DNA of 64,000 bases, taken from the NCBI RefSeq assembly GCF_001677475.2, contig NZ_CP015229.1, one strand, 5' to 3'. Below are positions 1-64,000 of this stretch, piece by piece. Made by a program: the position numbers and the translations under genes. Below the pieces are notes generated by a model. That model saw only the letters and a list, made by a program, of their open reading frames with translations, made no database searches and was not told where the DNA came from. Within the stretch, counting starts at the first letter, position 1; the number at the start of each line of letters is the position of its first letter. This DNA is from Escherichia coli (lineage in GTDB: Bacteria; Pseudomonadota; Gammaproteobacteria; Enterobacterales; Enterobacteriaceae).

Positions 1-127
1 CCTTCAGCCGGGGTAAAAAGACATCGGCATTCAACTCCTGTTCTGAAGGGTGAGCGACCACACAGGCTACTTCACAAGTACGGCAGCCAATACAGTCAGC
101 CGGATTAACGATAACTAACGATTTCAT
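1..127 (-). CDS. ygfS: 4Fe-4S ferredoxin-type oxidoreductase subunit, N-terminal part only (gene continues past the left edge)
   Basis: Minus-strand ATG at 127-125 overlaps the ygfT stop (ATGA); translation [22 protein letters not shown] has a CxxCxxC ferredoxin motif; sits downstream of ygfT as in K-12. Confidence 0.6.
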
Positions 128-2046
128 CACGATGCCTTCGTATCAAACAGAGTTAACATATCGCGCGCCGCCTGCCTTCCTGCGGCCATTGCAGTGACAA
201 CCAGATCCGCGCCATGAACTGCATCACCACCAGCAAAGACTTTTTTCAGATGCGTCTGGGTAGGTAAATACCCGACGTCACCGGTTTGAATCAGGCCCCA
301 TTTATCGAGTTTAATTCCGCTGCCCTGCAACCACGGCATGGCATGCGCCTGGAAACCAAAGGCCATAATGAGAACATCGGCGGGCAATTCAAACTCTGAA
401 CCCGCTACCGGACGAGGACGACGGCGACCATCCGGCCCCGGCTCACCCATGGCGGTACGAATCAGGCCCACCGCAGTTAAACGCCCATCTTCGTCACAAG
501 CGATATATTGCGGCTGAACATTGAACTGAAACTCGACACCTTCCTCGCGCGCATTGACCACCTCTTTGCGCGAGCCCGGCATACTGACTTCATCACGACG
601 ATACGCGCAGGTCACGCTGGCGGCATTGAGGCGGATGGAAGTCCGCAAACAATCCATGGTCGTATCGCCACCGCCCAATACCACGACTCGCTTACCTTCC
701 ACATCCGTCAGCGGATACTCTTCAGACTCCGGCAACCCCATGAGCTGGCGGGTATGGGCAGTCAGGAATGGTAGAGCCTGAATGACACCGGGCGCATCTT
801 CATGCGGCAGATCTGCTCGCATCATCCCGTAAGTCCCCACGCCGATGAAAACTGCATCATATTCAGAAGTTAAATCGCTAAAGGCAATATCGCGGCCAAT
901 TTCACAGTTAAGATGAAAGTCGATTCCCATTGCGGTGAATATCTCTCGCCGCTGGCTTAATACCGTTTTATCGAGTTTGAAAGGAGGTATGCCAAAAGTC
1001 AGCATACCGCCAATTTCTGGATGGCGATCAAAGACATCAACCTGAACTCCTGCGCGCGCCAAAATATCAGCACACCCTAACCCTGCAGGCCCTGCGCCAA
1101 TCACCGCCACTTTTTCGATACGGGGAACAACTTTGCTGACATCGGGACGCCAGCCCATCGCCAGCGCGGTATCGGTAATGTAGCGTTCCAGATTCCCGAT
1201 AGAGACTGCGCCAGAGTGATCTTTCAAAGTACATGCGCCTTCACAAAGACGGTCCTGTGGACATACCCTGCCGCAGATTTCTGGCAAGGAACTGGTCTGG
1301 TGGCAAAGTTCTGCCGCTTCAATAATCTTTCCTTCCTGCACCAGACGGATGTAATCCGGAATAGCGTTATGCAGCGGGCAATGCCAGTTGCAGTTAGCTT
1401 TTTCGGCGCAATAAACACAGCGGTCACTCTCATAAGTCGCTTGTTGTGGATCCAGCCCGTAATAGATTTCGCCAAAGTGGGTTTTCCGTTCACTCGCTGA
1501 AATTTTATCTGCGCCTTTACGCGAGTTAACGGGGAGCAACGCTGCACTGCGAGATGGCTGAGCGTCTGATGACGCTTTTCCTGCTGCCGTTTTGCGCTGG
1601 CGGACCACCTTTATCTGTTGCAACCCTTTATCGTCCATCAGCCGTAACGCCTGTGTTGGGCAGACTTCAATACAGGCTTGCGTGCCGGAACTACGCTGGT
1701 TACAAAGGTCGCATTTCTGCGCAATCGTATCGACCATCTCAACGACGCCAAAGGGGCAAGCGATTGCGCATCTTTTACAACCAATACATTTTTGCTCGTC
1801 CAGTTGTACGCTATCGGGCTGGAAAGTCAGAGCATTAACCGGACAAGCCGTAACGCAAGGGGCATTGTTGCAGTGATGGCAGGCCACCGGATTCGCAGCC
1901 TGGCCTTTCCCTACAACGTGGATACGCGGTCGAAAGTCACTGTGACTCAGCGGCCAGTTTTCTTGATTATGTGCCATCGCACAGGCAATTTCACAAGCAT
2001 GACAGCCTATACATTCCGCAGCTTCAGCAGCGATAAACTTATTCAT
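127..2046 (-). CDS. ygfT: fused Fe-S / FAD-NAD(P)-binding oxidoreductase (GltD-like), 639 aa
   Basis: ORF 127..2061; N-terminal Cys clusters and GxGxxG motif ([10 protein letters not shown]); start at MNKFIAAE gives the K-12 length. Confidence 0.85.
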
Positions 2047-2481
2047 TTGCATCCCTTTCATTTAATGAGTTATGTCTTCTCAAATTTCGCGATGCAATAA
2101 ATGGGCATATATTAGGTAGCATGGCCGATTTAATTATAATTTTGCGACTGAGTTCAAATTATTGCCCCTCAATCTGTGCCGCTTTCATTATTTCAACATT
2201 GCCGACCAAAAGAGAGCTAACCAGATAAAAACGATTAAATACGAGAGTGCGACATGCCAGAATGATTAATGAAATATCAATATGAGAAAATTACAGATAA
2301 TTCCATTGTCAGGTTCTCTTCTCATTTTCGTGGTTTAACCACGATTATGTGATTGCCTCCGCAATTCCTGTCTCTAACTCCCCTTCCTCGCAAAAACTGG
2401 CACTCCACGAGCATGTGTTTAGACAGTTTCATTAACGTAAACGGTTGCTTTTTACTCTGGCGAGCGAAAGGAGAAACACTG

Positions 2482-3930
2482 ATGAGCGCCATAGATTCCC
2501 AACTTCCCTCATCTTCAGGGCAAGATCGCCCAACTGATGAGGTTGACCGCATATTATCACCAGGAAAGCTGATCATACTCGGTCTGCAACACGTCCTTGT
2601 CATGTACGCAGGTGCAGTCGCTGTTCCTCTTATGATTGGTGACCGACTGGGCCTCTCAAAAGAAGCTATTGCGATGCTCATTAGCTCGGATCTCTTTTGC
2701 TGCGGGATCGTCACATTATTGCAATGTATCGGTATCGGCCGCTTTATGGGGATCCGCCTGCCGGTGATTATGTCGGTGACCTTCGCCGCTGTAACACCAA
2801 TGATAGCCATTGGGATGAACCCGGATATCGGCCTGCTGGGGATATTCGGTGCCACTATCGCCGCGGGTTTTATCACCACATTATTAGCGCCACTTATCGG
2901 TCGCTTGATGCCTTTATTCCCGCCACTGGTTACCGGTGTGGTTATTACTTCTATCGGACTTAGCATCATTCAGGTGGGTATTGACTGGGCCGCAGGAGGT
3001 AAAGGGAATCCGCAATATGGTAATCCTGTTTATTTAGGTATCTCCTTTGCTGTCTTAATTTTTATCTTGCTCATTACTCGCTATGCGAAAGGATTTATGT
3101 CCAACGTCGCCGTATTACTGGGGATTGTATTTGGCTTTTTACTTTCGTGGATGATGAATGAAGTCAATTTATCCGGGCTACATGATGCTTCATGGTTTGC
3201 GATTGTCACGCCGATGTCATTTGGTATGCCGATTTTCGATCCCGTTTCCATTCTGACCATGACTGCCGTGTTAATCATCGTGTTTATCGAGTCGATGGGG
3301 ATGTTCCTGGCACTGGGTGAAATAGTCGGTCGTAAACTCTCTTCACACGATATTATTCGCGGGTTGCGTGTCGATGGCGTAGGGACAATGATAGGCGGAA
3401 CGTTTAACAGCTTCCCCCACACGTCATTTTCTCAAAACGTTGGCCTGGTTAGCGTGACGCGCGTTCATAGCCGCTGGGTGTGTATTTCTTCGGGAATTAT
3501 ATTAATCCTGTTTGGCATGGTGCCAAAAATGGCGGTGCTGGTCGCCTCCATTCCGCAATTTGTGCTGGGCGGTGCTGGGCTGGTGATGTTCGGCATGGTA
3601 CTGGCGACAGGGATTCGAATTCTGTCGCGCTGTAACTACACCACCAACCGTTACAACCTCTATATTGTGGCGATCAGTCTCGGCGTTGGCATGACTCCGA
3701 CGCTCTCTCACGATTTCTTTTCTAAGTTACCGGCCGTACTGCAACCGTTGCTGCATAGCGGCATTATGCTCGCAACCCTTAGCGCCGTTGTGCTGAACGT
3801 CTTCTTTAATGGCTATCAGCATCATGCTGATCTGGTGAAGGAATCCGTCTCTGATAAAGATTTAAAAGTCAGGACAGTACGTATGTGGCTTCTGATGCGC
3901 AAGCTGAAGAAAAATGAGCATGGAGAATAA
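2482..3930 (+). CDS. uacT: NCS2-family uric acid/xanthine permease, 482 aa
   Basis: ORF 2353..3930; start chosen at ATG 2482 with AGGAG 9 nt upstream; polytopic membrane protein; position between ygfT and idi. Confidence 0.85.
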   Translation: MSAIDSQLPSSSGQDRPTDEVDRILSPGKLIILGLQHVLVMYAGAVAVPLMIGDRLGLSKEAIAMLISSDLFCCGIVTLLQCIGIGRFMGIRLPVIMSVTFAAVTPMIAIGMNPDIGLLGIFGATIAAGFITTLLAPLIGRLMPLFPPLVTGVVITSIGLSIIQVGIDWAAGGKGNPQYGNPVYLGISFAVLIFILLITRYAKGFMSNVAVLLGIVFGFLLSWMMNEVNLSGLHDASWFAIVTPMSFGMPIFDPVSILTMTAVLIIVFIESMGMFLALGEIVGRKLSSHDIIRGLRVDGVGTMIGGTFNSFPHTSFSQNVGLVSVTRVHSRWVCISSGIILILFGMVPKMAVLVASIPQFVLGGAGLVMFGMVLATGIRILSRCNYTTNRYNLYIVAISLGVGMTPTLSHDFFSKLPAVLQPLLHSGIMLATLSAVVLNVFFNGYQHHADLVKESVSDKDLKVRTVRMWLLMRKLKKNEHGE

Positions 3931-3931
3931 T

Positions 3932-4057
3932 ATGAATCTTTTAATGCGCGCTATATTCAGTCTGTTGTTGCTTTTTACTCTCTCTATTCCTGTCATTTCT
4001 GACTGTGTTGCAATGGCCATTGAAAGTCGCTTCAAATATATGATGCTGCTTTTTTAA
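3932..4057 (+). CDS. candidate small hydrophobic protein, 41 aa (MNLLMRAIFSLLLLFTLSIPVISDCVAMAIESRFKYMMLLF)
   Basis: ATG 2 nt after the uacT stop with GGAG 6 nt upstream; single predicted TM helix; too short for the ORF track; not validated. Confidence 0.25.
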   Translation: MNLLMRAIFSLLLLFTLSIPVISDCVAMAIESRFKYMMLLF

Positions 4058-4178
4058 ATGGTTTTACCTGTCGACATCCGCTCAAAACGGGCGGTTGTCG
4101 ATAAACGCTCACTTGGTTAATCATTTCACTCTTCAATTATCTATAATGATGAGTGATCAGAATTACATGTGAGAAATT

Positions 4179-4727
4179 ATGCAAACGGAACACGTCATTT
4201 TATTGAATGCACAGGGAGTTCCCACGGGTACGCTGGAAAAGTATGCCGCACACACGGCAGACACTCTCTTACATCTCGCGTTCTCCAGTTGGCTGTTTAA
4301 TGCCAAAGGACAATTATTAGTTACCCGCCGCGCTCTGAGCAAAAAAGCATGGCCTGGCGTGTGGACTAACTCGGTTTGTGGGCACCCACAACTGGGAGAA
4401 AGCAACGAAGACGCGGTGATCCGCCGTTGCCGTTATGAGCTTGGCGTGGAAATTACGCCTCCTGAATCTATCTATCCTGACTTTCGCTATCGCGCCACCG
4501 ATCCGAATGGCATTGTGGAAAATGAAGTGTGTCCGGTATTTGCCGCACGCACGACCAGTGCATTACAGATCAACGATGATGAAGTGATGGATTATCAATG
4601 GTGTGATTTAGCAGATGTATTACACGGTATTGATGCCACACCGTGGGCGTTCAGTCCGTGGATGGTGATGCAGGCAGCCAATAGTGAAGCAAGAAAATTG
4701 TTGTCTGCTTTCGCGCAGCACAATTAA
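4179..4727 (+). CDS. idi: isopentenyl-diphosphate delta-isomerase, 182 aa
   Basis: ORF 4179..4727; Nudix-type IPP isomerase sequence; convergent with lysS. Confidence 0.9.
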
Positions 4728-4752
4728 AAAACCCCGACATTTGCCGGGGTTG
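4726..4752. terminator. bidirectional intrinsic terminator between convergent idi and lysS
   Basis: Stem CCCCG/CGGGG (4732-4749) flanked by an A-run upstream, which is a T-run on the lysS strand. Confidence 0.6.
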
Positions 4753-4769
4753 TGAGCATAACGTAATGC

Positions 4770-6287
4770 TTATTTTACCGGACGCATCGCCGGGAACAGA
4801 ATAACGTCGCGGATGGTATGGCTGTTGGTGAACAGCATTACCATACGGTCGATACCAATTCCCAGACCTGCTGTCGGCGGTAAGCCGTGTTCCAGTGCGG
4901 TGACATAATCTTCGTCGTAGAACATCGCTTCGTCGTCACCTGCATCTTTCGCGGCAACCTGATCCAGGAAGCGCTGCGCCTGATCTTCCGCGTCATTCAG
5001 CTCGCTAAAGCCGTTACCGATTTCACGACCACCGATAAAGAACTCAAAGCGGTCTGTGATTTCCGGGTTAACGTCGTTACGACGCGCCAGCGGAGAAACT
5101 TCTGCCGGATATTCAGTAATGAAGGTCGGCTGGATCAGATGTGCTTCTGCCACTTCTTCGAAGATCTCGGTAACGATACGGCCCAGACCCCAGCTCTTCT
5201 CAACGTGGATGCCGATAGATTCAGCAATCGCTTTCGCAGAGTCGAAGTTGTCCAGATCTGCCATGTCGGTTTCCGGGCGATATTTCTTGATCGCTTCACG
5301 CATGGTCAGTTTTTCGAACGGTTTACCGAAGTCCAGCGTTACGTCGCCGTAGGTCACTTCCGTCTTACCGAGAATATCCTGTGCCAGAGTACGGAACAGC
5401 GATTCGGTCAGCTCGATCAGATCTTTGTAATCTGCGTAAGCCATATAGAGTTCCATCATGGTGAACTCTGGGTTATGACGTACGGAAATACCTTCGTTAC
5501 GGAAGTTACGGTTGATTTCGAATACACGCTCGAAGCCACCGACCACCAGACGCTTGAGGTACAGTTCCGGCGCGATACGCAGGTACATGTCGAGATCCAG
5601 CGCATTATGGTGGGTGATGAACGGACGCGCAGCCGCACCGCCTGGGATCACCTGCATCATCGGCGTTTCAACTTCCATAAAGCCGCGATTCACCATGAAC
5701 TGGCGAATGCCAGAGAGGATCTGCGAGCGCACTTTAAAGGTGTTGCGGGATTCATCGTTAGAGATGAGATCCAGATAACGCTGACGATAGCGCGCTTCCT
5801 GGTCCTGCAAGCCGTGGAATTTGTCCGGCAGCGGACGCAGTGCTTTGGTCAGCAGACGCAGCTCGGTGCAGTGGATAGACAGTTCGCCAGTTTTGGTTTT
5901 GAACAGTTTACCTTTCGCGCCGAGGATGTCGCCGAGGTCCCATTTTTTGAACTGCTCGTTGTAAACGCCTTCCGGCAGATCGTCACGGGCAACGTACAGC
6001 TGAATGCGGCCCCCCACGTCCTGCAGGGTAACGAAAGACGCTTTACCCATAATACGACGGGTCATCATGCGGCCGGCAACGGCGACTTCGATGTTCAGCG
6101 CTTCCAGTTCTTCGTTCTCTTTACCGTCGAATTCTGCGTGCAATTGGTCAGAGGTATGATCGCGACGGAAATCGTTCGGGAAGGCAATCCCCTGCTCGCG
6201 CAGGTTCGCCAGCTTCTCACGACGCGTTTTCAGTTCATTGTTAAGATCGACTACCGCGTCAGCGCCCTGTGCGTGTTGTTCAGACAT
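4770..6287 (-). CDS. lysS: lysyl-tRNA synthetase (constitutive), 505 aa
   Basis: ORF 4770..6287; class II aaRS; immediately downstream of prfB as in the prfB-lysS operon. Confidence 0.95.
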
Positions 6288-6296
6288 GTTGGTTCC

Positions 6297-7395
6297 TCAT
6301 AACCCTGCTTTCAAACTTGCTTCGATAAATTGATCCAGGCTGCCGTCCAGCACGGCCTGCGTGTTACGGGTTTCTACCCCGGTACGCAGATCTTTAATGC
6401 GGGAGTCATCAAGGACATAAGAACGAATCTGGCTGCCCCAGCCGATGTCGGATTTGTTATCTTCCATCGCCTGCTTCTCGGCATTTTTCTTCTGCATCTC
6501 CAGTTCATAAAGCTTCGCTTTCATCTGCTTCATGGCCTGGTCTTTGTTCTTGTGCTGGGAACGGTCGTTCTGGCACTGGGTCACGATCCCAGTTGGGATG
6601 TGAGTAATACGCACCGCAGATTCGGTACGGTTAACGTGCTGACCGCCCGCGCCGGACGCGCGATAAACGTCAATGCGCAGATCCGCCGGGTTGATTTCGA
6701 TATCAATATCATCATCAACTTCCGGGTAAACAAACGCAGAGCTGAACGACGTGTGGCGACGACCGCCGGAGTCAAACGGGCTCTTACGCACCAGGCGGTG
6801 AACGCCAGTTTCTGTACGCAGCCAGCCGTAAGCGTAATCGCCGGAGATTTTGATCGTCACGGATTTAATACCCGCCACTTCACCTTCCGACTCTTCGATG
6901 ATTTCAGTTTTGAAACCACGCGATTCTGCCCAGCGCAGATACATACGCTCAAGCATGCTCGCCCAGTCCTGTGCTTCCGTACCGCCAGACCCCGCCTGAA
7001 TATCGAGGTAGCAGTCGGCGCTGTCATATTCGCCAGAGAACATACGGCGGAACTCAAGCTGCGCCAGTTTTTCTTCCAGGGCGTCGAGTTCAGCAACGGC
7101 TTCGTTAAAGGTTTCTTCGTCGTCAGCTTCTACAGCCAGTTCCAGCAGACCAGAAACATCTTCCAGCCCCTGTTTCATTTGGTCGAGGGTGTCGACAACG
7201 GCTTCGAGGGAGGAACGCTCTTTACCCAGCGCCTGTGCGCGTTCGGGTTCGTTCCAGACATCCGGCTGTTCCAGCTCGGCGTTTACTTCTTCCAGACGCT
7301 CTTTCTTGGCGTCGTAGTCAAAGATACCCCCTAAGAACGTCGGAGCGTTCCGTGAGGTCCTGAATGCGATTATTTACCGGATTAATTTCAAACAT
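6297..7395 (-). CDS. prfB: peptide chain release factor 2, made by programmed +1 frameshift (365 aa)
   Basis: Frame 0 is ATG 7395..7393 through Leu25 (7324..7322) then in-frame TGA (7320..7318); the +1 frame continues 7319..6297 and matches ORF 6297..7178. Site reads CTT AGG GGG TAT CTT TGA C with the internal SD AGGGGG. Confidence 0.95.
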
Positions 7396-7485
7396 GGTCT
7401 GATTTCTTTTATTGAGCTAGTCAAAATGCGGTGATAAGAGCGGGATTGTACCCAATCCACGCTCTTTTTTATAGAGAAGATGACG

Positions 7486-9219
7486 CTAAATTGGCCAGAT
7501 ATTGTCGATGATAATTTGCAGGCTGCGGTTGCCGCGAAACTCGTTAATATCGAGCTTGTAAGCCAGTTGTACTTCGCGCACGCCGTTATCCGGCCAGAGG
7601 GCGGTATCGACATTAAAAGCAATACCATCCAGCAGCGGACCGCCGCCGACCGGTTCGACCATCACCTTCAAATGACGTTCGCCCACCAGCCGCTGTTGCA
7701 GCAGACGGAAATGACCGTCAAACAGCGGCTCCGGGAACATCTGCCCCCACGGGCCAGCATCGCGCAGCAGCTGAGCCACTTCCATGGTCATTTCGGCCGG
7801 GCTTAACGGACCGTCTGACACTACTTCGCCTTGCAATAGCGAAGGGTCCAGCCACTCAGAAACCAGTTCGCCAAACCGTTGTTGAAAGAGTTCGAATTTA
7901 TCCTCTTCCAGCGACAAACCCGCCGCCATCGCATGACCGCCAAACTTGAGCATCATGCCGGGGTAGAGTGTGTCTAATCGCTCCAGCGCATCACGCATAT
8001 GCAGCCCCTGAATCGAGCGACCGGAACCTTTCAGCGTACCGTCACCTGCTGGCGCAAAGGCGATAACCGGACGGTGAAAACGCTCTTTGATGCGCGAAGC
8101 CAGAATACCGACAACGCCCTGATGCCATTCGGGGTGATACATTGCCAGCCCGCCGGGTAGCGTGTCACGGCTGCGCTCCAGTTTCTCGCACAGGGTCAGG
8201 GCTTCAATCTGCATTCCTTGTTCGATCTCTTTTCGCGTCTGGTTTAGCGCATCGAGTTCATTTGCCAGCACGCGCGCTTCGCCGATGTTGTCGCAGAGCA
8301 ACAGCGCCACACCGACGGACATATCATCCAGTCGCCCGGCAGCATTGAGACGTGGCCCCAGCGCAAAACCTAAATCGCTGGCGGCGAGTTTTTGTGCATC
8401 ACGGTTTGCCACTTCAAGCAGAGCTTTAATCCCTGGACGGCACTTTCCGGCACGGATGCGACTCATCCCCTGCCAGGTCAGAATGCGATTATTAGCGTCC
8501 AGCGGCACGACGTCCGCTACTGTCCCCAGCGCGACCAGATCCAGCAGTTCTGCCAGGTTAGGAATTGCGATGCCATGCTCATCAAACCAGCCCTGATCAC
8601 GCAAAAAGGTGCGCAGCGCCAGCATCAGATAAAACGCCACACCCACGCCTGCCAGTGATTTCGACGGGAAATTACAGTCGCGCAAGTTAGGGTTAATGAT
8701 CGCTTCCGCTGCGGGTAATGTGTCGCCCGGCAAATGGTGATCGGTAACAATAACCGGAATGCCCAACGAGCGAGCGTGTTCAACCCCCGCATGGGAGGAA
8801 ATTCCGTTATCCACCGTGACAATTAACTGCGCGCCACGGGCATGGGCCTGATCGACCACTTCCGGGCTTAAGCCGTAACCGTCTTCGAAACGGTTTGGAA
8901 CCAGGTAGTCGATATTGCTGCAACCAAGCGAGCGCATCGCCAGCACGCTTAGAGCCGTACTGGTGGCACCGTCTGCGTCGAAATCACCGACCACAATAAT
9001 CCGCGTTCCTTCGCGAAAAGCGTTGTAAAGGATCTCAACGGCCTTTTCGACGCCGCTCAGTTGCTGCCAGGGCAGCATACCTTTAACACTGCGTTCCAGT
9101 TCTTGCGCACTGCGTACTCCCCGGCTGGCGTATAAACGGCGCAGCAAGGGAGGCAATTCAGCGGGCAAGTCTGCCGTTTCATCGACTTCACGGCGACGAA
9201 GTTGTATCTGTTGTTTCAC
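7486..9219 (-). CDS. recJ: single-strand-specific 5'-3' DNA exonuclease RecJ, 577 aa
   Basis: ORF 7486..9219; DHH phosphoesterase motifs (VVGDFDADG, DHH); xerD-dsbC-recJ order. Confidence 0.95.
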   Translation of the reverse strand: MKQQIQLRRREVDETADLPAELPPLLRRLYASRGVRSAQELERSVKGMLPWQQLSGVEKAVEILYNAFREGTRIIVVGDFDADGATSTALSVLAMRSLGCSNIDYLVPNRFEDGYGLSPEVVDQAHARGAQLIVTVDNGISSHAGVEHARSLGIPVIVTDHHLPGDTLPAAEAIINPNLRDCNFPSKSLAGVGVAFYLMLALRTFLRDQGWFDEHGIAIPNLAELLDLVALGTVADVVPLDANNRILTWQGMSRIRAGKCRPGIKALLEVANRDAQKLAASDLGFALGPRLNAAGRLDDMSVGVALLLCDNIGEARVLANELDALNQTRKEIEQGMQIEALTLCEKLERSRDTLPGGLAMYHPEWHQGVVGILASRIKERFHRPVIAFAPAGDGTLKGSGRSIQGLHMRDALERLDTLYPGMMLKFGGHAMAAGLSLEEDKFELFQQRFGELVSEWLDPSLLQGEVVSDGPLSPAEMTMEVAQLLRDAGPWGQMFPEPLFDGHFRLLQQRLVGERHLKVMVEPVGGGPLLDGIAFNVDTALWPDNGVREVQLAYKLDINEFRGNRSLQIIIDNIWPI

Positions 9220-9224
9220 GCGAA

Positions 9225-9935
9225 TTATTTACCGCTGGTCATTTTTTGGTGTTCGTCGAGGAATTCTTTCATGTCTTTCGGTGGCTGGTAACCCGGAACA
9301 AGTGTGCCATTGCTCAGCACAATTGCCGGTGTGCCGCTAACGCCAAGCTGGACGCCAAGTGCGTAATGATCGGCAATATCGATATCGCAACTTGCCGGAG
9401 TGGCAGCTTTACCTGCCATCACATCATCAAACGCTTTGTTTTTATCTTTCGCACACCAGATAGCTTTCATTTCTTTCTCTGCATCGCTGTCCAGCCCCTG
9501 GCGCGGGAAAGCAAGATAACGCACGGTGATCCCCAGCGCGTTGTAGTCTGCCATTTGCTCATGCAGTTTGTGGCAGTAACCACAGGTAATATCAGTAAAC
9601 ACGGTGATGACGTGTTTTTCCTGCGGCGCTTTATAAACGATCATCTCTTTTTCAAGCGCATTCAACTGCTTTAACAGCATCTTATTGGTGACATTGACCG
9701 GAGCCGTGCCACTAACGTCATACATTGGCCCCTGAATGATATGTTTACCATCATCGGTGATGTACAACACACCGCTGTTAGTCAGAACTGTCTTCATGCC
9801 AGCTACAGGCGCGGGCTGAATATCGCTGCTTTTGATGCCCATTTTGGCTAACGTTTGTTGAATTGCCGCGTCATCAGCCTGAGCAAAGCCTGAAAACGCC
9901 GCTAACAAAGTAAACAACATAAAACCTTTCTTCAT
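9225..9935 (-). CDS. dsbC: periplasmic disulfide isomerase DsbC, 236 aa
   Basis: ORF 9225..9935; signal peptide and CGYC active site. Confidence 0.95.
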   Translation of the reverse strand: MKKGFMLFTLLAAFSGFAQADDAAIQQTLAKMGIKSSDIQPAPVAGMKTVLTNSGVLYITDDGKHIIQGPMYDVSGTAPVNVTNKMLLKQLNALEKEMIVYKAPQEKHVITVFTDITCGYCHKLHEQMADYNALGITVRYLAFPRQGLDSDAEKEMKAIWCAKDKNKAFDDVMAGKAATPASCDIDIADHYALGVQLGVSGTPAIVLSNGTLVPGYQPPKDMKEFLDEHQKMTSGK

Positions 9936-9959
9936 AAATCTTCCCGTTCTTTTCAGACA

Positions 9960-10856
9960 TCACGCCCGCGGGTGATGCTGTTGATGAAGTTGCCGCAGAC
10001 GCTCGGTAGCGACATGCGTATAAATTTGCGTGGTGGAGAGATCGCTGTGGCCCAGTAGCATCTGCACCACGCGTAAATCCGCACCATGATTTAATAAATG
10101 AGTGGCAAAAGCGTGACGCAACACATGCGGTGACAGCTTTTCGCTGTCGATACCCGCCAGCACGGCATAATGTTTAATGCGGTGCCAGAAGGTTTGTCGC
10201 GTCATCTGCTGCGCACGCTGGCTGGGGAACAACACATCAATAGAGACACCGTTCAACAACCACGGTCGCCCATGCTCGAGATACGTTTCCAGCCAGTAAA
10301 CCGCCTCTTCACCTAACGGTACCAGGCGCTCTTTGTTGCCTTTACCAATGACCCGCACTACGCCCTGACGCAGGCTGATATCACTCATTGTCAGTCCGAC
10401 CAGTTCAGAGACACGCAGCCCGGTAGCATACAACACTTCAAGCATGGCTTTATCGCGTAGCTCCAGTGGCTGATCAATTAATGGTGCCTGTAATAAACGT
10501 TCAACCTGCGCTTCGCTTAAATCTTTTGGCAAACGCTGGGGCAATTTCGGTGAAGCGAGATGCGCACTGGGATCGTCTTCACGAAACTTTTCGCGATAAA
10601 GATACTGGAACAATCGGCGCACTGCACTCAGCAAACGCGCTGAGCTGGTGGCTTTATACCCGCCCTCCAGCCGTTCTGCCAGTAATGCCTGCAAATCGTC
10701 ACTTTGCGCAGTCGCCAGCGTCAACCCGCGGTGATGCAACCACTCCACCATCATTGACAGATCGCGACGGTATGCGTTCAACGTATTTTCAGCCAGATTT
10801 TTTTCCAGCCACAGAGCATCAAGAAACTGCTCGATGCGTGCCAGATCCTGTTTCAC
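9960..10856 (-). CDS. xerD: site-specific tyrosine recombinase XerD, 298 aa
   Basis: ORF 9960..10856; tyrosine recombinase C-terminal motifs (HxLRH...Y); core gene, not an integrase of a mobile element. Confidence 0.95.
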   Translation of the reverse strand: MKQDLARIEQFLDALWLEKNLAENTLNAYRRDLSMMVEWLHHRGLTLATAQSDDLQALLAERLEGGYKATSSARLLSAVRRLFQYLYREKFREDDPSAHLASPKLPQRLPKDLSEAQVERLLQAPLIDQPLELRDKAMLEVLYATGLRVSELVGLTMSDISLRQGVVRVIGKGNKERLVPLGEEAVYWLETYLEHGRPWLLNGVSIDVLFPSQRAQQMTRQTFWHRIKHYAVLAGIDSEKLSPHVLRHAFATHLLNHGADLRVVQMLLGHSDLSTTQIYTHVATERLRQLHQQHHPRA

Positions 10857-10967
10857 TTGCGCCCCTTATGGTCACTCATTTGATCCATTATGCCTTATTG
10901 TGCCGTGACTAAAGCGATTCTGATACACTAGCCGCAAAAGCCACAGCAGAATCGAGAAGCTTACGTT

Positions 10968-11489
10968 ATGAATATGGGTCTTTTTTACGGTTCCAGCACC
11001 TGTTACACCGAAATGGCGGCAGAAAAAATCCGCGATATTATCGGCCCAGAACTGGTGACCTTACATAACCTCAAGGACGACTCCCCGAAATTAATGGAGC
11101 AGTACGATGTGCTCATTCTGGGTATCCCGACCTGGGATTTTGGCGAAATCCAGGAAGACTGGGAAGCCATCTGGGATCAGCTCGACGACCTGAACCTCGA
11201 AGGTAAAATTGTTGCGCTGTATGGGCTTGGCGATCAACTGGGATACGGCGAGTGGTTCCTCGATGCGCTCGGTATGCTGCATGACAAGCTCTCGACCAAA
11301 GGCGTGAAGTTCGTCGGCTACTGGCCAACGGAAGGATATGAGTTTACCAGCCCGAAACCGGTGATTGCTGACGGGCAACTGTTCGTGGGCCTGGCGCTGG
11401 ACGAAACTAATCAGTATGACCTTAGCGACGAGCGTATTCAGAACTGGTGCGAGCAAATCCTCAACGAAATGGCAGAGCATTACGCCTGA
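10968..11489 (+). CDS. fldB: flavodoxin 2, 173 aa
   Basis: ORF 10968..11489; flavodoxin fold sequence; divergent from xerD. Confidence 0.9.
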
Positions 11490-11528
11490 TGTCACTGACG
11501 GCTTAGCGCATATGCTTTGCCGTCATCT

Positions 11529-12195
<667 letters not shown>

Positions 12196-12425
12196 TCACG
12201 AAAATCCAGTACCCGGCTATTGTAACGTGTTTTTCGACTTCTTTTACGGGAATATCAGTAAACACAATCGCGATCGCGAAATTAATTCACAACAATTCAA
12301 GAGCTTCATTTTTTTGGAAGTCGCCTCGCAGAAGGCACAGATCGCGTAGTGAAAGCACTTGCATTGCCTCATAGCTCTTTTACCATTAGTTATTAATACG
12401 CCGTTAAGCAACTCAGGACTCTATT

Positions 12426-13406
12426 ATGGCTTTTACACCTTTTCCTCCCCGTCAGCCTACGGCTTCTGCCCGTTTACCGCTGACGCTGATGACGCTTGAT
12501 GACTGGGCGCTTGCCACCATTACTGGCGCGGACAGCGAAAAATATATGCAGGGTCAGGTGACAGCAGATGTCAGCCAGATGACAGAAAATCAGCATCTGC
12601 TCGCCGCCCATTGCGACGCCAAAGGTAAAATGTGGAGCAATTTACGTCTGTTCCGCGACGGCGATGGCTTTGCATGGATTGAACGGCGCAGCGTGCGTGA
12701 ACCGCAGCTGACTGAACTGAAAAAATATGCGGTGTTCTCTAAAGTGACCATCGCGCCAGACGACGAGCGTGTGCTGCTTGGTGTTGCCGGTTTTCAGGCG
12801 CGCGCCGCGCTGGCCAATCTCTTTAGTGAACTGCCTTCGAAAGAAAAACAGGTAGTTAAAGAAGGCGCGACCACTTTGCTATGGTTTGAACACCCGGCAG
12901 AACGTTTCCTGATCGTAACCGATGAAGCTACTGCCAATATGCTGACCGATAAACTGCGCGGTGAAGCGGAACTGAACAATAGCCAACAGTGGCTGGCATT
13001 AAACATTGAAGCGGGTTTCCCGGTGATTGATGCCGCGAACAGCGGGCAGTTTATCCCACAGGCGACCAATCTCCAGGCGCTGGGCGGTATCAGCTTTAAG
13101 AAAGGCTGTTATACCGGACAAGAGATGGTGGCGCGAGCAAAATTCCGTGGTGCCAATAAACGTGCGCTCTGGTTGCTGGCAGGTAGTGCCAGCCGACTGC
13201 CGGAAGCTGGTGAAGATTTAGAGCTGAAAATGGGCGAGAACTGGCGTCGCACCGGTACGGTGCTGGCTGCGGTAAAACTGGAAGATGGTCAGGTCGTGGT
13301 ACAGGTCGTCATGAATAACGATATGGAACCGGACAGCATCTTCCGCGTGCGTGACGATGCGAATACATTGCATATCGAGCCGCTGCCGTATTCGCTCGAA
13401 GAGTAA
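12426..13406 (+). CDS. ygfZ: folate-binding Fe-S cluster repair/tRNA modification protein YgfZ, 326 aa
   Basis: ORF 12426..13406; GcvT-like fold sequence with KGCYTGQE motif. Confidence 0.9.
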
Positions 13407-13413
13407 ATCTCTG

Positions 13414-13448
13414 TGTCGCATCAGGCATTTATCGCCTGATGCGACACG
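13414..13448. terminator. long perfect hairpin between convergent ygfZ and yqfA
   Basis: GTGTCGCATCAGGC / GCCTGATGCGACAC, 14-bp perfect stem with a 7-nt loop; arms contain the REP-like GCCTGATGCG motif. Confidence 0.6.
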
Positions 13449-13482
13449 GGTGTGTCTTTTCAGGCCTACAAAGGCACACCCA

Positions 13483-14145
<663 letters not shown>

Positions 14146-14305
14146 TTACTCCGGAGAAACGTACACGCACATGTATACCTCTCCAGCGTAACTGAGAATA
14201 GTTCCAGTGAACACCTGTTAGCTAAAATAAATTCTGATTTGAGACTAATCTCCGAAAAATCAGGAAATTAAATGCGAAATTTCAACTAACAGGCGTGAGT
14301 TCAAT

Positions 14306-14617
14306 TTAAAGGCATTTAAATTCAATCACATAAAACTGTGTCTGGCCGGGATAGATATCGGCAATGACCTTTTTCAGATCAGTCAGGGGCATATTTTCCT
14401 GCTCTGCATGTTTTTCCGTCAGTGTATCCAGCGTTACGGTTGAGGTTGCGGTGACTTCAATCGTGCAAAAATAACCGTCATCTTCAAAACGTCCGACACG
14501 AAGCACATCACCCGTTTTGAAGTGCGATTCAGACTCGTCGCGGATGGTGATGGTTTTACGCCCAGCCAGAATGTCATCCTGGAAACGTTGAAAAAAAGTG
14601 ATGTCGTTTGGCTGCAT
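14306..14617 (-). CDS. yqfB: ASCH-domain protein YqfB, 103 aa
   Basis: ORF 14306..14617; matches the K-12 length and position, divergent from bglA. Confidence 0.85.
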
Positions 14618-14634
14618 GGTACTATTTCCTGTAA

Positions 14635-16095
<1,461 letters not shown>

Positions 16096-16106
16096 GTAGA
16101 TGAAGT

Positions 16107-16139
16107 ACCGGATGCAATGCTTGTTGCGTTGCATCCGGT
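16107..16139. terminator. hairpin between convergent bglA and ygfF
   Basis: ACCGGATGCAA ... TTGCATCCGGT, 11-bp stem. Confidence 0.55.
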
Positions 16140-16156
16140 CAGACAACTTTCCTGCT

Positions 16157-16900
16157 TTATTTCCCGCCCGCCAAATCGATAAAACTTCCCGTGACATAAG
16201 AGGCTTTATCACTAAGCAGCCAGACAATGGCCTGCGCGACCTCTTCCGCCTGTCCGCCGCGCTGCATGGGGATGTTCGACTTAACGCGATCGACGCGTCC
16301 GGGTTCACCACCGCTGGCATGCATTTCGGTATAAATAAACCCAGGCCGCACGCCGTTAACGCGAATGCCCTGCGCGGCGACTTCCAGCGATAATCCGGTG
16401 GTTAACGTATCAATCGCCCCTTTCGATGCCGCATAATCAACGTATTCTCCGGGTGATCCCAGCCTGGCTGCTACCGAAGAAACATTGACGATAGCGCCGC
16501 CACTGCCGCCGTTTTTCAGCGCCATGCGTTTTACCGCCTCGCGGCAGCAGAGAAAATAACCCGTCACGTTGGTGGAAAGTACTTGGTTGATTCGCTCTGC
16601 CGTGAGATTTTCCACTGTGCATTGGGTAAACAATATTCCTGCGTTATTGACCAGCGCGGCTAACGGTTCATCACGCTGATCGATTGCTGTAAACATTGCG
16701 ATAACCTGATTTTCGTCGCTGATATCCGCCTGGAGCACAAATGCCTTGCCACCGGCTTGCGTTATTAAGTTCACCACTTCCTGCGCCGCGTGGAGGTTTT
16801 GCTGATAATTAACCGCCACCGTATACCCTTCTTTTACCAGCAGCAGCGCAGTTGCCCGCCCAATGCCGCGACTACCACCGGTCACAAGTGCTATAGCCAT
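16157..16900 (-). CDS. ygfF: short-chain dehydrogenase/reductase, 247 aa
   Basis: ORF 16157..16900; TGGSRGIG Rossmann motif and YAASK catalytic motif. Confidence 0.9.
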   Translation of the reverse strand: MAIALVTGGSRGIGRATALLLVKEGYTVAVNYQQNLHAAQEVVNLITQAGGKAFVLQADISDENQVIAMFTAIDQRDEPLAALVNNAGILFTQCTVENLTAERINQVLSTNVTGYFLCCREAVKRMALKNGGSGGAIVNVSSVAARLGSPGEYVDYAASKGAIDTLTTGLSLEVAAQGIRVNGVRPGFIYTEMHASGGEPGRVDRVKSNIPMQRGGQAEEVAQAIVWLLSDKASYVTGSFIDLAGGK

Positions 16901-16916
16901 TTGTTTTCCCCAAAAA

Positions 16917-17106
16917 TAAAGGCGCCGAAGCGCCTTTCAAATTGATGACAAAGTGCGTTTTTATGCCGGATGCGGCGTGAACGCCTTATCCAGCCTACAA
17001 GATCGTGCAAATTCAATACATTGCAGAGACCATGTAGGCCTGATAAACGAAGTGCATCAGGCAATGTTGAGTTTGTCATCAGCCTCAAAGGCGCCGAAGC
17101 GCCTTT
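16917..17106. repeat. REP pair (BIME/RIP-like): two inverted REP units with a linker, bracketed by duplicated hairpin AAAGGCGCCGAAGCGCCTTT
   Basis: REP unit TGCCGGATGCGGCGTGAACGCCTTATCCAGCCTAC (about 16964-16998) and inverted unit TGCCTGATGCACTTCGTTTATCAGGCCTAC (about 17033-17064); identical 20-bp hairpins at 16918-16937 and 17087-17106. Confidence 0.8.
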
Positions 17107-17128
17107 AGAAGATAGTCGAATCAGTAAA

Positions 17129-20002
17129 TTACTGGTATTCGCTAATCGGTACGCAGGAGCAGAACAGGTTACGGTCGCCGTAAACATCATCCAGACGTTT
17201 CACTGTTGGCCAGTATTTGTCTGCCACGCCTGCCGGGAATACTGCAACGTCACGGCTGTACGGATGCGCCCACTCGGCGACCAGTTCGCTCTGAATGTGC
17301 GGCGCGTTCACCAGCGGGTTATCTTCCAGCGGCCAGACACCAGCTTTCACCTGTTCAATTTCTGCGCGGATAGCCAGCATAGCGTCGATAAAGCGATCCA
17401 GTTCCACTTTGCTTTCAGATTCAGTCGGTTCAACCATCAGCGTACCCGCCACCGGGAACGACATCGTCGGCGCGTGGAAACCGTAGTCGATCAGGCGCTT
17501 GGCAATATCCAGCTCGCTGATGCCGGTTTCTTCTTTCAGCGGGCGAATATCGAGAATACATTCGTGCGCCACGCGACCGTCGCGACCGGTATACAGCACC
17601 GGGAAGGCATCCTGCAGGCGGCTGGCAATATAGTTGGCGTTAAGAATTGCCACCTGGCTTGCTTTTTTCAGCCCTTCTGCGCCCATCATGCGGATGTACA
17701 TCCAGCTGATTGGCAGAATGGATGCGCTACCGAACGGTGCCGCAGAAACCGCGCCCTGACGGGTTAACATGCCTTCGATTTGCACCACGCTATGACCCGG
17801 TACAAACGGTGCCAGATGCGCTTTCACACCGATCGGTCCCATACCCGGACCACCACCGCCGTGCGGAATGCAGAAAGTTTTATGCAGGTTAAGGTGCGAA
17901 ACATCCGCGCCAATAAAGCCCGGCGAAGTGATACCAACCTGAGCGTTCATGTTCGCGCCATCAAGGTAAACCTGACCACCGAACTGATGCACGACTTCAC
18001 ACACCTCACGGATCGTTTCTTCATACACGCCGTGGGTGGAAGGATAGGTCACCATGATACAGGAGAGGTTATCGCCCGCCTGTTCCGCTTTCGCGCGCAG
18101 ATCAGTCAGATCGATGTTGCCGTTTTTATCACACGCCACAACCACCACCTGCATTCCTGCCATATGTGCAGAAGCGGGGTTAGTTCCGTGCGCAGAAGCC
18201 GGGATCAGGCAGATATCGCGATGCCCTTCGTTGCGGCTTTCATGATAATGACGAATCGCCAGCAGGCCCGCATATTCGCCCTGTGCGCCAGAGTTCGGCT
18301 GCATACAAACGGCGTCGTAACCGGTCAGTTTCACCAGCCAGTCAGCCAACTGCGCAATCATCTGCTGATAACCTTCGGCCTGTTCCGGCGGGCAGAACGG
18401 GTGCAGTTCGGCAAATTCCGGCCAGGTGATTGGGATCATCTCGGCGGCGGCGTTCAGTTTCATGGTGCAGGAACCCAGCGGGATCATCGCCTGATTCAGC
18501 GCCAGATCTTTACGCTCCAGCGAGTGCATATAGCGCATCATTTCGGTTTCGCTGTGGTAGCGATTAAACACCGGATGAGTGAGGATTTCGTCGTCGCGCA
18601 GCATCGCAGGCTGAATAGAGCGGCTGTCGTGAGCCACGTCTTTGTCCAGCGTGTCGATCTCCAGCCCGTGGTTATCGCCCAGCAGCACGCTGAAAAGCTG
18701 CATCACGTTTTCACGCGTGGTGGTTTCATCAAGGGTGATCCCAACCGCGTTCAGGATATCGCTACGCAGGTTGATTTCAGCCGCTTCGGCACGCGTCAGT
18801 ACGCCCGCTTTGTCGGCCACTTCCACACACAAGGTGTCGAAATAGTGCGCATGACGCAGTTTCAGACCTTTTTGTTGCAGGCCCGCCGCCAGGATATCGG
18901 TCAGACGGTGGATGCGGTTAGCGATACGTTTCAGGCCCACCGGGCCGTGATAAACGGCATACAGGCTGGCGATGTTTGCCAGCAGTACCTGGGAAGTACA
19001 AATGTTGGAGTTCGCTTTCTCACGGCGAATATGTTGCTCGCGAGTCTGCATCGCCATGCGCAGCGCGGTATTGCCAGCTGCATCTTTCGATACACCGATA
19101 ATACGGCCCGGCATTGAGCGTTTGTATTCATCTTTCGCCGCAAAGAATGCCGCGTGTGGGCCTCCGTAGCCCATCGGCACGCCGAAACGTTGCGCCGAAC
19201 CAAAGACAATATCCGCGCCCTGTTTACCCGGCGCAGTTAACAGCACCAGCGCCATAATATCGGCGGCAACGCTGACCACGATTTTGCGTGATTTCAGTTC
19301 GCTGATAAGCGCAGTATAGTCGTGGATTTCACCGGTAGTGCCGACCTGCTGTAACAGCACGCCGAAGACGTCCTGATGATCGAGCACTTTTTGCGCGTCA
19401 TCGACAATCACTTCAAAACCAAAGGTTTCGGCACGAGTACGGACCACATCCAGCGTTTGCGGATGCACATCGGAAGCCACGAAGAAGCGGTTGGCATTTT
19501 TCAGTTTGCTGACGCGTTTCGCCATCGCCATTGCTTCGGCGGCAGCAGTGGCTTCGTCAAGAAGAGAAGCCGATGCCATATCCAGCCCGGTTAAATCCAG
19601 CGTTACCTGCTGGAAGTTGAGCAGTGCTTCAAGGCGGCCCTGGGAGACTTCAGGTTGATACGGAGTATACGCGGTATACCAGCCCGGATTTTCCAGCATG
19701 TTACGCAGGATAACCGGCGGTAACTGCACGGCGGTGTACCCCATGCCGATGTAAGACGTGAAGCGTTTATTGCGACTGGCAATAGCCTTGAGTTCTGCCA
19801 GTGCGGCGTATTCGGTCGCCGGTGCGCCAACCTGCGGCGGAGTCGCAAGCTGAATATCTTTCGGCACAATCTGGCCGGTCAGCGCGTTTAACGATTGTGC
19901 GCCAACGGCATTCAGCATTTCTTGCTGTTGCGCGGCGTCCGGTCCGATATGGCGTTCAATAAAAGCGCCGCTGTTTTCAAGCTGGCTTAACGTCTGTGTC
20001 AT
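17129..20002 (-). CDS. gcvP: glycine dehydrogenase (decarboxylating), glycine cleavage P protein, 957 aa
   Basis: ORF 17129..20086; start at [11 protein letters not shown] (ATG 20002..20000) gives the K-12 length. Confidence 0.95.
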
Positions 20003-20120
20003 GAGCGATGGTTCCTGAAACGTGCAGTGAATTGTGAACCTCTCTCCTTGCGAAGAGAGTGAGGGTGAGGCGTAAAAGTTCCTCACCCTGATCCTCTCCC
20101 GCAGAAGAGGAATAAAGCCG

Positions 20121-20510
20121 TTACTCGTCTTCTAACAATGCTTCGTATGCGGTCGCATCCAGCAGTGATTCCAGTTCGCTTTCATCGCTGGCTTTGATTT
20201 TGAAAATCCAGCCGCCTGCATACGGTTCGCTGTTCACCAGTTCCGGGGAATCGCTCAGTGCGTCGTTTACCGCCACGATTTCACCGCTTACTGGCGCATA
20301 AATGTCTGACGCCGCTTTTACTGATTCGGCAACCGCGCAGTCATCGCCCGCGCTAACCGTTGCGCCCACTTCCGGCAGGTCAACAAACACCATATCGCCT
20401 AACAGCTCCTGGGCATGTTCGGTGATACCAACGGTGTAAGTGCCGTCGGCTTCTTTACGCAGCCATTCGTGTTCTTTGCTGTATTTCAGTTCTGCTGGTA
20501 CGTTGCTCAT
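20121..20510 (-). CDS. gcvH: glycine cleavage system H protein (lipoyl carrier), 129 aa
   Basis: ORF 20121..20513; lipoyl-lysine motif ESVKAAS. Confidence 0.95.
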
Positions 20511-20533
20511 CAATCAATCTCCAAAAAAGTAAA

Positions 20534-21628
20534 TCACGCGACGGCTTTACCGTTACGCACAAAAACAGGTTTCGTCACTTTAACCGGCATTTCACGGTTG
20601 CGAATTTGCACAATCGCTGTTTCACCAATACCTTCCGGCACGCGCGCCAGCGCAATGCTGTAACCCAGCGTCGGGGAGAAAGTACCGCTGGTGATAATGC
20701 CTTCATGCTGGTTGCCCTGCGCATCGGTAAAGCGTACCGGCAGTTCATTACGCAGCACGCCTTTTTCGGTCATCACCAGACCAACCAGTTTTTCTGTGCC
20801 ATGCTCACGCTGCACTTCCAGGGCTTCACGACCGATAAAGTCACGATCTGCCGGTTCCCAGGCGATAGTCCAGCCCATGTTGGCGGCTAACGGAGAAATG
20901 GTTTCGTCCATCTCCTGACCATAAAGATTCATACCCGCTTCCAGACGCAGCGTGTCACGCGCGCCCAGGCCGCATGGCTTAACGCCCGCTTCCACCAGCG
21001 CACGCCAGAAATCGGCCGCTTTTTCATTGGGCAGCGCAATTTCATAGCCCGCTTCACCGGTATAACCAGTGGTGGCAATAAACAGATCGCCCGCCTGCAC
21101 GCCAAAGAACGGTTTCATCCCTTCCACCGCCTGACGCTGGGCGTCATTAAACAGTGTGGCAGCTTTTGCCTGCGCATTCGGCCCTTGTACGGCAATCATG
21201 GAAAGGTCATCACGAACGGTAATTTCGATGCCGAAAGGTTCAGCGTGTTGGGTGATCCAGGAGAGGTCTTTTTCGCGGGTGGCGGAGTTAACAACGAGGC
21301 GGAAGAAATCTTCAGTAAAATAGTAGACGATGAGATCATCTATCACACCGCCAGAGGCATTCAACATCCCCGAGTAAAGGGCTTTGCCGCTTTTGGTGAG
21401 TTTCGCCACATCGTTCGCCAGCAGATAACGCAGAAACTCCCGGGTGCGGCTGCCGCGGAGATCGACGATGGTCATATGTGACACATCAAACATTCCGGCA
21501 TCGGTACGTACCGCATGATGTTCGTCGATTTGCGAACCGTAATGCAGCGGCATCATCCAGCCGTGGAAATCCACCATGCGAGCGCCGCAAAGCGTGTGTT
21601 GTTCGTACAAAGGAGTCTGTTGTGCCAT
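20534..21628 (-). CDS. gcvT: aminomethyltransferase, glycine cleavage T protein, 364 aa
   Basis: ORF 20534..21628; first gene of gcvTHP. Confidence 0.95.
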
Positions 21629-21990
21629 CTTGTCCTCATTGAATAAGCGGGGCTGACAACTTTTTCATGGCGAAATTATCACCACGAAACCCAGCATCGG
21701 GGCCACTCCCGGTCCCCAACGCAATCGTTCTCTTTTGTCTGAACTTACCACCGAAACAGACTGTTAACCATAAGGTAAAATTGATCATCACATTAGCTTA
21801 TGGTTAAAAAACGCCAAAATCGCAACAGAATAAAAAACCAAAAAACACACCAGTTTCTATACAAAGATGATGCTATTAGAAAGTTAATTTGAATAAGGCA
21901 ATATTAAGAACTGAAAAAATGTCAAAAAATACTAAATCAAAAAATCATGGCATTAGAAAATATAATGCGAAAACGGAGGTGAAATTAGTT
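21629..21990 (-). promoter_or_regulatory. gcvTHP promoter and upstream control region
   Basis: About 450 bp of AT-rich non-coding DNA upstream of gcvT; in K-12 this region holds the gcvT promoter and the GcvA/Lrp/PurR sites. Individual sites not mapped here. Confidence 0.5.
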
Positions 21991-22000
21991 TATTTCAAAT

Positions 22001-22032
22001 GAGGAAAATCTCCCGGCGAAAAAACCGGGAGA
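22001..22032 (-). terminator. intrinsic terminator downstream of ubiI (end of pepP-ubiH-ubiI unit)
   Basis: Perfect 8-bp stem TCTCCCGG/CCGGGAGA with 8-nt loop, followed on the minus strand by TTTTCCTC. Confidence 0.7.
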
Positions 22033-22075
22033 TGAAAGTGTGATGGGTATCAAATAAACAACAGAGGAAAAATTT

Positions 22076-23278
22076 TTAACGCAGCCATTCAGGCAAATCG
22101 TTTAATCCCATTGCCTGGCGGATAAGTTGCGGCTTAACGCCAGGAAGCGTGTCGGCCAGTTTCAAACCAATATCACGCAGCAGTTTTTTCGCCGGATTGG
22201 TACCGGAAAACAGATCGCGGAATCCCTGCATACCAGCCAGCATCAGCGCCGCACTGTGCTTGCGGCTACGCTCATAGCGACGCAGATAAATGTACTGCCC
22301 GATGTCTTTCCCCTGACGATGCAACCGTTTCAGTTCAGCAATCAGCTCTGCAGCATCCATAAAGCCGAGATTTACCCCCTGCCCCGCCAGCGGGTGAATG
22401 GTATGCGCGGCGTCGCCCACCAGCGCCAGACGATGCGCGGCAAACTGGCGCGCATAACGCCCCGTCAGTGGGAACACCTGACGCGCGCTCTCAACCTTGC
22501 ATAAGCCAAGGCGATTATCAAAAGCGATATTTAACGCGCGATTAAATTCGTCTTCACTTGCCTGCTGCATCCGCTGCGCTTCCTCTGGCGACAGTGACCA
22601 GACAATCGAGCAAAGATGCGGATCGCTAAGCGGTAAAAAGGCCAGAATGCCTTCGCCATGGAAAACCTGCCGCGCCACCGCATCATGCGGTTCTTCCGTG
22701 CGAATGGTCGCTACCAGCGCGTGATGCTGATAATCCCAGAAAGTCAGCGGAATATCGGCTTTGTTGCGCAACCAGGAATTAGCGCCGTCCGCGCCAATCA
22801 CCAGGCGCGCCGTTAACATGCTGCCATCTTTCAGCGTCAGGAAGGTTTCGTTTTCTCCCCAGGCGACCTGCTGTAATTCTGCGGGGGCCAACAGAGTGAT
22901 ATCTGACGACTGATGCGCTTTGTTCCACAGCGCGTAGTGAATCACTGAGTTTTCAACGATATGCCCAAGATGGCTATAGCCCATGCTTTGATCGTCAAAC
23001 GAAATGTGACCAAAACTGTCTTTGTCCCACACTTCCATGCCGTGATAGCAGCTGGCCCTACGAGCGAGAATGTCCTGCCAGACGCCAAGACGGGTGAGTA
23101 ATTTTTCGCTGGCGGCATTGATAGCCGAAACGCGCAGTTGTGGTGGTGCATCCGCCGCCAGAGGTTCCGGTACGCGCTGCTCCAGTACGGCAACGCGTAA
23201 GCCGCTACCCTGTAAGCCGCAGGCAACCGCCAGCCCCACCATGCCGCCGCCAACAATGGCTACATCAACACTTTGCAT
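22076..23278 (-). CDS. ubiI: FAD-dependent 2-octaprenylphenol hydroxylase UbiI (VisC), 400 aa
   Basis: ORF 22076..23278; N-terminal GGGMVG FAD-binding motif. Confidence 0.9.
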   Translation of the reverse strand: MQSVDVAIVGGGMVGLAVACGLQGSGLRVAVLEQRVPEPLAADAPPQLRVSAINAASEKLLTRLGVWQDILARRASCYHGMEVWDKDSFGHISFDDQSMGYSHLGHIVENSVIHYALWNKAHQSSDITLLAPAELQQVAWGENETFLTLKDGSMLTARLVIGADGANSWLRNKADIPLTFWDYQHHALVATIRTEEPHDAVARQVFHGEGILAFLPLSDPHLCSIVWSLSPEEAQRMQQASEDEFNRALNIAFDNRLGLCKVESARQVFPLTGRYARQFAAHRLALVGDAAHTIHPLAGQGVNLGFMDAAELIAELKRLHRQGKDIGQYIYLRRYERSRKHSAALMLAGMQGFRDLFSGTNPAKKLLRDIGLKLADTLPGVKPQLIRQAMGLNDLPEWLR

Positions 23279-23300
23279 TGTTTATTCCTTAAAACCGCCT

Positions 23301-24479
23301 TCAACGCGCCACCCAACCGAGGGTGCGCTGCGCCAGCACATCGCGTGCCGGGGTGAATAATTCCATCGTCATCAGCCCGATGTTGCGCCCGACAACCAGC
23401 GGCGTCCAACGGTTGGCAAAAAGATGTACAAGGCTGTCCGTGACGCCAATGGTTGCTTCGCGATCGCTCTGTCGACGCTGCTGATAACGACACAATACGC
23501 CGTAATCACCCATGTCTTCTCCGCGCTCCTGCGCCTGAGTCAGGGTTTCCGCAAGACTCATGACATCTCGCATACCGAGGTTGAATCCTTGCCCGGCAAT
23601 TGGGTGCAGAGTTTGCGCCGCATTGCCCACCAGCACGGTACGATGGGTAATAGGTCTGGCGGCGCGGGTTAACGCCAGCGGATAAGCACTGCGTTTACCT
23701 GCGTGGGTAATTTTCCCAAGTCGCCAACCAAAGGCCGACTGGAGTTCACGGCAAAACTTCTCATCACTCCACGACAGCACCTCTTCGCGCCGTTCCAGTG
23801 GATGACACCAGACCAGCGAACAGCGTCCGTCAGACATCGGCAACATCGCCAGCGGGCCATGTTGTGTAAAGCGTTCAAAAGCGCGCCCTTCATGCGCAAC
23901 GGAAGTCGCAACGTTGGCAATCACAGCCAGTTGTTCGTAAGGCTCCTGCTGCCAGTCAACGCCGCACGCGGTGGCTAACGCTGAATGGGTGCCATCAGCG
24001 GCTACCAGCACGCGGCCCGTCAGCGTCTCGCCACTCTCCAGCGTCACTTCAACGTGACTCTGAGTACGGGCAACGTTAGCCACGCGATCCGGGCAATGCA
24101 GCGTTACGCCAGGTGCTTTTCGCAGCAATGCAAACAGCCGTTGCCCGACATTATGCAATTCGACAACCTGCCCCAGCGCCGCCAGTTGGTAATCTTCTGC
24201 GGCGAGGGTGACGAATCCGGCATGACCACGATCGCTGACATGCACGGTAGTGATGGCGGTTGCGCAATCAGCCAAAGATTGCCAGACGCCGATGCGCGCC
24301 AGTTGCTGACAGGTACCCGCCGCCAGCGCAATAGCTCGTCCATCAAAGCCCGGATGAGCATGTGACTCTGGTGCGGTCGCCTCAATTAAATGAACCGGCA
24401 GCGCCCCGTGACTTAACCGGGAAATAGCCAGCGCCAGCGTCGCGCCCGCCATGCCGCCACCGACGATGATTACGCTCAT
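23301..24479 (-). CDS. ubiH: 2-octaprenyl-6-methoxyphenol hydroxylase UbiH, 392 aa
   Basis: ORF 23301..24479; GGGMAG FAD motif; 4-nt overlap with the pepP stop. Confidence 0.9.
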   Translation of the reverse strand: MSVIIVGGGMAGATLALAISRLSHGALPVHLIEATAPESHAHPGFDGRAIALAAGTCQQLARIGVWQSLADCATAITTVHVSDRGHAGFVTLAAEDYQLAALGQVVELHNVGQRLFALLRKAPGVTLHCPDRVANVARTQSHVEVTLESGETLTGRVLVAADGTHSALATACGVDWQQEPYEQLAVIANVATSVAHEGRAFERFTQHGPLAMLPMSDGRCSLVWCHPLERREEVLSWSDEKFCRELQSAFGWRLGKITHAGKRSAYPLALTRAARPITHRTVLVGNAAQTLHPIAGQGFNLGMRDVMSLAETLTQAQERGEDMGDYGVLCRYQQRRQSDREATIGVTDSLVHLFANRWTPLVVGRNIGLMTMELFTPARDVLAQRTLGWVAR

Positions 24480-25801
24480 TGCTTTCTCGCAGCTGCCATC
24501 AACGCTTCGATTTCTTCCGGCTTTTTCACCACGCTGGCGGTGAGGTTTTCGTTGCCGGTTTCGGTAATCACAATGTCGTCTTCAATACGAATGCCGATAC
24601 CGCGATATTGTTCTGGCACATCCGCATCCGGCGCGATATACAGACCAGGCTCTACGGTCAGTACCATCCCCGGTTCCAGAATGCGCGAGCGATCCTGACC
24701 ATAAACGCCAACGTCATGGACATCCAGTCCTAACCAGTGGCTAAGGCCATGCATAAAGAAAGGACGATGGGCGTTCTGAGCGATCAGTTCATCAACATCA
24801 CCTTTCAGAATGCCGAGTTTTACCAGGCCGCTAACCATGATACGCACCACTTCACCGGTGACTTCCTGAATGGAAGTTCCCGGACGATACAGGCGCAGGC
24901 TGGTTTCAAGAGACTCCAGCACAATGTCGTAGATTTCACGCTGGGCCTGAGTGAATTTGCCGTTGACCGGGAAGGTGCGGGTAATATCGCCAGCGTAACC
25001 TTTGTATTCGCAACCCGCATCAATCAACACCAGGTCACCGTCACGCAGTTCACACTCGTTTTCGGTGTAATGCAGAATGCAGCCGTTTTCACCGCTGCCG
25101 ACGATGGTGTTGTAGGACGGATAACGCGCACCGTGGCGGTTAAATTCGTGGTGAATTTCGCCTTCCAGATGGTACTCGAACATTCCCGGACGGCATTTTT
25201 CCATCGCCCGGGTATGCGCCAGGGCGGTGATTTCTCCCGCGCGGCGAAGTACGGCAATCTCTTCCGGCGATTTGAACAGGCGCATTTCATGGACCATGGG
25301 ACGCCAGTCGATCATCGTTGCCGGTGCGGTGAGATTTTGCCGCGAACCTTTACGCAGTTTTTCCAGCGCGCTGTTCACGATTTCATCAGCATATGCATAT
25401 TCGCCCTGGGCGTGGTAAACCACATCCAGACCATTAAGTAGTTGATAAAGTTGCTGATTAATTTCGCTGAATGCCAGTGCGCGGTCAACGCCCAGTTTCT
25501 CTGGCGCGGCATCCTGACCTAAACGACGGCCAAACCAGATCTCCGCCGTCAGGTCGCGAACGCGGTTAAACAGAACGCTGTGATTATGAGTGTCATCGCT
25601 TTTAATCAGCACCAGCACCGCTTCCGGTTCGTTAAAGCCGGTGAAGTACCAGAAGTCACTGTTCTGACGATAGGGGTATTCGCTGTCGGCGCTACGTGTT
25701 ACTTCTGGTGCAGCAAAAATCAGCGCGGCGCTGCCGGGTTGCATTTGCTCCACCAGGGCCTGACGGCGACGCTGAAACTCTTGCCGGGATATCTCACTCA
25801 T
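24476..25801 (-). CDS. pepP: Xaa-Pro aminopeptidase (aminopeptidase P II), 441 aa
   Basis: ORF 24476..26014; start at MSEISRQEF (ATG 25801..25799) gives the K-12 length; M24 metallopeptidase motifs. Confidence 0.9.
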   Translation of the reverse strand: MSEISRQEFQRRRQALVEQMQPGSAALIFAAPEVTRSADSEYPYRQNSDFWYFTGFNEPEAVLVLIKSDDTHNHSVLFNRVRDLTAEIWFGRRLGQDAAPEKLGVDRALAFSEINQQLYQLLNGLDVVYHAQGEYAYADEIVNSALEKLRKGSRQNLTAPATMIDWRPMVHEMRLFKSPEEIAVLRRAGEITALAHTRAMEKCRPGMFEYHLEGEIHHEFNRHGARYPSYNTIVGSGENGCILHYTENECELRDGDLVLIDAGCEYKGYAGDITRTFPVNGKFTQAQREIYDIVLESLETSLRLYRPGTSIQEVTGEVVRIMVSGLVKLGILKGDVDELIAQNAHRPFFMHGLSHWLGLDVHDVGVYGQDRSRILEPGMVLTVEPGLYIAPDADVPEQYRGIGIRIEDDIVITETGNENLTASVVKKPEEIEALMAAARKQ

Positions 25802-25826
25802 AACACTCTCCTTACGTTTTTTGTTT

Positions 25827-26405
25827 TTAGTGTAGAGTCGGTTTTTGTACTTCTGGCGCGGTCGGTTGCGGATGAGTAAAGGTGTCGTGGCATAACAGCG
25901 CGGCAACACGAACGTATTCGATGATCTCTTCAAGCGACATTTCAAGCTCTTCCTGATCTTCGTCTTCGTCGTAGCCCAGCTGCGCGATGTTACGCAGATC
26001 GTCGATAGCTTCACCGGTTTCTCCGGTCACTTTGTCCAGCTTCGGTTGCGTAACGCCAAGACCAAGCAGGAAGTGATTGACCCAACCTGCCAGCGCATCA
26101 GCCCGATCGAAAACGCTGACATCATCGCCATCAGGCAGATAAAGCTGAAAAAGGAAGCCGTCATCCTGCAGGGCATCGCTGGTGGCAGAGTGCATTTTGC
26201 GCAGTGCCTGTGCCAGCTCATGACCGAAAGCCATGCCTTCGTTCGTCAGGTCGTGAAGTAGCGGCAGCCATGAGCTGTCATCGTTACCGCCACATATCAT
26301 CCCGCTGATTAAACCATGCATCTCAGCAGGGGTCAGACCCGTCCCTTGTTGGTTCAGATACTGGTTCATTTCGTTGTAACCAGGCATTTCGTTCTGTATA
26401 GACAT
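25827..26405 (-). CDS. ygfB: UPF0149 family protein YgfB, 192 aa
   Basis: ORF 25827..26411; start at MSIQNEM chosen for the K-12 length. Confidence 0.8.
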
Positions 26406-26506
26406 AAGCATTCGTCGTCAAAGGGAGGAATATTCATGATATGCTACCACTTTGGGCCCTGGTGGACCAGAAAAGGGCTTGTCTCTTCTCATCAGGGTAG
26501 CTATAG

Positions 26507-26902
<396 letters not shown>

Positions 26903-26943
26903 CACTTTTCGGTTTACTGTGGTAGAGTAACCGTGAAGACAAA

Positions 26944-27127
26944 ATTTCTCTGAGATGTTCGCAAGCGGGCCAGTCCCCTGAGCCGATATTTCATACCACA
27001 AGAATGTGGCGCTCCGCGGTTGGTGAGCATGCTCGGTCCGTCCGAGAAGCCTTAAAACTGCGACGACACATTCACCTTGAACCAAGGGTTCAAGGGTTAC
27101 AGCCTGCGGCGGCATCTCGGAGATTCC
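26944..27127 (+). ncRNA. ssrS: 6S RNA
   Basis: Matches the E. coli 6S RNA as I remember it from ATTTCTCTGAGATGTTCGCAAGCGGGCCAGTCCCC to GGCATCTCGGAGATTCC; ends approximate to a few nt. Confidence 0.9.
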
Positions 27128-27201
27128 CTTCTTATCTGGCACCAGCCATGACGCAACTACCAGAACTCCCACTGACATTATCCCGACAAGAAATCCGCAA
27201 A

Positions 27202-27750
27202 ATGATTCGGCAACGTCGTCGTGCGTTAACGCCGGAACAACAGCAGGAAATGGGTCAACAAGCCGCTACCCGGATGATGACGTATCCCCCGGTGGTGATG
27301 GCACATACGGTCGCTGTATTCCTCTCTTTTGATGGCGAACTCGACACCCAGCCACTCATAGAACAACTCTGGCGCGCCGGTAAGCGCGTATATCTTCCAG
27401 TTTTGCATCCCTTTAGTGCCGGTAATTTGCTGTTCCTGAATTACCATCCGCAAAGCGAACTGGTGATGAACAGGTTGAAGATCCATGAGCCAAAACTGGA
27501 TGTGCGTGACGTGCTACCCCTTTCCCGATTAGACGTGTTGATCACACCGCTGGTCGCCTTTGATGAGTACGGTCAGCGCCTGGGAATGGGCGGTGGTTTT
27601 TATGATCGGACCTTACAAAACTGGCAGCGCTATCAAATGCAACCGGTGGGTTATGCGCATGATTGTCAGTTGGTGGAAAAACTCCCCGTTGAAGAGTGGG
27701 ATATCCCACTTCCTGCGGTGGTTACACCGTCGAAAGTCTGGGAGTGGTAA
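27202..27750 (+). CDS. fau: 5-formyltetrahydrofolate cyclo-ligase, 182 aa
   Basis: 3' part of ORF 27004..27750; start at MIRQRRRALT (ATG 27202) lies outside the 6S RNA and gives the K-12 length. Confidence 0.85.
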   Translation: MIRQRRRALTPEQQQEMGQQAATRMMTYPPVVMAHTVAVFLSFDGELDTQPLIEQLWRAGKRVYLPVLHPFSAGNLLFLNYHPQSELVMNRLKIHEPKLDVRDVLPLSRLDVLITPLVAFDEYGQRLGMGGGFYDRTLQNWQRYQMQPVGYAHDCQLVEKLPVEEWDIPLPAVVTPSKVWEW

Positions 27751-27810
27751 GGGCGACACACCTGCATCGCCCTGATTGACATCGTTGATTCTTTAACCTA
27801 ATTTAGTGAG

Positions 27811-27951
27811 TAAGGGTAAGGGAGGATTGCTCCTCCCCTGAGACTGACTGTTAATAAGCTGGGAAACTTATGAGTAACAGTACAATCAGTATGATGACAA
27901 GTCGCATCATAACCCTTCTCCTTTAAGCCCTCGCTTCGGTGAGGGCTTTTC
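27811..27951 (+). ncRNA. sibC: Sib-family antitoxin sRNA (SibC), antisense to ibsC
   Basis: Promoter TTGACA (27776-27781), 17-nt spacer, TAATTT (27799-27804); terminator hairpin AGCCCTCGCTTCGGTGAGGGCT plus T-run at 27926-27951; ends approximate. Confidence 0.65.
27851..27910 (-). CDS. ibsC: type I toxin peptide IbsC, 19 aa (MMRLVIILIVLLLISFPAY as translated here)
   Basis: Minus-strand ATG 27910..27908 to TAA 27853..27851; short hydrophobic peptide fully inside the antisense sRNA. Confidence 0.7.
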   Translation of the reverse strand: MMRLVIILIVLLLISFPAY

Positions 27952-28085
27952 CGTTACAGCCCCATGCTGCCCTGCCATCGTAAATCCCCATTAAATAAAC
28001 ACAACGCATTGATCTGACTTTGATTTATTTTCTGGAGCAGACTCGCAAAGTAGAATGCGCAACGCGGCAACGGTGTGGAGAAGGG

Positions 28086-28117
28086 ATAAAAAAACGGGCA
28101 AGTCAGTGACCTGCCCG
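28086..28117 (-). terminator. serA intrinsic terminator
   Basis: Stem CGGGCA/TGCCCG followed on the minus strand by a T-run (plus-strand ATAAAAAAA at 28086-28094). Confidence 0.65.
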
Positions 28118-28138
28118 TTGATTGTCAGAGAAGGGGAA

Positions 28139-29371
28139 TTAGTACAGCAGACGGGCGCGAATGGTACCCGGAATAGCTTTCATTGCCTGCAGCGCTTTTT
28201 CGGCAACGTCTTCGTCGGCTTCAATATCAATAACTACATAACCCATCTGGGCGGAAGTTTGCAGATATTGCGCGGCGATGTTGACCCCCTGCTCGGCAAA
28301 AATTTTGTTGAGCGCAGTTAGCACGCCCGGACGGTTTTCGTGGATGTGCATCAGACGACGCCCACCGTGCAGTGGCAGCGAGACTTCCGGGAAGTTCACC
28401 GCAGAGAGCGTTGAGCCATTGTCAGAGTACTTGATCAATTTACCCGCAACTTCCAGGCCGATATTCTCCTGCGCTTCCTGAGTCGAACCGCCAATGTGTG
28501 GCGTCAGAAGAACGTTGTCGAATTCACACAGCGGAGAGGTAAATGGATCGCTATTGGTCGCCGGTTCCGTCGGGAATACGTCGATTGCCGCCCCCGCCAG
28601 ATGTTTGCTCGCCAGCGCGTCACACAGCGCTGGAATATCCACCACAGTACCGCGCGAGGCATTAATTAGCAGCGAGCCGGGCTTCATTAGTGAAATTTCT
28701 TTCGCGCCCATCATATTTTTGGTGGACGGATTCTCTGGTACATGCAGACTCACCACATCGCTCATATTCAGCAGGTCAGAAAGATGCTGTATCTGAGTGG
28801 CGTTGCCTAGCGGCAGTTTGTTTTCAATATCATAAAAGTAAACATACATTCCCAGCGATTCAGCCAGAATGCCCAATTGCGTACCAATATGACCGTAGCC
28901 GATGATACCCAGCTTTTTGCCGCGCGCTTCAAAAGAACCCGCCGCCAGTTTGTTCCACACGCCACGGTGCGCTTTAGCATTGGCTTCCGGCACGCCGCGC
29001 AATAGCAGCAGCAGTTCGCCAATCACCAGCTCCGCAACAGAGCGAGTATTTGAGAACGGTGCGTTAAATACCGGGATACCGCGTTTTGCCGCCGCATCCA
29101 GATCAACCTGGTTTGTTCCGATACAGAAACAGCCAATAGCGACCAGTTTTTCTGCGGCGTTGATCACGTCTTCAGTCAGATGGGTACGGGATCGCAGGCC
29201 GATGAAGTGGGCATCGCGGATGGATTCTTTTAATTGTTCATCATCCAGCGCGCCTTTGTGAAATTCGATGTTGGTGTAACCAGCTGCACGAAGGCTTTCC
29301 AGCGCCTTTTGGTGCACGCCTTCTACCAGCAGAAACTTAATCTTGTCTTTCTCCAGCGATACCTTTGCCAT
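28139..29371 (-). CDS. serA: D-3-phosphoglycerate dehydrogenase, 410 aa
   Basis: ORF 28139..29371; 2-hydroxyacid dehydrogenase motifs and C-terminal ACT domain region. Confidence 0.95.
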   Translation of the reverse strand: MAKVSLEKDKIKFLLVEGVHQKALESLRAAGYTNIEFHKGALDDEQLKESIRDAHFIGLRSRTHLTEDVINAAEKLVAIGCFCIGTNQVDLDAAAKRGIPVFNAPFSNTRSVAELVIGELLLLLRGVPEANAKAHRGVWNKLAAGSFEARGKKLGIIGYGHIGTQLGILAESLGMYVYFYDIENKLPLGNATQIQHLSDLLNMSDVVSLHVPENPSTKNMMGAKEISLMKPGSLLINASRGTVVDIPALCDALASKHLAGAAIDVFPTEPATNSDPFTSPLCEFDNVLLTPHIGGSTQEAQENIGLEVAGKLIKYSDNGSTLSAVNFPEVSLPLHGGRRLMHIHENRPGVLTALNKIFAEQGVNIAAQYLQTSAQMGYVVIDIEADEDVAEKALQAMKAIPGTIRARLLY

Positions 29372-29626
29372 TTACCCAATCCTGTCTTTTGAAATGTTGT
29401 GTGCGGATTTGCGTCCGCCTTTCAACATATCAAAAAATAATATTGCGGCAATATGAACGTTTGCGTCGCGATGTTGAGGAAATATCACGCAAAGGTAATT
29501 ATTGGATGAATATGCTGGTTTAGAGGATTTATTTAGAGCAATCGACAATAGCCAGGTAAAAACGTGACACATGTCACCAAATTTAATGAAGAGAATTTTT
29601 TTAACGGGGGAGGTTCCCCCGTCAGA

Positions 29627-30286
29627 TCATTTCACAATGGTTTTGACACCGTCAGGTGTGCCAATCAGCGCAACGTCCGCGCCACGGTTAGCAAACAAGC
29701 CAACAGTCACCACGCCAGGAATCGCATTTATGGCGTTTTCCATCGCTATCGGGTCAAGGATTTCCATGCCGTGGACGTCGAGGATCACGTTGCCGTTATC
29801 GGTCACCACGCCCTGACGGTATTCCGGACGACCGCCCAGTTTCACCAGCTGGCGCGCCACTGCACTACGTGCCATCGGGATAACTTCTACTGGCAGCGGG
29901 AATTTGCCCAGAATATCAACCTGCTTGGAGGCGTCGGCAATACAGATAAATTTTTCCGCAACCGAAGCAATGATTTTTTCACGGGTCAGCGCCGCGCCGC
30001 CGCCTTTGATCATTTGCATGTGGCCGTTGATTTCATCTGCGCCATCAACGTAGATGCCAAGGCTGTCGACTTCGTTGAGATCAAAAACGTGAATGCCGAG
30101 GCTTTTCAGTTTTTCAGTGGAAGCATCTGAACTGGAAACGGCCCCTTCAATCTGGCCTTTCATTGTACCGAGCGCGTCAATAAAGTGTGCGGCGGTGGAA
30201 CCTGTACCTACACCAACAATGGTGCCGGGCTGAACATACTGAAGTGCCGCCCATCCTACTGCTTTTTTCAATTCATCCTGCGTCAT
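29627..30286 (-). CDS. rpiA: ribose-5-phosphate isomerase A, 219 aa
   Basis: ORF 29627..30322; start at [10 protein letters not shown] (ATG 30286..30284) gives the K-12 length. Confidence 0.9.
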
Positions 30287-30322
30287 GATCGTTTCGCCTG
30301 TGGTATGAAATTTCACACGCAT

Positions 30323-30520
30323 TATACTCTAAATAATTCGAGTTGCAGGAAGGCGACAAGAGAGTGACAAATTCGTCAGGAACGAATTTGCCCAGCCGCA
30401 GGCTGGCCTTCGGTGAGAGACATGGATGTCTCTCATTAATCCCCAGGAGCTTACAGAAGTAAGTGACTGGGGTGAGCGAACGCAGACGCAGCACATGCAA
30501 CTTGAAGTATGACGAGTATA
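30323..30520. repeat. ERIC/IRU element, long form with a ~70-bp internal insertion
   Basis: Contains the ERIC core AAGTAAGTGACTGGGGTGAGCG; collinear with the inverted copy at 42381..42507 except for extra DNA at about 30368-30437. Confidence 0.8.
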
Positions 30521-30566
30521 TACAAAAAAAGCGATTCAGACCCCGTTGGCAAGCCGCGTGGTTAAC

Positions 30567-30770
30567 TCATCCATAAAATATCGCGCAATGGCGGGCATCC
30601 CCTTTCGCCCGGCAAATAAAGCATACAACGGTCTGGGTATGCCGCTCCACGGTGCGAACAGAGGCAATAACGCCACGCCATTCAACATAACCAGGGCGCG
30701 AAGTCGCTAAGCGAAATGCAATAGCGCAAATCCCTGATCTTTTAAGCTGCGCGTTTAACCATTGATACAA
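30567..30770 (-). pseudogene. yqfE: short ORF in the rpiA-argP spacer, possibly the yqfE remnant
   Basis: Only the ORF track (67 aa) and its position; no recognisable domain. Confidence 0.2.
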
Positions 30771-30862
30771 ATGTTACCCACCGACGGCTTCGGTATATGC
30801 AACCTGACACAAAATTGTGTCATAGTGCAGGAAAAAGCATTTACCAGGAGCAGACAACAGCA

Positions 30863-31756
30863 ATGAAACGCCCGGACTACAGAACATTACAGGCACTGGA
30901 TGCGGTGATACGTGAACGAGGATTTGAGCGCGCGGCACAAAAGCTGTGCATTACACAATCAGCCGTCTCACAGCGCATTAAGCAACTGGAAAATATGTTC
31001 GGGCAGCCGCTGTTGGTGCGTACCGTACCGCCGCGCCCGACGGAACAAGGGCAAAAACTGCTGGCACTGCTGCGCCAGGTGGAGTTGCTGGAAGAAGAGT
31101 GGCTGGGCGATGAACAAACCGGTTCAACTCCGCTGCTGCTTTCACTGGCGGTCAACGCTGACAGTCTGGCGACGTGGTTGCTTCCGGCGCTGGCTCCTGT
31201 GTTAGCTGATTCGCCTATCCGCCTCAACTTGCAGGTAGAAGATGAAACCCGCACTCAGGAACGTCTGCGCCGTGGCGAAGTGGTCGGCGCGGTGAGTATT
31301 CAACATCAGGCGCTGCCGAGTTGTCTTGTCGATAAGCTCGGTGCGCTTGACTATCTGTTCGTCAGCTCAAAACCGTTTGCCGAAAAATATTTCCCTAACG
31401 GCGTAACGCGTTCGGCATTATTGAAAGCACCTGTGGTCGCCTTTGACCATCTTGACGATATGCACCAGGCCTTTTTGCAGCAAAACTTCGATCTGCCCCC
31501 AGGCAGCGTACCGTGCCATATCGTTAATTCTTCAGAAGCGTTCGTACAACTTGCTCGCCAGGGCACCACCTGCTGTATGATCCCGCACCTGCAAATCGAG
31601 AAAGAACTGGCCAGCGGTGAATTGATTGACTTAACGCCGGGGCTATTTCAACGCCGGATGCTCTACTGGCACCGCTTTGCTCCTGAAAGCCGCATGATGC
31701 GTAAAGTCACTGATGCGTTGCTCGATTATGGTCACAAAGTCCTTCGTCAGGATTAA
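30863..31756 (+). CDS. argP: LysR-type transcriptional regulator ArgP (IciA), 297 aa
   Basis: ORF 30797..31756; start at [10 protein letters not shown] (ATG 30863); N-terminal LysR HTH. Confidence 0.9.
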
Positions 31757-31959
31757 TCCATCAAATAATGCCTGATAGCACATATCAGGCGTTATCCTCA
31801 CTTCTTTTTGTATTCCTTGAAACACATCACAAAATAGACAAATCTCAGGCGGCAAAAAACGACGTCTGAATGCATTTTTTTTGCTGGAGACAAACCCACG
31901 TAAAAAGCTCACCGTAAGCGCAAATACCCTCATTTTGATTGCGTTTTACGGAGCAAATA

Positions 31960-34104
31960 ATGTCTAAGGTGCAGGAGTGGCAACAGCTTGCCAACAAGGA
32001 ATTGAGCCGTCGGGAGAAAACTGTCGACTCGCTGGTTCAGCAAACCGCGGAAGGGATCGCCATCAAGCCGCTGTATACCGAAGCCGATCTCGATAATCTG
32101 GAGGTGACAGGTACCCTTCCTGGTTTGCCCCCCTACGTTCGTGGCCCGCGTGCCACTATGTATACCGCCCAACCGTGGACCATCCGTCAGTATGCTGGTT
32201 TTTCAACAGCAAAAGAGTCCAACGCTTTTTATCGCCGTAACCTGGCCGCCGGGCAAAAAGGTCTTTCCGTTGCGTTTGACCTTGCCACCCACCGAGGCTA
32301 CGACTCCGATAACCCGCGCGTGGCGGGCGACGTCGGCAAAGCGGGCGTTGCTATCGACACCGTGGAAGATATGAAAGTCCTGTTCGACCAGATCCCGCTG
32401 GATAAAATGTCGGTTTCGATGACCATGAATGGCGCAGTACTACCAGTACTGGCGTTTTATATTGTCGCCGCAGAAGAGCAAGGTGTTACACCCGATAAAC
32501 TGACCGGCACCATTCAAAACGATATCCTCAAAGAGTATCTTTGCCGCAACACCTATATTTACCCGCCAAAACCGTCAATGCGTATTATCGCAGACATCAT
32601 CGCCTGGTGTTCCGGCAACATGCCGCGATTTAATACCATCAGTATCAGCGGTTACCATATGGGTGAAGCGGGTGCCAACTGCGTGCAGCAGGTAGCATTT
32701 ACGCTCGCTGATGGGATTGAGTACATCAAAGCAGCAATCTCCGCCGGGCTGAAAATTGATGACTTCGCTCCTCGCCTGTCGTTCTTCTTCGGCATTGGCA
32801 TGGATCTGTTTATGAACGTCGCCATGTTGCGTGCGGCACGTTATTTATGGAGCGAAGCGGTCAGTGGATTTGGCGCACAGGATCCGAAATCACTGGCGCT
32901 GCGTACCCACTGCCAGACCTCAGGCTGGAGCCTGACTGAACAGGATCCGTATAACAACGTTATCCGCACCACCATTGAAGCACTGGCTGCAACGCTGGGC
33001 GGTACTCAGTCACTGCATACCAACGCCTTTGATGAAGCGCTTGGTTTGCCTACCGATTTCTCAGCACGCATTGCCCGCAATACCCAGATCATCATTCAGG
33101 AAGAATCAGAACTCTGCCGCACCGTCGATCCACTGGCCGGATCCTATTACGTTGAGTCGCTGACCGATCAAATCGTCAAACAAGCCAGAGCTATTATCCA
33201 ACAGATCGACGAAGCCGGTGGCATGGCGAAAGCGATCGAAGCAGGTCTGCCAAAACGAATGATCGAAGAGGCCTCAGCGCGCGAACAGTCGCTGATCGAC
33301 CAGGGCAAGCGTGTCATCGTTGGTGTCAACAAGTACAAACTGGATCACGAAGACGAAACCGATGTACTTGAGATCGACAACGTGATGGTGCGTAACGAGC
33401 AAATTGCTTCGCTGGAACGCATTCGCGCCACCCGTGATGATGCCGCCGTAACCGCCGCGTTGAACGCCCTGACTCACGCCGCACAGCATAACGAAAACCT
33501 GCTGGCTGCCGCTGTTAATGCCGCTCGCGTTCGCGCCACCCTGGGTGAAATTTCCGATGCGCTGGAAGCCGCTTTCGACCGTTATCTGGTGCCAAGCCAG
33601 TGTGTTACCGGCGTGATTGCGCAAAGCTATCATCAGTCTGAGAAATCGGCCTCCGAGTTCGATGCCATTGTTGCGCAAACGGAGCTGTTCCTTGCCGACA
33701 ATGGTCGTCGCCCGCGCATTCTGATCGCTAAAATGGGCCAGGATGGGCACGATCGCGGCGCAAAAGTGATCGCCAGCGCCTATTCCGATCTCGGTTTCGA
33801 CGTAGATTTAAGCCCGATGTTCTCTACACCTGAAGAGATCGCCCGCCTGGCAGTAGAAAACGACGTTCACGTAGTGGGCGCATCCTCACTGGCTGCCGGT
33901 CATAAAACGCTGATCCCGGAACTGGTCGAAGCGCTGAAAAAATGGGGACGCGAAGATATCTGCGTAGTCGCCGGTGGCGTCATTCCGCCGCAGGATTACG
34001 CCTTCCTGCAAGAGCGCGGCGTGGCGGCGATTTATGGTCCAGGTACACCTATGCTCGACAGCGTGCGCGACGTACTGAATCTGATAAGCCAGCATCATGA
34101 TTAA
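31960..34104 (+). CDS. scpA: methylmalonyl-CoA mutase (sleeping beauty mutase), 714 aa
   Basis: ORF 31939..34104; start at MSKVQEWQQ (ATG 31960); C-terminal B12-binding DxHxxG motif ([10 protein letters not shown]). Confidence 0.9.
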
Positions 34105-35092
34105 TGAAGCCACGCTGGCAGAAAGTATTCGCCGCTTACGTCAGGGTGAGCGTGCCACGCTCGCCCAGGCCATGACGTTGGTGGAAAGCCGTCACCCGCG
34201 TCATCAGGCGCTAAGTACGCAGCTGCTTGATGCCATTATGCCGTTCTGTGGTAACGCCCTGCGACTGGGCGTTACCGGCACACCCGGCGCGGGGAAAAGT
34301 ACCTTTCTTGAAGCCTTTGGCATGTTGTTGATTCGTGATGGATTAAAGGTTGCGGTTATTGCGGTCGATCCCAGCAGCCCGGTCACTGGCGGTAGCATCC
34401 TCGGGGATAAAACCCGCATGAATGACCTTGCGCGTGCCGAGGCGGCGTTTATTCGCCCGGTACCCTCCTCCGGCCATCTGGGCGGTGCCAGTCAGCGAGC
34501 GCGGGAATTAATGCTGTTATGCGAAGCGGCGGGTTATGACGTAGTGATTGTCGAAACGGTTGGCGTCGGGCAGTCAGAAACGGAAGTCGCCCGCATGGTG
34601 GACTGTTTTATCTCGTTGCAAATTGCCGGTGGCGGCGATGATCTGCAGGGCATTAAAAAGGGGCTGATGGAAGTGGCAGATCTGATCGTTATCAACAAAG
34701 ACGATGGCGATAACCATACCAATGTCGCCATTGCCCGGCATATGTACGAGAGTGCCCTGCATATTCTGCGACGTAAATACGACGAATGGCAGCCACGGGT
34801 TCTGACTTGTAGCGCACTGGAAAAACGTGGAATCGATGAGATCTGGCACGCCATCATCGACTTCAAAACCGCGCTAACTGCCAGTGGTCGATTACAACAA
34901 GTGCGGCAACAACAATCGGTGGAATGGCTGCGTAAGCAGACCGAAGAAGAAGTACTGAATCGCCTGTTCGCGAATGAAGATTTCGATCGCTATTACCGCC
35001 AGACGCTTTTAGCGGTCAAAAACAATACGCTCTCACCGCGCACCGGCCTGCGGCAGCTCAGTGAATTTATCCAGACGCAATATTTTGATTAA
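34097..35092 (+). CDS. argK: G3E-family GTPase ArgK/MeaB-like, 331 aa
   Basis: ORF 34097..35092; P-loop GTPGAGKST; 8-nt overlap with scpA. Confidence 0.9.
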
Positions 35093-35102
35093 AGGAATTT
35101 TT

Positions 35103-35888
35103 ATGTCTTATCAGTATGTGAACGTTGCCACTATCAACAAAGTGGCGGTCATTGAGTTTAACTATGGCCGAAAACTTAATGCCTTAAGTAAAGTCTTTAT
35201 TGATGATCTTATGCAGGCATTAAGCGATCTCAACCGGCCGGAAATTCGCTGTATCATTTTGCGCGCGCCGAGTGGATCCAAAGTCTTCTCCGCAGGTCAC
35301 GATATTCACGAACTGCCGTCTGGCGGTCGCGATCCGCTCTCCTATGATGATCCGTTGCGTCAAATCACCCGCATGATCCAAAAATTCCAGAAACCGATCA
35401 TTTCGATGGTGGAAGGTAGTGTTTGGGGTGGCGCATTTGAAATGATCATGAGTTCCGATCTGATCATCGCCGCCAGTACCTCAACCTTCTCAATGACGCC
35501 TGTAAACCTCGGCGTCCCGTATAACCTGGTCGGCATTCACAACCTGACCCGCGACGCGGGCTTCCACATTGTCAAAGAGCTGATTTTTACCGCTTCGCCA
35601 ATCACCGCCCAGCGCGCGCTGGCTGTCGGCATCCTCAACCATGTTGTGGAAGTGGAAGAACTGGAAGATTTCACCTTACAAATGGCGCACCACATCTCTG
35701 AGAAAGCGCCGTTAGCCATTGCCGTTATCAAAGAAGAGCTGCGTGTACTGGGCGAAGCGCACACCATGAACTCCGATGAATTTGAACGTATTCAGGGGAT
35801 GCGCCGCGCGGTTTATGACAGCGAAGACTACCAGGAAGGGATGAACGCTTTCCTCGAAAAACGTAAACCTAATTTCGTTGGTCATTAA
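35103..35888 (+). CDS. scpB: methylmalonyl-CoA decarboxylase (crotonase fold), 261 aa
   Basis: ORF 35061..35888; start at MSYQYVNVAT (ATG 35103). Confidence 0.85.
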   Translation: MSYQYVNVATINKVAVIEFNYGRKLNALSKVFIDDLMQALSDLNRPEIRCIILRAPSGSKVFSAGHDIHELPSGGRDPLSYDDPLRQITRMIQKFQKPIISMVEGSVWGGAFEMIMSSDLIIAASTSTFSMTPVNLGVPYNLVGIHNLTRDAGFHIVKELIFTASPITAQRALAVGILNHVVEVEELEDFTLQMAHHISEKAPLAIAVIKEELRVLGEAHTMNSDEFERIQGMRRAVYDSEDYQEGMNAFLEKRKPNFVGH

Positions 35889-35911
35889 TCCCTGCGAACG
35901 AAGGAGTTAAA

Positions 35912-37390
35912 ATGGAAACTCAGTGGACAAGGATGACCGCCGATGAAGCGGCAGAAATTATCCAGCATAACGACATGGTGGCATTTAGCGGCTTTACCCC
36001 AGCGGGTTCGCCGAAAGCCTTACCCACCGCGATTGCCCGCAGAGCTAACGAACAGCATGAGGCCAAAAAGCCGTATCAAATTCGCCTGCTGACGGGGGCG
36101 TCAATCAGCGCCGCCGCTGACGATGTACTTTCTGACGCCGATGCTGTTTCCTGGCGTGCGCCATATCAAACATCGTCCGGTTTACGTAAAAAGATCAATC
36201 AGGGCGCGGTGAGTTTCGTTGACCTGCATTTGAGCGAAGTGGCGCAAATGGTCAATTACGGTTTCTTCGGCGACATTGATGTTGCCGTCATTGAAGCATC
36301 GGCACTGGCACCGGATGGTCGAGTCTGGTTAACCAGCGGGATCGGTAATGCGCCTACCTGGCTGCTGCGGGCGAAGAAAGTGATCATTGAACTCAATCAC
36401 TATCACGATCCGCGCGTTGCAGAACTGGCAGATATTGTGATTCCTGGCGCGCCACCGCGGCGCAATAGCGTGTCGATCTTCCATGCAATGGATCGCGTCG
36501 GTACCCGCTATGTGCAAATCGATCCGAAAAAGATTGTCGCCGTCGTGGAAACCAATTTGCCCGACGCCGGTAATATGCTGGATAAGCAAAATCCCATGTG
36601 CCAGCAGATTGCCGATAACGTGGTCACGTTCTTGTTGCAGGAAATGGCGCATGGGCGTATTCCGCCGGAATTTCTGCCGCTGCAAAGTGGCGTGGGCAAT
36701 ATAAATAATGCAGTCATGGCGCGACTAGGGGAAAACCCGGAAATTCCTCCGTTCATGATGTATTCGGAAGTGCTACAGGAATCAGTGGTGCATTTACTGG
36801 AAACGGGCAAAATCAGCGGGGCCAGCGCCTCCAGCCTGACTATCTCGGCCGATTCCCTGCGCAAGATTTACGACAATATGGATTACTTTGCCAGCCGCAT
36901 TGTGTTGCGTCCGCAGGAAATTTCCAATAACCCGGAAATCATCCGTCGTCTGGGCGTCATCGCTCTGAACGTCGGCCTGGAGTTTGATATTTACGGGCAT
37001 GCCAACTCAACACACGTAGCCGGGGTCGATCTGATGAACGGCATCGGCGGCAGCGGTGATTTTGAACGCAACGCGTATCTGTCGATCTTTATGGCCCCGT
37101 CGATTGCTAAAGAAGGCAAGATCTCAACCGTCGTGCCAATGTGCAGCCATGTTGATCACAGCGAACACAGCGTCAAAGTGATCATCACCGAACAAGGGAT
37201 CGCCGATCTGCGCGGTCTTTCCCCGCTTCAACGCGCCCGCACGATCATTGATAATTGTGCACATCCTATGTATCGGGATTATCTGCATCGCTATCTGGAA
37301 AATGCGCCTGGCGGACATATTCACCACGATCTTAGCCACGTCTTCGACTTACACCGTAATTTAATTGCAACCGGCTCGATGCTGGGTTAA
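35912..37390 (+). CDS. scpC: propionyl-CoA:succinate CoA transferase, 492 aa
   Basis: ORF 35912..37390; last gene of the scpA-argK-scpB-scpC operon. Confidence 0.9.
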   Translation: METQWTRMTADEAAEIIQHNDMVAFSGFTPAGSPKALPTAIARRANEQHEAKKPYQIRLLTGASISAAADDVLSDADAVSWRAPYQTSSGLRKKINQGAVSFVDLHLSEVAQMVNYGFFGDIDVAVIEASALAPDGRVWLTSGIGNAPTWLLRAKKVIIELNHYHDPRVAELADIVIPGAPPRRNSVSIFHAMDRVGTRYVQIDPKKIVAVVETNLPDAGNMLDKQNPMCQQIADNVVTFLLQEMAHGRIPPEFLPLQSGVGNINNAVMARLGENPEIPPFMMYSEVLQESVVHLLETGKISGASASSLTISADSLRKIYDNMDYFASRIVLRPQEISNNPEIIRRLGVIALNVGLEFDIYGHANSTHVAGVDLMNGIGGSGDFERNAYLSIFMAPSIAKEGKISTVVPMCSHVDHSEHSVKVIITEQGIADLRGLSPLQRARTIIDNCAHPMYRDYLHRYLENAPGGHIHHDLSHVFDLHRNLIATGSMLG

Positions 37391-38283
37391 TGACTCGTCC
37401 CGTCACGATCTTCAGCAATATGCTGAAGCATCGTGGCGGTATAACGATGATTTCTGATTGAATAAAGATATTCCTGCATATACATCGGCCTGTGCGGTGC
37501 ATCAAAATATTTCAGCGTTGCCGGATTCACCAGTCGCCAGGCAAAATGCGGGATCACCGTCAGAAAATGTCCGCGCTCCACGGCGCTGATTTTGGCCATA
37601 AAACTGTAGGGACGATAAATAATGGTTGGATTGATCCCACAAGGTCGCATATTCGCATCAATCATTGCTTCGAAGTTGGCCCGGTTCTGAAAGCGCATTT
37701 GCAGCCAGGGCAGCTCCTGAAGCAGCTCTTGCTCTTGACGCTCTTCATAACGGCGAGAAACGAGAAAGCCCAATCGCAGCGGCGGTAGTTCACTGATAGT
37801 CAGGTTTTCCAGTTCCTGAACTCGTGAAGATACATGCTGTGGGGAGATAATAAAATCTAACTGACGGTCAAAAAGATTATCGATAACGCCGTTTTCGCTG
37901 AACTCAACTGGCTGGGCGGTCACGCCTTCATACTTATCTCCGAGACTAATCAACTGATCGAAAATAATTGTCGGATAAGTATTATCTATGCCAATCACAA
38001 TTTCTCGTGAACGACGCCCTGAGTTATGGATTTCATTATCAATCGCAGAAAGTCGTTGATAAACCGGGAACAGTTTTTGATACAGTTCCTGTCCGGCTTT
38101 ATTGAGGCTGATATTATTATCTTTGCGGGTAAATAGCGTATAGCCAATTTGTTCTTCCAGCGCGGCAATGCTTTTACCAAATGGCGAAGCCGTCATATGG
38201 ATTTTTTCTGCCGCCCGGGCAATATTATTGGTTTGCGCTAATAAAATGAAATTGCGCATCTTTTTCGAAATAAAAATGTCCAT
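37387..38283 (-). CDS. ygfI: LysR-family transcriptional regulator, 298 aa
   Basis: ORF 37387..38283; N-terminal HTH; 3' end overlaps the scpC stop by 4 nt (convergent). Confidence 0.85.
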   Translation of the reverse strand: MDIFISKKMRNFILLAQTNNIARAAEKIHMTASPFGKSIAALEEQIGYTLFTRKDNNISLNKAGQELYQKLFPVYQRLSAIDNEIHNSGRRSREIVIGIDNTYPTIIFDQLISLGDKYEGVTAQPVEFSENGVIDNLFDRQLDFIISPQHVSSRVQELENLTISELPPLRLGFLVSRRYEERQEQELLQELPWLQMRFQNRANFEAMIDANMRPCGINPTIIYRPYSFMAKISAVERGHFLTVIPHFAWRLVNPATLKYFDAPHRPMYMQEYLYSIRNHRYTATMLQHIAEDRDGTSH

Positions 38284-38421
38284 ACCCCCTCCCCCGCATC
38301 CTTGTCCGCTTAACCGTTTCAGTCAGCCTATCCTTGATGAAACCGCGAGCAAAGATAGGTGATTACGTCATGGTTTTACAGAAAATTACAGAAAAAGGAG
38401 GCAATATCGGGTAAAGGCATT

Positions 38422-38443
38422 AGCCCGACGAATACGTCGGGCT
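38422..38443 (-). other. 9-bp-stem hairpin just downstream of yggE (possible terminator or 3' stabiliser)
   Basis: AGCCCGACG-AATA-CGTCGGGCT; no clean T-run follows on the minus strand. Confidence 0.35.
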
Positions 38444-38450
38444 ACAAATA

Positions 38451-39191
38451 TTATTGTGCTGCAGGTGTTTTAGCGGGTTGTTGATCCACAGGTTCTAACT
38501 GGAAGACCACATCGACCTGATCATCAAACTGAATAGCGGCCTGCTCGTAAGTTTCCTGGGCGGACACCGGCGCGGCATCGGCTTTCATCATCCGCACCAT
38601 TGGGCTGGGCTGATAGTTGGAAACATGGTAGCGCACGCTATATACCGGCCCCAGTTTACGATGAAAGCCGTTCGCCAGTTCCTGCGCCTGATGAATCGCG
38701 TTATCAATCGCTGCCTTACGCGCTTTGTCTTTATAGGCATCCGGCTGCGCCACGCCCAGCGACACAGAACGAATTTCGTTAAGACCCGCCTTCAGCGCGC
38801 CATCCAGCAAGGAATTCAGTTTGTCTAACTGACGGAGCGTGACTTCCACCGTTCTCACAGCACGGTAGCCTTTCAGGATACTTTTACCATCCTGATAATC
38901 ATAATCTGGCTGGGTGCGTAAGTTCGCTGAGCTGATATCTTTTTTCGCGATCTGATTGAGTTCAAGGAAGGAAATGTATTGTGCGACGCGCTCATCCGCC
39001 TGTTTCTTGGCAGTAGCGGCATCCTTCGCGGCCACGTTGACTTCAATCGCAAGAGTGGCAATGTCTGGCACCGCATCCACGCTTGCCGTACCGGAGGTGA
39101 CAATATGCGGTCCATCCGGCAATTCGTTAGCCTGCGCTGCCATCCCGCTAATACCCATTAATGCCGCCAGGGCGATAACTTTGAACTTCAC
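38451..39191 (-). CDS. yggE: periplasmic DUF541/SIMPL-like protein YggE, 246 aa
   Basis: ORF 38451..39191; N-terminal signal peptide. Confidence 0.85.
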   Translation of the reverse strand: MKFKVIALAALMGISGMAAQANELPDGPHIVTSGTASVDAVPDIATLAIEVNVAAKDAATAKKQADERVAQYISFLELNQIAKKDISSANLRTQPDYDYQDGKSILKGYRAVRTVEVTLRQLDKLNSLLDGALKAGLNEIRSVSLGVAQPDAYKDKARKAAIDNAIHQAQELANGFHRKLGPVYSVRYHVSNYQPSPMVRMMKADAAPVSAQETYEQAAIQFDDQVDVVFQLEPVDQQPAKTPAAQ

Positions 39192-39283
39192 GTTAGTCTC
39201 TCCGTGTTAATTGACTTGCCTAAAATTCAGGACCTCTGGAGGCAAGCTTAGCGCCTCTGTTTTATTTTTCCATCAGATAGCGC

Positions 39284-39919
39284 CTAACTGAACAAGGCTT
39301 GTGCATGAGCAATACCGTCTCTCGCCAGCTGCAAAGCAATAAACCACATAACACATCCCACTACCAGATTGATAATGCGCTGTGATTTTGCCGTGCGCAG
39401 GCGCGGTGCCAGCCAGGCTGCGAGAATAGCCAGACCAAAGAACCACAGGAAAGAGGCGCTAATTGTCCCGAGCGCAAACCAACGTTTTGGTTCCACATCA
39501 AGTTGCCCGCCAAGGCTGCCCAGCACAACAAAAGTATCCAGGTAAACATGCGGGTTCAGCCAGGTCACTGCCAACATGGTGGCGATAATTTTCCATCTGC
39601 CTTGCTTCAGGACTTCGGCACTGGCTAACTCAATGTTACTGCTCATTGCTGTTTTAAAAGCGCCAAAACCATACCACAGCAAGAAGGCTACGCCGCCCCA
39701 GGTGACCAGCGCCAGCAACCACGGCGACTGCATCAATAACGCGCTGCCACCAAAAATCCCCGCGCAAATCAGGACCAAATCGCTGATAGCACAAAGTAAG
39801 GCAATCATAATGTGGTACTGACGACGAATGCCCTGATTCATCACAAAAGCATTTTGTGGACCGAGCGGTAGGATCATAGCTGCGCCAAGCACAAGACCTT
39901 GAAAGTAATAAGAAAACAC
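39284..39919 (-). CDS. argO: arginine exporter ArgO (LysE family), 211 aa
   Basis: ORF 39284..39919; multi-TM LysE-type sequence. Confidence 0.9.
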
Positions 39920-40004
39920 GTTGTATATTCCGAATTAAGTATCTGATGCAGAGACTATATCGCGGGATTGTTATTAGCGGAAATTGATAATATTAATTGG
40001 CAAT

Positions 40005-40048
40005 CAGAAAAACTAATAAGAGAGAGGCCAGAGAGTATTATCTGGCCT
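40005..40048 (-). terminator. hairpin downstream of mscS
   Basis: Perfect 8-bp stem AGGCCAGA/TCTGGCCT; T-rich tract on the minus strand about 10 nt after the stem. Confidence 0.45.
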
Positions 40049-40057
40049 CAGCGTTGA

Positions 40058-40918
<861 letters not shown>

Positions 40919-41050
40919 TCAATATTCCTTTTCAACTGACTCAAAATGGAGAAATACACTCCGCCGCCTTATGACGGGCAGTCTGACAAGGGTAAACAAT
41001 AAAGCATAATTTTGCCAAATAGATCACAGATTTCTCATCTGTATCACCTT

Positions 41051-41250
41051 GCTTTTGGCGAAAAATCCCCGCAGAGCGGGGCTCAGACAGATATCAATGT
41101 GCGCTTTGTCATGCCGGATGCGGCGTGAACGCCTTATCCGGCCTACAAAAACCTGCAAATTCAATATATTGCAGGATACGTGTAGGCCTGATAAGCGTAG
41201 CGCATCAGGCAACTTTTCTTTTGGCGAAAAAAAGACCCGCAGAGCGGGCC
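41051..41250. repeat. REP pair (BIME/RIP-like) bracketed by a ~30-bp direct repeat containing a small hairpin
   Basis: REP unit TGCCGGATGCGGCGTGAACGCCTTATCCGGCCTAC and inverted unit TGCCTGATGCGCTACGCTTATCAGGCCTAC; flanks TTTTGGCGAAAAA..CCCGCAGAGCGGG at 41054-41083 and 41220-41250. Confidence 0.8.
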
Positions 41251-41274
41251 TTGAGATAAGCAGAAAGGAATATC

Positions 41275-42354
41275 TTACAGAACGTCGATCGCGTTCAGTT
41301 CCTGGAATGCTTTTTCCAGACGAGCGATCATCGAAGTCTGACCGGCACGCAGCCATACACGCGGATCGTAGTATTTCTTGTTCGGCTGATCTTCGCCTTT
41401 CGGGTTACCCAGCTGACCCTGCAGATAAGCTTCGTTTGCTTTGTAGTAGTTCAGAACGCCTTCCCAGGTTGCCCATTGGGTATCGGTATCGATGTTCATT
41501 TTAACTACGCCGTAGCTTACGGAGTCTTTGATTTCCTGAGCAGTAGAACCGGAACCACCGTGGAATACGAAGTTCAGGCTGTTGTGCGGCAGGTTGTGTT
41601 TCTTAGAAACATATTCCTGAGAATCACGCAGGATGGTCGGAGTCAGAACCACGTTACCCGGCTTGTAAACACCGTGTACGTTACCGAAGGACGCTGCGAT
41701 GGTGAAACGCGGGCTGATTTTGCTCAGCTCGGTATACGCATAATCAACGTCTTCCGGCTGGGTGTACAGTGCAGAAGCGTCCATGTGGCTGTTGTCCACG
41801 CCGTCTTCTTCACCACCGGTGCAACCCAGTTCGATTTCCAGAGTCATGCCGATTTTGGACATGCGCTCCAGGTATTTAGAGCAGATTTCGATGTTCTCTT
41901 GCAGAGATTCTTCAGACAGGTCGATCATGTGAGAAGAGAACAGCGGCTTGCCGGTAGCTGCGAAGTGTTTTTCACCCGCGTCCAGCAGACCGTCGATCCA
42001 CGGCAGCAGTTTCTTCGCGCAGTGGTCGGTGTGCAGGATAACCGGAACACCATAATGTTCAGCCATCTGGTGAACGTGATGCGCACCAGAGATCGCGCCC
42101 AGGATAGCAGCACCCTGCGGAACATCAGATTTCACGCCTTTACCAGCGATAAAGGAAGCACCACCGTTGGAGAACTGAACGATAACCGGCGCTTTAACTT
42201 TAGCAGCGGTTTCCAGTACGGCGTTGATGGAGTCAGTACCGACGCAGTTTACTGCTGGCAGTGCGAAGTTGTTTTCTTTTGCTACCTGGAAAACTTTCTG
42301 TACGTCATCACCAGTGATTACGCCAGGTTTTACGAAATCAAAAATCTTAGACAT
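41275..42354 (-). CDS. fbaA: fructose-bisphosphate aldolase class II, 359 aa
   Basis: ORF 41275..42438; start at MSKIFDFVKPG (ATG 42354..42352) gives the K-12 length. Confidence 0.95.
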   Translation of the reverse strand: MSKIFDFVKPGVITGDDVQKVFQVAKENNFALPAVNCVGTDSINAVLETAAKVKAPVIVQFSNGGASFIAGKGVKSDVPQGAAILGAISGAHHVHQMAEHYGVPVILHTDHCAKKLLPWIDGLLDAGEKHFAATGKPLFSSHMIDLSEESLQENIEICSKYLERMSKIGMTLEIELGCTGGEEDGVDNSHMDASALYTQPEDVDYAYTELSKISPRFTIAASFGNVHGVYKPGNVVLTPTILRDSQEYVSKKHNLPHNSLNFVFHGGSGSTAQEIKDSVSYGVVKMNIDTDTQWATWEGVLNYYKANEAYLQGQLGNPKGEDQPNKKYYDPRVWLRAGQTSMIARLEKAFQELNAIDVL

Positions 42355-42380
42355 GTCTCTTGTCCTGTATCGTCGGGCCT

Positions 42381-42507
42381 TATACTCGTCATACTTCAAG
42401 TTGCATGTGATGCGTCTGCGTTCGCTCACCCCAGTCACTTACTTATGTAAGCTCCTGGGGATTCACTCTCTTGTCGCCTTCCTGCAACTCGAATTATTTA
42501 GAGTATG
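42381..42507. repeat. ERIC/IRU element, short ~127-bp form, in the pgk-fbaA intercistronic region
   Basis: Contains both ERIC core strings (ATGTAAGCTCCTGGGGATTCAC and the reverse complement of AAGTAAGTGACTGGGGTGAGCG); inverted relative to the copy at 30323..30520. Confidence 0.85.
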
Positions 42508-42568
42508 AAAAAGTGCGTGCTTTAAAAGCGCGCTGCAACAAGGGCAGGTTTCCCTGCCCTGTGATTTT

Positions 42569-43732
42569 TTACTTCTTAGCGCGCTCTTCGAGCATCGCTA
42601 CTGCAGGCAGTACTTTACCTTCCACGAATTCGAGGAATGCGCCGCCGCCAGTGGAGATGTAGGAGATTTTGTCAGCAATGCCGAACAGGTCGATTGCTGC
42701 CAGAGTGTCGCCGCCGCCAGCGATGGAGAACGCTTCGCTGTCTGCGATAGCGTTAGCCACGATTTCAGTACCTTTGCGGAAGTTCGGGAATTCGAACACG
42801 CCAACCGGACCGTTCCACAGAATGGTTTTCGCATTCTTCAGGATTTCAGCCAGTTCCTGAGCGGAAGCATCACCGATATCCAGGATCTGCTCGTCAGCTT
42901 TCACATCGTTAACAGATTTCAGGGTAGCCGGTGCAGTTTCAGAGAACTCGGTTGCTACGCGAACATCAGACGGAACCGGGATGTTGCAGGTGGTCAGCAG
43001 ACGTTTAGCTTCGTCAACCAGGTCAGCTTCGTAAAGGGATTTACCCACATCGTGGCCTTGTGCCGCGATAAAGGTGTTAGCGATACCACCACCAACAATC
43101 AGCTGGTCAGCGATTTTAGACAAGGAGTCCAGAACGGTCAGTTTGGTAGATACTTTAGAACCACCAACGATAGCCACCATCGGGCGAGCAGGTTCTTTCA
43201 GTGCTTTACCCAGCGCGTCCAGTTCAGCTGCCAGCAGCGGGCCTGCGCACGCAACGTCAGCGAATTTACCGATACCGTGAGTAGAAGCCTGCGCGCGGTG
43301 AGCAGTACCGAATGCGTCCATTACGAACACGTCACACAGTGCAGCGTATTTTTTGGACAGGGTTTCGTCGTCTTTCTTCTCGCCTTTGTTGAAGCGAACG
43401 TTTTCCAGAACAACCAGTTCACCTTCAGCAACGTCAACGCCGTCGAGGTAATCTTTAACCAGACGAACCGGGTTAGACAGTTTGTCTTTCAGGTAGTTAA
43501 CAACCGGCAGCAGAGAGAATTCTTCGTTGTACTCGCCTTCGGTAGGACGACCCAGGTGGGAAGTTACCATCACTTTTGCGCCTTGTTTCAGGGCCAGTTC
43601 GATGGTCGGCAGAGAAGCACGGATACGCGCATCGCTGGTTACTTTCCCGTCTTTTACTGGTACGTTCAGATCCGCACGGATAAATACACGTTTCCCAGCA
43701 AGATCCAGATCGGTCATCTTAATTACAGACAT
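42569..43732 (-). CDS. pgk: phosphoglycerate kinase, 387 aa
   Basis: ORF 42569..43795; start at [11 protein letters not shown] (ATG 43732..43730). Confidence 0.95.
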
Positions 43733-43781
43733 GGTGAATCCTCTCGTTGATTCTAAAAGTTTTGCAGACGCTGCTTGCGTC

Positions 43782-44801
43782 TTACCTGAAAGCAACAGTA
43801 GCCATAGCTAACGTCGTGTCGAGCATTCGGTTAGCAAAGCCCCATTCGTTATCGCACCAGACCAACGTTTTGATCAGGTGTGCACCACTGACCCGGGTTT
43901 GGGTGCCATCGACAATGGCACTGTGCGGATCGTGGTTAAAATCTACAGAGACCAACGGCAATTCCGTATAGTCAACTATACCATGAAATGCACCTTGTGC
44001 TGCTTTTTGCAGCAACAGGTTGACTTCATTGGCTTTTACAGGTTTCTTCACCGTCACGCTTAAATCGATTGCCGTCACATTTATGGTTGGCACACGTACC
44101 GCAATCGCCTCAAAGCGATCGTTAAATTGCGGAAAAAATCGTGTGATACCGGCGGCCAGTTTAGTATCGACCGGAATGATCGACTGGCTGGCTGCCCGGG
44201 TGCGACGCAGGTCAGGATGGTATGCATCAATAACCTGTTGATCGTGCATGGCGGAGTGAATTGTGGTCACAGTGCCGGACTCAATACCGTACGCATCATC
44301 TAACAATTTGATGACGGGAATTATGCAATTCGTGGTACAGGAAGCGTTAGAAACGATGCGGTGTTCCGCACGAAGTTGATCCTGATTGACGCCGTAAACA
44401 ACGGTCGCGTCGAGATCGTTACTGCCAGGATGTGAAAAGAGCACTTTTTTAGCCCCGGCGGCAATGTGCGCTTCGCCATGCTCGCGGGAGCCATATACGC
44501 CGGTGCAGTCGAGGACTACATCAACGCCAAGTTCACGCCAGGGGAGCGATTGCAGTGAACGTTCATGCAATACGCGGATGGCGTCATCACCAACAAAAAG
44601 TTGATCGCGTTCCTGTCGTACTTCCCATGCAAAACGGCCATGGCTGGTGTCATATTTCAACAAATGCGCCATGCCCGCAGCATCCGCCAGTTCGTTGATT
44701 GCCACCACGGTAATTTCCGCCCGACGTCCGGATTCATACAAAGCACGAACCACATTACGCCCGATGCGACCGAAGCCATTTATCGCTACGCGTACGGTCA
44801 T
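43782..44801 (-). CDS. epd: D-erythrose-4-phosphate dehydrogenase, 339 aa
   Basis: ORF 43782..44885; start at [15 protein letters not shown] (ATG 44801..44799); GAPDH-family Rossmann motif. Confidence 0.9.
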
Positions 44802-45028
44802 AGATCTCCTGCAAGGTTTTCCCTGAGCAAATTTGCCAGACAGAGTAATCCAGCAAATCGTCCGGGGAAACCTTACCTGTCGCAAACTGCGACTGATTGG
44901 TTAATTGTCGAACATTTAATCGACTGAAACGCTTCAGCTAGGATAAGCGAAACGTGGAATAAAAGGAATGATTGTCCAGTCAAAGAAGACAATTATCTGA
45001 CTTACGTCACGTTTTCAGCCCCGCCCCT

Positions 45029-45044
45029 GTGGAATTTATTCCAC
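45029..45044. promoter_or_regulatory. candidate operator: inverted repeat GTGGAAT-TT-ATTCCAC, with an extra GTGGAAT half-site at 44954..44960
   Basis: Perfect 7-2-7 inverted repeat in the divergent epd / PPC-ECF operon spacer; no binding factor identified. Confidence 0.3.
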
Positions 45045-45172
45045 TTTGCAGAATCACGAATAAGCGTAGCAAAATCTTTTCGTTGTGCCGTCACAAACCC
45101 TGACTTATATCAGAATATGACTGATGCAGCGTCGATATTATCCGCAATACGTCCGAGTTTCGGAGTACTCCA

Positions 45173-45604
45173 ATGATGACATTGCCCTACCCATATTCTT
45201 CCTCCGCACGCTTTTACTCGCTGCGCCTGCTCCCCGGGCAGGAAGTTCTCTCCCAATTGCGCGCCTTCACGCAGCAACAACAACTCCACGCCGCGTGGAT
45301 TGCAGGTTGTACCGGCAGTCTGACTGACGTCGCCTTACGCTATGCCGGACAAGAAAACACGGCCCTACTAAGCGGTAAGTTCGAAGTCATCGCATTGAAC
45401 GGCACGCTGGAACAGAGTGGTGAACATCTTCATCTCTGCGTTTCCGATCCACACGGCACGATGCTTGGCGGTCATATGATGCCCGGCTGTACCGTGCGGA
45501 CCACGCTTGAACTGGTGATCGGCTGCCTTGAGGAACTGGCGTTTAGCCGCCAGTCTTGCGCGCTTTCTGGTTACGACGAGTTGCATATTTCCCCCGTTAA
45601 ATAA
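45173..45604 (+). CDS. PPC/DUF296-like domain protein, 143 aa (first gene of the island operon)
   Basis: ORF 45173..45604; GGAG 9 nt upstream; domain assigned from memory of the family (AAWIxGCxGSL, HLHLCVSDPHG, GGH..PGCTV). Confidence 0.7.
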   Translation: MMTLPYPYSSSARFYSLRLLPGQEVLSQLRAFTQQQQLHAAWIAGCTGSLTDVALRYAGQENTALLSGKFEVIALNGTLEQSGEHLHLCVSDPHGTMLGGHMMPGCTVRTTLELVIGCLEELAFSRQSCALSGYDELHISPVK

Positions 45605-45626
45605 CTACTTTCAGAGAGGTTTTCTT

Positions 45627-46205
45627 ATGGCGCGTCGCCACTTTTCCAGTCAGGCGTTGGTGTTGATCGTTATATCTATCGCCATCAATATGATCGGCGG
45701 GCAACTGGCCAGCATGGTCAAATTACCTATATTTCTCGACTCCATCGGCACACTTATTAGCGCGGTACTGCTTGGTCCGGTGATCGGGATGCTGACCGGC
45801 TTACTGACCAATTTACTCTGGGGATTGCTAACCGACCCGATCGCCGCCGCATTTGCGCCCGTCGCGATGGTCATCGGCCTGGTCGCCGGTTGGCTGGCGC
45901 GAGCGGGTTGGTTCCGCACCCTGCCAAAAGTTGTTGTCAGCGGCGTGATTATTACGCTTGTGGTAACGGTCGTCGCTGTACCGCTGCGTACTGCGCTGTT
46001 CGGCGGTGTCACCGGTAGCGGAGCCGATTTGTTCGTTGCCTGGATGCACTCAATGGGGCAAAACCTGGTGGAGTCGGTGGCGATTACGGTGATAGGCGCG
46101 AACCTGGTCGATAAAGTTCTCACAGCGGTGATTGTCTGGCTTTTACTGCGTCAGCTGCCGATTCGCACCACGCGCCATTTTCCGGCAATGGCAGCCGTGC
46201 GCTAA
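45627..46205 (+). CDS. ECF-transporter substrate-specific (S) component-like membrane protein, 192 aa
   Basis: 3' part of ORF 45528..46205; start at MARRHFSSQ (ATG 45627) with GAGAGG upstream; about 6 hydrophobic helices. Confidence 0.65.
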   Translation: MARRHFSSQALVLIVISIAINMIGGQLASMVKLPIFLDSIGTLISAVLLGPVIGMLTGLLTNLLWGLLTDPIAAAFAPVAMVIGLVAGWLARAGWFRTLPKVVVSGVIITLVVTVVAVPLRTALFGGVTGSGADLFVAWMHSMGQNLVESVAITVIGANLVDKVLTAVIVWLLLRQLPIRTTRHFPAMAAVR

Positions 46206-46913
46206 ATGCATCCGTTTACCTCATTAACGCTGTGGGCGCTGGCAGCCTGCACCACGCTAATCCTGCCCGCGCAGACCATTTTGCCGGTCTATAGCGCGGC
46301 GACCTTTCTCTGCCTTATTGCGTTAAAGTCCACGCGGCGGCGAGCAAAATATGTCGTCTGGCTGATGTTCTCGCTGGGGGCTGGACTGTGGCTGGTACAC
46401 GGTGGCTGGCTGACAGAATGGCTAAGCGGCACGCCACGCTCGCCAGAACGGTGGGCGCATGCTATTACGCTCTGGTTGCGGATTCTGGCGATTGTTTCAA
46501 CCTCGCAGTTGTGGATGCAATTCGTCCCCGTGCAACGTTTTATCCGCGCTTTGTTTGCTTCTCGCCTGCCGCCAGGCGTCGCTTATCTGTTTGCCGGGCC
46601 GTTATTGGTCGTTGAGCAGTTAAAACGGCAATTAGCGATTATTCATGAAGCGCAGCGTGCCCGCGGCGTGCCTCTGGATGAGGGCTGGTATCAACGTTTA
46701 CATGCGATGCCCGCGTTAATTATTCCGCTAACACACAATGCGCTAAACGATCTTGCTGTCCGTGGTGCGGCGCTGGATATGCGGGCATTTCGGATCCACA
46801 GCCGACGAACAACGTTGTGGGCACCAGCCGATAGCCCCCTACAACGCGTAGCGCGTTACACCATGATCTTGCTGATGCTGGCAGAATTCGGAGCGTGGAT
46901 ATGGTTACGTTAG
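46206..46913 (+). CDS. ECF-transporter transmembrane (T) component, CbiQ/EcfT family, 235 aa
   Basis: ORF 46206..46913; start abuts the previous stop (TAAATG); C-terminal coupling-helix motifs QRARG and AVRGAA. Confidence 0.75.
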   Translation: MHPFTSLTLWALAACTTLILPAQTILPVYSAATFLCLIALKSTRRRAKYVVWLMFSLGAGLWLVHGGWLTEWLSGTPRSPERWAHAITLWLRILAIVSTSQLWMQFVPVQRFIRALFASRLPPGVAYLFAGPLLVVEQLKRQLAIIHEAQRARGVPLDEGWYQRLHAMPALIIPLTHNALNDLAVRGAALDMRAFRIHSRRTTLWAPADSPLQRVARYTMILLMLAEFGAWIWLR

Positions 46914-47578
46914 AACAGTTTCGCTATTGCCCGACAAACTCAACGCATCCTCCGTTCTGTTATGACTTTCACTATGTCAAACCGGGGATAGTCGCCATCT
47001 TTGGTGACAACGGCAGTGGCAAAAGTACGCTGGCGCAACTGATGGCGGGCTGGTATCCAGACTTTCTACCAGGAGAGATAACCGGCACGGGGACACTTCT
47101 CGGTACGCCCATTGGGCATCTCCCGCTTAATGAACAATCCGCCACCATCCAGCTCGTCCAGCAATCGCCCTATTTGCAGCTCTCCGGCTGTACCTTTAGC
47201 GTGGAAGAAGAAGTTGCCTTTGGGCCAGAAAATCTGTGTCTTGCTGAAAAAGAGATTATGGCGAGGATTGATGCCGCCCTGACTCTGAGCGAGTGCCAGC
47301 CGTTGCGCCATCGACACCCGGCAACACTCTCCGGTGGAGAGACACAGCGCGTGGTCATCGCCTGCGCTATCGCGATGCAGCCAAAACTATTAATTCTTGA
47401 TGAAGCCTTTAGCCGCCTGACGCCGCAGGCCAGCGAAATGCTGTTGCAGCGCTTACAACACTGGGCGTTTGAACGTGGTTCGCTGATTATTCTTTTTGAA
47501 CGTCATCGCACACCTTTCCTGAACTACTGCCAGCAAGCGTGGCAACTGCAAAACGGAGCGCTCCAGCCACTATGTTAA
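46895..47578 (+). CDS. ABC ATPase (EcfA-like), 227 aa
   Basis: ORF 46895..47578; Walker A GDNGSGKST, signature LSGGETQR, Walker B LLILDEA; overlaps the T gene by 19 nt. Confidence 0.85.
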   Translation: MDMVTLEQFRYCPTNSTHPPFCYDFHYVKPGIVAIFGDNGSGKSTLAQLMAGWYPDFLPGEITGTGTLLGTPIGHLPLNEQSATIQLVQQSPYLQLSGCTFSVEEEVAFGPENLCLAEKEIMARIDAALTLSECQPLRHRHPATLSGGETQRVVIACAIAMQPKLLILDEAFSRLTPQASEMLLQRLQHWAFERGSLIILFERHRTPFLNYCQQAWQLQNGALQPLC

Positions 47579-48249
47579 CGTTAAATCAGGTAACTTATCG
47601 CTGGCCTGGCGCGGCAACGGATTGTCTTTGCGACATTTCTCTGCAACTCAAACAAGGCGAATGGCTGGCGCTGACCGGCGACAATGGCGCAGGGAAATCG
47701 ACGCTGTTACGAGTAATGGCAGGTCTTCTTACGCCCACAGCCGGTACAGTTATGCTGCAACAACAGACGATGAAAAACCTGAAAAACCGCCAGCGCGCGG
47801 CAAAGATTGGCGTACTGTTTCAGGAAGCGGAAAACCAGCTTTTTCACAGCACCGTCGCTGACGAGATCGCATTTGGTTTGAAACTGCAAAAATGCCCGGC
47901 GGATGAAATCACTCAACGTACCCATGCTGCCCTGCAATGCTGTCAGTTAGCAGACACTGCCAGCGCGCACCCGTTGGATCTGCATAGTGCGCAGCGACGG
48001 ATGGTCGCCGTCGCCTGCCTGGAAGCACTCTCTCCGCCACTATTGCTGCTGGACGAGCCGAGTCGGGATTTTGACGAAAATTGGTTGAGCGTGTTTGAAA
48101 GCTGGCTGGAGAAGTGCCGCCAGCGAGGCTCGAGCGTCGTAGCAATCAGTCATGACGCCGCATTTACCCGGCGTCATTTCTCTCGTGTGGTGCGACTGGA
48201 AGATGGTGTAATCAGGAACGTTAATCCACCAGACGATATTCACCCGTAG
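47572..48249 (+). CDS. ABC ATPase (EcfA'-like) with a degenerate signature motif, 225 aa
   Basis: 3' part of ORF 47539..48249; start at MLTLNQVTY (ATG 47572, ATGTTAA overlap with the upstream stop); Walker A GDNGAGKST, Walker B LLLLDEP, H-loop ISHD; signature position reads LHSAQR. Confidence 0.8.
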   Translation: MLTLNQVTYRWPGAATDCLCDISLQLKQGEWLALTGDNGAGKSTLLRVMAGLLTPTAGTVMLQQQTMKNLKNRQRAAKIGVLFQEAENQLFHSTVADEIAFGLKLQKCPADEITQRTHAALQCCQLADTASAHPLDLHSAQRRMVAVACLEALSPPLLLLDEPSRDFDENWLSVFESWLEKCRQRGSSVVAISHDAAFTRRHFSRVVRLEDGVIRNVNPPDDIHP

Positions 48250-48934
48250 CGGTCATCATTAAAGTCAAATTTGCAGGCAGACTCTCTTCCAGCACCCGGC
48301 GAACATTCGGCCCGTCGGTACGGTCATAAAAAGCTTCTGCGTCTGCCAGTGATAACCCTCCCGCCAGCTTGCGCCCCACCAGTCGTTCCCGCAACGCAGT
48401 AGCTGGCGCATTGATAAAGATCGAGAAATCACAAAATTGCGCAAGCTGGCACCACTTCTCGTCGTCCAGCAACAACCAGTTTCCTTCGACGATGACGAGT
48501 GGTGCGGTAACGTGCAACGCATCTTCAACAGGATCATGCTTTTGTCGATCATACTGCGGCCACGCACAATCCCCTTCCACTACCTGGCGCAGGTTTTCCG
48601 CCAGTTTCGCTACATCGAATGTCTCTGGTGCGCCTTTGAAGGGGCGCAATTGATGCGCATCCAGCCAGCTATTGTAATGGTGAAAACCATCCATCGGGAG
48701 TGTCTGAATAGCGGGTAGTTCCGGGTCTTGTTGCGCGAGATATTCCCAGAAGGTGGTTAGGGTAGATTTACCCGTCCCCGGCGGAGCGCAAAGAAAAACC
48801 ACCGTACGCCGCTGCGGATTTACCGTCTGTAAGGCCGCCAGCATACGCAGTAGCGTTTTATGAACATTCTCAATTTCATCATCAGAGTACTGCGCCTGTA
48901 CCTTTAGTCCATTCACCGTCAGTTCGATTTTCAC
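48221..48934 (-). CDS. yggC: P-loop nucleoside/pantothenate kinase-like protein YggC, 237 aa
   Basis: ORF 48221..48934; P-loop GTGKST; 3' end overlaps the convergent EcfA' gene by 29 nt. Confidence 0.85.
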   Translation of the reverse strand: MKIELTVNGLKVQAQYSDDEIENVHKTLLRMLAALQTVNPQRRTVVFLCAPPGTGKSTLTTFWEYLAQQDPELPAIQTLPMDGFHHYNSWLDAHQLRPFKGAPETFDVAKLAENLRQVVEGDCAWPQYDRQKHDPVEDALHVTAPLVIVEGNWLLLDDEKWCQLAQFCDFSIFINAPATALRERLVGRKLAGGLSLADAEAFYDRTDGPNVRRVLEESLPANLTLMMTATGEYRLVD

Positions 48935-49440
48935 GGCGTTAATTCCTTTAAGGTTGTCGTTACTGCCAGCGTCAGCGCCGTTTTGACCATCCCGCTAAAA
49001 CGCGCCTCTGACCAGACGGCGAAATCGGCGAACTTCATCGCTTTCAACGCGTCATAGAGCGTCGCATTGCGGATTATGCTATTGACGTTGCTGATAAAAT
49101 CCCAGGTCATGTCATCGGCAAATCCGGGCATTTCATCCTGTTCGTTCAGGTAATGCCAGAACTGGGAAAAATGCGTGATATCGGCGTACAGCCATTTATC
49201 CATTTTCCCCAGCGCATAAATCAAACGCAGTGCAACATCAATATCGTCAAGCGGGCCGCTTTGGGCGAGTAACGGCTTCACTGCATATTCGACGATCTCT
49301 TCATCATTATCGACAAACAGCGACGGCAGAAACTGGCGTATCCCCTGGAGCAAAATAGAATGCGCAGTTTTCATAAATGAAAATAAATTGTCCTGTGCCT
49401 CCAGTTGCTCAAGCACATCATCTTCTGTCAGCGTCGCCAT
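48931..49440 (-). CDS. yggD: MtlR-like putative transcriptional regulator YggD, 169 aa
   Basis: ORF 48931..49440; 4-nt overlap with yggC. Confidence 0.85.
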   Translation of the reverse strand: MATLTEDDVLEQLEAQDNLFSFMKTAHSILLQGIRQFLPSLFVDNDEEIVEYAVKPLLAQSGPLDDIDVALRLIYALGKMDKWLYADITHFSQFWHYLNEQDEMPGFADDMTWDFISNVNSIIRNATLYDALKAMKFADFAVWSEARFSGMVKTALTLAVTTTLKELTP

Positions 49441-49461
49441 TGGTCTTCCGATAGATCACCA

Positions 49462-50427
49462 TCAATGCAGGGAGTCTATTATATTACACGTTTGGTCCGC
49501 GCCGCCGATCAGTAATGTCTGCGTCCGCACCCCATTCGCCGTCTGTTGGATTCCGTTCACCAACTCGCCGCCCGTCACGCCCGTAGCGCTAAAGAGGATA
49601 TCGTTCCCCCTCACCAGTTCATCGAGCGAGTACACACGGTTAACGTCAACGCCCATTTCCTTGCAACGCTTGCGCTCCTGCTCTGCAATCTGCCGATTTT
49701 CCGTGTAATCCCCTTTAGCCTGACAAAAGTCAATCAGCTCGGCCTGCATATCCCCGCCTAATGCTTTAACGGCACAGGCAGAAATCACGCCTTCTGGCGC
49801 ACCGCCGATGGTGTACATCACATCGTAAGGATTATCCTGCCAGCAGGTCAGCACGCTGGCGGCGACATCGCCATCCGGCAGGGCAAAAACCTTCACGCCC
49901 AGCTGTGTTGCTTCCTCAATTGCGGCACTCAGGCGCGGTTTATCCAGCGTAACCATACGCAGCTTGTCCAGCGGTTTGCCTAACGCTTTCGCCACGTTGC
50001 GCAAGTTGTCCGCCAGAGGCATGGACAGATCAATCGCGCCCGCCGCCAGCCGATTAACAACCAGTTTTTTCATATACATATCGGGCGCGTGTAACAGGCT
50101 ATCTCGAGGGGCGAAAGCCATGACCGCCAGCGCATTGCTCTGCCCCATCGCCACCATCCGCGTGCCTTCAATGGGATCGACCGCGATATCGACTTCTGGC
50201 CCATCGCCTTTGCCCACCTCTTCGCCAATCCACAGCATCGGCGCATGGTCAATTTCTCCCTCGCCGATAACCACTCGCCCACGAAAAGCGACGTCGTTCA
50301 ACGCCTGGCGCATCGCGGTGACCGCCAGGCCGTCGATTTTGTTTTTATCGCCACATCCGGTTTGCGGCCAGGCAGCCAACGCTGCCTGTTCCGTAACGCG
50401 AAATAATGGCCACGCCAGGGACATCAT
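49462..50427 (-). CDS. yggF: class II (GlpX-type) fructose-1,6-bisphosphatase YggF, 321 aa
   Basis: ORF 49462..50427. Confidence 0.85.
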   Translation of the reverse strand: MMSLAWPLFRVTEQAALAAWPQTGCGDKNKIDGLAVTAMRQALNDVAFRGRVVIGEGEIDHAPMLWIGEEVGKGDGPEVDIAVDPIEGTRMVAMGQSNALAVMAFAPRDSLLHAPDMYMKKLVVNRLAAGAIDLSMPLADNLRNVAKALGKPLDKLRMVTLDKPRLSAAIEEATQLGVKVFALPDGDVAASVLTCWQDNPYDVMYTIGGAPEGVISACAVKALGGDMQAELIDFCQAKGDYTENRQIAEQERKRCKEMGVDVNRVYSLDELVRGNDILFSATGVTGGELVNGIQQTANGVRTQTLLIGGADQTCNIIDSLH

Positions 50428-51701
50428 TGCGTGGTCTCCCCAATATCAACGCCAAATTGTGCCAGCAGATATTTCTCGGCCTGTTCATTCCAGATGCCGT
50501 GCGTTTCCTCAACCAACCGCGCCAGCTCTTTAAACAGCGGATCGGTTTTGCCTTTTTCGGCAAAATCGGCAATGGCAGTGAGCGGCATGGTCACGCCGTT
50601 ATAAATGAGTTTTTTACCGCCAGGGATATCCGGCAGATTGAGCACGGTTTCTGGCACCGCATCCAGGCCACCAATATGGGTCACCATAAACGACGGCTGT
50701 AACTGTCCTGTGGCGCTAAGGGCAATCGCCTCTTTCATGTCGTCCGTTGAACCGCCAGATGTACCGACGACGTGCGTGCTGTTGTAATGGACGTTGTAGA
50801 AATTAAACGGCACTTTGAAGTTTTTATCCGTCGGACCGGCAAAGAAGTTCAGACAGCCATCTTCCGCCAGTAATTCGTCAGCCATCTCAACGACAGCAGG
50901 CACCGCCGCATAAACAAAAATGTCATCGAACCCGGCATCTCCTGTAAGCGCCCGCAGCATCTGGACTGGATCGCTCATCCCTTTGGTATTCACATACACC
51001 AGCTCAATGCCTTTACTAGCCGCCAGTTCCACCGGCAGCAGCTTCTGTACCTGCGCCAGGCGTTTGTCGTCGATATCGACCACCACCACCCGCGACGGTT
51101 GTATGCCACCGTTAATGGCGTAATCGATAGCGCCAATGCCCATTGGACCAGCACAGGCCAGCAGTGCAATATTGCCGCCAGGTTTGACGCCCATGCGATG
51201 CTCATAAACATATTGCGTGGTGTGATAATTGGCATGATAAGCGCCAATAATGCAGCACATAGGCTCTGCCAGCGACGCAGCAGCAAAATAAGAGCCGTGA
51301 TACGGTAATACGCAGCCCAAATTAATGGCTACCTCTGGAATAATCATATAGGTGGCGTTACCGCCAAAATATTCGTAGCTGTAGCCCGCTGAATATCCGC
51401 TTGGTAACCCCATTGCCGGTTGCAATACAAAACGCTGGCCTTTTTTATATTTGCCGGTGAGATTTTTACCCACTTCAACAATAACCCCGGCACATTCATG
51501 TCCGGTAATGACCGGATGATTTTCTAAATCGTCGGATACGCGTTTATGTTCACTACCGAGTAACGCCGCTTTCCAGGTGGATAAACAGACGCTGTCAGAA
51601 ATTACACTCACTAACAGTTCATTATCGGTAATTTCTGGCAGTTCAAATTCGCGCAGACGGACATCCCGCTTGCCATAAATAGCAGCAACTTTGGTTTTCA
51701 T
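50424..51701 (-). CDS. yggP: Zn-dependent polyol/sugar-phosphate dehydrogenase (MDR family) YggP, 425 aa
   Basis: ORF 50424..51701; 4-nt overlap with yggF. Confidence 0.85.
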   Translation of the reverse strand: MKTKVAAIYGKRDVRLREFELPEITDNELLVSVISDSVCLSTWKAALLGSEHKRVSDDLENHPVITGHECAGVIVEVGKNLTGKYKKGQRFVLQPAMGLPSGYSAGYSYEYFGGNATYMIIPEVAINLGCVLPYHGSYFAAASLAEPMCCIIGAYHANYHTTQYVYEHRMGVKPGGNIALLACAGPMGIGAIDYAINGGIQPSRVVVVDIDDKRLAQVQKLLPVELAASKGIELVYVNTKGMSDPVQMLRALTGDAGFDDIFVYAAVPAVVEMADELLAEDGCLNFFAGPTDKNFKVPFNFYNVHYNSTHVVGTSGGSTDDMKEAIALSATGQLQPSFMVTHIGGLDAVPETVLNLPDIPGGKKLIYNGVTMPLTAIADFAEKGKTDPLFKELARLVEETHGIWNEQAEKYLLAQFGVDIGETTQ

Positions 51702-51715
51702 TTTTACCTCTGTAA

Positions 51716-53104
51716 TCAGTGTTTATGTTCGGCGGTTAATTGATTAAATAAAGTGTCGAGTTTTGGATCGCCAATATAGTTACTAATCAATATCAGTGGT
51801 TTATCCGTCACACGTTTCACGCGCCCTTCCAGACTGGCATGAGTAACGACGATATCCGCATCCGCAGGCACGTTTTCTATCGCGTAATGTTTTACTTCAA
51901 TTGCCAGCCCCGCTTTTTCCAGGCGTTTACGGAAGGTGGTCGCGCCCATCGCACTGGAGCCCATCCCCGCATCGCAAACAAAGGCGATACGCTTAACCTT
52001 GCTTAACGAGAATGCACCTTCTTGTTTCATCGCCTTAACCGCATTGGCTGACTGAGCAAACTCATATTCGCTCTCCGTTTCCACCGTTTTTTCCATCTTC
52101 AGTATCAGCGAAGTGATAGCAAAGGACACCAGGGTACCTACCGTAACACCGGCAATTGTCGCCAGGAATGAGCCTTTCGGCGTCAGCGCCAGGTAAGCAA
52201 AGATAGACCCCGGACTTGGGCCAGCCACCAGACCACCGTCCAGTAAGTTAAACATCCAGGTGCCAGACATACCGCCCGCAATCATGGCAATAATGGTCAG
52301 CGGCTTCATCAGCACATATGGGAAATACAGTTCGTGGATCCCACCGAGGAAGTGAATAATCATCGCCCCGGGCGCAGAACGTTTACTCATCCCTTTACCA
52401 AACAAGGTAAACGCCAGCAGCAGCCCCAGGCCCGGACCTGGGTTAGAGGCCACCATAAAGAAGATGGATTTACCGTTAACCGAAGCCTGTTGCATTCCCA
52501 GCGGATAATAGACGCCCTGATCGATCGCGTTATTGAGGAAAAGCACTTTCGCCGGTTCATTGATGACTGACAGCAGAGGCAGATAACCCGCATGTACCAG
52601 CGCCTCAATACACTCTTTGACGAAAGTATTGGCAATTAACACCGCCGGGCCGATCACTTCAAAACCCAGCAGACAAAGGAGCATCCCCGCGATACCTAAT
52701 GAGAAGTTATTGATAACCATCTCAAAACCGGCAGGTATGCGTTTTTCCAGTGCCTTATCGACATATTTTATGACCAGACCACCGAGCGGCCCCATAATCA
52801 TCGAACCAAGGAACATCGGGATCTCTGCGCCGACGATCACACCAATAGTACCTATTCCGCCCATGACCGCCCCGCGTTTACCGCCGACCAGATGACCACC
52901 GGTAGAACCAATCATCACGGGCAATAAATAGGTAATCATCGGGCCGACAATTTTGGCGAAATGTTCATTCGGCAGCCAACCGGTGGGAATAAATAACGCA
53001 GTTATAAAACCCCAGGCAATAAAAGCACCGATATTGGGAATGACCATTGCAGTCAAAAAGCCCCCAAAAGCCTGGACCCTTGCACGAGCAGACTTGTTTT
53101 CCAT
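51716..53104 (-). CDS. cmtA: PTS mannitol-family EIICB component (cryptic), 462 aa
   Basis: ORF 51716..53104; polytopic N-terminal domain plus C-terminal EIIB with conserved Cys (AFVCDAGMGSS). Confidence 0.9.
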   Translation of the reverse strand: MENKSARARVQAFGGFLTAMVIPNIGAFIAWGFITALFIPTGWLPNEHFAKIVGPMITYLLPVMIGSTGGHLVGGKRGAVMGGIGTIGVIVGAEIPMFLGSMIMGPLGGLVIKYVDKALEKRIPAGFEMVINNFSLGIAGMLLCLLGFEVIGPAVLIANTFVKECIEALVHAGYLPLLSVINEPAKVLFLNNAIDQGVYYPLGMQQASVNGKSIFFMVASNPGPGLGLLLAFTLFGKGMSKRSAPGAMIIHFLGGIHELYFPYVLMKPLTIIAMIAGGMSGTWMFNLLDGGLVAGPSPGSIFAYLALTPKGSFLATIAGVTVGTLVSFAITSLILKMEKTVETESEYEFAQSANAVKAMKQEGAFSLSKVKRIAFVCDAGMGSSAMGATTFRKRLEKAGLAIEVKHYAIENVPADADIVVTHASLEGRVKRVTDKPLILISNYIGDPKLDTLFNQLTAEHKH

Positions 53105-53131
53105 AATATTATCCTGTAGAGGAGAGAGTCA

Positions 53132-53575
53132 TTATCCGCGGCTGATTATGTCCGCTAATTGTTTTTCTGATGATGCTGTTAAGAGTTGTTCGAGTATTTC
53201 TTCTTCGCTCAGTAATTCACTTAACGCCTGAATAGCGCCAATGTGCGAATCGGCATCGGCAGCAGAAAGCCCGATGAGTAATTTAATCGGTTCGTCATTC
53301 CCCGGGAAATAAACGCCTTGTTTAAGTAACGTTAAAGACATCCCGGTTTTAAGCGCCCCACATTCCGGTCGAGCATGAGGCATTGCCACGCCTGGTGCGA
53401 GAATATAATAAGGACCATTGCTGATGGTGGAGTCTTTAATAGACTGAATGTAATTCTCGCTGATATAGTTTTTATCCAGCAATGATGCCATCGAGAAATC
53501 GATAGCTTCCTGCCAATCTTTTGCTGAATGTATAACTGAGATTGATGATTCTGGAAAATAATCAATAAGCCGCAT
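53132..53575 (-). CDS. cmtB: PTS mannitol-family EIIA component (cryptic), 147 aa
   Basis: ORF 53132..53575; EIIA-Mtl active-site His region (VAMPHAR). Confidence 0.9.
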   Translation of the reverse strand: MRLIDYFPESSISVIHSAKDWQEAIDFSMASLLDKNYISENYIQSIKDSTISNGPYYILAPGVAMPHARPECGALKTGMSLTLLKQGVYFPGNDEPIKLLIGLSAADADSHIGAIQALSELLSEEEILEQLLTASSEKQLADIISRG

Positions 53576-53951
53576 AAATTATCCTTATTTTATTTTTAGG
53601 GTACCGTCCGGCGGTAAAAATAAAATACTCGTGCGGTTTAATGAAAGCAATTGGGTACGCGAGAAGAAAAACCCCATGAACAAAAATAATAAAACTTTAA
53701 ATAACAACAACATGAAATTGATATTTTTAAAGTCAACTTTGTATTTGTTATGTTTATCACAAAATCAACATTTTGATTGTTGTTGTATTTGTGATGCATA
53801 TCGCCATTTATTTATTGAATGTCCGAAAACATACTTTTTTAATGCAATGTTTTTTCGCTATACCCCTTTATAGATTCTGAATTCTCACCTGTCGGCTATT
53901 TTCTCCTCACCTCATGTGACATATTCCCCACTTTACTCAAGGAAGATTCAT

Positions 53952-54860
53952 ATGAAAGCACCTGTTTCATTAACCTCATTTCGCCCACAAAAATCTATTG
54001 CTATCGCCATTGGCGTGCTTGCCGTGGTTGTGCTGCCATTTCTCTCGTATTACACCGTTAATGAAGGTGAACGCGGCATTTTGCTGCGCTACGGAAAAAT
54101 CGTAAAAGTTGCCGAGCCGGGTCTGGGTTTTAAGATCCCTTTTATGGAAAGCGTGGAGAAAATTTCCACGCGTAATCAGGCTGTGGTTTATCAGGGATTA
54201 CAGGCCTACAGCCGCGACCAGCAACCGGCACAAATGACAGTATCAGTCAGCTTCCACATTAAACCTTCAGAAGCTGGCGCAGTTTATACAACCTACAACA
54301 CCATTGAATCTTTAAAAGAGCGTCTGATCGTCCGCCAGCTGCCAACCCAACTGGAGAACGTTTTCGGGCAATATACAGCCATCAGCGCGGTACAGGATCG
54401 TACAAAACTGGTTCAGGATCTGCAAAATGCCATGCGTAAAGCCGTTGTTGGCCCGGTGGTGATTGATGGTGTTCAGATTGAAAATATTGATTTTTCTGAC
54501 GCTTATGAAAAATCGATTGAAGATCGAATGAAAGCAGAAGTCGCCATTGCCACACGTAAGCAAAATCTGGAAACAGAGAAAATCCAGGCGCAAATAGCGG
54601 TAACTCAGGCCCAGGCAGAGGCAGACAGTAAACTGGCGGCAGCCAAAGCAGAAGCGGAAACTATTCGCGTAAGAGGCGCGGCAGAGGCTTAAACTATTCG
54701 TTTAAAAAGTGCGGCTGAAGCAGAAGCGATCCGCCTGCGCGGTGAAGCTCTGCGGGATAATCCCGGACTTGTTGCCCTCACCACTGCTGAGCGTTGGGAC
54801 GGTAAGCTACCCGATACCATGATCCCCGGCAGTACAGTTCCGTTTATCTCTACTAAGTAA
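53952..54860 (+). pseudogene. SPFH/band-7 (prohibitin-like) membrane protein gene interrupted by an in-frame TAA at 54690..54692
   Basis: ORF 53916..54692 (start probably ATG 53952 with AAGGAAG upstream); N-terminal TM helix, SPFH-like core, AEA-rich tail; the same frame continues 54693..54860 (55 codons); the stop sits where the upstream repeat copy has GAA. Confidence 0.65.
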
Positions 54861-54885
54861 AAAAAGGGCCGATTTCGCGGCCCTT
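54859..54885 (-). terminator. tktA intrinsic terminator
   Basis: Stem GGGCCG/CGGCCC (54866-54883) followed on the minus strand by a 7-nt T-run (plus-strand A-run 54859-54865). Confidence 0.7.
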
Positions 54886-54905
54886 CTCACAAAGCATCTT
54901 ACCGA

Positions 54906-56897
54906 TTACAGCAGCGCTTTGGCTTTCGCAACAACGTTGTCAACGGTGAAGCCGAACTCTTCAAACAGCAGTTCTGCCGGAGCAGATTCACCGAAGGTGG
55001 TCATGCCGACGATAGCACCGTTCAGGCCAACATACTTGTACCAGTAGTCAGCAATGCCAGCTTCCACCGCAACGCGTGCAGTAACCGCTTTCGGCAGTAC
55101 GGATTCACGGTAAGCCGCATCCTGCTTGTCGAATGCGTCGGTAGACGGCATGGAAACCACGCGCGCTTTCACGCCTTCGGCAGTCAGTTTTTCGTAGGCA
55201 GCAACCGCCAGTTCAACTTCAGAACCGGTAGCGATGAAGATCAGTTCCGGCTGACCGGCACAGTCTTTCAGCACATAACCACCGCGCGCGATGTTTGCCA
55301 GCTGCTCTTCAGTACGTTCCTGCTGCGCCAGGTTCTGACGGGAGAGGATAAGCGCAGTCGGGCCGTCCTGACGCTCAACGCCGTATTTCCACGCGACCGC
55401 GGATTCAACCTGGTCACACGGACGCCATGTGGACATGTTCGGGGTCACGCGCAGAGAAGCGACCTGCTCTACCGGCTGGTGAGTCGGGCCATCTTCGCCC
55501 AGACCGATGGAGTCGTGGGTGTAAACCATCACCTGACGCTGTTTCATCAGCGCAGCCATACGTACGGCGTTACGTGCGTATTCCACGAACATCAGGAAGG
55601 TGGAGGTGTACGGCAGGAAGCCACCGTGCAGGGAGATACCGTTAGCAATCGCGGTCATACCGAACTCGCGAACACCGTAGTGGATGTAGTTACCCGCAGC
55701 ATCTTCGTTGATTGCTTTAGAACCAGACCACAGGGTCAGGTTAGACGGTGCCAGGTCAGCAGAGCCGCCGAGGAATTCCGGCAACAGCGGACCGAACGCT
55801 TCAATCGCATTCTGAGACGCTTTACGGCTGGCGATTTTCGCCGGATTAGCCTGCAGTTTAGCGATGAATTCTTTCGCTTTGGCGTCGAAGTCAGACGGCA
55901 TTTCGCCTTTCATACGGCGGGTAAATTCAGCGGCTTCCTGCGGATAAGCTTTCGCGTAAGCCGCGAATTTCTCGTTCCATGCGGATTCTTTCGCCTGGCC
56001 TGCTTCTTTCGCATCCCACTGAGCATAGATTTCAGACGGGATTTCGAACGGTGCATATTTCCAGCCCAGCTGTTCGCGGGTCAGGGCGATTTCAGCGTCG
56101 CCCAGCGGCGCACCGTGGGAGTCGTGCGTACCGGCTTTGTTCGGGGAACCGAAACCGATGATGGTTTTGCACATCAGCAGGGACGGTTTGTCAGTCACTG
56201 CGCGCGCTTCTTCTACTGCGCGTTTGATGGATGCCGCGTCATGACCGTCGATGCCGCGAATAACGTGCCAGCCGTAAGCTTCGAAACGCATTGCGGTGTC
56301 GTCGGTGAACCAGCCTTCAACGTGGCCATCGATAGAGATACCGTTGTCATCGTAGAACGCAATCAGTTTACCCAGCTTCAGCGTACCCGCCAGAGAGCAA
56401 ACTTCGTGGGAGATACCTTCCATCATGCAGCCGTCGCCCATGAAGGCGTAGGTGTAGTGGTCGACGATGTCGTGGCCCGGACGGTTAAACTGCGCCGCCA
56501 GCGTTTTTTCTGCAATCGCCATACCGACTGCGTTGGCAATACCCTGACCCAGCGGACCAGTAGTGGTTTCCACACCAGCGGTGTAACCCACTTCCGGGTG
56601 ACCCGGAGTTTTAGAGTGCAGCTGACGGAAGTTTTTCAGTTCTTCCATCGGCAGATCGTAACCGGTGAGGTGCAGCAGGCTGTAGATCAGCATGGAGCCG
56701 TGGCCGTTGGACAGCACGAAGCGGTCACGGTCAGCCCAGGACGGATTCTGCGGGTTGTGTTTCAGGAAATCACGCCACAGGACTTCGGCAATGTCAGCCA
56801 TACCCATAGGGGCACCCGGGTGACCGGATTTGGCTTTCTGTACTGCGTCCATGCTCAGCGCACGAATAGCATTGGCAAGCTCTTTACGTGAGGACAT
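54906..56897 (-). CDS. tktA: transketolase 1, 663 aa
   Basis: ORF 54906..56927; start at [12 protein letters not shown] (ATG 56897..56895); TPP-binding motifs. Confidence 0.95.
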
Positions 56898-57174
56898 TTT
56901 GACTCCAGATCGGATGATGAAGGGCACGCCCTTAACGACTTGACGACAGCGCGTTTTGGGCTACGCCAGAAAATTTGCCAACAATTTACCGCAAGCCGCG
57001 CGTCATGTACATGGAACATCCTTTTGCCGCTTCAGAAATCTCTGGATCATGCTCGCATGTTGCGCAATCTGCTCGCCCGTCCGCTGCGCTTTTCCTTATA
57101 CTGAGACTGAGCGTCGATTCACCTGCAAACGGCGCATTTTTAGAATAATCCTGACCTTGTGCGGAAGAGAAAAC

Positions 57175-57933
57175 ATGAAAATTCGCGCCTTATTGGTAGC
57201 AATGAGCGTGGCAACGGTACTGACCGGTTGCCAGAATATGGACTCCAACGGACTGCTCTCATCAGGAGCGGAAGCTTTTCAGGCTTACAGTTTGAGTGAT
57301 GCGCAGGTGAAAACCCTGAGCGATCAGGCATGTCAGGAGATGGACAGCAAGGCGACGATTGCGCCAGCCAATAGCGAATACGCTAAACGTCTGACAACTA
57401 TTGCCAATGCGCTAGGCAACAATATCAACGGTCAGCCGGTGAATTACAAAGTGTATATGGCGAAGGATGTGAACGCCTTTGCAATGGCTAACGGCTGTAT
57501 CCGCGTCTATAGCGGGCTGATGGATATGATGACGGATAACGAAGTCGAAGCGGTGATCGGTCACGAGATGGGGCACGTGGCGTTAGGCCATGTGAAAAAA
57601 GGGATGCAGGTGGCGCTTGGTACAAATGCCGTGCGAGTAGCTGCGGCCTCTGCGGGCGGGATTGTCGGCAGTTTATCGCAATCACAACTTGGTGATCTGG
57701 GCGAGAAATTAGTCAATTCGCAATTCTCCCAGCGCCAGGAAGCAGAAGCCGATGATTACTCTTATGATCTTCTGCGCCAACGCGGCATCAGCCCGGCAGG
57801 TCTTGCCACCAGCTTTGAAAAACTGGCGAAACTGGAAGAAGGCCGCCAAAGCTCAATGTTTGACGACCACCCAGCATCCGCCGAACGCGCCCAGCATATT
57901 CGCGATCGTATGAGCGCGGATGGGGTTAAGTGA
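57175..57933 (+). CDS. loiP: outer-membrane M48-family metalloprotease LoiP, 252 aa
   Basis: 3' part of ORF 56956..57933; start at MKIRALLVAM (ATG 57175); lipobox LTGC; HEMGH zinc motif. Confidence 0.9.
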   Translation: MKIRALLVAMSVATVLTGCQNMDSNGLLSSGAEAFQAYSLSDAQVKTLSDQACQEMDSKATIAPANSEYAKRLTTIANALGNNINGQPVNYKVYMAKDVNAFAMANGCIRVYSGLMDMMTDNEVEAVIGHEMGHVALGHVKKGMQVALGTNAVRVAAASAGGIVGSLSQSQLGDLGEKLVNSQFSQRQEAEADDYSYDLLRQRGISPAGLATSFEKLAKLEEGRQSSMFDDHPASAERAQHIRDRMSADGVK

Positions 57934-57940
57934 TTTCATA

Positions 57941-57972
57941 TTTCTCCGACAGGAATGTCGGAGAAATTTTCA
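57941..57972 (+). terminator. loiP intrinsic terminator
   Basis: TTTCTCCGACA-GGAAT-GTCGGAGAAA followed by TTTTCATTC. Confidence 0.75.
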
Positions 57973-58018
57973 TTCAGGATCGGTCACAGTCATTAAACAA
58001 GCTCAATCATTGGGGGCA

Positions 58019-59581
58019 TCAATTCGCTTCGTAGATTGCTTTATCCGGTGTATCCGATTGCACCTCTACTACATCGGCAGTGCTTACGCCACAAGCCCAG
58101 GCAAAAGCCGTCTCTGTTCCTTCAGGTAATGGAGTATCCCAGGGTAAAGTACGCCACGGACTCCCCTGCTCTTTTAATAAAGATGTAATGGCTTTCTTAA
58201 AAAGAATATGGGTAATCAGGTGCCGTTTATCCGTTGCTTTCCAGTACCAACGGGCCAGCAAAAAATGTCCGGCCAATTCGCGCCAGCTTCTGTAATGTTG
58301 CTGTACGCGTCTGGCTGCCAGCATCGAAAAATCGACCATTTCACGCTGGGTAATGTATCCCACTTGCGCCCCGCTATTACATAGCATGACAAAGCGCACC
58401 ATATCCCAGGCACAAAAATCTATGTCGCATATTTTACGTCGATTTTTTCTGACCATCTGTAGCTGCCACAAACGCTCTTTCGCTTCGCTACTTAATTTCG
58501 CGTTCTGAGCTAATTGCTGAGCGAACGCGCTATATTCAGCATCCGGCATTTCGCTATCGTTTTTGATCTGTTCTTCATAAACTGAACGATGCCCTGCTAC
58601 AAACAAAGCTAAGAGTTGCTCAAGTAACGAATCCCGATCAAAGACGCCCCACATGTCAGCAAGGGACTCAACTTCACTTTTGCAATCATTCTCTGCTTCC
58701 ACGGAATCATCATTAACGACTCGTCGCGCCCAGTGATTGTTACCCGCAATGGCATAAGGCGCGCCGACTGCCATTGCCCAACGTTCGGCAGCAGGAATTT
58801 TTTGAATTGAGGGATCTTTACAGGATGCTTTGAAAAGGCGATGTCCGGCGAACACCAGGCCATAACCAATCCACAAAACAGCCACCAAGGCGAGAATAAG
58901 TATTATCGCTACCAGATAAAGGGCATATTTGCCTATTGTCAGTAAGACATCCAGCCAGGAAGAGTCTGGCTCCGTAACTGTTTGCTCCACCGATGTCAAA
59001 GGGGACTTACTGACCCGCTCTGGCGCGGTCCTCGTCAACAGAGGGAAATCCCTATGTTGCTTGAATGAGCGTTTTTTAAGCAAATCTATTTTTTTCTGCA
59101 CCTCATCAGTAACCCGACCGTTTTTTTCAAACTCATGTAACGATGCAAAATCAATCGCCGCAATCTTCCATTTACCATCCCCTTCACGGATTAATTCCAT
59201 TGGAATATCAATATAAGATTGGTGACCAAAAAAAGCACCAATCTGCGCCTTGTCGCCTTCGACGAAGGTCGCTAAAGGATCGCTATAACTGGGGAAACGT
59301 CGTTTACACGTTTTGGGTGACTCTTGCCAGTATTTCAGTACAGGCTCCATTAAAGCAGGCGTAAATACTTGCTGCATTTCCACAAGGCGATCGTGCGAAT
59401 CTGTGCTGGTGACAAACTCAGGGCCACATAATGCGCGATAACTCTTTTTGACGACAGAGGAAATAGCTTCTTTGTCTTGTTGCAGCTGTGCGGCAATTTT
59501 CTGTTTTTCTGCTCTATCGCAGCCAGTTGATAAAAGAAATAACAAACAAAGAAGAGGCTTCCAGGGAAGAGTGCGTTCCAT
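58019..59581 (-). CDS. hypothetical membrane protein, 520 aa: N-terminal signal/lipobox-like segment, one internal TM helix, large C-terminal domain (possibly DUF1266-like)
   Basis: ORF 58019..59581; N-terminus MERTLPWKPLLCLLFLLSTGC; internal hydrophobic segment YALYLVAIILILALVAVLWIGYGLVFAG; domain assignment is from memory and tentative. Confidence 0.7.
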   Translation of the reverse strand: MERTLPWKPLLCLLFLLSTGCDRAEKQKIAAQLQQDKEAISSVVKKSYRALCGPEFVTSTDSHDRLVEMQQVFTPALMEPVLKYWQESPKTCKRRFPSYSDPLATFVEGDKAQIGAFFGHQSYIDIPMELIREGDGKWKIAAIDFASLHEFEKNGRVTDEVQKKIDLLKKRSFKQHRDFPLLTRTAPERVSKSPLTSVEQTVTEPDSSWLDVLLTIGKYALYLVAIILILALVAVLWIGYGLVFAGHRLFKASCKDPSIQKIPAAERWAMAVGAPYAIAGNNHWARRVVNDDSVEAENDCKSEVESLADMWGVFDRDSLLEQLLALFVAGHRSVYEEQIKNDSEMPDAEYSAFAQQLAQNAKLSSEAKERLWQLQMVRKNRRKICDIDFCAWDMVRFVMLCNSGAQVGYITQREMVDFSMLAARRVQQHYRSWRELAGHFLLARWYWKATDKRHLITHILFKKAITSLLKEQGSPWRTLPWDTPLPEGTETAFAWACGVSTADVVEVQSDTPDKAIYEAN

Positions 59582-59664
59582 CTATTTATTCCATTAAAAA
59601 CACGGTAATAACAATCCATTAAAAAACAGCAGTCAGGGTAAAGATGACTTAATTAACAGGATAG

Positions 59665-59701
59665 GTTTTAAATGATAAGTCCCTTGTGCCAGACAAGGGA
59701 C
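59665..59701 (-). terminator. hairpin downstream of speB
   Basis: Perfect 8-bp stem GTCCCTTG/CAAGGGAC followed on the minus strand by a T-rich tract. Confidence 0.5.
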
Positions 59702-59730
59702 TGTGCAAAAAATTCGACCAGGCAGGTTAC

Positions 59731-60651
59731 TTACTCGCCCTTTTTCGCCGCCTGAATATACAGCATCTCCAGCGCCAGCGTTGCCGCTGCCAGAGCAGTG
59801 ATTTCCGACTGATCGTATGCCGGAGCCACTTCCACTACGTCCATCCCAACGATGTTGAGATCTTTCAGGCCGCGTACCAGTTTAATGGCGCGATCGGAGG
59901 TCAGGCCGCCAATTACCGGCGTACCGGTGCCTGGTGCAAAAGCAGGATCCAGGCAGTCGATATCAAAGGTCAGGTAAACCGGCATATCACCCACAATCTG
60001 TTTCACCTGGGCGATAACATCATCCACGCTGCGATCGTTCACCTGGCAGGCGTCCAGCACGGTAAAGCCGTTGTCTTTATCAAACTCGGTACGAATACCA
60101 ATCTGCACGGAATGATTCGGGTCAATCAGACCTTCTTTTGGCGCGGTATAGAACATCGTGCCGTGGTCAAATTCACAACCGTTCGCATAGGTATCGGTGT
60201 GAGCGTCAAAGTGTACCAGCGCCATTTTGCCGAAATGTTTTGCATGGGCGCGCAGCAGCGGCAGCGTAACAAAGTGGTCACCACCGAAGGAGAGCATACG
60301 CTTACCGGCAGCCAGCAGTTTCTCTGCGTGCGCCTGCAATTTCTCGCTCATCTCACGGGCATCGCCGAAGGCATATACCAGATCGCCGCAGTCCACGACG
60401 TTCAGGCGCTCGCGCATGTCGAAATTCCACGGGAAACGGTTGTGTTCCCAGGCCAGGTTAGTTGATACCTGACGGATAGCCGCCGGACCGTGACGACCAC
60501 CCGCACGACCAGAAGTGGCCATATCGAACGGTACGCCGGTAATCACCCAGTCAGCATCGCTGTCATACGGCTGGAAGTTCATCGGCAGGCGTAAAAAACC
60601 AAAGGCGTTGGAAACCAGTGAGTTATCGTATTGATGCCCTAAGGTGCTCAT
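59731..60651 (-). CDS. speB: agmatinase (agmatine ureohydrolase), 306 aa
   Basis: ORF 59731..60651; arginase-fold metal-binding motifs ([14 protein letters not shown]). Confidence 0.95.
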
Positions 60652-60678
60652 GGATGGACTCCTATTACAAAGTCGATA

Positions 60679-60721
60679 TAAAAAAACCCTTCCGCGTCGT
60701 TAGGCCCGACGAGGAAGGGTT
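60679..60721 (-). terminator. strong intrinsic terminator after the lipoprotein gene, about 30 nt upstream of the speB start codon
   Basis: Long stem AACCCTTCC...GGAAGGGTT with an inner CGTCG/CGACG pairing, followed on the minus strand by a 7-nt T-run. Confidence 0.7.
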
Positions 60722-60786
60722 GGATTTGCGAAACACAAGTTTGTGCTAATTATCGCCTTAAATGGGCGAGGCATCAAGCGAGGTTG

Positions 60787-61518
60787 CTATTTCCGACACG
60801 GTGGCGGCGCATAGCCATTGTTATCTGCTGGAAAAGCTTGTCCAGAGCACGGTGGCAGCGCGTTTTGCGCCGGGCCTTGTAATTCAAAGGCGGCAAAGCC
60901 GATTACCCCGGTATTACGCACATCGCCTTGCGCCGAATTGGCGGCGTAGGAATCAGCAACGTTGGCGAACTGAAAAGCCGCTTCGGTATGTTTATCTTTG
61001 CGGAATCCTTTAATCGCTAACGAATCTCCGGCATTCACAATATAACCGTTGTTATTCAGCGAACCTTGCTTGCCGTTCAGCACATCCAGGCCATCAACCG
61101 TAGCAACGATCTCGTAATTGGTGTTCCGGCTGTAGTTACGGACATATAATTGATAATTCATCCCCACTCTGGCATGAACAATATATCGCGGTTCATTATT
61201 TGATGAATCATAAACTCGCGTAATAGGTAGAGAATTAAAATTCGCATCACGAATAGCATATTCCAGTTCGTTAATACGAATGCTATAAACACGGTCGTAG
61301 CCGGAAGGAATATTTGTCGAATAATTAATAACGATCATCTCTGCCGGATCGCGCCAGGCGCGTTCAGCAGATACGCCCTGAACCGTTGAGTGCACATCTC
61401 CACCCCAGGCAGTGCCGACATTGCCCGATGCACTGCTATTATACTGCGCATTACTTGAGCAACCAGCCAACAACACGACTAATGCCACCAACGCGCTACG
61501 TACTTTCCATTTTTTCAT
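60787..61518 (-). CDS. hypothetical lipoprotein, 243 aa
   Basis: ORF 60787..61518; signal peptide with classic lipobox (VVLLAG-C, Cys20); N/S/Y-rich mature part; no domain recognised. Confidence 0.7.
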   Translation of the reverse strand: MKKWKVRSALVALVVLLAGCSSNAQYNSSASGNVGTAWGGDVHSTVQGVSAERAWRDPAEMIVINYSTNIPSGYDRVYSIRINELEYAIRDANFNSLPITRVYDSSNNEPRYIVHARVGMNYQLYVRNYSRNTNYEIVATVDGLDVLNGKQGSLNNNGYIVNAGDSLAIKGFRKDKHTEAAFQFANVADSYAANSAQGDVRNTGVIGFAAFELQGPAQNALPPCSGQAFPADNNGYAPPPCRK

Positions 61519-61600
61519 TACCGTTCCCTCTATTTAATTAATACAGCGATTGTAGGGGGGTTATTTAATAATAAAAGCAGCCAAATTATTTTTAAGAATA

Positions 61601-61644
61601 TATAAAAAGAAAGCGGGCCGATTTACGTAAATAAATCGACCCGC
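61601..61644 (-). terminator. speA intrinsic terminator
   Basis: GCGGGCCGATTTA ... TAAATCGACCCGC, 13-bp stem with one mismatch, followed on the minus strand by TTTCTTTTTATA. Confidence 0.7.
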
Positions 61645-61661
61645 CAGCGGAATAATCTTAA

Positions 61662-63638
61662 TTATTCATCTTCAAGATAGGTATATCCGTACAACCCTGC
61701 CTCGAACTCTTCAAGGAACTGTTGTTGCAATTCAGCATCAAGATCGGTTTTCTTCACTTGATCACGGAACTGAGTTAACAGCGTTTTCGGATCGAGCTGT
61801 ACATATTGCAGCATGTCCGCCACGGTATCGCCTTCGTCAGACAGTTCTACTTCTACGCTACCGTCAGGGAAGACGAACACGTCAACCGCTTCGGTATCAC
61901 CGAACAGGTTGTGCATATTGCCGAGGATCTCCTGATATGCGCCGACCATAAAGAAACCGAGCATCGGCGGATTCTCCGGATCGTACTCCGGCATTGGCAT
62001 TGTCGTGGCAATACCGTCACCATCAATATAGTGGTCGATAGCACCGTCAGAGTCACAGGTAATATCCAGCAACACAGCGCGGCGTTCCGGCACTTGATCC
62101 AGCCCTTCCAGCGGCAGAACCGGGAACAACTGGTCGATCCCCCATGCGTCCGGCATCGACTGGAACAGCGAGAAGTTGACGTACATTTTGTCCGCCATAC
62201 GTTCCTGCAGCTCGTCGATAATCGGGCGATGCGCACGGTTTTGCGGATCCAGTTGCTTCTGCACTTCATGGCACATGCTCAGATAGAGTTGTTCTGCCCA
62301 TGCACGTTCTTGCAGATTGTAAGTGCCCGAAGAGTATCCGATATGAATATCGTGCAGATCCATCTGGCTGTCATGCAGCCACTCACGCAGAGAACGGCGA
62401 GTCCCCGGTTCGTGCATTTCCTGCCAGGTTTCCCACATGCTTTGCAGGGCGCGCGGTGCGTCTTCTGCAGGTGCGGTCGGCACCGTGTATTCGTTACGTT
62501 CCACGCCGATGATATTTGACACCAGCACGGTGTGATGCGCAGTCACCGCACGACCCGACTCGGTGATTACCGTCGGATGCGGCAGACCATTTTCTTCACA
62601 CGCATCACCAATCGCCCAGATGATGTTGTTAGCGTATTCATTGAGGCCGTAGTTCACCGAACAGTCGGACTGCGAACGGGTGCCTTCATAATCCACGCCC
62701 AGGCCGCCGCCGACGTCGAAGCACTGAATATTGACGCCCAGCTTGTGCAGTTCCACATAGAAACGCGCGGATTCACGAACGCCTGTCGCGATATCGCGAA
62801 TATTCGCCATCTGCGAACCGAGGTGGAAGTGCAGCAGTTGCAGACTGTCGAGACGCCCGGCTTCACGCAGCGTTTCAACCAGTTGCAGTACCTGAGTCGC
62901 AGCCAGGCCGAACTTCGATTTTTCCCCGCCGGAGGACTGCCATTTACCGGAGCCCTGCGAAGCCAGACGTGCACGCACGCCCAGACGAGGAACGACATTC
63001 AGACGTTCTGCTTCATCCAGCACAATGGCAATTTCTGACATCTTCTCAATGACCAGATAGACCTTGTGGCCCATCTTCTCGCCAATTAATGCCAGGCGGA
63101 TATATTCGCGGTCCTTATAACCGTTGCAAACGATGACGCTACGGGTCATGCCAGCATGTGCCAGCACCGCCATCAACTCCGCTTTGGAACCGGCTTCCAG
63201 GCCCAGCGGTTCGCCCGAATGAATCAGGGACTCAATCACGCGGCGGTGCTGGTTAACTTTGATCGGATAAACGAGGAAGTAATCGCCGTTATAGCCGTAG
63301 GATTCCCGCGCACGTTTGAACGCGGCGTTAATAGAACGCAAACGGTGCTGCAGGATCTGTGGGAAACAGAACAGTGCAGGCAGACGCTGGCCCTGTGCTT
63401 CACGAGTTTTCACTAACTGCGCGAGATCGACGCGAGCTTCCGGGACGTCCGGGTCCGGGCACACGCTAATGTGGCCCAGCTCGTTAACGTCATAGTAGTT
63501 ATTGCCCCACCAGGCAATATTGTAAGTACGCAGCATCTTGCTGGCTTCCTGGGAGCTCATTGCAACCTCCTGCATGGAGCGTAGTACACCGTGTTCGCCC
63601 GCTGACGAAGGCAAACCCATAGACATGTCGTCAGACAT
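61662..63638 (-). CDS. speA: biosynthetic arginine decarboxylase, 658 aa
   Basis: ORF 61662..63650; start at [12 protein letters not shown] (ATG 63638..63636) gives the K-12 length. Confidence 0.95.
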
Positions 63639-63646
63639 AGCGAACC

Positions 63647-63778
63647 TCAAATTATTTTATTAAGTGTAAAACAGTTAACGACTATCGCAGCCTGGAACTG
63701 CGATAACAACCCATAAGCACATGGATTTTCCAGCAGTGAATGCTGACGCTCCAACTGCGCAACCGGTTTCTTTTTCAT
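63647..63778 (-). CDS. yqgB: small protein YqgB, 43 aa ([43 protein letters not shown])
   Basis: Minus-strand ATG 63778..63776 to TGA 63649..63647, ending 8 nt before the speA start; matches my recollection of K-12 YqgB; too short for the ORF track. Confidence 0.65.
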
Positions 63779-63913
63779 AACATTATTAAGCACATAACCG
63801 AACGTAAGTGTGACAGTTCGGCGAAACCACGAGAAAACTCTTGTTTTTACAAGAGCGCCCTTGTTCAGTCCTCAGTAACTGTAACCAGCTCTTGAATCCT
63901 GAGAAGCGCCGAG

Positions 63914-64000
63914 ATGGGTATAACATCGGCAGGTATGCAAAGCAGAGATGCAGAGTGCGGGGAACGAATCTTCACCAGAACGGTGAGACAGGTTAAGCAG
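63914..64000 (+). CDS. yqgC: possible 5' part of yqgC (runs off the right edge)
   Basis: ATG at 63914 opens a frame ([20 protein letters not shown]...) still open at the window end; position matches K-12 yqgC but the sequence was not verified. Confidence 0.25.

Follow-up and report, generated by a model that had tools for sequence, protein, structure and literature searches.

The small ORF yqgB, placed immediately upstream of speA, is rather likely to act in cis, as a translational-coupling upstream open reading frame (uORF) in a structured, Rho-terminated speA leader, and not by way of the peptide that it encodes. Features preserved in this ORF are its openness and the position of its end, and its conservation tracks nucleotides rather than codons. 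The arginine route to putrescine begins with speA, and a coupling uORF at this site would offer a concrete handle on speA regulation and on the ratio of the isoforms SpeA-74 and SpeA-70.

yqgB and its surroundings in the speA leader

In the window (the whole 64,000-nt stretch of Escherichia coli DNA that was analysed) the minus strand over the site reads ...ttATGaaaaagaaaccg...aataaaataattTGAggttcgctATGtctgacgac, with the yqgB ATG at 63778-63776 and the TGA stop at 63649-63647, encoding 43 amino acids. The gap between this stop and the speA ATG (63638-63636) is 8 nt, GGTTCGCT, at 63646-63639. The RefSeq spacing (yqgB end at 2854 and speA start at 2863 of locus L001) agrees, and so do these coordinates, with an earlier note on this DNA, which had described a 43-codon minus-strand ORF stopping 8 nt before speA. 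The note had named the ORF as YqgB and proposed alignment to the K-12 protein; this alignment with K-12 YqgB (b2939) gave 43/43 identity, and profile HMMs of NCBIfam NF033844 (90.1 bits, cut-off 35) and Pfam PF11036 (113.3 bits, cut-off 24) matched well above their cut-offs. The gene order yqgD-yqgG-yqgB-speA and the 8-nt gap are the same as in K-12 in RefSeq, and a single base sets the window apart from K-12 over the DNA of the leader and the adjoining part of speA. The 701 bases round the yqgB site were found in 5425 of 5426 complete E. coli genomes; among the matches listed for these 5425 genomes, 42/42 E. coli records annotate yqgB. The 43-aa query, used in both word-indexed and exhaustive protein searches, found no family beyond the small enterobacterial one, and matches to three long proteins (P0024, P0025, P0027) look like chance.

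yqgB is thus a gene already known and correctly re-found. The earlier note had called it missing from the ORF track, which is most likely due to the ORF-length cut-off: the default threshold of the ORF list is 60 aa, and yqgB falls below it. With a minimum of 20 aa, the same frame is listed as a 48-aa ORF when begun at the in-frame GTG at 63793. The novelty that the remark implied does not hold, the gene being annotated in RefSeq. The features of the region are collected in Table 1.

Table 1. Features of the yqgB-speA region, in window positions.
Feature	Position	Strand	Basis and remarks
yqgG, 3' part (annotated small ORF of the speA leader)	63872..64000	-	RefSeq; start 15 nt beyond the window end
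L-A leader hairpin with U-rich tail, terminator-like	63824..63856 (stem 63856-63837)	-	Consensus scan
L-B leader hairpin (GCCGAAC / GUUCGG)	63798..63822	-	Per-sequence folds
yqgB CDS	63647..63778	-	43 codons plus TGA; b2939 orthologue
H1 hairpin, predicted (AGCA/UGCU arms), yqgB codons 12-16	63732..63744	-	RNAalifold; weak support
H2 hairpin, predicted, yqgB codons 23-36	63673..63711	-	RNAalifold
H3 hairpin, predicted	63593..63645	-	RNAalifold; 8-nt spacer, speA AUG and codons 2-3 pair with speA codons 11-16
speA Shine-Dalgarno (SD) GAGG	63645..63648	-	Overlaps the yqgB stop (TGAGG), 6 nt before the speA ATG
speA annotated start M1, long isoform SpeA-74	63636..63638	-	Sequence, RefSeq; Ribo-RET peak (Meydan et al.)
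Rho-dependent RNA 3' end	63581 (K-12 3085854)	-	Adams et al. 2021 supplement, placed by sequence identity
speA internal start Met27, short isoform SpeA-70	63558..63571	-	AGGAGG 63571-63566, ATG 63560-63558; published iTIS
speA (biosynthetic arginine decarboxylase) CDS	61662..63638	-	ORF list, RefSeq

The ~500-nt leader of the speA-speB mRNA contains several small ORFs, and yqgB is the last. In Adams et al. (2021), the cloned speA 5' UTR runs from position 2365 of L001 to the base before the speA ATG, ~500 nt with yqgB inside; its start falls 136 nt beyond the window end. The ORF preceding yqgB, yqgG, encodes 47 aa and matches PF23505 with 129.9 bits. Between the two, and on the same transcript as yqgB, lies the hairpin L-A, GCUCUUG-loop-CAAGAGU followed by UUUUCUCGUGGUUU, 16 nt past the yqgG stop and ~60 nt before yqgB. 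Two-sided compensatory changes were found at 10 of its 13 pairs in 61 sequences. L-A may be an attenuator; the available part of the Adams et al. supplement lists no Term-seq 3' end at its position. The second leader hairpin, L-B, has compensatory variants in other genera (e.g., CUGAAC/GUUCAG).

No canonical SD sequence precedes the yqgB ATG in the window. An in-frame GTG 15 nt upstream of this ATG (an ATG in two species) is widely conserved, and an out-of-frame ATG 5 nt before it opens a two-codon mini-ORF overlapping the yqgB start (63776-63784, minus strand), which reads ATGTTATGA in E. coli and ATGATATGA in most genera. At the other end of the gene, a sigma-70-like candidate for a speA-proximal promoter (TTAACT-16-AATAAT) in the 3' end of yqgB was rejected, as it scores 9/12 and the tail that holds its -10 element is poorly conserved. 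Nothing was found in support of a polyamine-stimulated frameshift at AUU-UGA, which was considered as well.

Two starts have been reported for speA. Ribo-RET, which uses retapamulin, gave peaks at the annotated start and at the internal Met-26/27, and the two starts account for the 74- and 70-kDa isoforms (Meydan et al. 2019); on account of the published peak, M1 is taken here as a real start. The sequence CAGGAGGT at the Met27 start is invariant in 53 sequences, its AGGAGG even at synonymous sites. Downstream of speA and before the likely speB (59731-60651) there is an ORF of 243 aa at 60787-61518 (minus strand), whose N-terminus is lipoprotein-like (MKKWKVRSALVALVVLLAGCSS...). The ORF gave no Pfam match and was found in 3556 of the 5426 complete E. 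coli genomes with a best identity of just 95.6%, the yqgB-speA 5' region being 100% identical in many; it is a variable accessory gene within the speA-speB pair.

Open frame and codon selection across genera

Eighty loci round the speA N-terminus were fetched, one genome per species, and 79 of them had upstream sequence. They belong to the Enterobacteriaceae and Erwiniaceae and include Escherichia, Salmonella, Citrobacter, Klebsiella, Raoultella, Enterobacter, Kosakonia, Kluyvera, Cedecea, Buttiauxella, Erwinia, Pantoea and others. A YqgB-like ORF (M-K/N-K-K-P-V-A-Q ... G-L-L-S ... A-I-V-V-N-C-F-T-L) was present in 68 of the 79 loci, and exactly one long open frame (39-183 codons), ending at either of two TGAs, in 78; the remaining frames are open for ~1-20 codons only. 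One TGA is located at -11..-9 relative to the speA ATG, inside the speA SD (TGAGG), and leaves an 8-nt gap; the other is located at +5..+7, is formed by speA codons 2-3 (ATGTCTGA), and gives an 8-nt overlap. The stretch TGAGGTTCGC is nearly invariant over the 79 loci. In Erwinia, Pantoea and Mixta the arrangement is kept with largely unrelated peptides, and two genomes of Citrobacter youngae differ by a 1-nt deletion that switches the uORF from one TGA stop to the other. Conservation of the SD and of speA codons 2-3 brings two of the three frames to a stop near the speA start in any case, which weakens the argument from an anchored stop when it is taken alone. The earlier note had seen yqgB as positioned like a uORF of speA; the end of the ORF is indeed tied to the speA start across genera, and Adams et al. 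(2021) have yqgB within the speA 5' UTR and yqgB-speA as a candidate uORF.

The openness of the frame was assessed against column-shuffled alignments. Stops in the yqgB frame were found in 0/53 sequences against a mean of 8.6 expected, with a shuffle that ignores kinship; in 2000 shuffles there were never fewer than two sequences with a stop, so that 0/2000 reached the observed zero. Stop counts in the other two frames were at expectation in the same test. Judged from these alignments, the yqgB frame is open beyond chance. Where insertions of 20, 51 or ~125 nt separate H2 from the speA SD, the uORF stays open and the other frames gain stops. Compensated double frameshifts, or a 6-residue in-frame deletion, were found in three E. 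coli / Shigella flexneri sequences (P0005, P0007, P0008). In the double-frameshift variants, GLLSQFQ is changed to GSVIAVP in one and an 11-residue stretch to RQQHTAGKSMC in the other, the frame being restored and the peptide not; 7-12 residues are scrambled, with one sequence per variant, so that sequencing error is possible.

The insertions are palindromic (TATACCC...GGGTATA ends), are predicted to form stable hairpins, and have CAACTGTTTTA on one side and TACACTT on the other, ~40-170 nt upstream of the speA ATG (locus position 2001). They occur in L010, L019, L027, L047, L029, L048 and L042, the carriers including L042, Kosakonia and two Enterobacter species, and may be small mobile or REP-like elements. 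A 227-aa 'arginine decarboxylase' of Klebsiella pneumoniae IS43 (P0089) with both PF11036 and PF02784 amounts to an in-frame YqgB-SpeA fusion call; it uses the one frame absent from all 79 loci, and is probably a frameshift or annotation artefact. Five extra loci outside the Enterobacteriaceae and Erwiniaceae were discarded, three enterobacterial ones (including Dickeya) with a split speA and two with unrelated gene contexts. The homologous uORF stops early in two of the three split-speA loci; ORF integrity is unreliable in Dickeya and the two other enterobacterial loci because speA is split in those records.

Codon selection was measured on yqgB codons 1-36 over 63 loci, with speA codons 27-226 from the same genomes as control. 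For yqgB, pS was 0.256, pN 0.246 and pN/pS 0.96 (kinship ignored), and pairs of sequences differed on average by 0.239, 0.273 and 0.235 at the first, second and third codon position, i.e., no third-position periodicity was seen over the 63 loci. The corresponding values for speA were a pN/pS of 0.08 and 0.06, 0.035 and 0.389 at the three positions. The codon-level purifying selection expected of a small protein acting in trans was thus not found in yqgB, either in pN/pS or in periodicity. Synonymous divergence is halved in yqgB (0.256 vs. 0.542 in speA).

Within the ORF, pN/pS was 1.11 in the variable middle, 1.58 in the H2 inner stem, 0.54 in the N-terminus (KKPVAQ block) and 0.37 in the conserved blocks including AIVVNC, where pS was merely 0.098; half of the codons have a pN/pS of 1.1 or more. 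Where the ratio is below 1 (0.37-0.54), the block is at the same time part of an RNA helix arm or of the initiation region. Leu24 is TTG and Leu25 is TTA in 58/58 distinct sequences, and Ser26 is replaced by Leu through the pair-preserving change TCG to TTG in 12 of the 58. The KKPVAQ and AIVVNC blocks may be under peptide-level constraint to some degree. The first part of the speA reading frame is similar, codons 1-26 having a pN/pS of 0.54 and halved synonymous divergence; by these figures they would behave rather as leader RNA than as protein-coding sequence.

Predicted structure, Rho and proposed translational coupling

Helices H1-H3 were predicted with RNAalifold on 53 sequences. The arms of H2, GGUUGUUAUCGC and GCGAUAG...CAACU, are the codons for G-L-L-S and A-I-V-V-N and thus encode the signature motifs GLLS and AIVVNC of the YqgB family. 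The E. coli H2 has a predicted energy of -14.4 kcal/mol (z -2.9), and its architecture recurs in the predicted folds of 35 distinct variants with different inner stems (CAG/CUG, CAAC/GUUG, CAGG/CCUG, GGUG/CACU). A native-versus-chimera energy test applied to this variable inner stem gave -11.0 kcal/mol for native halves and -9.9 kcal/mol for chimeras (0/5000 permutations). H3 (-21.2 kcal/mol, z -2.4) appears in the predicted folds of nearly all loci, with energies of -16 to -24 kcal/mol, 98.7% of cells paired and changes to wobble pairs only; third-position entropy is 0.32 in its stem vs. 0.68 outside. For H1, 94% of cells are paired in the 53 sequences. In the fixed columns of H1-H3 taken together, 96% of cells are paired vs. 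30-57% with slid partners, with changes almost only to wobble. Pair counting in the 53 sequences found essentially no two-sided compensatory changes in H1, H3 and the outer part of H2, and a column-shuffle control for H1-H3 was uninformative, the columns being almost invariant. A search of the speA leader with Rfam 15 gave two chance-level snoRNA matches (E 1.8 and 7.7), far under the gathering scores.

H3, whose 3' arm sits within the speA coding sequence, is predicted to occlude the speA start codon. The 3' arm (63593-63612, minus strand) can also fold on itself, as UUCGUC-AGCG-GGCGAA in E. coli and GUUCGUC-AGCn-GGCGAAC in other genera, and some Erwiniaceae prefer this fold; such an alternative conformation may serve to hold the speA start open after H3 has melted.

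Termination by Rho in this region is documented. Adams et al. (2021) place an RNA 3' end that depends on Rho at 57 nt within speA, flagged 'uORF'; it falls ~12 nt downstream of H3. The same study found Rho-dependent read-through of speA, with the dependence persisting in a fusion that contains the speA 5' UTR only, and names yqgB-speA as a candidate for regulation by a uORF, in a list of validated small ORFs that have a 3' end after them. The role of yqgB as a speA uORF is thus already in print as a suggestion. Initiation at the yqgB start codon was detected in vitro by INRI-seq; Ribo-RET in vivo had not detected it. Translation of yqgB is supported by the in vitro start and the listing as validated, and indirectly, as far as the alignments go, by stop avoidance. 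Since Ribo-RET missed its start, yqgB is possibly poorly translated in rich medium; since Ribo-RET, which blocks initiating ribosomes, still shows the M1 peak, M1 would be reachable to some degree without ongoing yqgB translation.

The coupling reading can be formulated as follows. Ribosomes would initiate at the yqgB AUG, which lies in an A/U-rich region with no predicted pairing, pass through H2 and terminate on the UGA that overlaps the speA SD (UGAGG), at the 5' foot of H3. Left undisturbed, H3 (about -21 kcal/mol) would bury the M1 start codon; the terminating ribosome would melt its 5' arm, and the same ribosome or a fresh 30S subunit could then start at M1, 8 nt downstream, giving the long SpeA-74. 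The Met27 start, with its own strong and invariant SD, would be independent of this coupling, which would therefore mainly affect one isoform and Rho polarity. Ribosomes in the leader would in addition protect it from Rho, whose termination takes place in the leader and early in speA. With coupling and Rho shielding together, less speA-speB mRNA, less arginine decarboxylase and lower polyamine levels are expected when yqgB is deleted or interrupted. The steps by which H3 limits initiation at M1 and yqgB translation opens H3, the peptide being dispensable, are inferred, and the coupling step would follow from geometry and predicted structure. Counting against coupling, H3 and the outer part of H2 are predicted helices for which the comparative evidence consists of near-invariance and wobble-preserving changes, and Ribo-RET in vivo sees M1 but not the yqgB start.

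In Salmonella, a 2026 paper reported that deletion of yqgB leads to less speA/speB mRNA, arginine decarboxylase and spermidine, with a phenotype reversed by added polyamines. That paper treats YqgB as a protein target, and the word 'complement' is absent from its text. The existing yqgB data come from a whole-gene deletion and a transposon, with speA/speB expression down and cis and trans effects unseparated; under the coupling model the deletion phenotype would be explained as a cis effect.

A small protein acting in trans on membranes or the polyamine pathway, with its position before speA being ordinary operon organisation, would account for the database names ('acid stress response protein', 'virulence promoting factor') and curated families, for the counting of yqgB as an experimentally validated small ORF, and for the conserved blocks with pN/pS below 1. 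We consider it unlikely. The overall pN/pS of 0.96, the missing codon periodicity and the half of the codons at 1.1 or more argue against it, and its conserved 'motifs' are the H2 arms, in which synonymous variation is lacking. Moreover, the C-terminus shifts in frame and length among close relatives, 7-48 extra residues being tolerated, and the double-frameshift variants scramble internal residues. As expected of a cis effect, deletion strains have less mRNA of the gene directly downstream, and no trans complementation is reported. In a proteomic screen for arrest peptides, overexpressed YqgB induced aggregation-type heat-shock proteins and not the arrest-like cold-shock response; this, too, speaks against a functional protein. 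The same screen, in which no ligand was used, bears on a ribosome arrest peptide of the SpeFL, MdtU or TnaC type, with stalling by polyamine, arginine or agmatine tuning Rho loading and speA transcription. Putrescine and spermidine reportedly repress speA (older work of Moore and Boyle), which would suit such a sensor. In the same pathway speFL-speF and mdtU-mdtJI, both of which involve Rho, are precedents, and the Rho-dependent 3' end lies just past yqgB, where according to Adams et al. (2021) such ends suggest regulatory uORFs. However, arrest peptides are conserved in amino acids and yqgB is conserved by nucleotide instead; the residues nearest its stop vary in sequence, frame and length, and purifying selection on amino acids near an arrest site was not found (pN/pS 0.96, variable C-terminal tail). 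Together with the grouping of YqgB among the heat-shock inducers, this makes an arrest peptide improbable in our judgement.

There is little probability, as we see it, that the ORF is incidental and that the conserved element is the RNA leader (H1, H2, H3, L-A, L-B), acting through structure, a binding protein, an sRNA or Rho alone, with yqgB translation being irrelevant. The nucleotide-level conservation, the clear covariation of L-A, the failure of Ribo-RET to detect the yqgB start in vivo and the ATG without a canonical SD would all agree with it. Against it stand the avoidance of stops in the yqgB frame (0 vs. 8.6 expected, 0/2000 shuffles), the indels and insertions that always keep the frame open to the speA start, and the initiation at the yqgB ATG seen in vitro in an ORF listed as experimentally validated.

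The coupling reading may be carried further, tentatively and as something close to an even call: yqgB would be no functional protein gene at all, the PF11036/NF033844 signature being hairpin arms and the frame being kept open only for ribosomes that unfold H3, thereby gating SpeA-74 and countering Rho. If so, the acid-stress, virulence and colistin-sensitisation phenotypes assigned to YqgB would be cis effects on speA-speB, and YqgB would be no meaningful drug target. Already as a coupling uORF, yqgB would call for caution with the database names of YqgB and for re-examination of the studies that treat it as a stress protein or drug target.

Comparison with known systems

The gene described here and the YqgB of the databases (b2939; NF033844, PF11036) are the same gene, with an identical peptide, yqgG upstream and speA 8 nt downstream; only the functional label is questioned by the selection analysis.

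Close or overlapping stop-start pairs are found in bacterial operons, e.g., trpB-trpA, as is the uORF-dependent opening of a structured ribosome-binding site. The stop near or overlapping the downstream start that a coupled uORF should have was found here as the 8-nt gap in the window and as -8 or +8 in 78/79 loci. As in translational coupling by termination-reinitiation, the yqgB stop lies within 8 nt of the speA start or overlaps it, and the speA start is in a predicted stable hairpin that begins right after the yqgB stop. The difference is that speA has a second in-frame start, Met27, with a strong SD.

MdtU-mdtJI (Adams et al. 2021) and SpeFL-speF, the latter reportedly treated as a leader ORF of a polyamine gene by Herrero del Valle et al. 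in 2020, resemble yqgB in being short uORFs in the leaders of polyamine genes with Rho-dependent premature termination nearby. In contrast to yqgB, the MdtU and SpeFL peptides are sequence-specific sensors, whereas YqgB is without amino-acid selection, has a variable C-terminus and was not arrest-like in the proteomic screen.
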